From a virus: a stretch of DNA of 64,000 nt. Under the pieces are notes generated by a model. That model was not told where the DNA came from, searched no databases, and saw nothing but the letters and a program-made list of their open reading frames with translations. Every line of letters begins with the position of its first letter. Within the stretch, counting starts at the first letter, position 1. The translations under genes and the position numbers were made by a program. The stretch is from the IMG/VR virus record IMGVR_UViG_3300008262_000018, positions 57,097 through 121,096 of that record. One strand, written 5' to 3'. Positions 1 to 64,000 of this stretch are shown here, in pieces.

Positions 1-2322
1 AAAGAGCAACAGTATAATAGTGGATTTAGCAAACTAGCTAATCAATGGGCGTATATTTCAAGACCTGTAACAAATCCTGAAAATGCAAAGGTTAGGGATG
101 CTTTTTTAAAACAGGCTAAAGAAAATTTAAAAAATCTTTCTACATTAGATTTATCTGAGTATCAAAATGTTGAGGCAGCTATGAACGTTTTTGCTCCTTA
201 TCAAAACAATGAAAATCTTATTGGAGATCAAGAACTTACAGCATTTTATAATGAGCAAGAAAATATAGCTGAAGGATATAGAAATACAGAAGGAGGTAAG
301 TATTTTAATGAAGATAATTTAAATGATATTAGATTACAAAGATCTTTATTTGCTCAAGCTAAACCTACTGATTGGAAATCATTTTATAGTGGTAAAAGAC
401 CTTATAATCCCTATTATGATACTCAAGATGAGTATACTAAATTAATGGAGAAATTCAAACCATCAAGTGTTACAACAATTAATAAAAATGGTTTTTATAT
501 TACAACAATCACTGATAAGTCTTGGTATAAAGAAGATATCCAAAGGTATTTAAATGGAATGCTTTCTGAGAAAGCTAAAAACCAATGGGAAATTGAAGCT
601 CGTGTTAGGCTTAATTCTAATCCAGATGGCGTTAAAGAATTATATTTACAGCAATCTAAAGAGAGACTTCCTGCTATTGATAAAGAACTTAATAGAATAA
701 ATGTTGAACTTGTAAAAGCAAAAACACAAGAAGAAAAAGATGCTTTATTAAAAAATAAAGATTACTTTATAAATCTTAAAAAAGAGCTTTCTGATAATGT
801 TTCTAAAATTGAAAAAGGTGATCAAAACTTTATAAGACAAAATTTAGAGTCATTTTCAAAATCAGTGTATATAAATGGTGTTATAGATAAAATAGCAACT
901 GCAAATCAGCATAAAGATATAGATCAAAAACTAGACTTTGATCAAGCTGCTTTAACTGTTTATCAGCAGCAACAACAAAACTGGAGAACTAAATATTCTG
1001 AAGATGCACAAACCTATAGAACAAAATTAGCAATTGCAGCAGATGAGCGTAAGCGTAAAAGTGGTAGTGGTGATGATGGTGACGTACCTCCTATAACAGT
1101 ATCTGACCCTGGTGGCACTTCAGATGTTAATGAACCATTAAATTTTGAACAACTAAAAGAAAAAGCAAGTCAAGCTAAAACAGAAACTGCTATTAAACAT
1201 GATGAACTTGTAACTTATATTAAAAGTAGTACTAATAAAAAAGATTTAAGTGAAACAGAATTTCAAAGTTGGGTAGCAAGTCATCCTAATAATCAATTGG
1301 TTAAAGAGTATGTACAAAAAGCTCATAATCAACAAGCTTGGGAATCAATGGGTGAAAGAAGAAAAGAGGATGCGATGAGATTTGCTATTAATCAAATAGG
1401 AGAAGAAAATTATAATAAATTGGTCGAATGGAATAAGACAAAACAATATTATTCTCCCAATGAATCTGCTCCACCTGAACAAATTGTTCAATCAAGGGGG
1501 GATATGTATAATCTTAATCGTGGACAACGTTTACAAACACAATTTCAAATAGACAAGTTTGCAAGGGAGCAAGCAAATACACAAACAGGTTTTGATGGAA
1601 ATGCTTATAATAAACAATTCGATGCTTATGTTAAATCGTATCTTGCAGAAAAAAAGGATGTTGCTCTTAACACTAAAGGTTCTATGTATACAAAAAATGT
1701 AATAGGATTTAAACCAAGACAAGCAACTATAGCTGGTTTAGCAGGATTAGATGTAGATGATGTAACAAGCATTGTTGCAGTACCTACAACTAATGGATTA
1801 AACATTAGTTTTAAAATTAATGAAAGTAAAGAAAATCCTTATAATGAAGACAAGCATACTATTATTGCTAATAGTATAACAACTAGACTTTCAGGTAGTG
1901 GAGCATCTGTAGGAGAATATAATTCAGAAACTAAAACAATAACAGTTAGAAATGTACCTACATTAGATGCATTTATGGATGATGATGTTTACGGATCTAT
2001 AGATCATTCATATCATGTGCAAGTTAATGATATTGTTAACTGGAGAGGTAATATTCCAGGTGCAGATAAAATAATTCCTCTTGCTGTTAAAGATGCTGGA
2101 GGTAAAAATCGTGTATTTGAAATTAAAAAAGTAACAGGTTATAGTCCAGATTCTGATTTTTATATGTTATTAAATCCTCTAGATAGAAGTAATTTACATG
2201 AAGATGTAACATATAGAAATATAGTTGCTCCATATAACGCATTAGCTTATTTATTAAATAATAATTCTGATGATATAGATCTTATGTTACAAACAAAAGC
2301 TAATAAAAATAAAGGCCAGTAA
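1..2322 (+). CDS. Virion cargo/ejection protein (5'-truncated by window)
   Basis: Frame 1 is open from base 1 through ATG 181 to TAA 2322. Helical, charged protein directly upstream of the virion RNAP, as in the three-large-gene block of crAss-like phages. Confidence 0.6.
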   Translation, partial: KEQQYNSGFSKLANQWAYISRPVTNPENAKVRDAFLKQAKENLKNLSTLDLSEYQNVEAAMNVFAPYQNNENLIGDQELTAFYNEQENIAEGYRNTEGGKYFNEDNLNDIRLQRSLFAQAKPTDWKSFYSGKRPYNPYYDTQDEYTKLMEKFKPSSVTTINKNGFYITTITDKSWYKEDIQRYLNGMLSEKAKNQWEIEARVRLNSNPDGVKELYLQQSKERLPAIDKELNRINVELVKAKTQEEKDALLKNKDYFINLKKELSDNVSKIEKGDQNFIRQNLESFSKSVYINGVIDKIATANQHKDIDQKLDFDQAALTVYQQQQQNWRTKYSEDAQTYRTKLAIAADERKRKSGSGDDGDVPPITVSDPGGTSDVNEPLNFEQLKEKASQAKTETAIKHDELVTYIKSSTNKKDLSETEFQSWVASHPNNQLVKEYVQKAHNQQAWESMGERRKEDAMRFAINQIGEENYNKLVEWNKTKQYYSPNESAPPEQIVQSRGDMYNLNRGQRLQTQFQIDKFAREQANTQTGFDGNAYNKQFDAYVKSYLAEKKDVALNTKGSMYTKNVIGFKPRQATIAGLAGLDVDDVTSIVAVPTTNGLNISFKINESKENPYNEDKHTIIANSITTRLSGSGASVGEYNSETKTITVRNVPTLDAFMDDDVYGSIDHSYHVQVNDIVNWRGNIPGADKIIPLAVKDAGGKNRVFEIKKVTGYSPDSDFYMLLNPLDRSNLHEDVTYRNIVAPYNALAYLLNNNSDDIDLMLQTKANKNKGQ

Positions 2323-2346
2323 ATAATTTTATAACCAGTTTAGGAT

Positions 2347-5300
2347 ATGGCAGAAAATAAACTTTTTGAGGGAATGCAGTTAGATCAAAAACTAGGAATG
2401 GATGAGTTTGAACAACAACTTGATCTAGAAGGTTTGGATAAAAAACCTTTTGAAGTAACTGCTGACACTTCATTACCAAGAAGAATTAAAACTGAAGAAC
2501 AAGCTTTAAATGCACTTAATGATGCTTTTGTAAGAGGCACTCAAGCTACAAGAGGTGGTTCATCAGGATTGTACAATCCTAAAATTGTTCCTTACAATAG
2601 TGTAAAGAAGTATTTAGACATGCCTTATGGCTACAACTATGGTCTTGATAATGATAATTTTTACGCTAATCAAGAACATTGGTTAAAAACAGCTGGTAAA
2701 GGTATTATGCGATTTGGTATAGGTACAGTTGCTAAAGTTGGTGAAGGTGCAGGTTTTTTATTAGGATTATCTAATCCATTAAACTGGGATGGTGATGTTA
2801 TTTCTAATGCTGCTGATAATGGAATATCACAACTGTTTGGAGCACTTGACCAAAAAACAAAAGAAGATTGGTTTCCTCTTTACCAAGAAGCTGAAGATAG
2901 AGAAAAAGGATTTTGGAATAGACTATTTACTGATGGAGATTTTTGGGCTGGAGATATTGCAGATGGATTTGCATTTGCAGTATCTGTTTTTGTTCCAGGT
3001 ATGGCATTGAGTAAGTTAGGATTAGGTGCAAAAGTATTAAGAGCAACTGCTCCTCTTAGAATTGGTACAGGTATTGCTGAAGATGCTGTTATTAATGCAG
3101 GAAAAGTTCAAAACTATCTCACAAGAGGTGCTCAAATAGCAAAAGGAATAGATAAGTTTACTGCATGGGGAACTATGACAGCAAGTGAATCTTTATTTGA
3201 AGCTGCTGAAATAAAAAGAAATATTATAAATTCTCTTACGCAAGATGAATTTGGAAACTATGTAATAAATAAAGAAACAGGTCGTCCATATACAGAAGAA
3301 GAAAAGAAAAGAATTGCTGGTCAAAACGCCCAAGGTGCTTTTTTGTTAAACACTGCACTTCTTGGAATGACTAATATTATACAGCTGAGATGGCTTGGTA
3401 AAATATTTAATGAAGGTGCTGAGTTAAGCACTAAACGTATTATAGGAACAAAAAATTTAACTGATGTTTTAAAACTTCCATCAGCATCAGGAAAAATATC
3501 AAAATTTTTAGATGGTAAGTTAGGTGCGTTTTTTTCAGGTTTACCAACAGCTATTGCATCAGAAGGTTTTGTAGAAGAAAACTTTCAGCTTGCTATTCAA
3601 AGGTTGACCGAATCTTATGGTAAAAAAGGTAAAGTTAGAGACTATTTAAATGTAAAAGAACTTTTAGGTCAAGTTGGTAGTCAAACATTAAAAGCAATTT
3701 TGGGTGATGATCCTGAAGCTTCTACAAGTATTGGACTAGGTGGTTTGATTGGTACATCTATGTCAGGTGTATCTAATGTAATGAACTTTTCAAGAGAAAA
3801 AGTTAATAATGAAAACTTAGTAACATCATACAATAATGCACAACAAAATTGGTTAAAGTTTGGTAACATTTACAAAACACAAACAGTTGAAACAACAGAT
3901 GATAGTGGAAATATTGTTAAAACAGAAAAAATAGTATTTGATCCTCAAGGTAGACCAGAAGAAGATGTAGAAAAAGTAGCTGGTGTTTTAACAGGATATA
4001 GAGCTGTTACATCAATGCTTGATGAGTCTGAAAAATTAAAAGATGGTTTGATAAAAACCACAATGCGCGATATGGCTTTTGCTGAGTTTGTAAAAGCACA
4101 CATTAACGCTGGAATTGAAAGTAATCTTTTGGAGAAACTTGATGATGTAATAAAAGCATCACCAGAAGAAGTTGTTAAACTTGGGTTTATTCTTGATGAT
4201 AATGTTGCAGATCAAGTAAATAGATATAAAAACTTGGCTTCAAAAATAATGAAGCAAGATAAGTTAATAAATAGAGATATTTTATTTGATAATACACCAG
4301 AAGATTTAGCAAGAAAAAATACATTAATTGACTTAGCTTCTAAACAAGCTGTTTATGAAAACCTTAGAGATGAAATATCTAAGTCACAAACAGAATTAAA
4401 AAATGAACTAATTGATACTAAAAATACATCTTTATCAGATGGATTAGTAGATCAACTTAATGATCTTGTTTATAGAATTAATGCACAAGAAGAGAAGTTA
4501 AATTCTTTAAAAAAGACTGGCGAGCAATCTTTTGCTTATACAATGGCTAATGATGTTCTTAATGATCTTAAATCTGACCTAAATGATTTATTAAAAAATA
4601 ATGAGTTATCTGTTAAAGATATAAAGAAAGGAAAAGATGGTTTTTATAAATATGAAAAGAAGAGAAGAAATCGTCCTGGAATAGTAGATCAATATAATAA
4701 GAAATCAAAAGTAAAAAGCGAATTAGAAAATTATATTGATGAGCTAGGATATGAGTGGGCAAAATATGCTGATGCAATAAATGGTAAGGATAACTTTCTT
4801 AAAACTTATAATGAAGAAGTTATAGAACCATTAAATAATGATCTTACTAAAAAAGAAGAAGTAGAAAAAGAATTAGCATCAAGACCAAAGGTAGCTTCTG
4901 CAACTATAAAGGATAGTGAAGGAAATGATGTAGATATTTCTTTTTCTGAAAAAGATGTTTACACAAGAGTTAATCCCACTACTAAAAAAACAGAAAAAAT
5001 ACAAGTTGAAAGTATTGACCTTGAAAAAGGTATGGTTATAGTTATTGCTCCTAATGGAACTTCAATAACTGCTCCCATTAAAGATTTTTCACAGGTGCTA
5101 TTTAATGAGCAATGGAAGTTAGAGAAAGTAAAAGAAAAACCAAAAGCTGAACCTAAAGAAGGACAAGATCCTTCTGAAACAGAAGAAGGTTTGTTTACAG
5201 AAATTGAAGATGGTAAGCTTACAGCTGAAGAAGAAAAGTATGCACAAAGACCTAAGTTTCAAGAAGTAGGATTTGGTAAAACATTTGGTAGACAATTTAA

Positions 5301-8300
5301 CGATCCTCCTGCAAATACTATTCCAAACACTGAGAATGGCTCTGATAGATTCTACTATTTTACGGCTAAGCATAATGTTTACAATCGTTACTACTTTTTA
5401 AAAGTGGTAACAGCTGATAATGATGAGTTTAAAATTAGAGACTCAAAGCAGAATCCAGATGATATCAAAGTAGTCTTGATGAAGAGAACTAAAACTGGTG
5501 AAGATCAGTTTAGGTATGACTATGTAGATAAAGATAATAAAATAATTCCTGAAGGATCTGCTACAAAAAATAATATTATATATAGATCTTTAATTGATAT
5601 TAATAATCTTGATATTGATAGAGTTAAAAGAGATTATACAATTGGAGGATTGACAGATGCTGAGATACAAAAAGCAATTGATGAACACATTGCTTTTCAA
5701 AAAGATTTAGCTAAGAGGATAAAAGAAGGTGAGGAAGTATTTTTAAAAGCAGTTTCTACTTCTCCTGGTGTACATACAATAATGTACTCTAATGAGTTTG
5801 ATGAAAAAGGTAATCCAAAACCAGCAGAGCAACCTTTAGAAGGTCGTATTATTGCTCGTGATCCTGACTTTGATGATTTAAGAAGTGCAAACAATCCTGA
5901 AATTAATATTGACTTAAGAGTTGTTACAGCAGATAATGTACCAGCTCAAGGTATTAGAGCAGGTCGTCTTGTTATGCAAGAGTACACTCTTGAGAATGGT
6001 AGAAAGATTTGGGGTGATAATATTTATAGAGTATTTAATAGACAGCTTGATGAAAATGAAAAGGAGAACATATATAATGCTCTTCTTAGACTTTCTGATT
6101 TGTATATTAAAAAATATGGTAAGAAGAATTTCTTTGGTAAGAAAGTAAAAAAATCAACCAAACTTTCAAAAGAAGAAGAGTCTGAGTTAAATCTCATCAC
6201 TGGATATTTAAAAGGTGTTATTAATTGGTCTAAACCAAAGGCTAAAGAAAAGGTTTCTGATAAGAACTTTTGGATAAGCAATGGTTTGCATAGAGGTAGC
6301 ACAGTTGTTCCTTTTGATAGAGCTAGTATTACAAAGAATAAAGAAAAACTTACAAAAGGACTCTACCATAATGTAAACAGTACATATCTAAAGGAAGATA
6401 TGTCTTTTACTACTCTTAAATTTGACAAACTTGGGAAAGCTTCTAAAGATGTTAAATATGATACATATACAGAATACCTTTTAGCAAAAAGAGAAAAAGG
6501 TGCACCACCTGTATACACATCTCTTCCTTTAGCAAATTCTGATATTCCACAAAGAACAAATGCTTATATTAAATGGCAAGAGGTTGGTGTTAAAGAAGAT
6601 GTTGTTGAGGATACAAAGAAGAGAGAAGAGAAAATGGATGCTGCTTCATCAGCTCTTCCAAAAATAGATAGAGAGATCAATGAATTTGTTTCTTTAAAAA
6701 GAAAGTATTTAAAGATTAGAGGTGTCGAGTTTAAATTTACAATATCAAAAGATAGTGTTGTATTTAGTTTTAAAACAGAGAAAGGATATGAACAAAAGAC
6801 TGATCCTATTCCTTTAAGTGAAGTTCCTAAAAGAAGAGATGATTTAATTCAAGTTATTTCAAAAAGAACAGGGTATAAATACGGAGCTACAGCTGCTTTT
6901 CATAAATTAACATTAGAGACATTAGAAAAAGAAAAGAAAAGAAAAGAAGAAGCTAAAAAGAAAGCAGAAGAAGCTGCTAAGAAAAAGCCTAGTGTTTCTA
7001 CAGATGCTAAAGTTAAGATAGAAGCTAAGAAAGCTGAAATACAAAAATTAGAGAAAGAAAAATCTGATTTATTAACAGAAACTAAAACTTCTGAGAAAAG
7101 TGAAATAGATGCCATTCGAGATTTATTAAAAATTGGAAATAAATTTAAAATAGATGGTATAGATGTTACTGTTATTCCTTATGGTACTGGTATGATGATT
7201 TCTGCGGATGGTGTACTTCCAATAAAAGGATATGTTTTTCGTACTAAAAATTTAAACGAAGACGAATTAAATAATCTTACTTATATTTTATATCAAAATA
7301 ACTTTAAAGGAAATAAAAATGTACCTTTAAGTACTTCTGAAATAGATGCTAAAATAAATAAAGCAAAACAAGAACTAGCTGTTTTAGAAGGTGGTGCTAA
7401 ACCTACTGAAGTAACAACAGAAGGTCCTTTCTTTTCTATTGAAGATGCTGTTAGCAATGCTACTATCAAAGATGGTATTGCCACTGCTGTTGTTTCTACA
7501 AAAAATATAACAACTAATGAGGTAGCTGAACTATACAGAGCAGAAGTTAAAATTGTAGGTGGAAATGTACAAGCTGCAAAAAGAGAATTAAGTAAAAAAC
7601 TTCTTGCACAAATTGATACAATAGATGATAACGATATTCCTTTTAGATTAGCAACTGAGCAAGAAGTATCTGAACTTGAAGATTTCGATGAGTATCAGAA
7701 ATTTATGGGAGAAAAACTTCCTCAGATTCCAATTCAAAGAGTTAATAATTTGATTTATGGAAAAGCATTGGGTGCTTTTTTAAAAGGTGGTATTTATATT
7801 TATAATAAAGCAAGTAAGGGTACAGGATATCATGAAGCATTTGAAGCTGTATGGGCTAGTTATCTTACTGATGATGAACAGTTTGAATTAATAAAAGAGT
7901 TTAGACAACGCGAAGGTTCTTTTACAAACCCTTATACAAACATCACTAAACCTTACGCAGAAGCTACTAGATATGATGTAAGAGAGATGTTAGCAGATGA
8001 GTTTGGACCTTATATTGAAAACGAGTCATTTAGTCCTAAAACAGTAGGAGAAAAAACTAAAAACATCCTTCAAAAACTTTGGGAGTTTATTAAATCTATA
8101 TTTGGTCTTAGCAAAAAAGATAGAAAAGATTTTGATACTTATGTTAATAAGATATTTAAGAAAATTTCTAAAGGAGGATATAAGAATGCTAAACCTATTA
8201 GAGATGTAATGACGTTAGCTCCTTCTTTTAAAGTAGCTCCTGGTTTAAATCAACAACAAACCTTAGATGCTTTAGAAGGAATTAACTTTTATTTCTTTAA

Positions 8301-11300
8301 GGAACTCTTCTTAAGAGGGAACACTGTAGATAGTATTATTAGAGGTTTAGATAAGAATGAGATTAACAAGCTTTTAACAAATACTTTTGATACTGCTTTT
8401 AATCAAGTTGTGGCTAATGCCAATGTTGTAAATACAGGTGTTGCTAAAATAGTTAGTGAGCAAAAGAAAGCTCTTTATGATATTTTTAAAGCTAACTTAA
8501 AAAGATATGGAGTTCGTTTTTTTGAGTTAGAAGAACAAGATGAAAGTAAAACAAATGACCCTCTTGGTATTAGAGACTCTATTACCATAGATCCTAGAAA
8601 AACAACCTCTGTAAACGTTTCGTTGCTATTGCTTTCATTGCCAGATATAAGAACTATAAATGGTAAACTAAAACATCAGTTGAATGACTTAGGTCAACCA
8701 ACGCTTGTTGATTCATCAAGAGTGCATACACTTCTTCTAAACGAATTAAGTAATGTATCTTTTATAGTAAAGGAAGATGGTACTAAGGTGAATGCTTTTG
8801 ATCAAATGATTGAAAAGCTTGATGAAAAGTACATGAATACTAAACTGGTTGATGGTAAGCTTGTAAAAGATGGTACATATAGAGAAGGCTATCAATGGGT
8901 TAATAGTTTAAAAATTCGTTTAAAATATCAAGACTTAAAAGGTAATCGTATACAAACAAATGAACTTGATATAGATGATATTAGTCTTCGCGTAGCATTT
9001 ATTAAGAGTTTTTCTAATACTAAGTTTATCCCTGATAAAATGATTGTAGAGAGCGATGGCTTTATCTACAACTTTAATCCTTTGATTAATGTTAATGAGG
9101 ATAGAATTAGAAAAGATTGGGCTAATAATATCAAAAAACAATTAATTTCTAATAAGTCTAAACTATTTAAGTTACAGAAATCTGGTAGATATACTGTCAA
9201 CCAAGCATCTGATGATTACTTTATGCTTGTTGATTACAAAGATAGTGTTGGATTGGAACCTGTCTTAGAAGGATTTAGAAAACTAGGAATAGAATTTTCA
9301 GCTACAACCACTGAACTTAGCAGATACGAAACAACTTTAAGAGAACAATATATTCAAATAGTTAATCGATTTGAAGATAAGACTATTACAGACTTAGAAG
9401 ACTTGTTTGCAAAAGATGTAATTGGTGGTCGTATAGATACACTAATTGGAATAGAGTCTAAGTTTGAAGGAGAAGATAATGTATTAAGCTATTACAATGC
9501 TGATGGGGAAATACAATACTCAGTGGGTATACCTTCTCTCTTTGGTACAACAATTAATATATTAAATAAAGTTAATTCGCTTGAAGAACTTGTTACAACA
9601 GCACCTTGGTTAGGGTTTATTAATAATGAAGGTAAAGCAGAACTCCACCCCTACCAAACTAACTCTATGCTTTTGAAACCTGGTGGATTGTTGTTTAATA
9701 AAGATGGTAAAAGAAAAAGAGCTTCTAAAGATCAAGAGCTCACTTATCGTGTAATTTCAGGTACAGGTGTTTCTAACGTAGATGGTACAAATACTGCTAA
9801 GCTTCAGTTTCCTGAACGTATAGCACTAAAGATTCACTATCTGCTTAATAACGTAACCTTTACACTAATCAACTCTGATAAGAGTACAGAGTATGGAATA
9901 TCTCTACCTAGTAAGTTATTTGTCGAAACTTCTGATGTAGATAATCTTCTTAATGATGAAGATCAAAAAATAACTAACATCTATATAGATCAGCTTAAAG
10001 ATGAACTTGCAGCTGCTGTTTTCCAAAAGACTGATCCTCAGAACATTCAATATTATAGCAAAGGTGTATTTGATCTTGGTCATTTTAGAGATATACTATC
10101 TGATAAAGTGAAAGATAAGTTTAAGAAAAACATATTAGATGAAGAGTCTAAAGACTTTGGCGACTATGAAAAGTTTGTAGAGGATAACCTTAAGGATATT
10201 GAGAAAGATATTAGAACTTATTTAAAAGCTAAGGTAGAAGAGACATATAACTTCTTATTAGAAAATGATATATTCTACAAACCAGGATCTAGAGGTTTCT
10301 GGACTGATTTAAAAATTACAGATGCTATTGATAATGAGCTTTTAAATAAAGTGTTGTCAATAGAGCCTAAGACTGTTAAAGACAGGGATGGATATACTAG
10401 CGATGACATTATGAAAATTGCTGGTTATCTAGCTATTAATGAAGAGATATCAGTTACTGAGCAACACAAGATTGTATATGGTCATCCTGCTATGTATAAA
10501 GATTTGCCAAAACGTGCAAATGGTCCCACTTCTACAAAAGAAGCATTAGTTGAAGATAGTGATATTGTTTCTTGGCAAGATAATAATATGCCAAGGCATG
10601 ATCTTAAAAAGAGATCAGAAGATGTAAATCAAACTATCAATGTGGTATCTTATAAAGACATGGATGTTGTTAGTATCTTTTATAAGGAAATAGCTGAAAA
10701 CATATATAAAGATCTTCGTAATGCAGGTCTTTCACAAGAAGAAGCTGAGAAGAAAGTGGGGGCTAGATTTGATGAATCTAACAATATAACTGGTTTTATA
10801 ATTAAGAATGGAGAATATACAGGATCTGTAAGTGCATATCTTAAACTAACTGAATCTGATGCGATGGCAATGGGTATGCCTGATGCTATTAGAGATTTGC
10901 TATTTGCAAGTAGTAAGTTTACTGATGAGAGAGCTGCTCAATGGGATTATGAAATTGCATATGAAAAGCTAGTTAGATCAGGAACTATAAAAGCAAAAGA
11001 TGGAACTACTATTAAAAAATCAGATCCTAGATATAGAAAGTTTTCAAAAGCTGAATTAGCAGATGCTCTTGAAATATATAAAGTTGGAGATCCAGGATAT
11101 ATATTTGAAGTACTTAAGCCTCAATACTTTGGATATGGAGTCACTAAAAATATATCACATCCTGTCTTTTTGAAACACGCTGTTCAACCTAAGTTTTACA
11201 GACATGTTGAAGGAACACAATTTGAAAAGCTGTATATAGCTGCGCAAAGTAATAAAATAGATATTATTGGATTTGAGTCTGGTGAAAAAGTTGGTAATGT

Positions 11301-14300
11301 CACTACAGAATCAGGTGACTTTGTTCCTGTTTACAATGATCTAGGTGGTACTAATATAGATGAGACTGATGGTAAATACGCTTTTCCTGAAGACTTACCT
11401 ATTCAAACTTTGTATAGTAGGTTCTATGGTATACAAGTGGAGCAAAGTAATAAACCTAAGAAGTCAGTTGTAAGAGGTACACAGGTGACTAAAATCATTA
11501 TGACAAACTTCTATGAAAATGGATTACCAATTAATGAAAGTATTGGAACATTAATAGAAGACTATAATAGCACAATTGATTCTATTATAAAATTAGGAAA
11601 AGAAAAACTTTTAAAAGATCTTGGTTTAGAAAGAGATGGTAAAGATTATAAAACAAAGGATCTTTCTAAGCTTATTGAAATTTTAAGAGCAGAAGCTGAA
11701 TCTCGTGATCTACCAGATAATATCATAGATGCAATTGATTATATAGAAGATATAGAAAATGAAGAGCAAAGCCTTCTCTATTCTTTTGATACAATTATAA
11801 CTAGAGAGAAAATTGATAATATTCTAAACTCAATAGTTGATTCAAGAGTGATTTCTGAAAAGATGAACGGTAAATCATCTCCACAGGTGGCTTCTACGCT
11901 GTATGAAAGTAATCCTCGCAGCTTTATGTATGTTAAAGATGGAGTGTATACACAGCTAAGCAAGTCTGCTCTTAAAACTTTAACAGAAGAAGAGCGCAAG
12001 AGCATTAAAATGACTTCATCAGATTTGAAGTTTTATCGTAAAGGAAAAGATGGTAAAACTTTGAGTATGGAAGTTTATATAGCATGGCCTTTTGGAGATC
12101 AAGTTACACCTGAGCAAATGGGGCTAAAGTTAGAAAATGGTATTTATAAGGTGCCAGAAGGTGCTCTTCGTAACATGGATAAAGAAATTTTAAGAATTAT
12201 TGGCTTCCGTATTCCTACACAGGCTCCTAACTCAATTGAAAGTATTATTATCAAAGGATTTACACCAGCAACAAATGGTGATATGATTGTTGTACCATCA
12301 GAAATAGTTGGTAAATCAGGATCTGACTTTGATATTGATAAACTCAATCTTTACATGCCTAATGTTGAAATAGACGTTGATGGTAATAAATATTATGGAG
12401 AAACTGAGTTTAATGATTTTCTTTATAATAATCTTGTTAAAAGAGGACTATCTGCTGATAAAGCTAAACAAGTAATTGACACATTTACTAAAGATGACTA
12501 TGTACAACTTAATCGTACAACCTTTGCAGAAGCAGGTAAGTATCAAAAGAATGCAGAACTTAGCTTAAATGATATCTCTAAAAGAATGCAAGCTTCTGAT
12601 CAAACATTAGAATATATTAAAAAAGGTATACAAGCTTATAACTTAAATTCTAAAAACAGAAAATATATTAGATATATTCCTGAAGATACTACCACTAAAC
12701 AAGGTCTTCAGAATAGACTTATAAGAATAATGTCTGATCTTATTCTTTCTCCTGAAAACTATGTACAGCTTGTAACCCCTAATAGTACAGCTACATTAAA
12801 AGGATTGGCTAATAGAATGTCTAGACTTGAAGCAATAGCTAATCCAGATAGCTTAAAACAAAATGAAAAATCATTAACGTATTTAAGAAGTTTTATTGGT
12901 ACAACAAAAACAAGGGAGAGATATCTTACAGCTAAACAAATGGTGGGTATTTCAGCATTACATAGTACATTTCATGCTATGGCTCAAAAAGTTGGATTAA
13001 AAGTTAAGGCTGAATATAAAACTAAAAACATAGGATATTTAATTCCTAAAGAAGAAGAAACTACAGGTAAAGGACGTAATAAAACTACCACTCTTAAAGC
13101 TAAAACTGTAGAACCTATTGTAATTAAACTTCCTCATCATCCTGCTGATGAAAAAACTGGGTTGTTTAGTATAGGCTATAAAAAAGCTGTTGATGGTCAA
13201 GATATTTCTGAAATGAATTCAGAATCTACATCAGGATTTGTTGATGGTGCAAAAGATCCATTTGTATTTGATTTGAAGCTATCAATGAATACAGCATCTA
13301 CATGGTTCTACCTTAGACACATGGGTGTCCCTGAATCATATATAGCAGCGTTATTTAGCCAGCCTATTATTGTAGATTATTTTAAAAAGTTTGCAAAGAA
13401 CAGATCTAACTTTAAAAAACAGAATGGAGAGAATCTTTCTAGAGAAGAGCTTATGTTTGAAGCAGTGGCTCCCTACTATGATAAGGTTGTAAAAGGTGGA
13501 TCATTGTTAGCAACGCTTAATTCAATAGAAGAATCTACATTTAATGTTTCTTTTAAAAATCAAAGAAAGAACGATATATTAAAACAACTAGATGTAATAT
13601 ATAATACATTTGACGAGTTTACACTTTCAGAATTAGAAGAAGCTATTACATTAGGTGAAAAGGCTGATCCTAAACTTCAGATTGCAGCGCTATTAAGTTA
13701 CTTAAGATATAATGCTCAAGCTAGTTATTTAAGTAGTTTTATAGCTGGAATTGGTTTTGATACAGGAAAAACAGCAACTACACAGGAAGCTATCTTACAG
13801 ATGTCTAAATGGAAAAAAGCAGAGAAACAAGAGTTTATTAATAATCCAAATGCAATAATGGATGAAACATTTTTAGGACAACTTAAAGCACAAAAAGAAG
13901 ATGTCTTTAATATGTTTAGACGTTTCTTTATTACGTTGTCTCCAGATATTCTAAATGTATTTCAAAAACTTTATGATAAACTTGATGATCCTGATACATT
14001 CTTGATGAGAGATGATGCTTATAATTTAATTACAAGATATCAAAATCACGTATTAGGATATATTCTCCACACTACGCCATTCAAAACATTTGATGGCACA
14101 GAAAAAACACTGAATCAAATGTATGAGGATATGTTCAAGGGAGATAATTCTATAGCAAAACGTTTGTTAGATTTAAAGAATTCTAAAGACGACACTATAT
14201 CAGAAAATTTATTTATAAAAGAATTAATGCCATTATTAACAAATAACGATATTAAAACAAATAATATATCCTTATTTAGAAATAGACTTGATACTTTTGA

Positions 14301-15174
14301 AATAAATAGTATTGTAGAAGCATTAAAAGAATTGGATGAACATGCAGATGCAATTGCTGATAACAACCTCAAAAAAGATATCAACGATATCATGTTATTT
14401 AGTATCTTGCAATCTGGTTTACAGAATAGTAATATAGATTATAGAAAGGTGCTTAGCATTGAGCTTTATTCTGAAACATTAAAGAATATATTTGATTCTT
14501 TCAAAAACAATAATGTAACGTTAGATGCTGATCAAGTTTGGAGAACATTCCATCAAAACAACTGGAGTAACCGAGGTATAGTGAGTAAAGCGCCAGCTTG
14601 GTTAAAAGTAAAAGATGGTGGATTGATTACAGTTGGGTCAAGTAGTGCAATGGCTAAGGTTGATTACTTTGTTAAGTATGTAAAGAAAGATAATTTTACT
14701 AAAGAAGAGTTTAAGCAGTTACAGAAAGAAAAAAGAGCGTATGAAGCATTTGCACCTGTATTATATGAAAATACACAAGCTGTTGATGATAAAGGAAGAA
14801 TAGTGTTTATGCCTATTAATAAACTTGGAGATGGTCCTAGATTCTTAGAAATATACACTGATCCTGATACAGAATCAATACTAGAAGAAAACGACCATAA
14901 GAAATTAACAATTAATAAAAAGTCAAAAATGACACCTGGAGGTGGATGGTTTAAAGTGAGTGATATGCTTAATTCTGTTAAAGAGCAAAAAGATATGAAC
15001 ACTCTTGAATCTGAAGAAACAGAACAAGAAGGGATCAAAGAAGATGAATTCTTTAAACCAGCAGGTGATATTAAAACATTTGCAGATCTTCAAGCAGAAG
15101 CTGTAAGACAATTTAAAGAGCAACAGAAAAAGAAAAAGGACGATGAAGGTAATCCTTTCAAATGTAAAAAATAA
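2347..15174 (+). CDS. Giant virion-packaged RNA polymerase (crAss-like), 4275 aa, with N-terminal hydrophobic and zincin-like regions
   Basis: GFRIPTQ followed by GKSGSDFDIDKL (DFDID at 12325-12339), the catalytic DxDxD motif of crAss/phi14:2 gp66-type RNAP; FVDGAKDP motif; HEAFE...EMLADEF zincin-like motif at about 7831. Confidence 0.9.
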   Translation: MAENKLFEGMQLDQKLGMDEFEQQLDLEGLDKKPFEVTADTSLPRRIKTEEQALNALNDAFVRGTQATRGGSSGLYNPKIVPYNSVKKYLDMPYGYNYGLDNDNFYANQEHWLKTAGKGIMRFGIGTVAKVGEGAGFLLGLSNPLNWDGDVISNAADNGISQLFGALDQKTKEDWFPLYQEAEDREKGFWNRLFTDGDFWAGDIADGFAFAVSVFVPGMALSKLGLGAKVLRATAPLRIGTGIAEDAVINAGKVQNYLTRGAQIAKGIDKFTAWGTMTASESLFEAAEIKRNIINSLTQDEFGNYVINKETGRPYTEEEKKRIAGQNAQGAFLLNTALLGMTNIIQLRWLGKIFNEGAELSTKRIIGTKNLTDVLKLPSASGKISKFLDGKLGAFFSGLPTAIASEGFVEENFQLAIQRLTESYGKKGKVRDYLNVKELLGQVGSQTLKAILGDDPEASTSIGLGGLIGTSMSGVSNVMNFSREKVNNENLVTSYNNAQQNWLKFGNIYKTQTVETTDDSGNIVKTEKIVFDPQGRPEEDVEKVAGVLTGYRAVTSMLDESEKLKDGLIKTTMRDMAFAEFVKAHINAGIESNLLEKLDDVIKASPEEVVKLGFILDDNVADQVNRYKNLASKIMKQDKLINRDILFDNTPEDLARKNTLIDLASKQAVYENLRDEISKSQTELKNELIDTKNTSLSDGLVDQLNDLVYRINAQEEKLNSLKKTGEQSFAYTMANDVLNDLKSDLNDLLKNNELSVKDIKKGKDGFYKYEKKRRNRPGIVDQYNKKSKVKSELENYIDELGYEWAKYADAINGKDNFLKTYNEEVIEPLNNDLTKKEEVEKELASRPKVASATIKDSEGNDVDISFSEKDVYTRVNPTTKKTEKIQVESIDLEKGMVIVIAPNGTSITAPIKDFSQVLFNEQWKLEKVKEKPKAEPKEGQDPSETEEGLFTEIEDGKLTAEEEKYAQRPKFQEVGFGKTFGRQFNDPPANTIPNTENGSDRFYYFTAKHNVYNRYYFLKVVTADNDEFKIRDSKQNPDDIKVVLMKRTKTGEDQFRYDYVDKDNKIIPEGSATKNNIIYRSLIDINNLDIDRVKRDYTIGGLTDAEIQKAIDEHIAFQKDLAKRIKEGEEVFLKAVSTSPGVHTIMYSNEFDEKGNPKPAEQPLEGRIIARDPDFDDLRSANNPEINIDLRVVTADNVPAQGIRAGRLVMQEYTLENGRKIWGDNIYRVFNRQLDENEKENIYNALLRLSDLYIKKYGKKNFFGKKVKKSTKLSKEEESELNLITGYLKGVINWSKPKAKEKVSDKNFWISNGLHRGSTVVPFDRASITKNKEKLTKGLYHNVNSTYLKEDMSFTTLKFDKLGKASKDVKYDTYTEYLLAKREKGAPPVYTSLPLANSDIPQRTNAYIKWQEVGVKEDVVEDTKKREEKMDAASSALPKIDREINEFVSLKRKYLKIRGVEFKFTISKDSVVFSFKTEKGYEQKTDPIPLSEVPKRRDDLIQVISKRTGYKYGATAAFHKLTLETLEKEKKRKEEAKKKAEEAAKKKPSVSTDAKVKIEAKKAEIQKLEKEKSDLLTETKTSEKSEIDAIRDLLKIGNKFKIDGIDVTVIPYGTGMMISADGVLPIKGYVFRTKNLNEDELNNLTYILYQNNFKGNKNVPLSTSEIDAKINKAKQELAVLEGGAKPTEVTTEGPFFSIEDAVSNATIKDGIATAVVSTKNITTNEVAELYRAEVKIVGGNVQAAKRELSKKLLAQIDTIDDNDIPFRLATEQEVSELEDFDEYQKFMGEKLPQIPIQRVNNLIYGKALGAFLKGGIYIYNKASKGTGYHEAFEAVWASYLTDDEQFELIKEFRQREGSFTNPYTNITKPYAEATRYDVREMLADEFGPYIENESFSPKTVGEKTKNILQKLWEFIKSIFGLSKKDRKDFDTYVNKIFKKISKGGYKNAKPIRDVMTLAPSFKVAPGLNQQQTLDALEGINFYFFKELFLRGNTVDSIIRGLDKNEINKLLTNTFDTAFNQVVANANVVNTGVAKIVSEQKKALYDIFKANLKRYGVRFFELEEQDESKTNDPLGIRDSITIDPRKTTSVNVSLLLLSLPDIRTINGKLKHQLNDLGQPTLVDSSRVHTLLLNELSNVSFIVKEDGTKVNAFDQMIEKLDEKYMNTKLVDGKLVKDGTYREGYQWVNSLKIRLKYQDLKGNRIQTNELDIDDISLRVAFIKSFSNTKFIPDKMIVESDGFIYNFNPLINVNEDRIRKDWANNIKKQLISNKSKLFKLQKSGRYTVNQASDDYFMLVDYKDSVGLEPVLEGFRKLGIEFSATTTELSRYETTLREQYIQIVNRFEDKTITDLEDLFAKDVIGGRIDTLIGIESKFEGEDNVLSYYNADGEIQYSVGIPSLFGTTINILNKVNSLEELVTTAPWLGFINNEGKAELHPYQTNSMLLKPGGLLFNKDGKRKRASKDQELTYRVISGTGVSNVDGTNTAKLQFPERIALKIHYLLNNVTFTLINSDKSTEYGISLPSKLFVETSDVDNLLNDEDQKITNIYIDQLKDELAAAVFQKTDPQNIQYYSKGVFDLGHFRDILSDKVKDKFKKNILDEESKDFGDYEKFVEDNLKDIEKDIRTYLKAKVEETYNFLLENDIFYKPGSRGFWTDLKITDAIDNELLNKVLSIEPKTVKDRDGYTSDDIMKIAGYLAINEEISVTEQHKIVYGHPAMYKDLPKRANGPTSTKEALVEDSDIVSWQDNNMPRHDLKKRSEDVNQTINVVSYKDMDVVSIFYKEIAENIYKDLRNAGLSQEEAEKKVGARFDESNNITGFIIKNGEYTGSVSAYLKLTESDAMAMGMPDAIRDLLFASSKFTDERAAQWDYEIAYEKLVRSGTIKAKDGTTIKKSDPRYRKFSKAELADALEIYKVGDPGYIFEVLKPQYFGYGVTKNISHPVFLKHAVQPKFYRHVEGTQFEKLYIAAQSNKIDIIGFESGEKVGNVTTESGDFVPVYNDLGGTNIDETDGKYAFPEDLPIQTLYSRFYGIQVEQSNKPKKSVVRGTQVTKIIMTNFYENGLPINESIGTLIEDYNSTIDSIIKLGKEKLLKDLGLERDGKDYKTKDLSKLIEILRAEAESRDLPDNIIDAIDYIEDIENEEQSLLYSFDTIITREKIDNILNSIVDSRVISEKMNGKSSPQVASTLYESNPRSFMYVKDGVYTQLSKSALKTLTEEERKSIKMTSSDLKFYRKGKDGKTLSMEVYIAWPFGDQVTPEQMGLKLENGIYKVPEGALRNMDKEILRIIGFRIPTQAPNSIESIIIKGFTPATNGDMIVVPSEIVGKSGSDFDIDKLNLYMPNVEIDVDGNKYYGETEFNDFLYNNLVKRGLSADKAKQVIDTFTKDDYVQLNRTTFAEAGKYQKNAELSLNDISKRMQASDQTLEYIKKGIQAYNLNSKNRKYIRYIPEDTTTKQGLQNRLIRIMSDLILSPENYVQLVTPNSTATLKGLANRMSRLEAIANPDSLKQNEKSLTYLRSFIGTTKTRERYLTAKQMVGISALHSTFHAMAQKVGLKVKAEYKTKNIGYLIPKEEETTGKGRNKTTTLKAKTVEPIVIKLPHHPADEKTGLFSIGYKKAVDGQDISEMNSESTSGFVDGAKDPFVFDLKLSMNTASTWFYLRHMGVPESYIAALFSQPIIVDYFKKFAKNRSNFKKQNGENLSREELMFEAVAPYYDKVVKGGSLLATLNSIEESTFNVSFKNQRKNDILKQLDVIYNTFDEFTLSELEEAITLGEKADPKLQIAALLSYLRYNAQASYLSSFIAGIGFDTGKTATTQEAILQMSKWKKAEKQEFINNPNAIMDETFLGQLKAQKEDVFNMFRRFFITLSPDILNVFQKLYDKLDDPDTFLMRDDAYNLITRYQNHVLGYILHTTPFKTFDGTEKTLNQMYEDMFKGDNSIAKRLLDLKNSKDDTISENLFIKELMPLLTNNDIKTNNISLFRNRLDTFEINSIVEALKELDEHADAIADNNLKKDINDIMLFSILQSGLQNSNIDYRKVLSIELYSETLKNIFDSFKNNNVTLDADQVWRTFHQNNWSNRGIVSKAPAWLKVKDGGLITVGSSSAMAKVDYFVKYVKKDNFTKEEFKQLQKEKRAYEAFAPVLYENTQAVDDKGRIVFMPINKLGDGPRFLEIYTDPDTESILEENDHKKLTINKKSKMTPGGGWFKVSDMLNSVKEQKDMNTLESEETEQEGIKEDEFFKPAGDIKTFADLQAEAVRQFKEQQKKKKDDEGNPFKCKK

Positions 15175-15183
15175 GCAAACACT

Positions 15184-18100
15184 ATGGCAACTACAAATTG
15201 TGATGTAAAACAGAATGCTATTAGCTATTTAAAAAAGAAGAACGTAATTGATGATAGATTATTTATCACTAGTCCTCGTTTTTATATTGAGAATGATAAG
15301 CTTACCCAATATGCTAAACAAAAGTATGGATTGAAGATAGAAGGAAGCTTATTTGATAGAACACGTATTGTTTTTAAAGATGTCAATGTTCAAGATAAAT
15401 ATAAAGTAGTGCCGAATGATGAGCTCTTTAATGAGCTTCAAGAAAGATATGATGAAGTAGAAGCTGTAAAAGAAGAAACTAAAGTTGTAGAAGTTAAACC
15501 AGGAGTAGAAGAACTATTTGATTCTAATCCTGAATTAGCTAATCAAGTATATGAAGCTTTAGAGTTTAATACGTCAATAGTTCCTAATAAAGTAGTTAGT
15601 ATTAATAATACTAATTTTGGAGATGAAACACCAAGTAATGAAAATGAAATAAGTTTTAATCTAAAAGATATAGAAATTGAAGAGTTCAATGATATTATTA
15701 CTAAAAATAAAGCAACTATATACTTTACTATATCTGATAAAAAAGCATTAACATTTGGAAAAAGGGCAAATGGCACTATAGGTCAAATGATGCTGCAAAA
15801 AAAAGATAATATTGTTACTATATCAAGTGTAGCCCTTTATAGTCCTAATGTAAGAGTTGGAGAAATACAGTTAAAAATTAATGAAGGAAAAGGAATAGGT
15901 AAATATATTTATGAACTAGTAGGTGATAAACTTTTAGATAACGGATTGATTTTAAAATCTGACACCTCTATGAGTATAGGTGCAAAGAATGTTTGGGATT
16001 ATTTTGTAAAAAACAATAAAGCTGAAAAAACAAAAGATAACACATATTTTTATAAAGGTAATCAAATAACCCCACAACAAAAACAACAAGCTTTACAACT
16101 ATACTCTCAATACTTAGATACTATATTTCCTGATAGTAAAGTAAAAGATATTGTTTATAGAGGAGGTAATTTAGGATCAAAACAACCCCAAGATGTAGAA
16201 GCTTTTACTACTAATAAATTTTATGCTGAATATAGAGCAGGACAAAATAACACAAATGTTTATCCTGCTGTTTTGAATATAAAAGATTCTGAATTAATTG
16301 AGAAAAAAGAAACTAGAACTTTATCTTTAGATAGAGATGAATTTCAATATGAAGATTATGGGTTTACTGATAACAAAGATCAAACTAAACAACTTGGTAA
16401 TTTTTACACAGTAAAAGAAAATAATAGACATATACTAGGAAACAAACAAGACATAGAAGGATTTAAAGAGTTTGTAAAAGAACAACCCAAAGAAAAAAAA
16501 GAAGAAGAAGTTTCTAAAGTAGATTTAGCAGAAGCTCTTGATGATGACTTTATATTTAATGACGATACATTTGGAGATACAATACAAGATGAATCAGAAG
16601 ATGGTATTGAATACCAACTCACTGAAGATGAGCCTATTGTAAATACTCCACCTGATATGTCTATAGATGAGAAGATAGAAAGATTCTTACAAAAGATAGG
16701 AGTATCTGTAAATACAGTGCAAGAGATTAGAGACTCCACTGGTAGACTTGTAGATGCAAATGCTAAAGCAGATATGCTTAATAAAGTGATAGAAGTTGTT
16801 TCTGATAGACAGCTTCTTGATACTCTACCTGAAGAAGCAGCTCACTTTTTTGTAAACATGCTAGGCACTAGCAACCCTCTTTATAAAAAGATGTTTGATA
16901 AGATTACTGATTATCAAATATATGCACGCACTGTTGAGGTTTATAAAAAGAATAAAGATTATAGAAATGCTGATGGCACACTTAACATTAATAAGTTAAA
17001 GAAGGAAGCTATTGGTAAAGTGATTGCTCAACACATTATAGGAAATGAGAAAGGTATTGAATCAGAGAAAAACTTAGGTTTTTTAATGAATATCTGGAAT
17101 CAAATCTGGGACTTTGTTAAATCATTCTTTATTCAAGCTGAAGAGAATCCTTTTGAAACTTCTGCAAAAGCAATAGTGGAAGCTAATGTTGATGAGCTTA
17201 GTACAGACTTCACTGAGAACGAGTTGTTTTATCAGATGAATGAACCTCTAACAGGATTGTTAGCTGATCAAGAAAATATTAAACTAGATGATACTGTAGA
17301 CCCACGTACAGGTCAAAAAAGACACATCTACACTTATAAAGGAGAACAAGCTAAAGGTAGTGTAACAACATATTATGTTGATGCTTGGCTAAAAAAGATA
17401 TTTAGATCAGATCAAAGGTCGCAGGTTCAAAAAATGATTGACTTAGCCAAAGCTGATTATGGTGATGTTATTCATGATCAAATAAAAAAATTGTTTCAGA
17501 GTTGGACTAATGAAGATGGTACAAAAAGAAGTGTGCAAGCTTCTATAGAAAAAGTTGTACCAGCTGGTCCTATATATAATTTGTTGAATACATATGTTCA
17601 ACAAATTATGAATCAATACGATAGTAACACTAAGTTTTTTGCTGAGATGAAAATATTTGATCAGCAAAAGAAAATTGCAGGTAGTGTCGATTTAGTTGTA
17701 GTGAAGCTTAATGAATATAACGAACAAGTTGTAGATATATACGATTGGAAATCTCAGGAAATATTTAGAGATCAAGAAGACATAAAGCCATACAAAGAAC
17801 CAATGTATAGAATTCAGCTTGAAAACTACAAGAAGATTCTTCAGAAACAATATGGGTTTAAGAATTTTGATAGGGTGAGGGCTATTCCTATTAGAACAAG
17901 CTTTATATACAAAGACAATCAAATATATAATATAAAGTCTATTGAAATAGGTAGTGTAGATCCTACTAAAATTCCTGATGATAAAAACTATTTGCTTCCT
18001 GTCACTTTAAAAACTGAATCTACAGGACAAGAGGATTTGGATAGATTGATCTCTAAGCTGAACGCTATTCTTTCAAAGATTGAAAACTTTAAATACTCAT

Positions 18101-21100
18101 CAGAAGAAAGATATAAGAAGAGAGAAGAGATAAATCAGTTGAGAGTTGCTATTAGAGACTTACAATTAAGAAATAGGATTGATAAGTTTATTGCTGTTGG
18201 TTTAACTAATTACAAAAAGTATAGTGAAAGACTAGCTTCTGAAAAGCTTACAGGTAAAGAGATATTTGAAGCTCTTAGAATATTAGGTGTATTTACAGAA
18301 AGTAGTGAGTTGTTAAGAGATATGCGTGAGGAATATTACAAAGTGCTTTCAGAAAAAGGTGATAAAAAAGAATTAGCAAAGTTTGAAGCTGTTAATAAAA
18401 ACTTTGCAACAATGGTGTCAAAAGTTAATGGTCTTATTAAAGATATTAACAGATATCAAAATGAAAAAGTAAAAGCAAAAGCAGATGAAAAAGGTATAAA
18501 GAACATACTTGATCCTGAATCTGCTATAGGTGTGTTACCAGGATGGTTACAAGCTTTAAGTAATATCAATAGAAATTCTTTTAAATTATTCTCAAATCTG
18601 TTACGAAGAGCTCAAACAAAAAGAGATGTTAAATATGAAGATTCTCTTAAGAAATTAAAACAGCTAAAAGTTAATTATATTAAATGGGCTGAATCAAAAG
18701 GTCTTAGTGCAACTCAAGGTATTAATAAGATTCTTCAACTAGATGAAAAAGGAAACTGGAATGGTAACTTTATAAATAAGTATAAGAAAGAGTTTAGAGA
18801 TTTAAAAAAGGAAAGTATTCAAAAAGAAGATATAAAATGGCTTTTAGAAAATCTTGAATATGATGAAGAAGCATATAAACAAAAAGAAAAAGAACAAATA
18901 GATTTTATAAAGTCTGTTCAATATTATCTTGATGAAAAAGAAAATGAAGAAGTAATTAAAAAAAGGATAAAAGAGTGGGTTGATTTGCATAGAGTTATAG
19001 ATCCTAATGGTAAAATTAATCGAAAAGCATTATTAAATAAACAAAATAGATTTTTAAAAGGAAGTGATAAATGGTTAAGTAATGAGTGGAATGATCTACA
19101 AAAAGCTGAGAATAAACCACTTAAAGAAATGTATGATTATTTTCAATCTTTGTTAGAGTATTCTAAGAAGCTTGGAATGTTAGATGGTAATGTTCGTGGA
19201 TTTATTCCAGCAATGAATGCTGATAAAATTGATCAGTTTGCTTTTGGATCTATATCTGATTTGTTTAGTAAAAAAGGATTCTTTGAAGATTTAGAGATAG
19301 ATAGTGGTACACAATACACTCCGCAAATTGACCCAACAGATGGAACTATAGTGAATAAAATACCAGTGTATTTTACTAAAGATCTTGGTGTTAAAAGAGA
19401 GGATGGAACAATGGATTATTCTAAAAAGTCAAGAGATCTTTTTAAAATATTTGGAGTGTGGGCTGGGCATATGTACAACTATGAACAAATGCAACAGCTT
19501 GAGGATGATGCAATTATGATAGTAAATGTTGAAGCAAATAAGAAAAGCTTAGTTACAAATATGTTTGGTGATCCTGTTTCAGAAAATGGAATTGTAAAAA
19601 CAATAGATAAAAATGATAGAAATGCTAAATTATTAGAAGATTTTGTAAACTATTATTTATACGATAAACAAAGCGACACTTTAAATGATGTTAAATTTAA
19701 GGTGGGCAAAAAAGAGTATTCATTGCTTAAGACAACACAATCAGCAATGAGCTGGTTTAGTTTAAAGACACTTGGTTTAAATCCTATATCTGGTACTGCA
19801 AACTTTGTAGGTGGTCTTGGTAATATACTATTCACTGCACAAAAAGGTATAATGTATACCAAAAAAACATGGGCAGAAGCTACTTATAAATTAACGTCTA
19901 GAGATAAAAAAACTTGGGCAGCACTAGATTACTTTAGTGTTTTAGCTGAAGGAAAAGGTCAATCGTTAATTCAGCAACTATCTTTATCATCAACAAGTAA
20001 GATTTTAAATAAAAATAATGCATATATCATTCAGAGAATTTCAGATAGAGGAGTTGAATACCCATCAGCTGTAGCTTTGATGTTAGAACATATGTTAGAT
20101 GGTGATAAAATAGTTAGTATTCAACAGTATGTAAAGAATAAATATAACTACAATGAAACTTTTTACAGTCTTCCTAAAAGTGAACGTAATGATTTAAAGA
20201 AAAAAATAGAAGATGAGGTGGGTGAGTTGAAAAAAACAAAAAGTTTATTAGTTGTAGGACAGGTGAATAAAGAAGGCGAATTTGAATTACCAGGTATTAC
20301 AAAAGAAAGCGAGGCATATGCTGCTTTTAGAGACAAGATAAAAGGTGTTAATAAAAAGATCATTGGTAACCAAACGCGTGAAGATATAAATAAAGTAAGA
20401 ACTACTATGCTTGGTAATGCGATGATGCAATTTAGAAACTGGATTCCAGAAATGGTGGAAGAAAGATTTGATGGTTTAAAGTTTGATGAAGAATTGCAGA
20501 CATGGACATATGGAAGAGCTAATGCTTTTTTTAGCGATCTATTTTCAAAGAGAGCCTTGCTTTTAGGTAAAGCATTAATAACAGGACTTGGTGAAGGATC
20601 TGTAATAAAACTTGCTAAACAGAAATATCAAGACATGAAAGCTGAAGCCTATGAAAAAGGAAAGTCTTTTGATATTACAGAAGGAGAGTTTATAGACTTA
20701 TATATAGGTAATATTAGAGCTTTAATGAGTGAAATAATGGTAATTATTGGTGTTTTAACTTTATTAACTTCAATTACTGGTGGAGATGATGATAAAAAAA
20801 CAGGAGTTAAAAAATACTTATCAAGAGCTTTGAAAAAATATTATAATGAATTTGCTTTTTATTACAATCCAAAAGAGTTAACAAAAATTATAGACCAACC
20901 ACTTCCTGTACTTGGTTTAGCTAATGATTTTATGACATTTGGTTATGACTTTACAAAAGAAATTGTAGCTAAAGGTGTAGGAAATGAAGACTGGGAAAAA
21001 GAAGCTAAACCTTTAAAATACTTTAATAAAATGGTTCCCATAGGTAAAGAAGCAATGATGTGGATGGCAGTGTATGATGATGACTTTAGAAAAGAATGGG

Positions 21101-21117
21101 ATATAAGAATTCAATAA
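15184..21117 (+). CDS. Large polyvalent virion cargo protein (GNAT-like, ART-like, zincin-like and PD-(D/E)xK domains)
   Basis: 1977 aa; GKGIGKYIY..SIGAKNVW (GNAT), IVYRG..VYPAVLNIK (ART-like), LPEEAAHFF, IAGSVDL..DIYDWKS..YRIQLENY (PD-(D/E)xK). Confidence 0.7.
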   Translation: MATTNCDVKQNAISYLKKKNVIDDRLFITSPRFYIENDKLTQYAKQKYGLKIEGSLFDRTRIVFKDVNVQDKYKVVPNDELFNELQERYDEVEAVKEETKVVEVKPGVEELFDSNPELANQVYEALEFNTSIVPNKVVSINNTNFGDETPSNENEISFNLKDIEIEEFNDIITKNKATIYFTISDKKALTFGKRANGTIGQMMLQKKDNIVTISSVALYSPNVRVGEIQLKINEGKGIGKYIYELVGDKLLDNGLILKSDTSMSIGAKNVWDYFVKNNKAEKTKDNTYFYKGNQITPQQKQQALQLYSQYLDTIFPDSKVKDIVYRGGNLGSKQPQDVEAFTTNKFYAEYRAGQNNTNVYPAVLNIKDSELIEKKETRTLSLDRDEFQYEDYGFTDNKDQTKQLGNFYTVKENNRHILGNKQDIEGFKEFVKEQPKEKKEEEVSKVDLAEALDDDFIFNDDTFGDTIQDESEDGIEYQLTEDEPIVNTPPDMSIDEKIERFLQKIGVSVNTVQEIRDSTGRLVDANAKADMLNKVIEVVSDRQLLDTLPEEAAHFFVNMLGTSNPLYKKMFDKITDYQIYARTVEVYKKNKDYRNADGTLNINKLKKEAIGKVIAQHIIGNEKGIESEKNLGFLMNIWNQIWDFVKSFFIQAEENPFETSAKAIVEANVDELSTDFTENELFYQMNEPLTGLLADQENIKLDDTVDPRTGQKRHIYTYKGEQAKGSVTTYYVDAWLKKIFRSDQRSQVQKMIDLAKADYGDVIHDQIKKLFQSWTNEDGTKRSVQASIEKVVPAGPIYNLLNTYVQQIMNQYDSNTKFFAEMKIFDQQKKIAGSVDLVVVKLNEYNEQVVDIYDWKSQEIFRDQEDIKPYKEPMYRIQLENYKKILQKQYGFKNFDRVRAIPIRTSFIYKDNQIYNIKSIEIGSVDPTKIPDDKNYLLPVTLKTESTGQEDLDRLISKLNAILSKIENFKYSSEERYKKREEINQLRVAIRDLQLRNRIDKFIAVGLTNYKKYSERLASEKLTGKEIFEALRILGVFTESSELLRDMREEYYKVLSEKGDKKELAKFEAVNKNFATMVSKVNGLIKDINRYQNEKVKAKADEKGIKNILDPESAIGVLPGWLQALSNINRNSFKLFSNLLRRAQTKRDVKYEDSLKKLKQLKVNYIKWAESKGLSATQGINKILQLDEKGNWNGNFINKYKKEFRDLKKESIQKEDIKWLLENLEYDEEAYKQKEKEQIDFIKSVQYYLDEKENEEVIKKRIKEWVDLHRVIDPNGKINRKALLNKQNRFLKGSDKWLSNEWNDLQKAENKPLKEMYDYFQSLLEYSKKLGMLDGNVRGFIPAMNADKIDQFAFGSISDLFSKKGFFEDLEIDSGTQYTPQIDPTDGTIVNKIPVYFTKDLGVKREDGTMDYSKKSRDLFKIFGVWAGHMYNYEQMQQLEDDAIMIVNVEANKKSLVTNMFGDPVSENGIVKTIDKNDRNAKLLEDFVNYYLYDKQSDTLNDVKFKVGKKEYSLLKTTQSAMSWFSLKTLGLNPISGTANFVGGLGNILFTAQKGIMYTKKTWAEATYKLTSRDKKTWAALDYFSVLAEGKGQSLIQQLSLSSTSKILNKNNAYIIQRISDRGVEYPSAVALMLEHMLDGDKIVSIQQYVKNKYNYNETFYSLPKSERNDLKKKIEDEVGELKKTKSLLVVGQVNKEGEFELPGITKESEAYAAFRDKIKGVNKKIIGNQTREDINKVRTTMLGNAMMQFRNWIPEMVEERFDGLKFDEELQTWTYGRANAFFSDLFSKRALLLGKALITGLGEGSVIKLAKQKYQDMKAEAYEKGKSFDITEGEFIDLYIGNIRALMSEIMVIIGVLTLLTSITGGDDDKKTGVKKYLSRALKKYYNEFAFYYNPKELTKIIDQPLPVLGLANDFMTFGYDFTKEIVAKGVGNEDWEKEAKPLKYFNKMVPIGKEAMMWMAVYDDDFRKEWDIRIQ

Positions 21118-21119
21118 TA

Positions 21120-21147
21120 AAAGGGGAGAATTTATCTCCCCTTTTTT
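21120..21147. terminator. Bidirectional intrinsic terminator between convergent blocks
   Basis: aaaggggaga-attta-tctccccttttt. Confidence 0.8.
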
Positions 21148-21365
21148 TACCACCATGTGTAGCTTACACTAAAGAAAATAAAGCCTACTGTTACTGTATG
21201 ATATGGATTGACAATAACTTCATTGTTTTTTGTTACACCATCGCATTTATTTATGCATTCATAACTAATTCCTAATAAACATAATTCTTTACTTAAAAAA
21301 CCAATATGAATTCTTTTCATATTGAATTTTCTGTTATCTACTTTTAAATCACTTGCTTTAATCAT
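21147..21365 (-). CDS. Hypothetical protein
   Basis: 72-aa ORF coupled to upstream gene, ends at the terminator. Confidence 0.55.
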   Translation of the reverse strand: MIKASDLKVDNRKFNMKRIHIGFLSKELCLLGISYECINKCDGVTKNNEVIVNPYHTVTVGFIFFSVSYTWW

Positions 21366-21634
21366 AACTGTTTGTTTTTTAAAGTTTTATCAATTAATAA
21401 ATCATCTCCCTCTTTTACAGAACTAAATCTCACTGCTACATCTTTATTGTAATAGTCGATATAGATTCTTTTTTTGGATTTAGCCCTAGTCTGTAAGATA
21501 TTAACTGTGACTCCTAATTTTTTACTAGCTGTTCTATAATTAGAAAATACACCAATTAATTTTTTGTTTTCTGGGTCATAAATTTTAACACACGTTCCTG
21601 CATCTAAATATTCGCATAAATCTTGTACAAGCAT
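21362..21634 (-). CDS. NUMOD1-like HTH DNA-binding protein
   Basis: KIYD..KLIGVFSNYRTASKKLGV resembles NUMOD1/IENR1. Confidence 0.5.
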   Translation of the reverse strand: MLVQDLCEYLDAGTCVKIYDPENKKLIGVFSNYRTASKKLGVTVNILQTRAKSKKRIYIDYYNKDVAVRFSSVKEGDDLLIDKTLKNKQL

Positions 21635-21643
21635 GTTTCAAAA

Positions 21644-22495
21644 TTAAAAAATGTATCTGATATTGTCTGGATTAAAATATTCACAATATAGTGCAGTAAA
21701 ATCTTTTACCATTTGTTTCTTAAGCTGCCATTGATATCTAATGTTATCTGGTGCATATTGCGAGTCTTTAGATTCTTGTATTTCAGGTTTCCATAGAAGC
21801 TCTCTCACTTCTTCTGAATTCCTTTCATGCTGAAACTTATTATGTGTCAAAAATATACATTCGCATTTAACATCTATACCTGCAGCCTTCACTTCTTCAA
21901 ATAGTTTTCTGTACTCATCTAACCATCCTTCTTCATAAATAATAGGACTGTAATTTATATGCACTTCCATATACTTCTGAAGATGGGGTATAGATTTTAT
22001 TCTATCTGATATAAGATCTGTACCTGGTTCTAGTACACTAGAATACTTCTGAGGCATCAAGCTCACCCTAATTCTGTGCTTACCTGGTAACAAATTGTAG
22101 TCATCTATAGGAAATCTAGTAGGATATTTAGTGGCAAATGTACTCTTAGCTTGTATAGAGCCATTAAAAAAGTTAAATACCTGCTGCCAATCATAATGTT
22201 TAGACATTAAAGCTACATCTGTACTACATCCTATATCTATAGTATAATACTTATTATCTGTTTGATTAGGAACTTTGGGCCAGGGTTGCTTCTCTATCCA
22301 GTTAAGCATAGAAAGCTTTATATCATTTATATTCTCATTTATATATACCTTATCATGATTATATCGTCCTACATAACAATAAGACTTCATACAACCTCCT
22401 AAACATCCATAAATAAAATTGGGCGCAATTGCATCTGAACTGCGCCCATTGTCTCTAGTTTTTAGGGTCTTTGTTTTTTGCTTTATTATCTTCAT
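21644..22495 (-). CDS. Spore photoproduct lyase (SplB)-like radical SAM protein
   Basis: APNFIYGCLGGCMKSYCY Cys cluster; DIGCSTD, FATKY, RVSLMPQ, EVHINYSPII motifs of the SPL family. Confidence 0.8.
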   Translation of the reverse strand: MKIIKQKTKTLKTRDNGRSSDAIAPNFIYGCLGGCMKSYCYVGRYNHDKVYINENINDIKLSMLNWIEKQPWPKVPNQTDNKYYTIDIGCSTDVALMSKHYDWQQVFNFFNGSIQAKSTFATKYPTRFPIDDYNLLPGKHRIRVSLMPQKYSSVLEPGTDLISDRIKSIPHLQKYMEVHINYSPIIYEEGWLDEYRKLFEEVKAAGIDVKCECIFLTHNKFQHERNSEEVRELLWKPEIQESKDSQYAPDNIRYQWQLKKQMVKDFTALYCEYFNPDNIRYIF

Positions 22496-23238
22496 AATAG
22501 TAGTAATAGTAATACAGTTAATACACTTCCTCCTACAGCTCCTTGAACCAAGCCACTTCCATAAGAAGGTTTAGGTTTCTTGTCAAATAGAAACGCATCC
22601 ACACCTGTGTTTTGAAAATACGGATTGGTATGTTTAATCTCAACTCTTGTCCTTGAAGGAACATAAAGTTTGAACTTACCTTTTGTGTTTTTACGAAAAA
22701 GACCCCCTTTCATCTCTGTTAATGCAACATATTGAGAATCAATGAATTTAACTTCATTCATTCTAATTCCTTGCTTTTCAACAGTGGCATCTATTTTGTA
22801 ATATGCTGTAGAGTCTTTTGCTTTAGATCCTATCCTTACAGTGCTATCTTCGTAGTATTTAATTACATCTGCACAAATAGCTAATACACTATCTTCCCAC
22901 TGTTTCATTTTAGAAGTATCAACATAAGGGATAGGCTTGTCTTTAATAACAACTTCTGTACCTTGCGCTATAAGAGCTTGCACTTCTTTTACTTTTTTAT
23001 TATACTCATCTCTAGTTTTAAAAAGTCTAGCTCTTAAATCTTGTATACTTTCTTGATTTGTAACTATTTCTACATCTTTAACAGTGATAATATTACCAAG
23101 ACTATCTTTAATTTTATTAGCTTGTGTCAACTCAATCTGTAATTTTTCAAATTGTTCTTGTTGATCACAACTTTTAATTAATAAAGAAACTAAAATAGCA
23201 ATAAGTGCTATAATAAATAAATCTTTAACCCATTTCAT
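22492..23238 (-). CDS. Membrane protein, possible unimolecular spanin
   Basis: N-terminal hydrophobic segment ending IKSC, coiled coil, beta-rich middle, C-terminal TM helix. Confidence 0.45.
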   Translation of the reverse strand: MKWVKDLFIIALIAILVSLLIKSCDQQEQFEKLQIELTQANKIKDSLGNIITVKDVEIVTNQESIQDLRARLFKTRDEYNKKVKEVQALIAQGTEVVIKDKPIPYVDTSKMKQWEDSVLAICADVIKYYEDSTVRIGSKAKDSTAYYKIDATVEKQGIRMNEVKFIDSQYVALTEMKGGLFRKNTKGKFKLYVPSRTRVEIKHTNPYFQNTGVDAFLFDKKPKPSYGSGLVQGAVGGSVLTVLLLLLL

Positions 23239-23252
23239 CTTTTAATTTTTTT

Positions 23253-23882
23253 TTAATTTGTTAATAATTTTTGTTCTATTAATATACCTTCTACAGTAAA
23301 AGCAAGTGATACTAAATCTGAAACATTCCCTACTTTATAATCAAAGTTCCAACTATCTAGTGCAGTTTCAGAAGCGTGAGCATTAATTGGTTTACAAAAA
23401 GGTCTATCAACTCTTATGATTATTCCTCCTTTATCTTTAATAGCTTTAGCTTCATTAGGAAATCTAACATCTGTTATAATCCATTTTGATAAAGGAGTAT
23501 AGTCACACATTAAAGCATTCACCCATGTGTTAGTATGCAAACATTCTCTTAATGCATTTGTACCAAGTATTTGAAGAAACTCACGATGTGTAAGTGGTAT
23601 TCCATGAACGTTCCATTCTGGTCCAAGTTTTTCTTTTTTAAACTCTTGATCTTCGAATTTTTCAATAGGAATACCAGTAAGCAAGGAAGCTACTTGTTTT
23701 AGCTTCCCTGCAAACTTTTTAATTTCCCATTCAGATTGTTCTTCAAGCATCCACTCATATTCAATATAATTATCTAGTATTTTTTTTAGATCAACGCCAT
23801 TAAAAGCACTTAACAAATACTGAATAATTTTTCCTACTGTGTCTTTACCTGAGCCTGCGTAGCCATTAATTCCAATTAGCAT
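23253..23882 (-). CDS. Deoxynucleoside monophosphate kinase
   Basis: GINGYAGSGKDT P-loop, FAGKLK, REFLQILGT, IITDVRFPNE, HASET. Confidence 0.9.
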   Translation of the reverse strand: MLIGINGYAGSGKDTVGKIIQYLLSAFNGVDLKKILDNYIEYEWMLEEQSEWEIKKFAGKLKQVASLLTGIPIEKFEDQEFKKEKLGPEWNVHGIPLTHREFLQILGTNALRECLHTNTWVNALMCDYTPLSKWIITDVRFPNEAKAIKDKGGIIIRVDRPFCKPINAHASETALDSWNFDYKVGNVSDLVSLAFTVEGILIEQKLLTN

Positions 23883-23883
23883 A

Positions 23884-25818
23884 TTAAAAAAGAGTTAGTT
23901 GTACAGAATGTCTTTGGGATATAACTTCAATTTGTTCTATCTGTTTGTAAATCTCTTCTAGATAGTATTTTACATTGATATTATAATTCTCAAAAGGGAT
24001 TGTTTCATCGATAGTATTTATAACTGTTTGCATCCACTCTCCTGCTTCCACTTGTATTTGTCTACCATCCGTGTGCTTTTTAATAAGCTTACATCCATTA
24101 TTAGATATATAATATCTTACTATTTTTTGAAGAGGTGTTCTAGATAGTTCTCCTTTCTCAACACATGTTTCTTCAAACTTCCATCCAGCTTTAGCTTTAA
24201 CACCTGCGCAATAGTCATATATGTTTTGATTCTGTTCTAAGAACTCTTCTGGTTTTATACCATGAACAAAATATCCATATATAGCTTTAGGAATGATGAG
24301 AAAACTTTTGTTCTTGTGAAACACACTTACCTTTTTCTTTTCTAAGTCTTCCCATTCAAATGCGCCTTTACACTTCACTTTCCCTGACTTATGTACAGCA
24401 ATATAGTTATTAACATCTCTAATAATCATCTTACTATATTCATCGTGTTCAAGACTTAGTTGTGTAAGCTTTTCCCATTTCTCACATACTTTCATGTACA
24501 AAGGTACAGATTCTGTTGGAATCATCATCTCTAAACCATCTGTATTTTGCATAAGAGGTATACCATCTGGAATAGCCAAACTTAACATTTCGTAGAGTTT
24601 AGAAAGAAGAAGTTGCCCATTAATGGTAATCTGCATAGTCATCTTTGGATCATACAGAAAACTATTCTCATCACCTGTCAAACCATATGTACTATTAAGA
24701 ATAATCTTATATACATAGTTTTTAGGGTCTGTTTTAGGTAGTTTCTTTCTTTCTTCAAAGAACCACTCATACAGCTCACAGAATTCTTTTTGAGGGAGAT
24801 GTGCTGGATGAAATCCATTTTTAATAGCTAGATTGGGATAGAAGCTTGTAACATCTGAAGTCATAATAGTCCATCCAGGTTGGGCTTCATAAACTCCTGT
24901 ATCAGCAGCACCGTGGATACCACCTAAACCATAATCTGTTTTAACACCTTTATGATTTATAGTAAATTTAAACCCATCTTTTGTAGAAGTTATCACCTTA
25001 CTTTTAAAGTAGTTATAAACTTTCTGAAATTCTGATGTTTCAAAACTTACATAAGGAAGGATGCAAGATCCAAGATCAATCATAGAACGCTTTGTTCTAA
25101 GCTGCTTAATCTCAGACTTATCCATTTGAATCTTCTCTTCTAAGAAATGAAGAAACAACTCTTTAGATATTCTAGGTTCTGATGCTGAATAAAGATCTAT
25201 ACCATATTCTGCTGTAAGAGTTTGTCTAAGAGCTATTTGTTCTTTAGAATGTTCTAGCACTTTCTTAGTAGACATTACGTCATTAACACAATACTTAACA
25301 ACAGAATTTAAAGTGTGAGAATCTGTCACAGGTTCAAAGTGAGGATGTGGCATATCTTCTACATTCTGCCAATCCATAGAGAATTGTATCCATTTTAAAC
25401 TACTCATCTTAGCTTTATTATCCCAGTGATTCATTTTAAATAAATCTATCTGTCTAATCTTAAGCTTGTTTGGTGAATACTTTTGAAACTCGCCTTTGTC
25501 TGTACGCTCTATCACTTCTTGTGCAAACTTATATAACTCCTTAGCTAAGTCTTCACCAGATAGTTTAGCAAACTTAGATTCGTTATTAAGAATGTGCTGA
25601 GTTATTTGAGCGTCAAATGCCAAACCATTATAAGAGATGTGCCACTCTTTATGTTTGACATTTCCTTTTAAGAAGCTTATAAAACGAGTGAAGTCATTTG
25701 TCGATTTATTTATGACAAATGTCCTTTTAACAGAGTCATCTTTATAGTGAACAAATACACCTACGAAACAATTACAAATGGTTTCGTAGTCCATTACCCA
25801 ATGATTTTTCTTTTCCAT
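23884..25818 (-). CDS. DNA polymerase family B
   Basis: Exo DYET and YNGLAFD; polymerase motifs SDVTSFYPN, KIILNSTYG, NTDG. Confidence 0.92.
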   Translation of the reverse strand: MEKKNHWVMDYETICNCFVGVFVHYKDDSVKRTFVINKSTNDFTRFISFLKGNVKHKEWHISYNGLAFDAQITQHILNNESKFAKLSGEDLAKELYKFAQEVIERTDKGEFQKYSPNKLKIRQIDLFKMNHWDNKAKMSSLKWIQFSMDWQNVEDMPHPHFEPVTDSHTLNSVVKYCVNDVMSTKKVLEHSKEQIALRQTLTAEYGIDLYSASEPRISKELFLHFLEEKIQMDKSEIKQLRTKRSMIDLGSCILPYVSFETSEFQKVYNYFKSKVITSTKDGFKFTINHKGVKTDYGLGGIHGAADTGVYEAQPGWTIMTSDVTSFYPNLAIKNGFHPAHLPQKEFCELYEWFFEERKKLPKTDPKNYVYKIILNSTYGLTGDENSFLYDPKMTMQITINGQLLLSKLYEMLSLAIPDGIPLMQNTDGLEMMIPTESVPLYMKVCEKWEKLTQLSLEHDEYSKMIIRDVNNYIAVHKSGKVKCKGAFEWEDLEKKKVSVFHKNKSFLIIPKAIYGYFVHGIKPEEFLEQNQNIYDYCAGVKAKAGWKFEETCVEKGELSRTPLQKIVRYYISNNGCKLIKKHTDGRQIQVEAGEWMQTVINTIDETIPFENYNINVKYYLEEIYKQIEQIEVISQRHSVQLTLF

Positions 25819-25864
25819 GTCCTTTGTGTTCAGTTAAGCTGTTCCCCCTTAAAATGTAAAGATA

Positions 25865-25897
25865 AAAAAAGGAGAGATATAAAATCTCTCCTTTCTT
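25865..25897 (-). terminator. Intrinsic terminator
   Basis: aaaggagagat-ataaa-atctctccttt with U-tract on the minus strand. Confidence 0.7.
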
Positions 25898-25913
25898 ATT
25901 TTTTATAAACTTT

Positions 25914-26315
25914 TTACAGAGCTGTAAGAAGTGACTTCTGTGGTTGTGCTTCTTTAATCATCAGTGTTTTGAAATCAAAATCATCTGCATTTAATGCAAA
26001 ACGATTTACAATTGTTTCAATCTCTTCAGGAACTTCTACAAAATATTCGTAGTAAGTGTCAAGAGTCTTACGCTCTTCTGCATAGTCTTTACCATTAGAA
26101 CGCTTTCCTACTTTCATAGGAACTACGTCTCCCCACTCATTAAGTTTAGCCATCATGTGCATTGTTTGCTTTTGTTCTTTAGAAATAAGAGCAAGAACAC
26201 CTGCTTGAGGATCATAAATAGCTTCGTTGTAAGGACATTCAAGTGTGATTGGGATCATTTTGAATGTCTTTTGTTGTCCCCATGTGGACGTTACTAACAT
26301 CATTGAATCTTTCAT
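25914..26315 (-). CDS. Hypothetical protein
   Basis: 133-aa ORF within the replication operon. Confidence 0.7.
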   Translation of the reverse strand: MKDSMMLVTSTWGQQKTFKMIPITLECPYNEAIYDPQAGVLALISKEQKQTMHMMAKLNEWGDVVPMKVGKRSNGKDYAEERKTLDTYYEYFVEVPEEIETIVNRFALNADDFDFKTLMIKEAQPQKSLLTAL

Positions 26316-26333
26316 AATAGTTTTTTTGTAAAG

Positions 26334-26891
26334 TTAATTATCTTTTTTTGAAAGTTCCAAACTTTTTATTGGAACAGTTAATGTTTCTTTGTCAAGATCG
26401 CAAGGATCACACAGCTCACCTATCTTTTTAAGATCTACAATATCTACGTCTAATAGTTTAGCATAGACATCAAAGTATTTCTCTGGAAAAAGATAGCTTT
26501 CCATATACTCATATTCTGCAGACTTCTCTCCATAATATGACTTAATTGCTTTCTTAAATGTTGAAGACAACTTGGAATATTTACCTAAGAGAAAGTTAAA
26601 CCAATCAGATTCATAAACTCTAAGATCAAATATATAAAGTTTATAACCTTCCAACTCAATGATTCTATCAAAAAGTGGATTAGTTATTAACATTTGTTCT
26701 TCAAAGTTTTTGAATTCAGCGGTATCTTCTTGCTTAAAAGTACATATTAGTTTGACATCAACAGCATCTATAAGATTTTCAATAGCAATATATGTTCCTG
26801 TAGGAGCTGTGTAACTTCCTTTTTTTATACCTAAAATAGGGTATAAAAAAGATTTTGACTTTTGGAAATATTTAGAATAGATGCTATTCAT
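26334..26891 (-). CDS. Hypothetical protein
   Basis: 185-aa ORF within the operon. Confidence 0.7.
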   Translation of the reverse strand: MNSIYSKYFQKSKSFLYPILGIKKGSYTAPTGTYIAIENLIDAVDVKLICTFKQEDTAEFKNFEEQMLITNPLFDRIIELEGYKLYIFDLRVYESDWFNFLLGKYSKLSSTFKKAIKSYYGEKSAEYEYMESYLFPEKYFDVYAKLLDVDIVDLKKIGELCDPCDLDKETLTVPIKSLELSKKDN

Positions 26892-26901
26892 TGATTTCTT
26901 T

Positions 26902-27960
26902 TTACAACACGACCTTTCCTAGTGCAAATTCGTATGGTAGGTCGTATCTTTTGTTTATATAATGCCATTCGGCTTTTTCCAAACACGTTAAAAATCTTGT
27001 TAACCAATCTCCTAATGTTTTAGTGCTTACTAAAAACGGGTAGACATTGAACATTTTATCTATTACAATAAATCTAAATTCAACAGAATACCCTTCAGTA
27101 TCAATATAATTAAAAAACTTGGTAGTAACAAGAGTTGTGTATATCACTGCTTGCATCCAATAAGAGTAAAATTCAACAGAATCCTGGAAATCTTTTAGAT
27201 CTTTACTTGTAGTTTTAACATCATTAATACGAATAACTTTTTTATCGTGATCTACTACAATGTTATCAATAATACCTTTAAGACCAAAAGGTTTGCCATT
27301 CATTTGTGCATTTAACAAAACCTCGTTATAAACATCTTTATTGTCAAACTCTGTTACGTTACATCCTATAAGTTCACATATTTGAACATCTGTCTTAATA
27401 AGATCTACAGCATTTTTACAAAACTCATACGTTTGTTGATCTATTAATGTTTTATTTCCTTTTGTTTTAAGAAAATCCCAATAGTTAATAGCATCACCTG
27501 TAAGAATTTTATCAAGACGCTGCTGATCTGTTTTTAAAGATTGATGTAAGTTTATATCTTTAAGAACATCTAATATTGCTTGATCAAAATCTTCTAGTCT
27601 ATCTCTTTCATCTCCGTTTTTCTCAAGTTCAAGGTGATGAAAAAATACTCTATCAATAACTAATTTAAGATTACCTGTAGGAAGAACACCAGGGCTAATA
27701 ATAAACAAGTCATTGAATTTATTTTCTTCTAGCAATAAAGCGTGTATAATTTTACCATGTACTAAATGTGCATCAGTTTTTTCTTCTTTCATTTTAAGAA
27801 TGTATAGCTGATGAAACACAACAGGGTTCCACAATAGTTTGTTCAAACTACTGTAAGAAAATTCAAAAGGTTTACTATAAAACTCATCTTGCAGAATCTT
27901 AACTGATTCTGTAGCTAAGTCTGCGATCATTTTGTCTTCAAAAAATTCATCTAGTTCCAT
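26902..27960 (-). CDS. PD-(D/E)xK exonuclease (RecE/ExoVIII/Cas4-like)
   Basis: FSYSSL, GKIIHALLLE, E..LKGIIDNI..INDVKTT, YWMQAVIY. Confidence 0.85.
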   Translation of the reverse strand: MELDEFFEDKMIADLATESVKILQDEFYSKPFEFSYSSLNKLLWNPVVFHQLYILKMKEEKTDAHLVHGKIIHALLLEENKFNDLFIISPGVLPTGNLKLVIDRVFFHHLELEKNGDERDRLEDFDQAILDVLKDINLHQSLKTDQQRLDKILTGDAINYWDFLKTKGNKTLIDQQTYEFCKNAVDLIKTDVQICELIGCNVTEFDNKDVYNEVLLNAQMNGKPFGLKGIIDNIVVDHDKKVIRINDVKTTSKDLKDFQDSVEFYSYWMQAVIYTTLVTTKFFNYIDTEGYSVEFRFIVIDKMFNVYPFLVSTKTLGDWLTRFLTCLEKAEWHYINKRYDLPYEFALGKVVL

Positions 27961-28133
27961 ACTCCTAATTCTTTTAAAATTATTGTAATTCTTGATGCAG
28001 TGTCTTTGTCTTTTGTTAACGCTTCTTCATATTCTAAAAAGTCTGTTAACACTTTAATTTTTTTTCTTTGATTCTCAAAGTGTTCTATAATTATTTCATC
28101 TGCTGGTCGATTATCATCATTATGCATTTCCAT
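27951..28133 (-). CDS. Hypothetical protein
   Basis: Short ORF overlapping neighbours; start moved to the MEMHND ATG. Confidence 0.55.
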   Translation of the reverse strand: MEMHNDDNRPADEIIIEHFENQRKKIKVLTDFLEYEEALTKDKDTASRITIILKELGVWN

Positions 28134-28530
28134 TTTTTTCAGTTTTAGTTTTAATATCGTGACAACCAGAGCATAACACTTGCAAGTTGTCTGCTTCACA
28201 AAATAGTCTTTCTACAAACCCAGGAAGATCATTAGCACACTTTAGTGTACCAGCAGGAATGATGTGATCAACATTGATATTCTTTTCAGGATGCCATTGT
28301 TTACACTCGTTACACTGATACTCAAACTTTTGTCTTTTGTTTGGACCCTTATATGCTCTACGTGCTTTCATCTTACACTGAGTGATAGGTTTCCACCATC
28401 TAGACTTTTGTCGTAACGCGCTTCTAATAAAACTCCAAAAAGCTGATTCTGTCATAGTTCCTGCGTTTCTTGGCTTAGGAGTAACAGCTCTTACTTTTCT
28501 AGGTTTTTTATATACCTTCTTGCGTTTCAT
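28120..28530 (-). CDS. HNH endonuclease
   Basis: CNEC..VDHIIP..NLQVLCSGCHDIKT. Confidence 0.85.
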   Translation of the reverse strand: MKRKKVYKKPRKVRAVTPKPRNAGTMTESAFWSFIRSALRQKSRWWKPITQCKMKARRAYKGPNKRQKFEYQCNECKQWHPEKNINVDHIIPAGTLKCANDLPGFVERLFCEADNLQVLCSGCHDIKTKTEKNGNA

Positions 28531-29497
28531 TTATTTTCTTATTTATTATAGGGACAATATAGTCTCTCACCTTCTTTGCACCATGATCTCTGATACTATC
28601 TGATATATCCTTACTCAAAGGTAGCAAAGCTGTTTTAATAAAACTATATCTTTCTCTATATTTTTCCATTGCTTCAATACCAGCTTTATCATTGTCAAAC
28701 ATTACAATAATGTTCTCATATTCATTTTGCCAGCATTCTATATCAGAAGATGGTAACATTGAATTCTCAGAAGCTGCTGCAACTATGTTTAAATTAGCTA
28801 GCTTTAATGATTTTAAAGACATAACATCTTTTAAACTAGATGTAATAATAAGATGCTTATACGGAGGTTTGCATTGTTCTGCACCTTGTATATGACTCTT
28901 AATATTTATAAACTTCTTGTCTAAATTCTTTGGTTGGTATATCTTATAAAGAGTGCCATCTTTTTTAAAATAACCATAAATATAACTTCCTTTGATTTCA
29001 ATTGTATCAGAATCTTTTGTCATAACATATTTTTCCAATGGGAAAACACAATGTTCTTCTAAAAGTCTAGATCCAATATTAAATTGGGTCCAATAATACT
29101 GATCTTTTGTTGTCCAGTCTCTTTTTACAAAAGAAGTCACTTTAAATTTAGAGAATTGTTTTATCTCTTTAGACTCGTATCCGCAGCCACTTTTAAGAAT
29201 ACAATCATTATATTCTTCTATTATCTTTTGACATACATGATGGTACTTGAGTCCTGATATCTCTTTTACAAGATCTACAGCAGACCCATACTTTCCAGAT
29301 GAGAAATCTTTATACCTATAAGTATTATACTTATCAGTATAAAAAATACACATACTGGGAGTTCGTTCTTGATTAAACATAGATTTAATCTTAACGTCTT
29401 GACCTTCAAGCTTTTGATTTAATTTACAATAATGTTCAAATATCCATGTATCTGGGACATCTTTTATATCGTGAACCAAATTTCTTATTCTAAACAT
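28508..29497 (-). CDS. DNA primase (DnaG/Toprim)
   Basis: ERTPSM..YKDFSSG N-terminal domain; ITSSLKDV, MFDNDKAG, KDISD Toprim motifs; likely start MFRIRN. Confidence 0.85.
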   Translation of the reverse strand: MFRIRNLVHDIKDVPDTWIFEHYCKLNQKLEGQDVKIKSMFNQERTPSMCIFYTDKYNTYRYKDFSSGKYGSAVDLVKEISGLKYHHVCQKIIEEYNDCILKSGCGYESKEIKQFSKFKVTSFVKRDWTTKDQYYWTQFNIGSRLLEEHCVFPLEKYVMTKDSDTIEIKGSYIYGYFKKDGTLYKIYQPKNLDKKFINIKSHIQGAEQCKPPYKHLIITSSLKDVMSLKSLKLANLNIVAAASENSMLPSSDIECWQNEYENIIVMFDNDKAGIEAMEKYRERYSFIKTALLPLSKDISDSIRDHGAKKVRDYIVPIINKKINETQEGI

Positions 29498-29511
29498 AGG
29501 CTTAAAAATTA

Positions 29512-29534
29512 AGGGGGTGTAAAAACACCCCCCA
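29512..29534. terminator. Hairpin/terminator
   Basis: gggggtgt-aaaa-acaccccc. Confidence 0.55.
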
Positions 29535-29558
29535 TGGACATGTTGGTTTTCTTCTAAA

Positions 29559-30185
29559 CTATAGATCAAAATCGCTACCAGCAGCTTCAAAACTCTTTAC
29601 AGAAGAGTCTTTAGCTAATGGCTTATAATGATATTGATTATTTTTATCAAATGTATCTATTTCAGATGTAAGATTACCACAGAACTTAAACTTAGGTAGA
29701 GAAAGTTTTACAATAGTTTTACCATTGTATTCTTCTTCGTTACCTTTTAAGAACCAATAAAGATCATGACCTTTGATGATTTCTGTAGCTTTTTCAACCC
29801 ACTGCTCAATAGAAGTGATTTGATGTTGCTCAGAAATATTATCAAGCTCATCTTTAAGTCCAAGCTTTTGTGCAATAACAACAAAACGATTTAAGATTTG
29901 ATTTTTATTGATATCATCTTCGTTATATTGATCAGTCCAAATAGTTCCACTTACACGTGAAGATTGACCTTTAAACTTTGGTCCTTCTAGATCGTTCTTG
30001 TCAATAGCCCATCCTTCAAAGTTCTCAAGTGCTGGTCCTTCCAACACAAACTCAAGCATTTTCTTACCTGTCTTTTCAGATGATTTGATTGTTGCACTAT
30101 GCACGTGAGCTAACACTACACCTGGTTGCAGAGATTTTGAAGGTCCACTGCTGCCTTTGACTTCTTGTCCTTTTGTACTAAACAT
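29559..30185 (-). CDS. Putative single-stranded DNA-binding protein
   Basis: Between AAA ATPase and primase; beta-rich N-terminus, acidic tail SDFDL. Confidence 0.55.
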   Translation of the reverse strand: MFSTKGQEVKGSSGPSKSLQPGVVLAHVHSATIKSSEKTGKKMLEFVLEGPALENFEGWAIDKNDLEGPKFKGQSSRVSGTIWTDQYNEDDINKNQILNRFVVIAQKLGLKDELDNISEQHQITSIEQWVEKATEIIKGHDLYWFLKGNEEEYNGKTIVKLSLPKFKFCGNLTSEIDTFDKNNQYHYKPLAKDSSVKSFEAAGSDFDL

Positions 30186-30218
30186 AATTGTTGTTTTTAA
30201 AATGTAAAAATAAGAGAA

Positions 30219-30902
30219 TTAATTTTCATAATCAAGAATTGCATCACGAACAATTTGCAAATTATTTTCAATTTCCAAACTGTTGAACATCCCTCTAGGA
30301 GACTTACAAGTGTTCTCGCCATTTGTTTGTGTTTCAAACACATAACGAATAACACCTTCTTTGTTTTTCTTCACCTTGCCAAATAGAACAATAGAGAATA
30401 AACCTTCTAATGTAAGTTTTTCATCTACCATACGTCCTATTGTTTTAGCTTTGAATTTACGTTTACCTTCCATATCAGTAGATTCTTCTGCATGCGTTAG
30501 AATAAAGATCATAAGATCATCTCTTAGATCTTTAGGTAGTCTAGCAACACGTGCAAGATGAGCACCAATTTTTGTAAACTTCTCATAGCCTTTTTCATCT
30601 ACCTTGTCAAAAAATTCAAAACTGCTCATGTATTGAAAATCATCAATCACGACATTTTTGATTTCTGGACGTTTCTCACTTATGTAACGTAAGCAAGCTT
30701 CAATACTTTCAGGAGTGGCTTTATCATAAAGATTGCCTCCTAAGTTTTCTTTGCTCCATGCTACATACTTTTTTCTCCATCCTTTAAAAGGAAGAGGTTT
30801 GTTTGCTACATTAATAATGAACGTTTCTTTTGGATCTAGAGCTTCAATACTTGTAGACTTACCTGCTCCAGATTCTGCGATAATGAGGATTCCTTGTCCC
30901 AT
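30219..30902 (-). CDS. AAA_24/Sak4-like ATPase
   Basis: AESGAGKSTS Walker A, VVIDDFQY Walker B, KTIG..EGLF, CKSP. Confidence 0.85.
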   Translation of the reverse strand: MGQGILIIAESGAGKSTSIEALDPKETFIINVANKPLPFKGWRKKYVAWSKENLGGNLYDKATPESIEACLRYISEKRPEIKNVVIDDFQYMSSFEFFDKVDEKGYEKFTKIGAHLARVARLPKDLRDDLMIFILTHAEESTDMEGKRKFKAKTIGRMVDEKLTLEGLFSIVLFGKVKKNKEGVIRYVFETQTNGENTCKSPRGMFNSLEIENNLQIVRDAILDYEN

Positions 30903-30904
30903 AT

Positions 30905-31456
30905 TTACGGTATTTGTTTAATTAGTTCATTGAGCCATCCTTTACTACTAACTGGTTTACCTGTATGAATAGCAATGTAATCTCTTATAGTCATATCACT
31001 ATAAGGAGCATCATCAACAGTTGTGTTAGTACTAAAAATTTTTACAGTGGAAGGTGACTCATCCTTCATCTTTTTTAGAATACTATCTCCACTTAAAACA
31101 GCAGCATCTTTACTAATTGCTACAGAGTGAGGATCAACAGTTCTTAATACTTCTAAGGGTACTAAATATCTATCAGCGTATATAGGATCTGGTATAGCTT
31201 CTTCTTTTTCAGAATTAGGAAGTCTATACACTGTTCTATTTTCATCTGCAAAACCACTATAGTCTCCTTTTACCACTTCAAAGTAGAGACCTTTTGGTTT
31301 TGTAAATTCATACCCCATAATTGGAACCACTATAGTTCCTTCGTGTCTAAAGATTTTCTTGATTGTGAAATCTGTTTCACTAATTCTTAAATCGTTAATT
31401 AAATTTCGATGATAACGTCTTGCTTCAATGAGCAATTCTTCTCTTTCTTTACTCAT
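30905..31456 (-). CDS. Hypothetical protein
   Basis: C-terminal MTIRDYIAIH..PVS..WLN; likely start MSKERE. Confidence 0.7.
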   Translation of the reverse strand: MSKEREELLIEARRYHRNLINDLRISETDFTIKKIFRHEGTIVVPIMGYEFTKPKGLYFEVVKGDYSGFADENRTVYRLPNSEKEEAIPDPIYADRYLVPLEVLRTVDPHSVAISKDAAVLSGDSILKKMKDESPSTVKIFSTNTTVDDAPYSDMTIRDYIAIHTGKPVSSKGWLNELIKQIP

Positions 31457-31466
31457 AATTATTTTT

Positions 31467-32504
31467 TTATAATTCTTCGCCAATATCAGCGGATACATTT
31501 CTTGATGATCTACGTATATACGCTGTAGAAGTTGTGCTTATAGGTTTTGGTATTTCTACCAATTTTTGTAAACTAAACTCAGCACGCATATATAATAGTT
31601 CATTTTCGTTTTTGGAATTTCTAAGTTTTAAAGGATGTAAATATACTAAATTAGTATCACATGGAAGCTTATCTGGACCATATTGTTTTATACCATTTAT
31701 ACCAGGTCTAGCCATTGCAATAACGGCATCTGAACCTTGCATAAGAGCATCACCTCCAAATATATCACTACTAGTGGGGTAGTTAGCAATAGATCCTGGA
31801 GTTTTTCTTGAAGCTTCATCAAGAGTTCTGTTAAGCTGGGTGATCATCATAACAATAATAGGAAGCTCATTTTTAAGATTCATGAGCATTTCTACAGTGT
31901 TATAAAGAGTATTTAGCTTTTCTTTCTCATCACTTGCTTGTTTGATAAGCCAGCTATGATCTATAGTGACAATAAGAGGTTTAGATCCCATGTCATCATA
32001 ATAGTAGTGAACATATTCTCGTATCTGTTTCCAATTACAAGGTTTGTTAATCTGAAGTCTAAACACTCCTTTACTAGCCAACTCTCTAGAATGTTTTGTA
32101 AACTTTTCTAGGTGTTGTACAGCAAAGTCACTGAGTTGTTCTTTAGTACTCAATACTTGGTTATAGTCTAAAGCCACTTGAGCTGCAAACTCTCTAGAAG
32201 CAGATTGCTTAGGACCCATCTCAAATTGAAACTCTAATATGTTAAAATGCTGATCTGGATTTTGTTTGTAGCTTTCTCTCAAAATCTGACCTACCATTAG
32301 AGTTTTACCTTGACCAGGTCTAGCTCCTATAGTGAGTAGTGATCCCCATTCTAATCCATTAAGAGTAGCATCATTCAAACCAATCCATGGAGTTTTAAAT
32401 GATTTAATTCTTCCATCCCTTCTATCTTTAATATACTGCAAACCTTCTTCGTATATTTCGTGTATAAACTTAGCACCACCAGGTCTGCTATCATTTTTTA
32501 TCAT
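31467..32504 (-). CDS. DnaB-like replicative helicase
   Basis: IGARPGQGKT, FQFEM, IDH, ITQLNR, SDIFGGD. Confidence 0.9.
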   Translation of the reverse strand: MIKNDSRPGGAKFIHEIYEEGLQYIKDRRDGRIKSFKTPWIGLNDATLNGLEWGSLLTIGARPGQGKTLMVGQILRESYKQNPDQHFNILEFQFEMGPKQSASREFAAQVALDYNQVLSTKEQLSDFAVQHLEKFTKHSRELASKGVFRLQINKPCNWKQIREYVHYYYDDMGSKPLIVTIDHSWLIKQASDEKEKLNTLYNTVEMLMNLKNELPIIVMMITQLNRTLDEASRKTPGSIANYPTSSDIFGGDALMQGSDAVIAMARPGINGIKQYGPDKLPCDTNLVYLHPLKLRNSKNENELLYMRAEFSLQKLVEIPKPISTTSTAYIRRSSRNVSADIGEEL

Positions 32505-32719
32505 GATAATACTCTTTTAATTTCTTTTTGAACAGAATCCATAGTTTTTTTAGCTCCTGCTTCAAGTCCTTTAATAAACGCATGTTGTATAACTAATCTA
32601 AACATATCATATCTAGTTAGTCTTACATCATCATCTTCTTTCTCAATATTAGCAGTGCATCTATTAAAGTATTCTTTTATTGATACTTCTGGTAATAGTT
32701 CATCAATATCTAGTTCCAT
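32501..32719 (-). CDS. Hypothetical protein
   Basis: 72-aa coupled ORF. Confidence 0.6.
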   Translation of the reverse strand: MELDIDELLPEVSIKEYFNRCTANIEKEDDDVRLTRYDMFRLVIQHAFIKGLEAGAKKTMDSVQKEIKRVLS

Positions 32720-33303
32720 TACATTTCATTTAATTCGTTAACAATATTGGGGTTATCTAATAGTTGCTGACAAGTATCAGCTAGCTTTGAAGTGTACGTA
32801 TTATCAGGGTTCTTTTTCTTAATAAAATAGCTACTAGTTTGCATATAGAGATAGTCTGCTTTTGCATATCTAGCTACATAATAATCTGTAGCATCTAGTA
32901 CGAGTTCCCATGTAAATTCAGGATAGGTTTTAAAGAACCACACAAACTTGTCCTTTAATTCATTTACTGTTTGTCTAGCCAACTCACCAGATGGAAGACG
33001 CTTAGCTGGAAAGATCTCACGATATTCTTTAATCTTTGTCATAAAATCTTCACCTAATACAGAAGCAGCTACTTTCTTTTTAGTTTTAACAATATAAAGA
33101 TCTAGTTCTTCTAGTATTTGTAATGCCTTGGGAGTGAGCACGTTATCATCAGTTATGAGTCCTTTAGCTTGACATATCATAGCTTCTGCGTTCTTATTTA
33201 TAAGACTATCAGGTTGAATACGATATCTACAACAATCAAGGAAGTAGAGCTGATTCATCGTTATCCTGTGCCTGATTGCTACATTCCAGAAGTTTTGGGT
33301 CAT
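32719..33303 (-). CDS. Hypothetical protein (possible replication accessory)
   Basis: 194-aa ORF upstream of DnaB. Confidence 0.6.
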   Translation of the reverse strand: MTQNFWNVAIRHRITMNQLYFLDCCRYRIQPDSLINKNAEAMICQAKGLITDDNVLTPKALQILEELDLYIVKTKKKVAASVLGEDFMTKIKEYREIFPAKRLPSGELARQTVNELKDKFVWFFKTYPEFTWELVLDATDYYVARYAKADYLYMQTSSYFIKKKNPDNTYTSKLADTCQQLLDNPNIVNELNEM

Positions 33304-33757
33304 AATTTTCTAATTTTTGTTTTACGTGTTGAAATATCTCTTTATAAAGTTCTATGATTTGAGGGTTTGTTTCCATTAAATTCTTAAATGTGTCTACATT
33401 ATGAATAATAGTACTATGGTCTCTAGAAATTGATCTAGCTATTCTAACAAGAGAGTGACCCATCATTCTTGCTATAAAACAATACACCATTCTCACTTGA
33501 ACTATTTCTCTATACCTTTTTTTACTATCTAGTGGCATTCTAGCTCCATTTTTGAATGGTGTAATTTCTTCAAACCATTCTCTAAGCACTCTTAAGTTTA
33601 CAGGTTTAAGATCAGAATGACCTTTCTTTTCTGGATCAATTTCTTTGTGGTTTCTAGAGATAACAACGGGCTCATATCCCATCTTTCTATAAAACAATCT
33701 TTTAAACTCTCCAATGAGTTTAAGTTCTAATCTTTCTTCGTAAGCAATTTCATTCAT
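33236..33757 (-). CDS. DnaA C-terminal (domain IV) HTH protein
   Basis: SKKRYREIVQVRMVYCFIAR..SLVRIARSISRDHSTIIH matches the DnaA domain IV signature (RDHTTV). Confidence 0.8.
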   Translation of the reverse strand: MNEIAYEERLELKLIGEFKRLFYRKMGYEPVVISRNHKEIDPEKKGHSDLKPVNLRVLREWFEEITPFKNGARMPLDSKKRYREIVQVRMVYCFIARMMGHSLVRIARSISRDHSTIIHNVDTFKNLMETNPQIIELYKEIFQHVKQKLENYDPKLLECSNQAQDNDESALLP

Positions 33758-33861
33758 CAGCGTTAAATTTTAATAGTTAATAATAGGAAAAATCCTTAAA
33801 AAATTGTATATTATATTGTAATCTCCATACTTCTAAGGTTCCGCATGCTGTAAAGGTATGG

Positions 33862-33870
33862 TGTGGATAA
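33862..33870 (-). promoter_or_regulatory. Perfect DnaA box TTATCCACA
   Basis: tgtggataa in the divergent intergenic region upstream of the DnaA-domain gene. Confidence 0.45.
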
Positions 33871-33916
33871 GAAACCAACAAATCTTTTTTATGTAAACAT
33901 CTATAATTTTTTAAAA

Positions 33917-34243
33917 ATGGTAAGGGTTAAAAATTCTGCATTAGACGAGGTAAAAGCATGGCTATTTCCATCTATAGTAGGTATTTTAGGCGTAATTATT
34001 TGGCAAGATATTAAGGAAATTAAATCTGACATAAAGTCTCTTATTGCTCAGTCTAATATAGACAAAACCAGGATAGATAATTTAGAAAGAGTTATATATA
34101 AAAAGACAACTTTTACAGAATTTGAAAAAAAAAGCAAGGATTCTGGGAGTAATAGTTTACTCGTAGAATTATATACGTGTTGTTTATTAGAAAATCGTAA
34201 GAAGCGTGTATCACCCGATTCAAGGGAAGATTTGTTAGGATGA
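33917..34243 (+). CDS. Membrane protein with coiled coil (holin/antiholin-like)
   Basis: One TM helix (WLFPSIVGILGVIIW) followed by a coiled coil; ATG at 33917. Confidence 0.55.
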   Translation: MVRVKNSALDEVKAWLFPSIVGILGVIIWQDIKEIKSDIKSLIAQSNIDKTRIDNLERVIYKKTTFTEFEKKSKDSGSNSLLVELYTCCLLENRKKRVSPDSREDLLG

Positions 34244-34551
34244 AAAAACTATTTAAATATATAGAACCTTTATGGTTGGGAACCAACAGTAAGATTTCTA
34301 TAAGAAGAGTGCTAGCCTTAGTTTTTTCAATAGATTTAGTGAGAAATCTTTCTCACATTATACATAAGTGGGAAATGGGTAAATCATATGCTGATGTTGC
34401 TATGTTACTTGGACTTGAAGCTGCTCTCATAGCAGCTCTTTTATCTTTAACTACATATTCAGCTATGATTAACAAAAAGGTTGATAATCAATCAAATATA
34501 TCAGTGGTTAACTCAAGAACCTGCGCCTCGACATCTATTAAAAGCTGTTGA
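34240..34551 (+). CDS. Putative holin
   Basis: Two hydrophobic segments, directly upstream of the endolysin. Confidence 0.55.
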   Translation: MKKLFKYIEPLWLGTNSKISIRRVLALVFSIDLVRNLSHIIHKWEMGKSYADVAMLLGLEAALIAALLSLTTYSAMINKKVDNQSNISVVNSRTCASTSIKSC

Positions 34552-35008
34552 GCTTTTTGGTGTTACAGAAAGTGTAGGAAATATTAACAATCCTGTTATT
34601 ATGGGATGGGCTAAAGAACTTGGATTAGAGAAAGTTTACACAGCAGATTCCATTCCTTGGTGTGGATTGTATGCTGCTGTTGTTATACATAGAGCTCAAA
34701 GACCTGTTGTAGATCAACCTTTATGGGCTCTTAATTGGAATAAGTTTGGTGTAAGAGTAACAGAACCTATGCTTGGTGATGTTCTTACATTTACAAGAAA
34801 ATCAGGAGGACACGTTGGTTTTTATGTAGGAGAAGATGCTACAGCATATCATGTACTAGGTGGTAATCAAGGAGATAAAGTTTGCGTATCGCGAATTGCG
34901 AAATCAAGATTATCACAAGCAAGACGTCCTCAATATAATTCACAACCTACTAATATTAGGAAAGTGGTGTTAGCATCTAATGGTGCTCTATCTACTAATG
35001 AAGCTTAA
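34481..35008 (+). CDS. TIGR02594-family NlpC/P60-like peptidoglycan hydrolase (endolysin)
   Basis: DSIPWCGL, GGHVGFYVG, VLGGNQGD; start uncertain (no ATG). Confidence 0.85.
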   Translation: MIINQIYQWLTQEPAPRHLLKAVELFGVTESVGNINNPVIMGWAKELGLEKVYTADSIPWCGLYAAVVIHRAQRPVVDQPLWALNWNKFGVRVTEPMLGDVLTFTRKSGGHVGFYVGEDATAYHVLGGNQGDKVCVSRIAKSRLSQARRPQYNSQPTNIRKVVLASNGALSTNEA

Positions 35009-35013
35009 ATACT

Positions 35014-35505
35014 ATGGCAAAGAAACGCGCTTTTGTTAGATATACTAAATCTGGGGACATAGTTCCTGGTAGTCTTGTTGTTACAACTAATGGAGGATAT
35101 CCTGATAAGTCTTCTCTTTGGGAAGAAGTTACAGTAAGTAAGTGTTGTCCTGATGTATGTGGTTGTGAAAAAGAAACTATAACTCTACCTTTTCTTATTA
35201 CTCCAGAAATAGGTTTTCCTTATTATTCAATACAAGTAATGATTTCGTGTAAAACTCCAGCGCTTGAAGAACGATATATTGCAGGTTATAATCCTGGTTT
35301 TACAACATTAGAAGATCTTTTTTCTTATTTTAATCAAACTACAGAAAATATTCAAATATCTTTAGCTTCTTTAACTGAAATATCAGTTACTTTTTGTAAA
35401 CGCAAAATTGAGTGTTTACATGAAGATGCTCCTTGTTTTGGGTATGTTTTAGGTGTATATATCAATGGTGATTCGTTTGCATCAGTATGTAATATAAATA
35501 ATTAA
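35014..35505 (+). CDS. Putative virion structural protein (MAKKRAFVRY family, copy 1)
   Basis: N-terminal ~45 aa similar to the ORF at 41042. Confidence 0.55.
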   Translation: MAKKRAFVRYTKSGDIVPGSLVVTTNGGYPDKSSLWEEVTVSKCCPDVCGCEKETITLPFLITPEIGFPYYSIQVMISCKTPALEERYIAGYNPGFTTLEDLFSYFNQTTENIQISLASLTEISVTFCKRKIECLHEDAPCFGYVLGVYINGDSFASVCNINN

Positions 35506-35516
35506 AATATATAATA

Positions 35517-37097
35517 ATGCCAATTAGAAAAATTAAAGCACAAAGTCCTGATCCTTATTTAGGTAAAATAGCAGGAGACACTGAACTAGCACGTTTAGCC
35601 CATCTTAACTATGTTATTGATGCAATTAATAATGGTGGTGGGGGTGGTTCAATCACTGTTAACGGTAATTCTGATATAACTAATATAACAATTAGTCCTA
35701 CATTATCAACTTCAGTTGGAGGAGGTTCTATAGAACTTACAATTGATCCCTATCCAGGATATAATGTGTATAGAGCTAAAATAGCTACACAAGCTATTGA
35801 TTGGCCTGGATATGGTTATTTGTATAATTGGTATGCAGTAGATGATGCAAGAGGGTTAGCTAATCCAGATGGTGGTACAGGATTAACAGCTCCTAATGAA
35901 TGGAGAGTTCCTAGTGATACAGATTGGGATACATTAGCAACATTTGCTGGTGGTAGTAGTGTAGCAGGTGGTAAATTAAAATCTACATTAACTTCTACAG
36001 CTTATCCTTTTTATGGATGGGCTAGTGCTGCAGGAACAAATGATTATAATTTTAGCGCATTACCAGGAAGTTTTCGAGATGAAGGAGGAAGTTTTAGTCC
36101 ATTAATTAGTATTTTAGGAGTTTTTTGGACTAGTAATTCAACAGGTGGTTCTGTAGCAATAGCTCGTATACTTGATGGTTCACAAAATCTTGGTGGTTTT
36201 TCTATAAATAAAAATAGAGGAAATTCAGTAAGACTAGTAAGAGAAGCTACAGCAGGAGAACTTCTTCTTCCTGATGGAACAACTTCAGATAGTATGTTAT
36301 TACCTGTTTATAATGGAAATAATGGGTTTACATATGTTACAGTTAAAATAGGTACGCAAATATGGCTTGCTCAAAATCTTAGAGAGACAAAGTATAACGA
36401 TAATAGTGATATATTTAATGGAACAATGTTTGGAGGTGATACTACTAACTCTTGGTGGCAAGCAAGAGGAGCAGCTCAAGAAGGTGCTTATACAGGTTAT
36501 TTATTTGATGGTACTATTGTAGCATATAATCCAAATACTATTGTTAATTTTTACAATGATGTATTAGAAAATACATTTGAAACTGATCTTATTTGGGTAC
36601 GCTCAACTGATGGGTATGGATCATTATATAATGTATCTATCGGTGGTGGATCAAGACCTTGGAATAAAACACATATTAAAGTTACACCTGCTTGGAAAAA
36701 TGATGATCCAAGTATATCTACTGTAGTAAAAACATTAACAGAAAAAAGTCTTGTTGTACAAAATGCAGAAGAAGGATTATATTTTATAAAGTTTTTTCCA
36801 TTTGAAAGAGATATTACTGGAGCAGCATCTTCAAAAGATTTAAATAATTACTCTCCAACAGGATTTGATAAAAGTTATGTTTATGTTGAAATTATAGAAT
36901 ATGGATCTGAATCGCCTTACTATTACAGTGGACTTTTCTCAGGAATTGGTATTTCAAATCTTGAAGAAGAAGAGCTTCTTACTTATGAAATAGATGGTGT
37001 AACATATACAGAAGATCCTGAGGTTAAACGTCTCTCTAAGATTTATGTAGAAATATATAAGCAATTAGGCATTGATTTAAACCCTAGTGGTGTATGA
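35517..37097 (+). CDS. Fibre/decoration protein with FISUMP (Fib_succ_major) domain
   Basis: GYLYNWYAV, WRVPSDTDW, GKLKS, FSALPG, FWTS, GNSVRLVRE, YVTVKIGTQIWLAQNL. Confidence 0.8.
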   Translation: MPIRKIKAQSPDPYLGKIAGDTELARLAHLNYVIDAINNGGGGGSITVNGNSDITNITISPTLSTSVGGGSIELTIDPYPGYNVYRAKIATQAIDWPGYGYLYNWYAVDDARGLANPDGGTGLTAPNEWRVPSDTDWDTLATFAGGSSVAGGKLKSTLTSTAYPFYGWASAAGTNDYNFSALPGSFRDEGGSFSPLISILGVFWTSNSTGGSVAIARILDGSQNLGGFSINKNRGNSVRLVREATAGELLLPDGTTSDSMLLPVYNGNNGFTYVTVKIGTQIWLAQNLRETKYNDNSDIFNGTMFGGDTTNSWWQARGAAQEGAYTGYLFDGTIVAYNPNTIVNFYNDVLENTFETDLIWVRSTDGYGSLYNVSIGGGSRPWNKTHIKVTPAWKNDDPSISTVVKTLTEKSLVVQNAEEGLYFIKFFPFERDITGAASSKDLNNYSPTGFDKSYVYVEIIEYGSESPYYYSGLFSGIGISNLEEEELLTYEIDGVTYTEDPEVKRLSKIYVEIYKQLGIDLNPSGV

Positions 37098-37927
37098 TAG
37101 AAAGAGTAGTGTATTCATTATGGACAACTCCTATGGATGGTGAACATGTAGGGTTTAATACAGAGGAAGCATTGTTTAATTGTTTTAAACTATCTCTACA
37201 TTATGCCAAAAAGTGGTTTAAAGAAGTACATTTAGTTACAGATGTGAAAGGAAAAGTTCTTGTAGAAAAACATGGATTAGAGTTTGACAATATAAACACT
37301 GATTTAGAACATGTAATGAAAGGTGTTTATAGAAATCATTGGTCTTTAGGTAAGATATATGCGTGTAAGATACAGGATAAGCCTTTTATGCATATTGATA
37401 TAGATGTTATATGGTTTAAGAAACCTCCACAAAGTATATTAACATCAGATGCTAGTTTTCAATGTATAGAAGATCAGTCTCAAGAATATTGGTATGAGCT
37501 TCTTATAGATCATGCTGATAAACATTACAAAAACAAACCTTCTTGGTTTAATTGTAAAGAGATAAAAGCATACAATTGTGGGTTTATAGGATTTAACAAA
37601 CTTGGTATAGTTAGTGAATGGTGGGATGAAGCTATTAAATATATAAAATATTTAGATAATTCAGGGTTTGATTACAACCATCACTTATCATGCTTGATAT
37701 ATGAACAGTTTGCTATATACCACTTGTCTAAATATAGAAAATATCAAGTGGATATTTTATCAAATCACCATTCAAGTTCTAAAGGAAAAGGATGGCTTCC
37801 AGAAGATGCTGCTAAAGAATTAGGATATACACATCTTATTGCTGCTTCTAAAAGAGATAAAAAAATAGAGGATTTAGTTAAAAGAAAACTAGAAAAAATA
37901 GATAAAGAATCATTAATATCTGCTTAA
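37094..37927 (+). CDS. DUF6734-like putative glycosyltransferase
   Basis: VYSLWT, VHLVTD, WSLGKIYA..QDKPFMHIDIDVIW (DxD), YNCGFIG, IYEQ, YTHL. Confidence 0.7.
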   Translation: MIERVVYSLWTTPMDGEHVGFNTEEALFNCFKLSLHYAKKWFKEVHLVTDVKGKVLVEKHGLEFDNINTDLEHVMKGVYRNHWSLGKIYACKIQDKPFMHIDIDVIWFKKPPQSILTSDASFQCIEDQSQEYWYELLIDHADKHYKNKPSWFNCKEIKAYNCGFIGFNKLGIVSEWWDEAIKYIKYLDNSGFDYNHHLSCLIYEQFAIYHLSKYRKYQVDILSNHHSSSKGKGWLPEDAAKELGYTHLIAASKRDKKIEDLVKRKLEKIDKESLISA

Positions 37928-37928
37928 T

Positions 37929-39302
37929 ATGTACAACGATCCACAAATATTATATCTTCTTAAGAATATAAACAGACAAATCTGTTGTATTAATGGAGGT
38001 GATGCTCCTACTACACCAACAGAAATTACCTTTGCTCCATCTACATCTCAAGATTCTTTTGGAAGACTTAGAGTATCTGAGCCTTTTACAATGTTTGATT
38101 CTAGTCATAGATTTGATGACAATGATCTTTGGTCTACAGCTGTTAATGGAGGCACAGCTACATTTAATGCTAACCAAGGACTTGTAGACTTAACTGTTAC
38201 AAGGTCAGCTGATATAATAACTCCTAATTATGTTATTAGAGAAACAAATAAAGTGTTCTCTTACCAACCAGGTAAGTCACTTCTCACTTTAAATACATTT
38301 GTTTTCAATCCTGCTCAAGCTGGTCTTAGACAGAGAGTGGGATATTTTCGTGAAAATGGAATAATAGGGGGTGGAGTGATTACACAATCTAATGGTTTTT
38401 ATTTACAATTAGCAGATAAAAGCTTTGCAGGAGGTACTGTAAATACACTTAGTTTTGTTAAAGCTAGCACTGTAACAGGAACACCTGTATATACAGAAGT
38501 TAACCAAGCAGATTGGAATGGTGATAAGCTTGATGGAACAGGTCCTTCAGGACTCACTCTTGACATCACTAAAGCACAAATTCTTTGGATGGATATGGAG
38601 TGGTTAGGAGTGGGATCTGTAAGAATGGGATTTGTTATTAATGGACAATTTATTCTTTGTCACACATTTCATCATGCTAACATCATAACTTCTACATACA
38701 TTACAACTGCTTCACTACCACTGCGTTATGATATAATCACTACATCTGGTGCAGGTGGAACAGCTACATTAAAGCAAATTTGTTCTACAGTGATATCAGA
38801 AGGTGGGTATGAACTTAGAGGTAAACAGCAGTCTATTGGTAGACCTATCACTGCACCAATGACATTTGCTGTAGCAGGTACATACTATCCAGTTGTAGGA
38901 ATAAGACTTAAATCTACAAGACTAGATGCTATTGTAATTGCAACAGCTATTTCTCTCATAGGACTTGGTAATGGTAAAAACTATCAATGGAGAGTGGTGA
39001 ATGGCAATGTAGCAATTTCTGGAGGAAGTTGGGTGCCTGCTGGTGGTGATTCTGCTGTAGAATATAATATTACAGGAACAAGTGCTACAGGTGGGAGAGT
39101 GTTAGCTAGTGGATATGTTAACTCCTCTAACCAAGGATCTCCTAGTATAAACATCCTTAAAGAAGCTCTTTTTTCTAACCAGCTTGAGAGAGACGCTTTA
39201 TCAGGTGTTCCTTATGAGCTTGTTATAGAAATGGCTATTGATGCAGTGGGAGGAGTGTTAGGTGCTTATGCTTCTATAGATTGGGAGGAAATTAGTAGAT
39301 AA
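37929..39302 (+). CDS. Beta-rich virion structural/fibre protein
   Basis: DSFGRLRVSEPFTMFD, YQPGKS, EWLGVGSVRMG, LKQICSTVISEGG, ASIDWEE. Confidence 0.65.
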   Translation: MYNDPQILYLLKNINRQICCINGGDAPTTPTEITFAPSTSQDSFGRLRVSEPFTMFDSSHRFDDNDLWSTAVNGGTATFNANQGLVDLTVTRSADIITPNYVIRETNKVFSYQPGKSLLTLNTFVFNPAQAGLRQRVGYFRENGIIGGGVITQSNGFYLQLADKSFAGGTVNTLSFVKASTVTGTPVYTEVNQADWNGDKLDGTGPSGLTLDITKAQILWMDMEWLGVGSVRMGFVINGQFILCHTFHHANIITSTYITTASLPLRYDIITTSGAGGTATLKQICSTVISEGGYELRGKQQSIGRPITAPMTFAVAGTYYPVVGIRLKSTRLDAIVIATAISLIGLGNGKNYQWRVVNGNVAISGGSWVPAGGDSAVEYNITGTSATGGRVLASGYVNSSNQGSPSINILKEALFSNQLERDALSGVPYELVIEMAIDAVGGVLGAYASIDWEEISR

Positions 39303-39309
39303 TAATAAT

Positions 39310-40113
39310 ATGGCACAAGGTATATACGATTTATTGCAAGAAACATTAAAGCTTACAACTAACTTAAATAAACAGTTGTGTTGTAATGAAGTTCCTATTA
39401 CTACCACTACTACAGTAGCACCTACTACAACTACTACTTTATTAGTAACAAGTAGAAAAGCTTGGATTGTTGAAGTTCTTTTTGCAGGAAGAAGTATGAC
39501 AATTCCAAATAAAACAGCTTATTATACAGGAAACACTGTTGCAAACATTACAGCATTAAATCCTGATTTAATTTTAGCAGCTATATTTAGTCAAGATATT
39601 GGAGGATCGTTTGGTATTAATATATCTAGAACAATATCTGAAAGTGTATCATCTCCATTTACAACAGTAACTCCTACATATACTTTTAATGATGGAAATG
39701 GTTTTCCAATATTAAGATCTATTAAACAAGCTTACGCTTTTTGGACTAAAGTTATAAATGATACATTTTTATCAACTAGAAATGCCCAAATTGTTATAAA
39801 AAGAGTTAGTATACCTGTTGGTGGAACACCCTCTGTAAATGATGGATGCTTTTTGATTGCAATTGAATTTGATTCAACAAATCAAGAACGTGATGGATAT
39901 ACTTTTCTTGGAAAAACTTATGACTTTTTTAACATTCCAGGAACAGTAAATCCATCATCATTTACCTATACTAATGAATTTAGTAATGTTTCAGGTAGTG
40001 GTTCAAATTTTCCAATGTTTCTTGCATCACCTAGCTCAACTTGGGTAAATAATGTAACAGTTGTTGCAGGTGCAACAATAAGAGAAGATTTCCCAATTCC
40101 TTTAGGATGGTAA
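39310..40113 (+). CDS. Putative fibre protein with Thr-rich linker
   Basis: NLNKQLCC N-terminus, PITTTTTVAPTTTTT linker. Confidence 0.55.
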   Translation: MAQGIYDLLQETLKLTTNLNKQLCCNEVPITTTTTVAPTTTTTLLVTSRKAWIVEVLFAGRSMTIPNKTAYYTGNTVANITALNPDLILAAIFSQDIGGSFGINISRTISESVSSPFTTVTPTYTFNDGNGFPILRSIKQAYAFWTKVINDTFLSTRNAQIVIKRVSIPVGGTPSVNDGCFLIAIEFDSTNQERDGYTFLGKTYDFFNIPGTVNPSSFTYTNEFSNVSGSGSNFPMFLASPSSTWVNNVTVVAGATIREDFPIPLGW

Positions 40114-40125
40114 AAAATTATAATT

Positions 40126-40362
40126 ATGGAATTTAATATTGAAGATCAATTAATTAATGGAATTCAATTTAATACAATTGAATGGACTTTTACACCTGAA
40201 GTTTTAATTTCAGATGCATTTATTAATGTAGGCGCATATGGAATACGTTATTATAATGGTGTATTAATAATTGAAGATAATAATATTGGATTATTACAAA
40301 GTTCATCACCTTCTGGTTTAGAAGCATACGTAGACGAAAACAAAATTTTAAAACTTAGATAA
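40126..40362 (+). CDS. Hypothetical protein
   Basis: 78-aa ORF within the operon. Confidence 0.6.
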   Translation: MEFNIEDQLINGIQFNTIEWTFTPEVLISDAFINVGAYGIRYYNGVLIIEDNNIGLLQSSSPSGLEAYVDENKILKLR

Positions 40363-40363
40363 C

Positions 40364-41020
40364 ATGGCACTACCATTATACGATTTAATAAGCAATATTA
40401 ATAAACAAATAAAATCTATTTGCTGTAAAATAGATACAATACTAAATGGTGGAGGATTACGTCCATACAAAGTGTACACAGCTTTGTTAACACAGAGTGG
40501 TGGAGATTTCTCTAGTACTACTTTTGGAGATGAACCTTTACTGTTAGGTGTAACGTATATTATCACTGCAAATCCTGATAATTACGATTTGACACCATAT
40601 GGGGCTCCTAATAGTAATGTTGGTACATCTTTTGTTTCAACAAGTGATGGTGTCCCATTACCATATACAGTATCTTTAGAATTAAGCTTCAATCAAGGAG
40701 CTCCAGTAGTAACAGTGTTAGAGAATACTATTGGGAATATTTGGTGGACTTATGCTACTACTGGGGTATATCAAATGATATCTAATGGATTATTTATTAC
40801 CAATAAAACTTTTATTTTAAATGGAACTATATATGAAAATGTTTTATATAACAAATTTATAGGTGGAGATGGTAGTGGATTTATACCAGAACAAGGATAT
40901 AGTATATCATACAATACTGATTCAACAATAACACTTAGGTCAATTTCAGGAGTTGAAAATTTAAGTGATTCTGTCATTACACCACAACAAATAATGATAG
41001 AAATCAGAGTGTATAATTAA
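40364..41020 (+). CDS. Putative fibre/structural protein
   Basis: NINKQIKSICC N-terminus; YKVYTALLTQSG..APVVTVLENTIG..IEIRVYN domain. Confidence 0.65.
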   Translation: MALPLYDLISNINKQIKSICCKIDTILNGGGLRPYKVYTALLTQSGGDFSSTTFGDEPLLLGVTYIITANPDNYDLTPYGAPNSNVGTSFVSTSDGVPLPYTVSLELSFNQGAPVVTVLENTIGNIWWTYATTGVYQMISNGLFITNKTFILNGTIYENVLYNKFIGGDGSGFIPEQGYSISYNTDSTITLRSISGVENLSDSVITPQQIMIEIRVYN

Positions 41021-41041
41021 ATAATATAAAAACAAAACAAA

Positions 41042-41619
41042 ATGGCAAAGAAAAGAGCATTTGTAAGGTACAGCAAACAAGGAAAAATTGTACCTGGGAG
41101 CTTGATCCTAACAGCAGGATCTTATCCTAATGGACCTTCTACTTGGAAAGAAGTTCCAGCAGACTTATGTTGTAACACTGTTCAAGATGGTGGGTACACA
41201 TGCTGCATAGCAATACAAGCTATTGCAGATGAAGAAACTGGATTGTATGGTTTTACGTTAGAGGTTAGAAATGGAGGACCTAATTTAACAGGAAGTATTC
41301 AATGGACACCTACAGTGAGTTGCTGTTTACATCTTTAGATTTTACAGGAATAACTACAATAACACAGTTATTTAATATAGGTACAGGATTGCAACATATA
41401 AATATCACAGGTTGTGTAAACTTGGATGATGTTGATTTATCTAGTAATGCTTTAACAGAAGCTTCTGTGGATCATGTTCTTATTGCACTTGATGATAATG
41501 GTCTTACTGATGGTTTTCTTTATCTCGATGGAGGAACTAATGCTACACCATCTGCTTTAGGTTTAGCAGCTAAGTTAAGTTTAGAAGCAAAAAATTGGGA
41601 CGTATTCATTAACCCTTAA
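41042..41619 (+). pseudogene. MAKKRAFVRY-family structural protein copy 2 with LRR-like C-terminus, split into 41042-41338 and 41302-41619
   Basis: Two overlapping ORFs; the second has LQHINITGCVNLDDVDLSSNALT (LRR) and ASVDHVLIALD. Confidence 0.55.
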
Positions 41620-41631
41620 AATTTAAATATC

Positions 41632-41781
41632 ATGCCAATTAAAAAAGTAACCCCAGAAGAACAAGCAATTAGAGAAGCTCAAGATAAAAGAGTGTCTGAT
41701 TATATAAAAGAAGGTAAGACTCTTGAAGAAGCTAGAGCTTTGGTAGAAGCTGCAAAAGCTTTGTCTAACAATCAAAATTAA
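41632..41781 (+). CDS. Small hypothetical protein (49 aa)
   Basis: Read from sequence: MPIKKVTPEEQAIREAQDKR...NNQN*. Confidence 0.6.
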   Translation: MPIKKVTPEEQAIREAQDKRVSDYIKEGKTLEEARALVEAAKALSNNQN

Positions 41782-41786
41782 AAACA

Positions 41787-41912
41787 ATGGCAAAAGGTAA
41801 AATCACAGACTCTAAAAAAATTACATTTGGTAAACGTAAAGGTGGTAAAGCTGCTAAATCACGTGGACCAAAAGACAAATCTGTTTCCCAATATAGGGGA
41901 CAGGGACGTTAA
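41787..41912 (+). CDS. Small basic protein ending YRGQGR (41 aa)
   Basis: MAKGKITDSKKITFGKRKGGKAAKSRGPKDKSVSQYRGQGR*. Confidence 0.7.
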   Translation: MAKGKITDSKKITFGKRKGGKAAKSRGPKDKSVSQYRGQGR

Positions 41913-41986
41913 TTTTTTCTATCTTTCTGGCAATTACAATTGATCTTTCTCCATACCCTCCTCTCAAAGATCACCAGAAAAGAAAT

Positions 41987-42014
41987 AAAGCCCTCTTATT
42001 ACAGAGGGCTTTTC
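41987..42014. terminator. Bidirectional terminator
   Basis: aaagccctct-tattac-agagggcttt between convergent genes. Confidence 0.75.
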
Positions 42015-42017
42015 TCT

Positions 42018-43514
42018 TTATTTAATCACTTGACCTTTTTCATTCACCTTCATTATTTTTATTCCATCAAACACTACTAAATGATCATTATCAATATATT
42101 GTTTTAGTGTTTTTTCTTCAAAATAATGAAACTTACATCCTTTAATACCTATAAAGAATGCTTTATCAGAATAGTTTTGGCAACGATCTTCAGCATCTGT
42201 AATAATAATAGCATTATTACCATGGGCGTTAATGCTATGAATTACATTGTTTATGTTAGTACCATTATTTCCCTCTAGAATAGCTATACTAAATTCATCT
42301 TTTTTATATTTTTTAACTCTTGTATCAAAAACATAAATTTCATTTAGCAAATCTAACTCTTTCATTTTTAAAGCAAAAGACTTAGCAAATTCCATTCTAG
42401 ATATTCTATTCCCATCTACTTCTACACATGGTGAGTTCATTGATCCAGATATATCTACGTAAAGATCTATTTTACCAATAGACTTTGTTTCTTTTACAGT
42501 TATATCTTCAATCATCACCTTTCTTAATCTAGGATGAAGCTCTATATAATCTTCTAGCCCAGCAATACTATCTGCATTAAACAAATCTTCTACAATTGTT
42601 TCTTTCTTAGCAGAGAAATAAGAGGTACTTTTATCCATAAGTTTTTTAATTCGTTCTCTTAAAGAGCTCATAGATATCTTCACCTTGCTCATTTTTGCTG
42701 CTGCAGATGTAATAAATTCTGTAGAAAGCTTATCAGCACCATTAGACTCTTTACAATTATCAAAAAGCATATCTTGAACTTCTTGATCTGCTGTTTCATC
42801 CATCCTTTTACATAGATTAGATGCTTGATCTATTGCATCTTGTAAATCTTTTTGAGCATCTTCACTTTCAAACATTGTATTCATTAAGTCTTCAAACTTA
42901 GAATCATCTGTTTTACTAGAATCTTGTAATGCTTTAGAAAGATCATTAGCTTTTTTAGGATCTTGAAGTTCAAGTTTAGTAAGTTGAAGAGCAAAATAAA
43001 AAATGATATTTCTTGTAAATATTGCACTTTTTAAATTAGATCCTTCAGTCATAATTTTACCTACAGGACTATTACTCTTTTCTAAAAACTGATACTTCAT
43101 TCTATTTGCATCTGTTCTATCCTGAAAATCTATCTTTTCAATTTTATGATAATACATTTTAAATATATCATAATAGAGATGCTCTGGAATTTTTCTAAAG
43201 TTATCTAATAAAGCTCTATGAAAAGCTTTGTCGCCCACTTGCTTTGCAACGGGTAGTTTGTGTGTAATAAATGATTTAAGTTTGTCATATTCTCTTCTTA
43301 TTTCATCTGAGTCATGCATGAAATTAATTATAATAGATTGTATTTTTGTTTCATCTATATAATGTACATATGGCTTTAGAAGATCAGGCTTTTTATAAAA
43401 TTCTAATCTAGAAAATAAACTATCTTCTTCTTTATAATAAGATTGTATCTCACCTTTCTTTACTTTTTCAAGAATAGTATAGACATTTTTATATTGTCTT
43501 CCTCCTGATTTCAT
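42018..43514 (-). CDS. vWA domain protein (ViaA-like)
   Basis: MIDAS motif VDISGSM, GTNI, IITDAED. Confidence 0.8.
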   Translation of the reverse strand: MKSGGRQYKNVYTILEKVKKGEIQSYYKEEDSLFSRLEFYKKPDLLKPYVHYIDETKIQSIIINFMHDSDEIRREYDKLKSFITHKLPVAKQVGDKAFHRALLDNFRKIPEHLYYDIFKMYYHKIEKIDFQDRTDANRMKYQFLEKSNSPVGKIMTEGSNLKSAIFTRNIIFYFALQLTKLELQDPKKANDLSKALQDSSKTDDSKFEDLMNTMFESEDAQKDLQDAIDQASNLCKRMDETADQEVQDMLFDNCKESNGADKLSTEFITSAAAKMSKVKISMSSLRERIKKLMDKSTSYFSAKKETIVEDLFNADSIAGLEDYIELHPRLRKVMIEDITVKETKSIGKIDLYVDISGSMNSPCVEVDGNRISRMEFAKSFALKMKELDLLNEIYVFDTRVKKYKKDEFSIAILEGNNGTNINNVIHSINAHGNNAIIITDAEDRCQNYSDKAFFIGIKGCKFHYFEEKTLKQYIDNDHLVVFDGIKIMKVNEKGQVIK

Positions 43515-43586
43515 AGTAATAAATTTAAAATTAAAAAAATAGAGGCAGATGTAGACACATCACCTCTTTTATCGTATACACTCTAA

Positions 43587-44741
43587 TTAAAAATCGTGTT
43601 GAGCATTAATAGCTTGGTTTGCACCATTTTCTATTTCAGCATTAATAAACAAAGTGTCAAACTCACCATTATCAAGCTTACTCTTGTATGATGGATGATT
43701 ATTAAGTATGTAGGACATAGATGTTTCTATTTCCATCACTTGAGATTCATCAAGTTGACCTCGTGTAGCATACATATTAATCAAGCTTTCAATTTCTGCA
43801 ATTGCAAGTTCAAGTTGCTCAGAAGTTGTATAACTATGTAGCATCTCTACTTTATTAACAACAGCTTTCATTTCTGCATTCATAAGTTTGCTGGAAAGTT
43901 CACTACCTGCTGTAGAGTTAATCATAATCTGTGCAGTTTTAACAAGAGCTTTGTCTACACTTATATCCCAGATATAGCTAATAGATTTAGCCAACATAGG
44001 AACAAATGTCAAAGTTCTATCTGAACTGCTTTGATAACCCACTTCTAGATATTTCTCAAGCTTGTTTGTAGGAATCTCAATAGCTGCTATTTCATCTTTG
44101 TTAGGAATACTAATGTCAAACTTCTCACGATAATCACGCGTTCCTTTTTGATAATACTTACTCATTTCACCTGCAGATACTCTACTTACATTCATCTTAA
44201 GAATAAATCTATCCCAGAATGGAGAATCCACCTCATCTTTTGGAATATCATTACAAGTAGCTACAAATAGTTTCCATTTACAAGGAATTTTATGTTTACC
44301 GTTAAAAAGAAACTTCTCGTTCATAACACCAAGCATTGCATTACGAATAGCAGAACTAGCTTTATCTACCTCGTTAATAATTACAATCTCAGCATCAGCT
44401 ATTGGTGCGTGCACTTCATACTTGTTTTCTGTAAATAACTTACCAAGATCTGGCATACCTTTAATCTCTGATGCCTTGGTTCCTTCATCAGTTTCTAAGA
44501 TGTACATTTTATTAGCAAAGTCTTCAGCTGTCATCTTACCATCTTTATTTAACCATGCTTTAGCATATTCTATGATAGTCTTGGTTTTAGCAACACCTGG
44601 TGCACCTATTAGTAAACATGGTAATCCTGTAGATTCTGCTAATGCTAACATTTTAAATACTTCTTCCTTATTAATCAAGGAAGTTTCAATTGTTCTTGTT
44701 TCTAATGCTTTACGTTTTGTAATAGATTTTGTTCTAGCCAT
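43587..44741 (-). CDS. MoxR/RavA-like AAA+ ATPase
   Basis: GAPGVAKT, IINEVDKA, RNAMLGVMNE, FWDRF, SDRT; start MARTKS. Confidence 0.85.
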   Translation of the reverse strand: MARTKSITKRKALETRTIETSLINKEEVFKMLALAESTGLPCLLIGAPGVAKTKTIIEYAKAWLNKDGKMTAEDFANKMYILETDEGTKASEIKGMPDLGKLFTENKYEVHAPIADAEIVIINEVDKASSAIRNAMLGVMNEKFLFNGKHKIPCKWKLFVATCNDIPKDEVDSPFWDRFILKMNVSRVSAGEMSKYYQKGTRDYREKFDISIPNKDEIAAIEIPTNKLEKYLEVGYQSSSDRTLTFVPMLAKSISYIWDISVDKALVKTAQIMINSTAGSELSSKLMNAEMKAVVNKVEMLHSYTTSEQLELAIAEIESLINMYATRGQLDESQVMEIETSMSYILNNHPSYKSKLDNGEFDTLFINAEIENGANQAINAQHDF

Positions 44742-44751
44742 TGTTTTTAGT

Positions 44752-45108
44752 TTAAAGTTGTGCAAAGATGTTTGCTGCTTCGTTTGTATTACTTCCCATT
44801 TTTGTGTTGTTGTCATCCAATGATACCATTGGTTGTTCCAAAATTTCTGTTGACCTAACAACTCTTTGTTGTTTGGGGGATAAGGAGGTTGATTCATCAA
44901 TATCATCAATTACGTTAAAAATAGTAATGTTTGTTTCTAAGTCTTTAAGCTTAGGATGTTTTCTGATAGCTGCAATTTGTACAGCATTTGCTCCATATTT
45001 ATTTTCTATACTGCCATATCCTAGGTTATCTTTTTCTAACCATGTATATCCTTGGTCTAATAACTCTTTAATTTGACTTACATATACGTCTACTTTGTTA
45101 ACTGCCAT
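44752..45108 (-). CDS. Hypothetical protein
   Basis: 118-aa ORF within the operon. Confidence 0.65.
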   Translation of the reverse strand: MAVNKVDVYVSQIKELLDQGYTWLEKDNLGYGSIENKYGANAVQIAAIRKHPKLKDLETNITIFNVIDDIDESTSLSPKQQRVVRSTEILEQPMVSLDDNNTKMGSNTNEAANIFAQL

Positions 45109-45109
45109 T

Positions 45110-45277
45110 TTATTTTGATTTTGGGTTTAAATGTTCTTCTGCATATTCAATAAGATATTTAGCAAATTTTACTAGAATTTCTTGTCCTTCAAATGTAAAA
45201 TATGCTTGATTTTCTTCAACTGCTTTATTATAAGCATCTATAAAACTAGGAATGTTTTCTTCTGTTACTTGTGCCAT
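45110..45277 (-). CDS. Small hypothetical protein (55 aa)
   Basis: MAQVTEENIPSF...FTFEGQEILVKFAKYLIEY; TAATG-coupled to ung. Confidence 0.6.
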   Translation of the reverse strand: MAQVTEENIPSFIDAYNKAVEENQAYFTFEGQEILVKFAKYLIEYAEEHLNPKSK

Positions 45278-45996
45278 TACCATTCAATTTTAAAATCTTT
45301 ACCATTGTTTTTTTCTATAATCTCATTTGCTTTATTAAATACATCATTACAATCCCATGTACCTCCACTATATACAGCAGATGCTGGGTGAGATGCTTTT
45401 AATACATAATGATTATCTCCTATAAGAGACTCAAGCTCTTGTGCTTTAGAGCCAAATAGAATAAACACAAGTCCACTATTTGTAAGATTGAGCATATCTA
45501 TAACATAAGAGATAAAATCTTTCCATACATCATAATGAGATCCTATTTTATCTATTTGACAAGTGAGCGCTGTATTAAGTAATAACACACCTTGGTTAGC
45601 CCATCTTTTTAAATTAGGGTCTTGGTGGGTGGGAAAATCTTGATATACTGTTTTTTCAATTTCTTTAAATATATTCTTAAGACTTGGTTGTGGTTTACCT
45701 GTTAAACTACAAGAAAATGCTAATCCATCTGCAACACCCATATGAGGATATACATCTTGTCCTACAACAACCACTTTTAATTTATCTAAAGGACACTCTT
45801 CAAACGCTCTAAATACATACTTTAGTGGTGGAGTGAACCTTTTTCCATCTTCTCTTAGTTTATGAAGGTTTTCTAATATTTTGCTAAAGTCATCACTTTT
45901 TATAAAAGATCTGAGTTTAATATCCCAACCAGTTCCTTCAAACTTTTTAATAAGTTTTTCTTTAATTTCTTCTAAATTAATTGCTATTTGTTCCAT
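45277..45996 (-). CDS. ung: Uracil-DNA glycosylase (family 1)
   Basis: VVVGQDVY, ADGLAFS, PSLKNI, WANQGVLLLN, HPAS. Confidence 0.92.
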   Translation of the reverse strand: MEQIAINLEEIKEKLIKKFEGTGWDIKLRSFIKSDDFSKILENLHKLREDGKRFTPPLKYVFRAFEECPLDKLKVVVVGQDVYPHMGVADGLAFSCSLTGKPQPSLKNIFKEIEKTVYQDFPTHQDPNLKRWANQGVLLLNTALTCQIDKIGSHYDVWKDFISYVIDMLNLTNSGLVFILFGSKAQELESLIGDNHYVLKASHPASAVYSGGTWDCNDVFNKANEIIEKNNGKDFKIEW

Positions 45997-46011
45997 TTCT
46001 GCTTAGATTTG
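45981..46011 (+). promoter_or_regulatory. Bacteroidota sigmaA-type promoter
   Basis: TTG (45981) - 20 nt - TAGATTTG (46004-46011), matching TAnnTTTG, upstream of ATG 46027. Confidence 0.5.
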
Positions 46012-46026
46012 TAAAAAATAATATAA

Positions 46027-46326
46027 ATGCAAAAAGTTACAGTCATCAAAAAAGATGCTACAACAGATATTACAATTGGTACTGGTTTTTTAGGAGCATT
46101 ACAAAAACTTCTTTACTTCATTTTAGCTGATAAAACTGAAGAAGAATTATCTAAATATAAAGAAGAAGTTGAAAAGCATAAAACAGTACAAGAAACTTGT
46201 AGTCAAGAATGGATGGACCATGTAAAAGTTCTTAGTGTTTTTATTTCATCTGTTGAAAAAAAGATGATTGATGAAAATAAAACAGAAGAAAAAGAAATGT
46301 TAGATACTATCCAACCAGAAAATTAA
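46027..46326 (+). CDS. Hypothetical protein (lone plus-strand gene)
   Basis: 99-aa ORF with its own promoter motif. Confidence 0.65.
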   Translation: MQKVTVIKKDATTDITIGTGFLGALQKLLYFILADKTEEELSKYKEEVEKHKTVQETCSQEWMDHVKVLSVFISSVEKKMIDENKTEEKEMLDTIQPEN

Positions 46327-46702
46327 CTTCTTCACCTATTTCTATTGCTGCTTGTATTGCAAGAGATAGTTCTTGTTTAGAACATTCTGCAAATGATTTT
46401 GCAAGAAAATATTCTTTGCCTGACACTTCTCTAACAATACAGAGTCCTGCTCTATCTTTTACCAATAGTTTCATATTTTCTGCTGTTTCACCTATGTGTG
46501 TAGCTAATGCTTTTATCATTGCATGAAGCTTAGCTAGTTGTGGTAATGTACCATCATCATGCGTAGCTTCATAAAAACATTCTACAAGTTGTCCTTCTGG
46601 TAGACGTGAAACAAATAACTCATATTGTTTAGAAGAAGAAAGGCTAGTAAATTCTAGCCTCCCATTCTTCTTAATATATTTACCTACAAAATGTAAATCC
46701 AT
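46307..46702 (-). CDS. Hypothetical protein
   Basis: 131-aa ORF. Confidence 0.65.
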   Translation of the reverse strand: MDLHFVGKYIKKNGRLEFTSLSSSKQYELFVSRLPEGQLVECFYEATHDDGTLPQLAKLHAMIKALATHIGETAENMKLLVKDRAGLCIVREVSGKEYFLAKSFAECSKQELSLAIQAAIEIGEEVNFLVG

Positions 46703-46704
46703 AA

Positions 46705-47805
46705 TTATACGTTTACATCGTAAAACATAATTTTTTCTTGATCAAGATCTTTAAGAGCTTCTTTCACCCATTTCTCGTCTACTGTTCCAGCATAACACAA
46801 TATATGTACAGTAGATGTTTCTGTTGGGTTAAGTCTTAGTAATCTACCAATTCTTTGATTTGCTTTTCTTTCATTTCCATAAGAATGTAAAATAATTCCT
46901 GCTCTTAAATTAGGAACATTTACACCTTCATTGAGTTGCATTACACAAGATAGTTTATATATATCGCCTCTTTTAAATCTTTCTAAATTATCTTCAGAAT
47001 CTGGATTATTAGAGTGATATGAATCTTTACATAACTTATCAGCTTGTTCTTGTGTATTACAAAATACTATGCATTTATCTTCAATACTTGCTAGTAGTGA
47101 TTTTGCATACTTTTCTTTTGTAGGAAACTCCATAATTGCTCTCATTCTCATTACAGCAGCAATTTGTTGTTGCTTCTTTGTCTGAGCATCTAAAACTCTG
47201 TAGTTCCAATATTCGTAGCTTTTAACTTCTGATGTATAAAACTGTTTATCTTTAAGCTTCACTGGAATATTTAGATCTGTAGAAAGGGCCATTCTATGTA
47301 CAATGATTCTATAATCATTTAGAATTTCATCTTCTACAGCATCATCTGTAATATACTTATATCGTATAGGACAGAATTCTTTTACCATTTTTCCTTTTTC
47401 GCTATCTTGATATCTAGGTGGTGTACCTGTCAATCCTAATATGCGTCCAGGAAATGTTCCAAGAAAGTTTAAATGTGAAGAAAGTAAAGAATGACATTCG
47501 TCTAATACAACAATGTCATATTCATGTTCTTCCTTATGTAATGATAGATAAGTTGTAAATTTTATACAGTCTATCATATCAGGATTAATACCAAATTTTA
47601 CAGCATCATCTTTCCAAGATTGAAATATTGATAACTTTGGGGCTACAACGAGAGCATTTATCATGCCCCCGTTGTCCCAAAAGTGTTTTAGATATTTAAG
47701 ACCAATGAGAGTTTTTCCTACACCCATTGAAATTGCCAAACCACATTTTTTATGTTGCAAGGCAATATCTAGAGCTTCTTGTTGTACTTGCTCTCTCTTG
47801 TTCAT
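46705..47805 (-). CDS. Superfamily II helicase
   Basis: MGVGKT, DECH, GLTGTP, EGVNVP, QRIGRLLR. Confidence 0.9.
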   Translation of the reverse strand: MNKREQVQQEALDIALQHKKCGLAISMGVGKTLIGLKYLKHFWDNGGMINALVVAPKLSIFQSWKDDAVKFGINPDMIDCIKFTTYLSLHKEEHEYDIVVLDECHSLLSSHLNFLGTFPGRILGLTGTPPRYQDSEKGKMVKEFCPIRYKYITDDAVEDEILNDYRIIVHRMALSTDLNIPVKLKDKQFYTSEVKSYEYWNYRVLDAQTKKQQQIAAVMRMRAIMEFPTKEKYAKSLLASIEDKCIVFCNTQEQADKLCKDSYHSNNPDSEDNLERFKRGDIYKLSCVMQLNEGVNVPNLRAGIILHSYGNERKANQRIGRLLRLNPTETSTVHILCYAGTVDEKWVKEALKDLDQEKIMFYDVNV

Positions 47806-48127
47806 TAATATCCAAGTTTTTGTTTCCTATACTGCATAGCAGCTTTTTTGCTTGTGAAAAACTTACTAAAGCGTTTGCCATTTTTTTGATAGCGAACACG
47901 ATAGAGATTGTAAACGGATTAAACTCTACTTGATTATAGCTACGATAGCTACCTGCTTCAAATACCATTTTAGCATGCTCATCATGTGTAAGCACACCAA
48001 GATCTTTTAACATAAAGTCGATAGAAGTAGCATTCTCTTGATATTGCATTTCTTTTTTACTTTCCAAGATGTGTTTGTGACCTACAATTTCACCTTCTCC
48101 TAATACAATGCGTTTTGCTTTTTGCAT
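47750..48127 (-). CDS. Phage protein with LGEGE..GHxH motif (C-terminus likely aberrant)
   Basis: IVLGEGEIVGHKH..LTHDEH..QVEFNPF, then out-of-frame read-through into the next gene. Confidence 0.6.
   Translation of the reverse strand: MQKAKRIVLGEGEIVGHKHILESKKEMQYQENATSIDFMLKDLGVLTHDEHAKMVFEAGSYRSYNQVEFNPFTISIVFAIKKMANALVSFSQAKKLLCSIGNKNLDINEQERASTTRSSRYCLAT
47805..47918 (-). pseudogene. Headless AP2-like DNA-binding domain fragment
   Basis: YNLYRVRYQKNGKRFSKFFTSKKAAMQYRKQKLGY*; stop overlaps the helicase ATG (TAATG); no upstream start codon. Confidence 0.5.
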
Positions 48128-48138
48128 AGTTTTAAATT

Positions 48139-48384
48139 TTAATTGTTTTCTGATATTTCATCAATATAAGGAATATGATCTTCTACAGCATCATATAACT
48201 TGTCATAAGCTAAATCGAGTCTAGCAAAGATTTCTCCAGCTTTATATCCTACACTACCTGATGCTGTAGTGTCATGTCCAATTTCTTCTGCTAAATCTTT
48301 TGCTGTTTCTACAGCAAATCTAGCATCAATTAATAAACTACGTAGTTCATTAGTTGTAATTGTAATTGTCTGTGAACTTTCCAT
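48139..48384 (-). CDS. Hypothetical protein
   Basis: 81-aa ORF. Confidence 0.6.
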   Translation of the reverse strand: MESSQTITITTNELRSLLIDARFAVETAKDLAEEIGHDTTASGSVGYKAGEIFARLDLAYDKLYDAVEDHIPYIDEISENN

Positions 48385-48398
48385 TTTTTTTTTTGTTT

Positions 48399-49121
48399 TT
48401 AGGTTTCTGAATACATTAATTGAAGATATTGATCCTTGTCTAAGTGATAAGGCATTGTATCTTTACTTTTATTAGACTTTTTTACAACAATAATATCACC
48501 TTGTCTGTAGATCTTTTCAGGATTTGTAACATCTATACGTATAGTCCAAGCAATTGCACGTATAGCATCATAGTTTACACTATCTCTATCACCCCACCAT
48601 CTATTTCCTGTAGCTGCTTCATGGTTAACATATAACCAATATTCCCTATTAGTTGTTGTACACCAGCATCTTACAGCATATACAGGATTTGGTTCTCTAC
48701 CCCACTTGTCTTTTTCAAAAAGCTTTTTTCCCTCTATTTTATAGAGTTCATATACATCTTCAAATGTACGAAAACTTTCTTTATTTTCATCGTCCCAGTT
48801 AGCTCTTTTTTTTGTAATAGTTTGTTTATCTAAAAGCTTGGGCTTCAATGACTTAAACAGTTTTACTACACCAATACAGTCAAAATATGTACGTCTTACT
48901 TCTGCATTTTCTTGTTTAAGAGCTTCTTCAACGGTAACTGGTTCTATATTATTCCATGTTTCTTCTACAAACTTTCCAAAGTCTTCAAGACTTGGATGTA
49001 CAATAACATCTTTCTTAAAATCTATAAATTCTGGATATTTAGCTTTCCAGAGTTTAAGGGCTTCACTTAATTTGAAGCCCCCTTGACCACTAACAATATA
49101 ACTTTGTTTGTCGTACTGCAT
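48399..49121 (-). CDS. Conserved phage protein (DUF6745-like C-terminus)
   Basis: ENAEVRR, VRCWCTTTNREYWLYV, AIAWT, RQGD. Confidence 0.55.
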   Translation of the reverse strand: MQYDKQSYIVSGQGGFKLSEALKLWKAKYPEFIDFKKDVIVHPSLEDFGKFVEETWNNIEPVTVEEALKQENAEVRRTYFDCIGVVKLFKSLKPKLLDKQTITKKRANWDDENKESFRTFEDVYELYKIEGKKLFEKDKWGREPNPVYAVRCWCTTTNREYWLYVNHEAATGNRWWGDRDSVNYDAIRAIAWTIRIDVTNPEKIYRQGDIIVVKKSNKSKDTMPYHLDKDQYLQLMYSET

Positions 49122-49132
49122 TGTTAATTAAT

Positions 49133-49834
49133 TTAAATGTCAACTAATGTATCTTCTTCTGTAATTTCTAAATAAATATCTTTAGGTTCTGAAGATGTCG
49201 TACCTATACCTAAATGATCAATAGTGTATTCTAGAAAATCTCCTTTAATAACTCCATCTTGAGGTTCTAAATTAATAGTTTCCCAAATGCTACGATAATC
49301 TCTATCTGAAGTGTCAATAAAGTCTTCTATAACAGCATTCACCTCTTCTTCCATTTTTTCTTCAAGACCACTAATAAATACAGTGTGTTTATCAGATAAA
49401 AAACCATTTTTAATACCAAATCTTGCTTCTATCCTTGTTCTATCACCGTTATCACCTTCAATACCAATAGAAAGACTATCGTGCCATAATTCTTTAGGTA
49501 CTTGTATAATAATATTACATTCATGTGTGATTCTTTCATCTTCGGAATATTCATCTATTCCTTCAAATGATTGACTTTCTGGATTATATTCAGCACTACC
49601 TGAAGCACTAAACTCACCAGCCCAAGATCCATAATCTAATACATCATACATCATACTCACTAAATACTCTGTATATTCATTATCTACAGATTCTCCATCT
49701 ATTTGAAAATATACCCAACCTGAGTCTCCACCACCTTCCCAGTGGATAGATAATTCGTGACCATCAGCTACTTGTTTATTACACCATTCTAACACTGATG
49801 GTTTTACTTCTAATTTTTTAGGTTTTTTTGCCAT
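49133..49834 (-). CDS. DUF6878-like acidic protein
   Basis: WEGGGDSG motif. Confidence 0.5.
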   Translation of the reverse strand: MAKKPKKLEVKPSVLEWCNKQVADGHELSIHWEGGGDSGWVYFQIDGESVDNEYTEYLVSMMYDVLDYGSWAGEFSASGSAEYNPESQSFEGIDEYSEDERITHECNIIIQVPKELWHDSLSIGIEGDNGDRTRIEARFGIKNGFLSDKHTVFISGLEEKMEEEVNAVIEDFIDTSDRDYRSIWETINLEPQDGVIKGDFLEYTIDHLGIGTTSSEPKDIYLEITEEDTLVDI

Positions 49835-49836
49835 AA

Positions 49837-50460
49837 TTAATTATTTTTAATGTAATCTAATTTTTCATCAGCTATTTCTTTCATAACCTTTCTTCCTTCT
49901 CCTGGTTTATACATCCATCCAACAACATTCATATTGTCTAAATAGTCCTTAATAGTGGGTATCCAGCCTATGTCTTCTTTGACATGTTGTTCTCCAAGAG
50001 CTCTAACAGGAACCATTTTCCCATCAGAGTTTGTTATATACACTCCAAACTTCTCTTCACACCAGAAAATACCCTCAGCGTGATGTTCACTAAATCCTAA
50101 CTCTTTAGCTTCTAAAGGATTAGTTTCTATCCAAGAATGGCATGATCTACATACAGATAACCAAGCACTCATTTTTAAATAGCTATCTCCTGTTCTACCT
50201 TGTTTATGATGTACATCAGTGGCTTTACCTGTACAACCAACAAGTTTTGCTTGACAGTTGGGATTAGCAATTAAAAATATATTGCGTTTCTTAGAATACT
50301 CATCTATTTCCACCTGCCTCTTTTTAGAGACAGGGGAAATAGATTTTGGCTTATCTATAGAGTACCAGCATTCTTTACAATATTTCTCTTTACCATGTGA
50401 CTTCCAAATGTGTTTTTCTTTTTCACATCCTGCACATTTCTTAAGCTTCGCTTTGATCAT
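49837..50460 (-). CDS. Apparent fusion of a Zn-finger/HNH-like protein with a DUF6915-like C-terminus
   Basis: CAGC..CKEC, DVHH..VCRSCH..AKELGFSE joined to HHAEGIFWCE..GEQHVKED. Confidence 0.6.
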   Translation of the reverse strand: MIKAKLKKCAGCEKEKHIWKSHGKEKYCKECWYSIDKPKSISPVSKKRQVEIDEYSKKRNIFLIANPNCQAKLVGCTGKATDVHHKQGRTGDSYLKMSAWLSVCRSCHSWIETNPLEAKELGFSEHHAEGIFWCEEKFGVYITNSDGKMVPVRALGEQHVKEDIGWIPTIKDYLDNMNVVGWMYKPGEGRKVMKEIADEKLDYIKNN

Positions 50461-50671
50461 TGCTTAATTGTTTTTCTGTAACTGTTTGACGCTTTCTACG
50501 TATAATAACACCACTAGTAATAGATTTACTAAGAATACCTACAGGTTGTCTAATCCATTCTATTTCTATTGGACCATTATCCATAAGTTCTCTTAATAAT
50601 CCCTTATCGATGTCATTTTCTGGAATTAACGCAAGCTGCGTTTCTCCATTTGATACAAATATGTGTTCCAT
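50441..50671 (-). CDS. Hypothetical protein
   Basis: 76-aa ORF. Confidence 0.6.
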   Translation of the reverse strand: MEHIFVSNGETQLALIPENDIDKGLLRELMDNGPIEIEWIRQPVGILSKSITSGVIIRRKRQTVTEKQLSNDQSEA

Positions 50672-50673
50672 TT

Positions 50674-51198
50674 TTATGCATTAATTTTGAAAAAATATTG
50701 TGGCAATAAGTTGTTTTTCATAAGGAGTTCTGCAATTTTAATTTTACTAAGACCAACTTCTTTAAAGCTAAATGTAGACAAATAATCTTTATCAAATCCT
50801 TTAATTGAAGAAAAATGTTCAACTAATTTAGATTTGGGGAATAATTTTGTAAGAAAAGAATCAATATAAGAATTAGTAATTTCTTGCTTCCATCTGTTAA
50901 TAAGTTGTTGAGCTTTTGTATATCTAACTTTAATAAATCTTTTTGTCTTAGGAGACATTTCTTTAATTGCTTGAGTTTCATATGCATCAAAACCATAAAC
51001 CACTTGTGCATATAACTTTTCTTGTACAGGATTAAATACATTTTTTTCAAATTCTTGATACTTAGCTGTACCTTCAATTTGAATTTTAGAAAGGTCAATT
51101 GTTGATTCATACTTTTTAAAAGCATGTTTATTATTATCTACAAAATAGATAGTTATACCGTTTTGACCAGCACTAATTGTTTTGTGAGAGTTGTACAT
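50674..51198 (-). CDS. Hypothetical protein
   Basis: 174-aa ORF. Confidence 0.7.
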   Translation of the reverse strand: MYNSHKTISAGQNGITIYFVDNNKHAFKKYESTIDLSKIQIEGTAKYQEFEKNVFNPVQEKLYAQVVYGFDAYETQAIKEMSPKTKRFIKVRYTKAQQLINRWKQEITNSYIDSFLTKLFPKSKLVEHFSSIKGFDKDYLSTFSFKEVGLSKIKIAELLMKNNLLPQYFFKINA

Positions 51199-51217
51199 TT
51201 TTAAAATATTTATAATT

Positions 51218-51248
51218 AAAAAAAGCCTGGGAATAACTCCCAGGCTAT
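51218..51248 (-). terminator. Intrinsic terminator
   Basis: agcctggga-ataac-tcccaggct with U-tract on the minus strand. Confidence 0.7.
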
Positions 51249-51263
51249 TATCATTTACTATTC

Positions 51264-51758
51264 TTAAAGATCAGCTTCTTGTTTAACAGATCTTGATTTA
51301 TTCATAAGACCTGATAAAGAAGATAGTTCTTTTTGCGCTTGCATAACATCACGAATTTCATCGCTATTTGTATGCATAATAAGCTCATCTATTGCACTTT
51401 CATTTTGTGTATAAAATGTTTGACGATAGATTGGTTGATCATTATATCTGCAAATAATACCTGTTGAACCAGCAATTTTAAAGTTTTTATCTGGGTTCTC
51501 ACTATTAAATGGTTCTAATGACTCTTTTACTACAATTTTACCAGATAAAACTTGTTCTGCTTTAAAATTAGTAGCAACTAAATCTTCAACTTTACCTTTA
51601 ATGAGTGCTGTTCTTAATACAGGTCTTAACCAACCTTCTTCATTAATTTGTACACTAAACTGCTGCACTTTTACATATCCATATTCAGGATTGTTTTTTG
51701 ATAAGCCAATAACATTACCTTGTTCATCAGCTTTTACTACAACTTTACCTTCATTCAT
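51264..51758 (-). CDS. Hypothetical protein
   Basis: 164-aa ORF flanked by terminators. Confidence 0.7.
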   Translation of the reverse strand: MNEGKVVVKADEQGNVIGLSKNNPEYGYVKVQQFSVQINEEGWLRPVLRTALIKGKVEDLVATNFKAEQVLSGKIVVKESLEPFNSENPDKNFKIAGSTGIICRYNDQPIYRQTFYTQNESAIDELIMHTNSDEIRDVMQAQKELSSLSGLMNKSRSVKQEADL

Positions 51759-51785
51759 AGCTGTTAAATTTTAAAAATTAAAAAT

Positions 51786-51814
51786 AAAAAAGGGCTTATT
51801 TCTAAGCCCTTTTT
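51786..51814. terminator. Intrinsic terminator
   Basis: aaaagggctta-tttc-taagccctttt. Confidence 0.75.
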
Positions 51815-51834
51815 GTGTTGTAAATAGATTCTAA

Positions 51835-52092
51835 TTAATCTACTATATCATCATAGTTTATATCCAAATCTAATAGTTTATCATTTTCAGATAAATCTGT
51901 TATTTCAGGTACATCTTGAATAGCAGCATCATCTTCTTTTTCTTGTTTCAGCAATACTGATCCAAACCAAGGATCTTCTTGCACATCACCATAGTTATAA
52001 GCAATTAAATATTCTAATTCTTCATCAGACATTTCAAAATATTGTTCTGTGCTTATTTCTATGACTTTACCATTAGGTAGTTGGTATAGCAT
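51835..52092 (-). CDS. Small acidic protein
   Basis: MLYQLPNGKVIEIS...; D/E-rich C-terminus. Confidence 0.65.
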   Translation of the reverse strand: MLYQLPNGKVIEISTEQYFEMSDEELEYLIAYNYGDVQEDPWFGSVLLKQEKEDDAAIQDVPEITDLSENDKLLDLDINYDDIVD

Positions 52093-52182
52093 AAGTATAT
52101 TTATATACAATAAAGATAGATATGTTATATTAACTAACCAATGTTAAGATATACTATTACTGGATAATAGAGCTATAATTCT

Positions 52183-52344
52183 TTAGTTTTTATTAGAATT
52201 GTTGTGTTTATAAAACTTTTTCTTCCAAAAAGCATTTGTTTTATTAATATGCTCTTGTTTTTCTACTAATTTTTGTTCAAGTTCTGCTATTTTTTCCTTG
52301 TATTTTTTTCTAGGAAAAAATAAATCCTTAACCCACGTCATCAT
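52183..52344 (-). CDS. Small basic protein (53 aa)
   Basis: MMTWVKDLFFPRKKYKEKIAELEQK...NKN*, overlapping the upstream stop. Confidence 0.5.
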   Translation of the reverse strand: MMTWVKDLFFPRKKYKEKIAELEQKLVEKQEHINKTNAFWKKKFYKHNNSNKN

Positions 52345-52945
52345 AGTTTACATCATTTAGTTTATTAAATAAACCTGAAAATCTACCACCAACTGCTTTA
52401 TTAGAAGCTAATCCTTCACCAAAATCAGTAGATGGTATAAGATCAATCTTATCTACTAAATCGCCCTCATTGTTTATTTGTTTACCATTCCTTTCAATGT
52501 GATATACTAACACTTCGTTATCGTAGGTTGATTGAATGTTAATAAACACAGCTTCTTCTTTATTTACTTTTTCTTGGGCAATTTTAAAAGCTTCTTCTTG
52601 CGTTTTTGCTTCATCTTTAGAAACTTTTTTAACCCATACCTCTGAAGACCAAGCTAAAGCATATGGAATAAACTTTTTTTTAATTTCTTTAAATATTTTA
52701 GGAAGAACTTCAGCTATCAATTCATCTTTTGAATCACCATCTTCCATAAATGAAGAAGGAATGGGTATGTGAACCATACCCAATGCCTTTTCATCTGTTT
52801 CTTCATCAAGTTTTTCTTTCAATTCACAAAAAATAGTGAAACTTGGATAAAGTTCACCCATTTCTTGAATTGTATCTTTTACAAAATTTACATAATCGTT
52901 TTTAAGCTTATCAATAAGCTCATTTTTATCATTATCCTTCATCAT
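52328..52945 (-). CDS. Hypothetical protein
   Basis: About 205-aa ORF. Confidence 0.65.
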   Translation of the reverse strand: MMKDNDKNELIDKLKNDYVNFVKDTIQEMGELYPSFTIFCELKEKLDEETDEKALGMVHIPIPSSFMEDGDSKDELIAEVLPKIFKEIKKKFIPYALAWSSEVWVKKVSKDEAKTQEEAFKIAQEKVNKEEAVFINIQSTYDNEVLVYHIERNGKQINNEGDLVDKIDLIPSTDFGEGLASNKAVGGRFSGLFNKLNDVNYDDVG

Positions 52946-54326
52946 TTTGAAATTCGAGTTTAACAACTTTGTTTACTAAGGTACTTACCAGTTTAGAAGT
53001 ATCTTCTAAATCGTTTATTACAGTGGAGTAGCTGTAAATTTCTTTCACTCTATCATAACGTAAACCAATACCTACAGTTACAAAGCCATCACGTCTACAT
53101 CTTTCTATAACACGTTTCATTTCATCAATAGCTTTTTCTCCACCATAATTATTACCAGATGGTTGACCATCAGATACTGATATAAAAAGAATATTCTCAG
53201 AAGTTTTACTTCTAATACTATCGTATATTTTTTCTATAACAATACCATCATAGTTTTCATTAAAACTTATATGACTTTGTGCTTCAAAAACATCCTCAAA
53301 ATTCTGATTATATGGATCATGATAAATTCTTATTTCTGGATCATCATGAGATTCTTCATCACCACTATGTCCATAAATATAAATTTTATCTTTTGGTATA
53401 ATCTCAGAAAATGTTTTATATAAAATTTTAACTATAGAATGTTGATAGTCAGCATTTGAACTAAGTCTACCTGGTCTATATAAATCCATACTTCCACTTT
53501 CGTCCATAAGAATACAAACAGCAAAAGGCTTAGTAGATATATTCTCTTCCACTTTGTAATAAACTCTTGTATTACCACTATGAACTGTTGCAATTTTTGC
53601 AATATCAAGTTTACCATTGCGAAGATTATCCACTTTATCTGCTTTAGGATCAAAGCTTATATCTAATAAGTTTATAAGTCGTTTAGCAGATGCTTCTTCT
53701 TCAGCACTATACTTAACTTTCTTTTTTTCAATCTTATGCTTAAGCATGTTTACAAAATATGCTTTTTCTTTAAGTTCTTTAGCATCTGCATCAAAAAGAG
53801 TTACACCTGACTTAAATCCCTTATGTTCAAACTTTTTAGTTTCACCAATAATTTCTTCAGCTTTTTCTTTTGCTTCTTTAAGAGTCATACTTTTTGTTGG
53901 TGCCCCACTATCTTCCGATTTACTGTCTTCATCATCTACTATATATTGTATAGTGGCATCTAAAAGTTCCTTTTCATAATGATCAAACAAACTACCTAGT
54001 TCTGTATCAGATTCTTTGATGTAGTTAATAGTTCTTTGTACATCTTCTTTTGCAGGAACTAAACATTTTGATTTTATAGAAGAACCATAAAATAAAGGAA
54101 GTTCTTTTACTTCAGCATTAGCTAATAAATAATCACTTACACCAAACTCTTTAACTTTTAATTGAAATAAGTCTGCAAGTTTAGATTTAGAATTCCATGG
54201 AAGTTTAGATGCAGGATTAAAACTTGTTCTAACATCAAAACTTGTTTTTATTGTGGGAAAGTCATGGAGGATTTTTTCAAATCCCCCATATAATGACCCT
54301 TCCCAGTTTGTACTGGACCAGAACAT
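52932..54326 (-). CDS. vWA domain protein (CobT/NorD-like)
   Basis: GKLD, ILMDESGSM, ENYDG, VSDGQP. Confidence 0.85.
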   Translation of the reverse strand: MFWSSTNWEGSLYGGFEKILHDFPTIKTSFDVRTSFNPASKLPWNSKSKLADLFQLKVKEFGVSDYLLANAEVKELPLFYGSSIKSKCLVPAKEDVQRTINYIKESDTELGSLFDHYEKELLDATIQYIVDDEDSKSEDSGAPTKSMTLKEAKEKAEEIIGETKKFEHKGFKSGVTLFDADAKELKEKAYFVNMLKHKIEKKKVKYSAEEEASAKRLINLLDISFDPKADKVDNLRNGKLDIAKIATVHSGNTRVYYKVEENISTKPFAVCILMDESGSMDLYRPGRLSSNADYQHSIVKILYKTFSEIIPKDKIYIYGHSGDEESHDDPEIRIYHDPYNQNFEDVFEAQSHISFNENYDGIVIEKIYDSIRSKTSENILFISVSDGQPSGNNYGGEKAIDEMKRVIERCRRDGFVTVGIGLRYDRVKEIYSYSTVINDLEDTSKLVSTLVNKVVKLEFQNDEG

Positions 54327-54334
54327 ATTATTTT

Positions 54335-55480
54335 TTATTTAGATTGATCTAATATGTCTTCAATAGCTTTCAAACCTTCTTTGCTACCAAGACCTTTACA
54401 AATTGCATAGAAACTGTCGTAGATAGTAAACCCATCAGATACTAAATCAACAATATTTTTTAGATGTCTAATAGACAAACTAAAATTAACACGAAATTCT
54501 TCGTGAGATTGATTAATACGATTATAAATGTTTACAATAGTTTTCACTTGCTCTGGAGTAAGTGTTTTCCCGTAATTAGTAACAACTTGTTTAGTCATTT
54601 CTTCATTAAGGGGATCAACTTCTATCAAAACAAATCTATCTAATAACGCTCTATCTAACTTATGTGTACCTGTATATTGACTACCCACGTTTGCTGTAGC
54701 AATAAATACACAATCAGGATGTACTTTCACTGGCTCACAATTGTGAAAGCAATATTCCATAGGAAGCTCACGTCTAAAGTCAAGACAAGGAAACAACAAG
54801 TTATTTGCTGTTACCACTGCACGTGAAAGTTCATCCAATAGAATAATACCAGGTTTCTGTATCATCTCAGAAAATCTTGAAGGAATAAACTCACTGATTG
54901 TTTTATCATCCTTTACACTAATTGTATGTGTACCTACAAGAGACATAATAGGATCGCTCATAGTACCCATATCAAATATTGTAAGAGGAAGTCCCAACGA
55001 ATCAGCAATATTCTTTACAAGTTCTGTTTTACCTACACCTGTTGGACCAAGTAACATAGTGCTACGTCTTGCTTTTACATTAGAAAGCAAAATTTGATAT
55101 GTAGCCTTATTCACTTTAAAATATCCACCAAGAGTTACAAATCCTTCAGTGCTTATTTCAGAAACAGGAGTTAATGCTACAGGAGCTTCATATACCATTT
55201 CAAGATCACATTCTGGAGATATAGTTTCTAATGTACGCTTAAGCGTTTTAACATCTCCTGTTTTCATATTTTCTACAATATACCCATGAGTATCAATAAT
55301 TTGTCTCACTTCCTTAATATCTTTTTCTATAAATGATGATATCACTTTAGCAAGAGCAACAGGATTAGTACCCTGATGATTTACTTTTAACCACGCACGT
55401 GTTCTACGAGTGCGTTTTGCATCATCAATGTCACTTGTAATAACTTCAATCATTTCTTCTGGAGCTGTTAATTCTTCCAT
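54335..55480 (-). CDS. MoxR-family AAA+ ATPase (CobS/CbbQ/NirQ-like)
   Basis: GPTGVGKT, LLDELSRA, ATANVG, LDRALLDRF, SIRHL. Confidence 0.88.
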   Translation of the reverse strand: MEELTAPEEMIEVITSDIDDAKRTRRTRAWLKVNHQGTNPVALAKVISSFIEKDIKEVRQIIDTHGYIVENMKTGDVKTLKRTLETISPECDLEMVYEAPVALTPVSEISTEGFVTLGGYFKVNKATYQILLSNVKARRSTMLLGPTGVGKTELVKNIADSLGLPLTIFDMGTMSDPIMSLVGTHTISVKDDKTISEFIPSRFSEMIQKPGIILLDELSRAVVTANNLLFPCLDFRRELPMEYCFHNCEPVKVHPDCVFIATANVGSQYTGTHKLDRALLDRFVLIEVDPLNEEMTKQVVTNYGKTLTPEQVKTIVNIYNRINQSHEEFRVNFSLSIRHLKNIVDLVSDGFTIYDSFYAICKGLGSKEGLKAIEDILDQSK

Positions 55481-55514
55481 TTTGTTTGTTTTTTTTTAAA
55501 TTAATAAAAATTGA

Positions 55515-56087
55515 TTAATCCCACCAAGATTCAATATGCTGATTAAGCATTTTAAATAATAAGCTCTTGGCACGCTTGTGATTTTCTCGCGATATATTCA
55601 TAGCAATGTATGATTTATCGTCTTTTCTTGATACCACTCTATCCATTTTTATTACTTGTTTATAAACAAGAGGATACTTTTTAAAGTAGTCATCAAAGTT
55701 TTCTGATAATTCTTCTATACGAAGTTGTTTGTGATCTGGATCATCTTCAATATCATCCCAGTGATATACAGATTTATGATAATCCATATATTCCATATGA
55801 TAATATTCTCCTTGGACACGCTGTATAAGACGAACACATGTCATCATTCTTTGAACATCTCTTTTTGCATTAAGATGTATACTATATCTACTAATATACC
55901 TAGCTTGTTTTATAAGCTTTTTCTCCAACAGTATCCATATGTAATAGTCATCCCAATCTCTATCTTTCCAGATAGTTGGAAACCATTTCCATAGGTTTTT
56001 TACACCTGTTATAAAATGTTTATGCGCATATCTAGCTTCATGTCTAAGCCAATATTCAAATCTCTTGATTATTTTTTTTACGCTCAT
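55515..56087 (-). CDS. Conserved phage hypothetical protein
   Basis: IWKDRDWD..ESWWD. Confidence 0.7.
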   Translation of the reverse strand: MSVKKIIKRFEYWLRHEARYAHKHFITGVKNLWKWFPTIWKDRDWDDYYIWILLEKKLIKQARYISRYSIHLNAKRDVQRMMTCVRLIQRVQGEYYHMEYMDYHKSVYHWDDIEDDPDHKQLRIEELSENFDDYFKKYPLVYKQVIKMDRVVSRKDDKSYIAMNISRENHKRAKSLLFKMLNQHIESWWD

Positions 56088-56295
56088 ATGCTCTTTTTAT
56101 AATTTCTAAGGTTTCATTATCAGTCATATAATCAATTCTTGGATCATCATCACCTAATTCTGCATGTTGTGCTCCTATTTTATAAGCAATATTTTGAATT
56201 TCGTGATCTGATTCTACTCTTGATCTACCTGATAATTCATCATTAAATCCATAAGCATACCATAATAATAGTTCTTTGTCTGTAAGTTCTGTCAT
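56056..56295 (-). CDS. Hypothetical protein
   Basis: 79-aa ORF. Confidence 0.6.
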   Translation of the reverse strand: MTELTDKELLLWYAYGFNDELSGRSRVESDHEIQNIAYKIGAQHAELGDDDPRIDYMTDNETLEIIKRAYERKKNNQEI

Positions 56296-56418
56296 ATATT
56301 ATAGTTTTACTAAGAAATACAATCCAACTGCTGCTGCAATCCAAAGTGTTGTAAACACAATAGTTTCAATTACTAATTTTCGATCTTTTGTTTGTGGTTT
56401 CATTCTATTTGATTTTTG

Positions 56419-57045
56419 TTAATAATTTGGTTGTAATCTTTCCCATTCTGCTTCTAAAACATTTAACATCCAATACTCATATTCGCTTTTAGATTTACCT
56501 GTAATATCACTTATTCTTTGAGCTAAATCTTGTCTTCTACCATCTCTATAGAATTTATATTCAATAGCATCAGCTAACCAATGCATTTCATCATTACCAG
56601 CTATACTAATTCTAAGATCATATGATTGCCATTTAGTTTTATAATCCCATATCATATAACCTTTAGTAAGCCTTCTTAATAAATCGTGTAATACCCAATT
56701 TCTAACTCTTATTATAGAGTTATCACTTCCAAAAAGATGAAGAAATCTAAGAAACCATCTTGGGCACCACCAAGGTTTAGCTTTTTTATCCATATATATC
56801 ACTAATGGTTCCATAGCTTTAAAGATTTCATTTTCTTCTTTCCAAGGAATTACACCTAAATACTCATATTTCTTATGAAAGCCTTTAGGAAAAAATACAG
56901 ATTTTACATCATTCCATTTGATATCTTTGGTGTGTATTATTCCTTTTTTTCTACCTTTCCAAAATAATAAACTCTTAAAGAAATCTACCACTCGTTCTTT
57001 AAGTGGCGTAGGTTTATAAAATTTACTTTTTTTATTTATTACCAT
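56419..57045 (-). CDS. Hypothetical protein
   Basis: 208-aa ORF. Confidence 0.65.
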   Translation of the reverse strand: MVINKKSKFYKPTPLKERVVDFFKSLLFWKGRKKGIIHTKDIKWNDVKSVFFPKGFHKKYEYLGVIPWKEENEIFKAMEPLVIYMDKKAKPWWCPRWFLRFLHLFGSDNSIIRVRNWVLHDLLRRLTKGYMIWDYKTKWQSYDLRISIAGNDEMHWLADAIEYKFYRDGRRQDLAQRISDITGKSKSEYEYWMLNVLEAEWERLQPNY

Positions 57046-57048
57046 ATT

Positions 57049-57387
57049 TTAACTTTTACATTGTTCACAATAAAGAGGTTCTAAATAATCTATTTCTCCT
57101 TTTGAAAATTTGTTTTCTTCTTCATTAAAATCCACACCTGTTTTAACAACTCTTCTACACATAGAACATAACAAAGCAAGATTACCACTATTAAATTTTA
57201 TAATAGCTTTTTGTTTTTCAGGTTCTTCCCAATATCTACAATAGAAATGTTCTCCAAAACTATCTATTAAATCTTTAGGATAGCCTTGTTCAACAAGCCA
57301 CGCTATTGTATCTTTTTGTCTATCTTCAGGAATAGTTTTAGGAAAACCATATAACCATCCTGATGGTGGATCAATCATTGTTGCCAT
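57049..57387 (-). CDS. Hypothetical protein with C-terminal Zn finger
   Basis: IDPPSGWLYGFPK; CSMC..CEQC. Confidence 0.6.
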   Translation of the reverse strand: MATMIDPPSGWLYGFPKTIPEDRQKDTIAWLVEQGYPKDLIDSFGEHFYCRYWEEPEKQKAIIKFNSGNLALLCSMCRRVVKTGVDFNEEENKFSKGEIDYLEPLYCEQCKS

Positions 57388-57445
57388 AATAAATGTTGTT
57401 TATTTTCAACAAAAAGTGCCAAAATGTGGTGTATTGTTGACATTT

Positions 57446-57724
57446 TCATACATTAGATTTAAATCTTAGTAAATACATTAAACATCCTTTGTATATTAAC
57501 AATTTAGCAAACCAATAAGGTATACCACTTGCTCCATACTCATCTTTAGTTGTATAAAGAACATATTTTTTTGAAATATTTACTATATCCCAATCATGTT
57601 CAGAATCAGCAAATTGTATTACAGCATATCTATACCTACTTCTAAAATAGAAGTATTTACCCATAAACCATCCTTCAGCTTGTACAGGAGCTACTCCTGA
57701 AGGTTTGTGTTTCCATTTAATCAT
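57446..57724 (-). CDS. Hypothetical protein
   Basis: PVQAEG..FYFRSR. Confidence 0.6.
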   Translation of the reverse strand: MIKWKHKPSGVAPVQAEGWFMGKYFYFRSRYRYAVIQFADSEHDWDIVNISKKYVLYTTKDEYGASGIPYWFAKLLIYKGCLMYLLRFKSNV

Positions 57725-57900
57725 AATTAATATTTTTTAGTTTGTTTCCATACATCAATAACTCCCCATACTACAAGAATTAATGATAATACTATAAATC
57801 CTAATATTATATATCCCATAATAAATTTTTTAATAAAATTAAATAAAAAATCCCAGTGTAGAAACACCAGGATGTTGCTAACCTATGAAAAACACCTTAG

Positions 57901-58301
57901 TGGAGGTGAGGGGAATCGAACCCCTGTCCAAACAAACAAACAATGCATACAACGTATCACATGCTTAGTCAAGAGATAGCTTGACAACTATGTACTAAAA
58001 GTAAAGATATATCCTTACTTTTTGCACCGTAATAGGAACTAGCACGGTAATGCTCCACCACTTGATTTTATGACTATCAAGAAAACTATTACTATTTTCT
58101 GTTGCCAAGCATAGATGCTCCGTAGGATTAAGCAGCGATTGCTACTTCACCAAAGATAGAAGCTAAGATAGCTTCACCTTCTGCTACACGGTCAACATTA
58201 GATGTGCCGTTTAAAGATTGAATCATTGATTATAGAGGAATAGACCCTTACCTCTGCATGTGTACACACCTTTGATTTGCTGTCAAATCCTTGGCACCCC
58301 C
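57901..58301 (-). ncRNA. ssrA: tmRNA
   Basis: 5' GGGGGTGCCAAGGATTTGAC; 3' GGGGTTCGATTCCCCTCACCTCCA (T-arm, acceptor with G3:U pair); internal tag ORF 58208-58128 GTSNVDRVAEGEAILASIFGEVAIAA*. Confidence 0.93.
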
Positions 58302-58305
58302 ATTA

Positions 58306-58418
58306 GTAGTCAGGACAGGATTCGAACCTGTATGTCGTATCGCACCTCATTTATTAGCATTCTTGAATCAACGACTATCCCAAATGCCTTAGCGTCTACC
58401 ATTCCGCCACCTGACTAC
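58306..58418 (-). tRNA. tRNA-like RNA with no assignable anticodon
   Basis: GTAGTCAGG/CCTGACTAC acceptor, D-arm GGCGGAATGGTAGACGC, T-arm ACAGGTTCGAATCCTGT; about 60-nt non-canonical centre. Confidence 0.7.
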
Positions 58419-58517
58419 ATTGTTAACACTAATTCCTCTTCATTGATCGACCAACTTACTAACCAAAACTGTTTTTTAATTGTTTTGAATTGATTGATAA
58501 ATAATTAGTGCTAACAA

Positions 58518-58793
58518 TTATTTTAATATAGTTGTTAATTTCGTCATTCCAGATCCTCTTGACTCTCTCATTATTATACCCTTTTTTTCCAATTTACGCA
58601 AAATCCTAATAACAGTAGATTGTGTGTTTCCGCATTCACTTGCTATTCTATCTACACTCACAAAAAGCGTGTTATCAGACCCTGCATATGTACAAAGATA
58701 AGCATATATTGCTTTCTCTGGTAGAGATATTTCAGGATCTTGAATAACTGTTTTAGAAACTTGTCCAAAACCTGCTTTTAATCTAGAATTCAT
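58518..58793 (-). CDS. Winged HTH protein (HTH_36-like)
   Basis: EKAIYAYL..SVDRIASEC..TVIRILRKLEKKGII. Confidence 0.8.
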   Translation of the reverse strand: MNSRLKAGFGQVSKTVIQDPEISLPEKAIYAYLCTYAGSDNTLFVSVDRIASECGNTQSTVIRILRKLEKKGIIMRESRGSGMTKLTTILK

Positions 58794-58805
58794 TAGATGA
58801 AATTA

Positions 58806-59423
58806 TTACAAAGATAGATCAACTGTATTTGAATGACTAGTTGTAGATGGTTTCATTTCTGTAATAGAAACAAGATCATAACAACCAAACTCACCATTGT
58901 TTGTTGGTCTAAATGAACCAATGCCTATATATTCTCCTGCATATTGCACAATATTTTTTATCATTTCTTCTGTAATTGTGTCAATTTTTACTCTTAAAGT
59001 AAATTCAGCTTCCCAACCTACATTCCATTTAGGACGAACTGTAATAATACGAGCTTTTACATTTCTATTTACAGCTGATCTTTTATCAAAACAATCATAA
59101 TCAGGCATTAAAATTTGTTCTGGTGTTACTAAAAACATACCAGCAACAATATTCTTCATAGATTTAGTGGCGCTTCCCACTTTACCTTTTACCAATTTAC
59201 CTGCTTCAATAAGCGCTGCTTTAATTTGAGAAGAAGGAATAAAACAATGACCATCATTGTTTCTATAACAATGAAACTCAGCTTTAACTTGATCAGGAGT
59301 ATTTAATCCTAATCTTTCAATAATCATGTGTCTTTCTTTTTCCCATTTGTCTAATGTTTGATCGTCCATACGATGTTGCATGTAAGGACTAGATCCTTTA
59401 ATTTTTACTTTGTAAGATTTCAT
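58806..59423 (-). CDS. Solo Cas7/RAMP-like protein
   Basis: First strand VKIKGSSPYMQH, FIPSSQIKAAL (cf. IPGSSLKGA), WEAEFTL, Gly-rich loop GIGSFRP..GEFG; true ATG at 59423. Confidence 0.75.
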   Translation of the reverse strand: MKSYKVKIKGSSPYMQHRMDDQTLDKWEKERHMIIERLGLNTPDQVKAEFHCYRNNDGHCFIPSSQIKAALIEAGKLVKGKVGSATKSMKNIVAGMFLVTPEQILMPDYDCFDKRSAVNRNVKARIITVRPKWNVGWEAEFTLRVKIDTITEEMIKNIVQYAGEYIGIGSFRPTNNGEFGCYDLVSITEMKPSTTSHSNTVDLSL

Positions 59424-59514
59424 TTTTTTTGATTTTAAATGATTATTAATAAAAAACATTACTAAACAATACTTAACAAAACAATACGCCACCCCACGGC
59501 ACTATACCGCACTC

Positions 59515-59570
59515 AAAATCTCTGCATTTTTTCAATTGGACTTGTAACCAACTTTGGTAGCATTACCTTT
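59515..59570 (-). ncRNA. Twister ribozyme-like linker A
   Basis: UAA-UGCU-ACC..AGUUGG-UUACAAGU-CCAAUU..AAAA-UGCA-GAG; T1 pseudoknot imperfect. Confidence 0.55.
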
Positions 59571-59632
59571 ACTTTACGCTACGTAACACTACGCCACTCG
59601 ACCTCACCTTACGTCACACGACATAACCATAC

Positions 59633-59690
59633 ATAAAACCTCTGCATTTTACAAACAGACTTGGACTGTCTTAGGTTGCATTACACTATA
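59633..59690 (-). ncRNA. Twister ribozyme-like linker B
   Basis: UAA-UGCA-ACC..AGACAG-UCCAAGU-CUGUUU..AAAA-UGCA-GAGG. Confidence 0.6.
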
Positions 59691-59733
59691 CTTCACCTAA
59701 CACCACAACACCAAACCCCACCACACTAAGCAT

Positions 59734-59757
59734 AAAAAGGGGAGATTTCTCTCCCCA
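59734..59757 (-). terminator. Terminator hairpin between the ParB-like gene and the array
   Basis: Minus strand: GGGGAGA-GAAA-TCTCCCC-TTTTT. Confidence 0.7.
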
Positions 59758-59761
59758 ATTT

Positions 59762-60697
59762 TTATTTAATCTTATTGAAAAACTCTAAAAGTTTACCTTC
59801 TTCTTGTGTAGCAAGGACAAACATATCAGATTTTTTCTTTAACTGTGTAACAAAACGCTCATGATTGTAATCACAACCAACAGAATTCAAAAACTTAACA
59901 TACTCTGAACAAGCATATTTGTTTTCAAATCTATTCATTCTTGGCAACACTTTAAATACATCTGTCATATAGTTTAAGATTTTGAGAGCTTTGCTTTCGT
60001 TATTGATTACAAACTCACCTTTCTTAATTTTCTTAGTAATAGAACTACCACTAGTTGTAACAGATTGATTTGAAAGAATTTGTGCTAAAGTACCAATCTC
60101 AAAATCATATCTTTCAAAATATTGATTAAGTTTTACATAATCTTCTTTTAAAGAAGACCATGCTGTAACATAATCTTGCATAGACCATGACTTTGAGCTA
60201 GCATTTAAAAGAGCAATAGCTTCTACAAGTTCTTGTTTATTCTTAATATCAATAACAACATATGGTATTTCTTCACCTAAACGCATTAAAGCATTAAACT
60301 TATGTTGCCCATCAAGAATGTAATACTGCTTTTTACCATTGATAAAATCAATTTGTGTTACAATAATTGGTTGTAAACAGCCTAATTTATCAATAGATGT
60401 AGCCACTTTTGTTACATGTCCTGGAGCTATAGGACGATTAATACCTGCTAAAAGGGAAAATGCAACTTTTGATAGTTCGTTTAACCATTTAATATTTTTT
60501 AATGGTTGTTTACGAGCATCTCTTACTCTTTTTTTAACACTGCTGGTTTTTTCATTTATGACATCAGCTACATGTTGAGCAAATTTTTTAATTTGTCTTT
60601 TATGAGTGACAGTTAATTCAATATCAGGAGTGAGTGTGTGAATAGAGGCTTTTCTTTTTGTTGTTACTTTTGCTTTTGCAATTGATTTTCTTTTCAT
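59762..60697 (-). CDS. ParB/Srx-like domain protein
   Basis: INRPI, QPIIV, ILDGQHKFNAL, LNASSKSW. Confidence 0.8.
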   Translation of the reverse strand: MKRKSIAKAKVTTKRKASIHTLTPDIELTVTHKRQIKKFAQHVADVINEKTSSVKKRVRDARKQPLKNIKWLNELSKVAFSLLAGINRPIAPGHVTKVATSIDKLGCLQPIIVTQIDFINGKKQYYILDGQHKFNALMRLGEEIPYVVIDIKNKQELVEAIALLNASSKSWSMQDYVTAWSSLKEDYVKLNQYFERYDFEIGTLAQILSNQSVTTSGSSITKKIKKGEFVINNESKALKILNYMTDVFKVLPRMNRFENKYACSEYVKFLNSVGCDYNHERFVTQLKKKSDMFVLATQEEGKLLEFFNKIK

Positions 60698-60824
60698 TTT
60701 TAATGAATTTAATGATTGTTAACGAATAGATCCACATCCACACTTCTGTGGTCTTGAAGCAGCTCGCTGTGGACTCATTGGTCTACAGCAAGCTGCTAAT
60801 AAAAACATAATAATGATTGCTAAT

Positions 60825-61283
60825 TTAACTTTCATCGTCATCTTTTTTAAATTTACCCAACATCTTCATCATCTTCATCATTCTAGCCATATCACCCATT
60901 TGTGAAGCTGATTCAGCCATTTCAAGAGCATCTTGAACTGTTTTTACAGCAATAAGAAGAAGAAGATTGGGATGTTCAATAGTAGCATCTATAACACCTT
61001 CAACTACTTTACTAACTGTAGAATTGGGTTCGTTAATAAGTTTTAGCTTATCAACCATTACAGCTCCTAATTCATCCACTTCATTTTTAGTCAATCCAAC
61101 AGCTTCCCATACACTTTGTGCTTCATGATTAAATTCATGTTTTACTGCACTACTACCTTTACTATAATCTCCATGATTTTTACCATCTGGAAGATTAGAC
61201 ATAGCCCAAATAAGAGCATCTTTACTAACTTTTACTGAAGAATCAAAAAGAGCTTCAGCAATTTCTGTTTTAAAGTTTTGCAT
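60825..61283 (-). CDS. Hypothetical protein
   Basis: 152-aa ORF. Confidence 0.65.
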   Translation of the reverse strand: MQNFKTEIAEALFDSSVKVSKDALIWAMSNLPDGKNHGDYSKGSSAVKHEFNHEAQSVWEAVGLTKNEVDELGAVMVDKLKLINEPNSTVSKVVEGVIDATIEHPNLLLLIAVKTVQDALEMAESASQMGDMARMMKMMKMLGKFKKDDDES

Positions 61284-61538
61284 TTTAATTGTTTTTAGTT
61301 TAAGTAAATTGGTTTTCTATTATGTAATACTGATACATTAAGTTCTTTACACCATTTATAAAAGTCTTCAGTGTTAAAAGGCCTTTCTTTAAATGGCTTA
61401 ATTGGTAAAAGCTTTTCTCCTTTTGTTCTTTGTCCAAAGATTAATATTTTAATTTTCTTTTTCATTTTAATGATTTAGAATTAAAAATAAACCCCTACGT
61501 CTTATTAAGATTTCGGGGTTTGTTTTTCTCACCAATTA

Positions 61539-61760
61539 CTAATGTTTAGCATAAAAATTGCCATCAAAACATTCGTTAAATAATACACCAAGCATAACAA
61601 AAATAGTTGTACCTACAAATAATACATGCATTGGATGTTGAGCAACTTCTGTAAAGCTACCACCAAATATCCATGTAATTGCTGGTATTACACTATAAAA
61701 GCATATAGCTAATACAATGTAAAAGAATGCCAATAACAAAAATCTACCTAACTTTTTCAT
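61539..61760 (-). CDS. Small membrane protein
   Basis: Two TM helices. Confidence 0.6.
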   Translation of the reverse strand: MKKLGRFLLLAFFYIVLAICFYSVIPAITWIFGGSFTEVAQHPMHVLFVGTTIFVMLGVLFNECFDGNFYAKH

Positions 61761-61769
61761 AATAATGAT

Positions 61770-62093
61770 TTAATAATTTGAGAATAATGATACCAAATTT
61801 TGTTTTTTCTTTTGTTCTTCCTTGATTTTAAAATCTGAGGATTTGATCATAATAAGCAACATCCAATGTTTAACTTTTTTAAAGTCACTACTAGATCTTA
61901 CATACAATGATTTAAATCTACCACGTTTATCCTTCACTTGATAAACGTGATCGTGTTCATCTGGTTCTTGTGTTTGAAGATACCATTTGAACTCTTTACT
62001 AATAGGATAAGTGAGTCTATAATCTATAAGCTCACCTTCTCTTGTTAAATAGGTTTGAATACACTTGTTTTGAAGTTTGATGTTGTTACGCAT
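61770..62093 (-). CDS. Hypothetical protein
   Basis: Likely start MRNNIK. Confidence 0.6.
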   Translation of the reverse strand: MRNNIKLQNKCIQTYLTREGELIDYRLTYPISKEFKWYLQTQEPDEHDHVYQVKDKRGRFKSLYVRSSSDFKKVKHWMLLIMIKSSDFKIKEEQKKKQNLVSLFSNY

Positions 62094-62192
62094 TTTAATT
62101 TTTTTAATGGTAAGAGAAAAACTAAAACCCAGCAAGAAGATACAACTCCTTCCCATACATAGCTGTTTAGTGGTAAATCTTCGAGCTTAAGG

Positions 62193-62477
62193 TTATTCAT
62201 TATCTTTTATAAGTACTTGTGCTAATTTACCAGCACTATCCAAGTGAATGCTATCTACAAATCTTCCAAATGATTCAATAATAAGCTTATCATCCTCAAT
62301 AATGAGTTGATATTCATATTCAGGAGTGGCACGTAAATACACTTTAGAACCATTACTTCTACCTATTTTAAAGTAGTTTCCTGGTTTACTAACAACATCA
62401 TACAAAAAAACAGAACTAATAAGCAAAACAATTAAGCCAATAGTAATAATGTAGGCTTGTAAATAAATCTTTTTCAT
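62193..62477 (-). CDS. Membrane-anchored hypothetical protein
   Basis: N-terminal TM helix. Confidence 0.6.
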   Translation of the reverse strand: MKKIYLQAYIITIGLIVLLISSVFLYDVVSKPGNYFKIGRSNGSKVYLRATPEYEYQLIIEDDKLIIESFGRFVDSIHLDSAGKLAQVLIKDNE

Positions 62478-62659
62478 TTTTAAATGATTTTAAATTAACG
62501 ATTTCTAATGTATTAGGTTGTAGTAGTACATGTCCTCTCGCTAAAGAGTATCGAGATACCATTGCATAGCTCTAAGTCTGTATCCTTGGTTGCAACACAG
62601 GACGTTATACCTGTTTCTAGATACCTACTATACTACTACAACCCAATTACATAAGATTT

Positions 62660-63151
62660 TTAGTCTTGTTTTACTAATGCATTAAATGCTTCAACAGAAA
62701 TGGTTTTTTCCCAATCTATTCCACCATGTTTTTCAAACACTTCTTCCATAACAGAAACAGGTATTCTACCCACTGTGTCTGTAATATTGAAAGTATCTTC
62801 TTCAAATGGAATATATTCCACATTTAATTCTCCATCAAAGTGTGGTTTGGTATGACCATACATTTCTGAATACTTATGCATAAGTGGCTCATTTTCTGAT
62901 GGAAAACCAAATTCCACATCTTGCATGGTATGTCCAAACTCGCGATAACCATTCTCTGATGAGCAATAGTTACCACTGTGTATCTGAAGAGATACATTAA
63001 AACCATCTTTAGCCCATACTCTTGGACAATGAAAGAGTTGGTTGTCATAAGACATTCCTTTTTTAAATGGATTGTCTCTGTTTTTGTCATAAGTGACCTG
63101 TGATTGAAACAAGGTTGACAAAATTAGTCTGAAGTAAAGTGTCAGATTCAT
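62660..63151 (-). CDS. Conserved phage hypothetical protein
   Basis: DGFNVSLQ..YCS..VEFGFPS..KHGGI. Confidence 0.7.
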   Translation of the reverse strand: MNLTLYFRLILSTLFQSQVTYDKNRDNPFKKGMSYDNQLFHCPRVWAKDGFNVSLQIHSGNYCSSENGYREFGHTMQDVEFGFPSENEPLMHKYSEMYGHTKPHFDGELNVEYIPFEEDTFNITDTVGRIPVSVMEEVFEKHGGIDWEKTISVEAFNALVKQD

Positions 63152-63181
63152 GATATTTAAATTTTAATTGGTGACAAAATT

Positions 63182-63342
63182 GTTCCCTCTGCACTCAGAT
63201 GTAATACTCCCGTATACCCGCAGTTTACACCAAACCGTAGATTTTAACCTATGTTGGACTGTACGGTGTTATTTTCACATAGTCGGCTAACTATGATATT
63301 ACATCTGCTATCCCTTGGAAAGATAGTGTGCAAGAGAGAATT
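63182..63342 (-). ncRNA. Structured RNA, degenerate twister-like fold with large inserted stem
   Basis: UGCAC/GUGCA-GAGGGAA, CUAUC-UUUCCAAGG-GAUAG hairpin, CAGAUGUAAUA/UAUUACAUCUG stem. Confidence 0.5.
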
Positions 63343-63350
63343 ATATGAAA

Positions 63351-63372
63351 AGAGCCTTGTTACAGGCTCTTA
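63351..63372 (-). terminator. Intrinsic terminator
   Basis: aagagcct-tgttac-aggctctt. Confidence 0.6.
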
Positions 63373-63612
63373 ATCAAATATACTCTTTGGTTCATCGTAA
63401 GTGTCCTGAAATATATCAAACTCACAATCAGGACAAATCATCCTATTTTCCTGAGTACCATCAGAATACACTCTTCTCACACTTACTCTTGGATCACCAA
63501 AGCTATCATTCACTTCATTACCACAATCATCACATACACATTTGTGCTTTTGAGGTGCATCAGGAAGTGTAATTTTTCCTACAACCTTTGGCTGATAATA
63601 AGGATGTGCCAT
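63370..63612 (-). CDS. Small Zn-finger protein
   Basis: CDDC..CPDC; start MAHPYY. Confidence 0.6.
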   Translation of the reverse strand: MAHPYYQPKVVGKITLPDAPQKHKCVCDDCGNEVNDSFGDPRVSVRRVYSDGTQENRMICPDCEFDIFQDTYDEPKSIFD

Positions 63613-64000
63613 AATATATATAGTTTTAATTGGTGACAAAAGAAAAATGCATAACATTATTGGTTAGTTATGCTAGTTGCGACAAGGATTACTGCCTTGC
63701 ACTGTAGAAATTGTACATCTAAGATTGCGCTATTGGTTATAATTATAGCTATCTAATGCCGCGCAAAATTGGCATTCTTAAGCTATTTTGTGTTAATAAA
63801 AGAAAAAAGAGTGGTTGTCTCGCACACAATCATACACACACAACCACTCTTGGAAAACGTTTTATTTGATAGGGATAACGCTTAAAACCCCAGATGAGCA
63901 CAAGAACTAAGCTTCTTGTGCAGCTTGCATCACTTCTCTTACCTCAGCATTGCTATTGCAACGTACAAGCACGCCATCGATTAGGACAAATTGTATTGTC

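Follow-up and report, generated by a model that had tools for sequence, protein, structure and literature searches.

How multi-guide transcripts of VIPR systems mature is known only in outline. VIPR is described in 2026 preprints as a phage RNA-guided DNA silencer that predates CRISPR. In the window, the 64,000-nucleotide stretch of viral DNA analyzed here, the minus strand carries an intergenic array (59456–59726) that consists of three GU-phased pentamer tracts and two linkers of ~50 nt, and lies 5' of a gene for a 205-aa protein (Table 1). Does such an array cut itself into guides? We consider it probable (about 70%) that this region is a VIPR guide-RNA array split by two type-P1 twister ribozymes without P3. 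Judged from its sequence, the array probably processes its own transcript into single guides.

Table 1. Features of the array and its surroundings, with positions in the window
Feature	Position	Strand	Properties
Small winged-HTH gene (P0003, 91 aa)	58518..58793	−	Pfam HTH_36, E 4e-13
vipr (P0001, 205 aa), Cas7-like RAMP	58806..59423	−	Profile, fold and phrog matches
vrRNA tract 3	59456..59512	−	12 pentamers, GU in phase; score 12
Twister-type linker A	59514..59569	−	Predicted cut 59565 (U-1)/59564 (A1); putative general-base G 59522; T2 AC:GU
vrRNA tract 2	59571..59632	−	13 pentamers, GU in phase; score 13, no misses
Twister-type linker B	59634..59687	−	Predicted cut 59683 (U-1)/59682 (A1); putative general-base G 59642; T2 AC:GU
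vrRNA tract 1	59685..59726	−	9 pentamers, GU in phase (NGU/NN); score 9, no misses
Terminator-like hairpin and U-run	59739..59756	−	7-bp stem with 5 G-C pairs, then TTTTT

The vipr gene and the pentamer tracts

The gene downstream of the array belongs to the Vipr family. Its family profile matched the SUSP1 Vipr protein (PDB 36pp_D) with an E-value of 2.7e-26, and the single sequence matched the same protein with 5.5e-5. The product also matched phrog_4652 (E 5.9e-20) and no family of Pfam. Foldseek searches with its AF2 model (pLDDT 90.8) gave type VII Cas7 and type III Csm3 as best matches. Conserved positions of the family include a Gly-rich set (G163, G167, G169, and G180) as well as R172 and P173. 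By these profile and fold matches the 205-aa product is a Vipr homologue, that is, a small Cas7-like RAMP, and the locus can therefore be assigned to the VIPR systems. No Cas6-like gene was found in the locus.

The tracts are pentameric, with 9, 13, and 12 uninterrupted units in which NGU takes the place of GGY as the fixed part. They are the only three GU-phased pentamer tracts in the 121-kb genome, and shuffled sequences gave none. Their unit numbers fall inside the published range of 9–16 pentamers (bioRxiv 10.64898/2026.04.26.720920), so that the tracts fit published vrRNAs. The original prediction, made from the DNA letters, had read the region as a guide array, and this reading gained support from both the tract lengths and the downstream Vipr homologue. 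Type II VIPR (SUSP1 and a Pseudomonas fulva prophage; PDB 36pp), as far as published descriptions of it go, likewise combines a homologous Vipr with tracts of 9–16 pentamers and a variable NN dinucleotide, but its repeat is GGY/NN instead of NGU/NN, and the SUSP1 protein is only a distant relative. Non-canonical units of the WGT/NN type are reported elsewhere among VIPR (bioRxiv 10.64898/2026.10.21.760802).

Between tract 3 and the start codon of vipr lies an AU-rich leader, and this tract has no ribozyme on its 3' side. At the other end, the terminator-like hairpin is located 3' of an upstream ParB-like gene and immediately 5' of tract 1. No sigma-70-like promoter was found in 59350–59950. 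In the closest relative (L051), whose Vipr protein is 87% identical, the ParB-like gene is not conserved.

Twister-type linkers and their relatives

Both linkers had been proposed to follow the type-P1 twister layout on the minus strand, and every listed element was found in its place. In copy A, the UAA cleavage triplet (59565–59563) is accompanied by P2 UGCU/UGCA (3 bp and a U.U), then ACC, by P4 AGUUGG/CCAAUU with the loop UUACAAGU, then an A-rich joiner, and by G1 A2 G3 at 59522–59520. Copy B has the triplet at 59683–59681, P2 UGCA/UGCA, then ACC, P4 AGACAG/CUGUUU with the loop UCCAAGU (an L4 of 7 nt), and G1 A2 G3 at 59642–59640. The core, measured between U-1 and the G-A-G that follows P2, is 41–46 nt long, AU-rich, and without P3, and the P1 of the linkers, made of G.U and A-U pairs only, is very weak. 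According to the CHiTA study, the general acid of twisters is A1, and their general base is the first G that follows P2 (PMC11662667). P3 is reported as expendable, P1 as dispensable, and T2 as the most critical tertiary contact (PMC5408937). The U-1/A1 pairs of the predicted cuts were at the stated positions, but their placement exactly at the 3' end of each tract was only nearly right: they are 0–5 nt beyond the final in-phase GU in tract 1 and tract 2.

When a 1.2-kb region (59000–60200) was searched with Rfam, twister-P1 was the sole ribozyme family to match, once per linker, with 26.6 bits (E 0.0037) for linker A and 23.2 bits (E 0.034) for linker B; rescaled to 64 kb, these E-values become about 0.2 and 1.8. 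Hammerhead families gave no match at E≤10 in this region. The covariance-model check thus found both linkers, but weakly, with scores far under the twister-P1 gathering score (RF03160, 67.2 bits). A scan of the whole window at the gathering score listed only a tmRNA, and a search of the whole phage with RF03160 gave 0 matches at E≤10; the family threshold and the first-pass filter are too strict for a twister without P3. A candidate third twister-like fold at 63182–63342 was rejected, having neither an Rfam match at E≤1 nor a match to the sub-family model (R1) introduced below.

L051 has five linkers between six tracts, two of which matched Rfam twister-P1 with 36.6 bits (E 2e-4) and 30.8 bits. 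Aligned together, the seven copies, which derive from only two related phages, show that the twister fold is under selection. In P2, T2, and P4, 98.8% of the cells pair compared with 86.1% after shuffling (none of 500 shuffles reached the observed value), and only 12–40% pair when the partners in the same alignment are slid. Compensatory changes on both sides were seen in 6 of the 12 pairs. In detail, 96.4% of cells pair in the 4-bp P2, where two of the four pairs are compensatory, and all cells pair in P4 and in T2, which joins the two nucleotides after P2 to two of L4. The covariation noted for P4 from two copies extends to three of its six pairs across the seven. The view of T2 AC:GU as a compensatory form of GC:GC was also borne out, the variable pair being A-U in five copies and G-C in two. 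As proposed, the fold is specific to the minus strand because P4 contains G.U pairs; pair 21–38 is G.U in six of the seven copies. The catalytic residues are conserved. Invariant in all seven are U-1, A1, A2, CC, CAAG within L4, the joiner rich in A, and the G-A-G after P2, columns that agree with the positions conserved in twisters.

Compared with the type-P1 twister of Rfam (RF03160), the VIPR copies share the U-A cleavage dinucleotide, A2, a 4-bp P2, a 2-bp T2, P4 with CAAG in L4, an L2 strand rich in A, G-A-G after P2, and a putative T1 between L4 and L1. They depart from it in lacking P3, in having T2 AC:GU in five of the seven copies and an L4 of 7 nt, one nucleotide short, in five, in a T1 cut to 1–2 Watson–Crick pairs, and in scores of 23–37 bits against the gathering score.

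The core of the linkers (UAAUGCAACC, followed by CAAGU and AAAUGCAGAG, with T2 AC:GU and without P3) had at least 36 exact matches in phage sites of IMG/VR, where it forms stand-alone twisters (our loci L015–L050 and L131 onward). Across the 30 distinct sequences of this kind, every T1 cell (100%) is paired and two of the three T1 pairs covary, while 99.2% of P4 cells and 84% of P1 cells are paired; the total is 95.0% compared with 74.2% after shuffling (0 of 500 reached it). Rfam scores were 38.7–55.5 bits for 11 of the 13 stand-alone sites tested, still under the gathering score. Based on the T1 covariation, the pairing relative to shuffles, and these scores, the shared core is that of a real twister sub-family. 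A descriptor of the core matched twice in the window, against 0.00 times expected from 100 shuffles. The R1 model of the sub-family gave 50.6 bits for linker A and 44.9 bits for linker B, scores that are partly circular because the pattern used to gather its sequences was derived from the window copies. In sum, the twister reading of the linkers was strengthened by the covariation of T2, P2, and P4 over seven copies, by the invariant catalytic positions, and by an independent sub-family with the same core.

The other 93 loci of Vipr homologues have no twister at E≤1. Period-5 tracts were found in at least 35 of the 88 homologue loci with at least 150 nt upstream, and VIPR therefore does not need ribozymes generally. 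A strict pattern for the twister-to-tract junction gave 0 matches in the viral contigs of IMG/VR, from which the window's own or near-identical genomes were possibly excluded; by this strict criterion, the arrangement is thus a rare one among IMG/VR sequences. A loose tandem-twister pattern matched at least 119 viral and at least 120 genome stretches, but those inspected had no full twister pattern or period-5 tract, and we regard the matches as chance.

The weak T1 pseudoknot and the alternatives to self-cleavage

The main doubt on self-cleavage, above all for copy A, is the weak T1. It had been described as only partly complementary (1 bp in copy A and 2 bp in copy B), and a hand count gave the same: one of three Watson–Crick pairs plus an A.A in copy A, and two G-C pairs plus an A.A in copy B. 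All seven copies have the A.A positions. In L051, T1 has two of three pairs, or all three in two copies only if the first U of the loop pairs with A. The last L051 copy, which is orthologous, is also mismatched without compensation (GAGGA in L051, GAGAU in the window). Among 149 stand-alone phage twisters, T1 has three pairs in 135, two in 11, and one in 3. The CHiTA study reports a mean fraction cleaved of 0.76 that drops to 0.55 when T1 has two imperfections and to 0.28 when it has three (PMC11662667).

The linkers could be folds derived from twisters that have lost cleavage, or copy A alone could be inactive, with host RNases making the cuts. Such folds might act as structured spacers or caps, as stops of the Vipr filament between tracts, or as a 5' or 3' handle. 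We judge this unlikely, even though T1 is weak in all seven copies relative to the stand-alone twisters, the last copy is mismatched in both phages, and a non-catalytic structured cap would have a precedent in type II VIPR, for whose vrRNAs a preprint describes a conserved pseudoknotted 3' tail and no ribozymes (bioRxiv 10.64898/2026.04.26.720920). P1 is also poor and the folding energies are unremarkable: z-scores relative to shuffles were −0.52 and −0.30 for the two window copies, no better than shuffled, and ranged from −0.30 to −2.12 over the seven copies, a measure that is uninformative for pseudoknotted AU-rich RNA. The minimum-free-energy structure recovered P1, P2, and P4 in copy B and only P4 in copy A. 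Against inactivity, U-1, A1, A2, and the general-base G stayed fixed in all seven copies while the surrounding helices changed often, and such invariant catalytic residues would be needless for a mere spacer. An obligatory handle of each unit is also at odds with the lack of a linker before the first tract and after the last. For n tracts there are n−1 twisters (3/2 in the window and 6/5 in L051), as expected of separators and not of handles. Furthermore, many natural twisters with T1 imperfections are reported to stay active (PMC11662667).

The twisters could instead be active but serve the vipr mRNA in cis, setting its 5' end or stability, with their place between tracts incidental. Stand-alone phage twisters in 5' leaders may have such a role; those with the same core are often located immediately 3' of a terminator-like hairpin and immediately 5' of a ribosome-binding site and start codon, and cleavage in copy A would leave tract 3 joined to the vipr mRNA. 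We nevertheless consider this role highly improbable. A single cut is enough to make an mRNA end, whereas L051 has five copies regularly spaced between six tracts; moreover, none of the 149 stand-alone twisters has a period-5 tract beside it, so the arrangement seen here is specific. The stand-alone twisters occur singly and mostly with a full T1 and a well-paired P1, in contrast to the arrayed copies of the window with their weak T1 and P1.

A chance likeness, in which the linkers are ordinary repeat hairpins bound by protein as in Cas6/CRISPR, would agree with the scores below gathering and the empty whole-window and whole-genome searches, but is hardly credible given that T2 and P2 covary, which a simple hairpin model predicts for neither, that the core is identical to that of a phage sub-family with covarying T1, that its descriptor is expected 0.00 times, and that the locus lacks a Cas6-like gene.

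Proposed self-cleavage of the array and comparison with known systems

For the self-cleaving guide array, we infer the following course of minus-strand transcription, cleavage, and fate of the products. The array and vipr would be transcribed as a single RNA. Each twister would fold via P2, P4, and the pseudoknots T2 and T1 and cut itself at its 5' boundary, between U-1 and A1 (Table 1), so that the upstream tract would end in a 2',3'-cyclic phosphate and the ribozyme body would begin with a 5'-OH. The expected products are tract 1 alone, twister B with tract 2, and twister A with tract 3 and the vipr mRNA. Vipr protomers would then coat each tract, one per pentamer, and the variable NN dinucleotides may specify the DNA target, a role that they are reported to have in other types of VIPR.

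The idea that ribozymes replace Cas6 has a precedent, because hammerheads have been reported as separators of vrRNA arrays in VIPR types I and V, where the hammerhead-interspersed arrays were confirmed by sRNA-seq (bioRxiv 10.64898/2026.04.26.720920). Like the window, those systems have a Vipr RAMP gene, pentamer guide tracts, a small ribozyme of self-cleaving type between the tracts, and no Cas6-like nuclease. They differ in the separator, which here appears to be of the twister class. Since a twister cuts its own 5' edge, its body would stay on the downstream unit, unlike in the hammerhead arrays. Twisters are not mentioned in those main texts of the 2026 VIPR preprints that were searched. 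Ribozyme-separated VIPR arrays are thus known already, and what seems new here is the twister as a putative separator class. In 12 related loci with long tracts, no hammerhead was matched by Rfam, and a crude regular expression for the hammerhead core gave scattered matches and no arrays in 94 homologue loci.

In Cas6-processed CRISPR arrays and in engineered ribozyme–gRNA–ribozyme cassettes, a multi-guide precursor is likewise split into its single guides at a conserved element that lies between them. In the window, by contrast, the cut is proposed to be made by the RNA itself in a natural system, and the guides are non-contiguous pentamer codes instead of spacers. The locus points to the recruitment of a second ribozyme class, unrelated to the hammerheads, for the job that these do in other VIPR types. 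If this is true, it would be independent evidence for self-cleavage as a general way of maturing guide arrays without Cas6. Twisters, a class with mostly unsettled natural roles, would also gain a place in a defined pathway whose product can be tested. Compact cores with a relaxed T1 could inform the design of minimal ribozymes for multiplexed guide expression.

A speculative extension, which we hold to be distinctly unlikely, is that the VIPR twisters are conditional ribozymes, kept slow or inactive by the shortened T1 and weak P1 until Vipr protomers load on the neighboring tracts or the flanking RNA is kept single-stranded. Release of the guides would then depend on assembly of the filament, and the poorly paired last copy would remain mostly uncut, so that tract 3 stays in the vipr leader and Vipr could regulate its own synthesis through it. 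This would make a natural protein-gated twister, with a concrete biological role for the class.

Contigs from four sequencing runs, compared with the stretch, showed no variant inside either twister. The small winged-HTH gene starts 12 nt downstream of vipr. No copy of it was seen in the remaining 93 homologue loci, and a 55%-identical copy is present at the same place in L051; it is a candidate vipr-accessory (vap) gene. It should be mentioned that, among the 23 sequencing runs listed, no RNA run and 20 DNA runs contained the stretch in whole or in part.

Array layout and the Vipr-family gene

The 64-kb window takes up the right-hand part of a complete virus record (121,096 bp, with direct terminal repeats), and near its end every gene is carried on the minus strand. 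Read downward from 59760, three G/U-rich tracts alternate with two linkers and lead to the gene for a 205-aa protein. When the entire genome was scanned for GU at a five-base period, only these three tracts came up, and 20 shuffles gave none.

Features of the array locus in window coordinates, in reading order
Feature	Position	Strand	Remarks
Terminator-like hairpin	59739-59756	-	after the ParB-like gene; first element read downward from 59760
G/U-rich tract 1	59726-59685	-	9 uninterrupted GU-phased units; 5' of linker B
Linker B, ~50 nt	between tracts 1 and 2	-	
Tract 2	59632-59571	-	13 uninterrupted GU-phased units
Linker A, ~50 nt	between tracts 2 and 3	-	
Tract 3	59512-59456	-	12 uninterrupted GU-phased units; followed by the AU-rich leader
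vipr gene, 205 aa	59423-58806	-	3' of the AU-rich leader
Winged-HTH gene, 91 aa	12 nt downstream of vipr	-	

The 205-aa protein belongs to phrog_4652 (function unknown), and no Pfam family was found for it. Its family is large: one search collected 644 proteins (E ≤ 0.001), and a second gave 1558 cluster representatives. A 77-member profile matched one solved structure, PDB 36pp ('SUSP1 Vipr protein'), over the full length with an E-value of 2.7e-26, and the single sequence matched it at 5.5e-5. The AlphaFold model (pLDDT 90.8) had its best Foldseek matches in type VII Cas7 and type III CRISPR Csm3 (E from 5e-7). By sequence comparison, we assign the gene to the Vipr family.

VIPR systems, described in 2026 preprints, are mostly viral, with a typical locus of vipr and one accessory gene; the Vipr RAMP binds guide RNAs (vrRNAs) made up of 9-16 pentamers, each a conserved GGY plus a variable NN, and the NN positions give a non-contiguous reading of double-stranded DNA (bioRxiv 10.64898/2026.04.26.720920). 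Because non-canonical vrRNA units such as WGT/NN have been reported (10.64898/2026.10.21.760802), the NGU/NN units of the window are consistent with this description. The HTH gene downstream of vipr, kept only in L051 (the VIPR locus of the closest relative), qualifies as a putative accessory gene solely through its position and fold.

A complete tmRNA gene (57898-58301, minus strand; Rfam RF00023, 90.8 bits, E 5e-34) lies about 0.5 kb downstream of the locus. One low-depth contig of the DNA sequencing run X15 matches the window to 59472, within tract 3, and then diverges into a stretch that likewise shows AC at a 5-base period on the plus strand; it may represent a strain with a different guide at the tract 3 position.

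The twister fold of the linkers

According to the original prediction, both linkers follow the type-P1 twister layout, and its elements were found in place: UAA with the predicted scissile bonds at 59565/59564 (A) and 59683/59682 (B); P2 as UGCU/UGCA in A (one U.U) and UGCA/UGCA in B; and, in both, ACC, a CAAGU-containing loop, an A-rich joiner and G-A-G. The P4 arms vary between the copies and keep their complementarity. A descriptor of the shared core matched the window twice, versus 0.00 expected from 100 dinucleotide-preserving shuffles, and a whole-phage scan for twisters returned these two linkers and no others. A proposed third twister-like fold (63182-63342, minus strand) was not borne out: Rfam families gave nothing there at E ≤ 1 (62900-63600 scanned), and neither did R1, a covariance model of a stand-alone phage twister sub-family.

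Matches to the Rfam twister-P1 model were weak. In a permissive scan of 59000-60200, both linkers were matched over their full length (26.6 bits, E 0.0037; 23.2 bits, E 0.034), at scores far under the gathering score of 67.2, and no other ribozyme family, hammerhead included, was matched; rescaled by calculation to 64 kb, the E-values become about 0.2 and 1.8. At the gathering score, the full window gave the tmRNA alone and no twister, and a search of the whole phage with RF03160 gave nothing at E ≤ 10. Folding energies of A and B were not distinct from shuffles (z -0.52 and -0.30), and the minimum-energy fold recovered P1, P2 and P4 in copy B and P4 alone in copy A.

IMG/VR contigs were searched with a pattern from linkers A and B (UAAUGCNACC, gap, CAAGU, gap, AAAUGCAGAG), which fixes P2 and T2 and leaves P1, P4 and T1 unconstrained. 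There were 36 exact matches, 30 of them distinct. T1, scored as the L4 positions preceding CAAG versus the nucleotides following G-A, had its three pairs standard in 100% of cells, with covariation in two of three columns (C-G 15, U-A 11, G-C 4; A-U 18, C-G 8, G-C 3, U-A 1). Pairing reached 99.2% of cells in P4, 84% in P1 and 95.0% overall, compared with 74.2% in shuffles (0 of 500 reached it) and 20-43% with slid partners. Rfam twister-P1 matched 11 of the 13 sites scored (38.7-55.5 bits, E 6e-5 to 2e-9; the L042 and L048 sites were not among them), so true twisters without P3 score under the Rfam threshold. The T1 covariation and the Rfam matches therefore place the linker core, at the level of sequence, in a genuine twister lineage.

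A looser descriptor found at least 116 stretches, and 149 matches among the loci collected. Among these 149, P2 has 4 bp in 131, the variable T2 position is paired in 145, and T1 forms three of three pairs in 135, two in 11 and one in 3. This large phage sub-family (L015-L050 and L131 onward; 149 among the matches listed) has T2 as AC:GU and no P3 and stays under the Rfam gathering score throughout, and many members lie right after a terminator-like hairpin, shortly 5' of a ribosome-binding site and start codon. At L042:259-532 (minus strand), about 10 nt separate a stand-alone twister (482-525) from a RAGATH-7 RNA (259-472, 169 bits); RAGATH motifs take their name from being associated with twister and hammerhead ribozymes.

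Homologues of the 205-aa protein were gathered from 14 IMG/VR loci and 80 metagenome loci. Over all 94, R1 matched only L051 (protein 87% identical), where five linkers (27.9-55.5 bits) follow at regular intervals just 5' of the gene, between six period-5 tracts; the Rfam twister model matched two of the five (36.6 bits, E 2e-4; 30.8 bits, E 0.0096; 49-kb search). The R1 scores of the window copies, 50.6 and 44.9 bits, are partly circular because the model sequences came via the window-derived pattern. A MAFFT alignment of the two window copies with the five L051 copies revealed invariant U-1, A1, A2, first U of P2, CC, CAAG, A-rich joiner and A-G-A-G, as well as the closing G and first U of L4. 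The 12 pairs of P2, T2 and P4 were 98.8% standard, versus 86.1% in shuffles (0 of 500) and 12-40% when slid, and six of them changed on both sides, all within just two related phages. P2 occurs as UGCA/UGCA, UACA/UGUA, UGUG/UACA and UGUA/UACA, and at the variable T2 pair five copies have A-U and two the canonical G-C. This covariation settles the proposed relation of the two T2 forms, in which AC:GU derives from GC:GC by compensatory change. The twister fold is under selection.

Predicted cleavage and processing

In twisters, T1 joins L4 to L1 by three Watson-Crick pairs and a trans A.A pair; among the long-range contacts T2 matters most, and neither P3 nor P1 is required (PMC5408937). A hand count on the alignment upheld the partial T1 complementarity already recognized (1 bp in A, 2 bp in B): copy A, with loop UUACAAGU and GAGAU, forms a C-G pair only, and copy B, with UCCAAGU and GAGGU, has two of them. 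Its 7-nt loop recurs in four L051 copies with GAGGU or GAGGA (two C-G pairs, and a possible U-A in two copies), and the last L051 copy has UUACAAGU with GAGGA (two of three pairs). In both phages the final linker ahead of the gene thus has T1 mismatches, and the change from one phage to the other is uncompensated.

In the CHiTA survey of natural twisters, one, two and three T1 imperfections lowered the average fraction cleaved from 0.76 to 0.65, 0.55 and 0.28; imperfect P1, P2, P4 and first L4 position were tolerated, and changes to A1, A2 or the general-base G impaired the ribozyme (PMC11662667). Because these three catalytic residues are intact here, cleavage is expected for copy B and for most of the L051 copies; in copy A it may be slower or absent. 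The consistently relaxed T1 is a possible sign of conditional cleavage.

We give a probability of roughly 70% to the reading that twisters cut the vrRNA array into units, which are then coated by Vipr. The array and vipr would be transcribed together, and each twister would cut between U-1 and A1. Tract 1 would be freed with a cyclic phosphate end, twister B would stay attached 5' of tract 2, and twister A 5' of tract 3 and the vipr message; Vipr coating would come afterwards. The analysis establishes the selected fold, the conserved catalytic residues, the n tracts with n-1 linkers in both the window and L051, and the Vipr family gene. The original prediction of a twister-separated array is essentially right. 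That the linkers are twister-derived spacers or caps that do not cleave is considerably less likely; the weak T1 would suit such a role, and the intact catalytic residues speak for cleavage. A twister role restricted to the vipr mRNA is improbable: the position of twister A 5' of the message would fit, and the linkers between all tracts point to the array. Chance likeness is highly improbable for a fold under selection, and a plain repeat hairpin accounts for P4 but fails for P2 and pseudoknot T2.

Comparison with other VIPR loci

For VIPR arrays, ribozymes in place of Cas6 are already in print in the form of hammerhead arrays (bioRxiv 10.64898/2026.04.26.720920). In those arrays hammerheads are the separators; the linkers of the window array have a twister fold, and no hammerhead family matched in the window. 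Type II vrRNAs have a 3' tail; because type-P1 twisters cut at their own 5' edge, the predicted mature units of tracts 2 and 3 would instead carry the twister body at the 5' end. 'Twister' is absent from the main texts of 10.64898/2026.04.26.720920, 10.64898/2026.10.15.759431, 10.64898/2026.04.26.720927 and 10.64898/2026.10.21.760802, whose supplements may hold more, and a full-text literature search returned 0 papers for vrRNA with twister and, among the papers listed, none for the full name of VIPR with twister. A strict twister-to-tract junction pattern gave 0 matches in IMG/VR, and a period-5 tract adjoins none of the 149 stand-alone twisters among the matches listed; the arrangement therefore looks rare, and so far confined to this phage and L051. 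It would represent a second ribozyme class recruited independently to VIPR arrays and a defined biological context for twisters.

Of the 88 homologue loci in which 150 nt or more of upstream sequence is available, 35 have period-5 GU tracts immediately 5' of the gene. Long uninterrupted arrays are present in L074 (~480 nt), L006 and L075 (~350 nt each) and L101 (~320 nt), and possibly correspond to the arrays that the VIPR preprint calls 'staggered'; an Rfam scan of those of L074, L006 and L101 (L075 lay outside it) gave no ribozyme match. The GU-phased tract is absent from the other 53 loci, and such loci may use other repeat units or RNA forms. L010 has pentamers ending in AAAGC/AAAGU in place of GU tracts, and the leader shared by L007 and L008, likewise without them, is conserved and rich in hairpins. 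In the 4289-aa protein P0149, 15 separate stretches match the 205-aa protein of the window (E 2.7e-20); P0149 may have arisen as a giant fusion of many Vipr units, in loose resemblance to Cas7-11.
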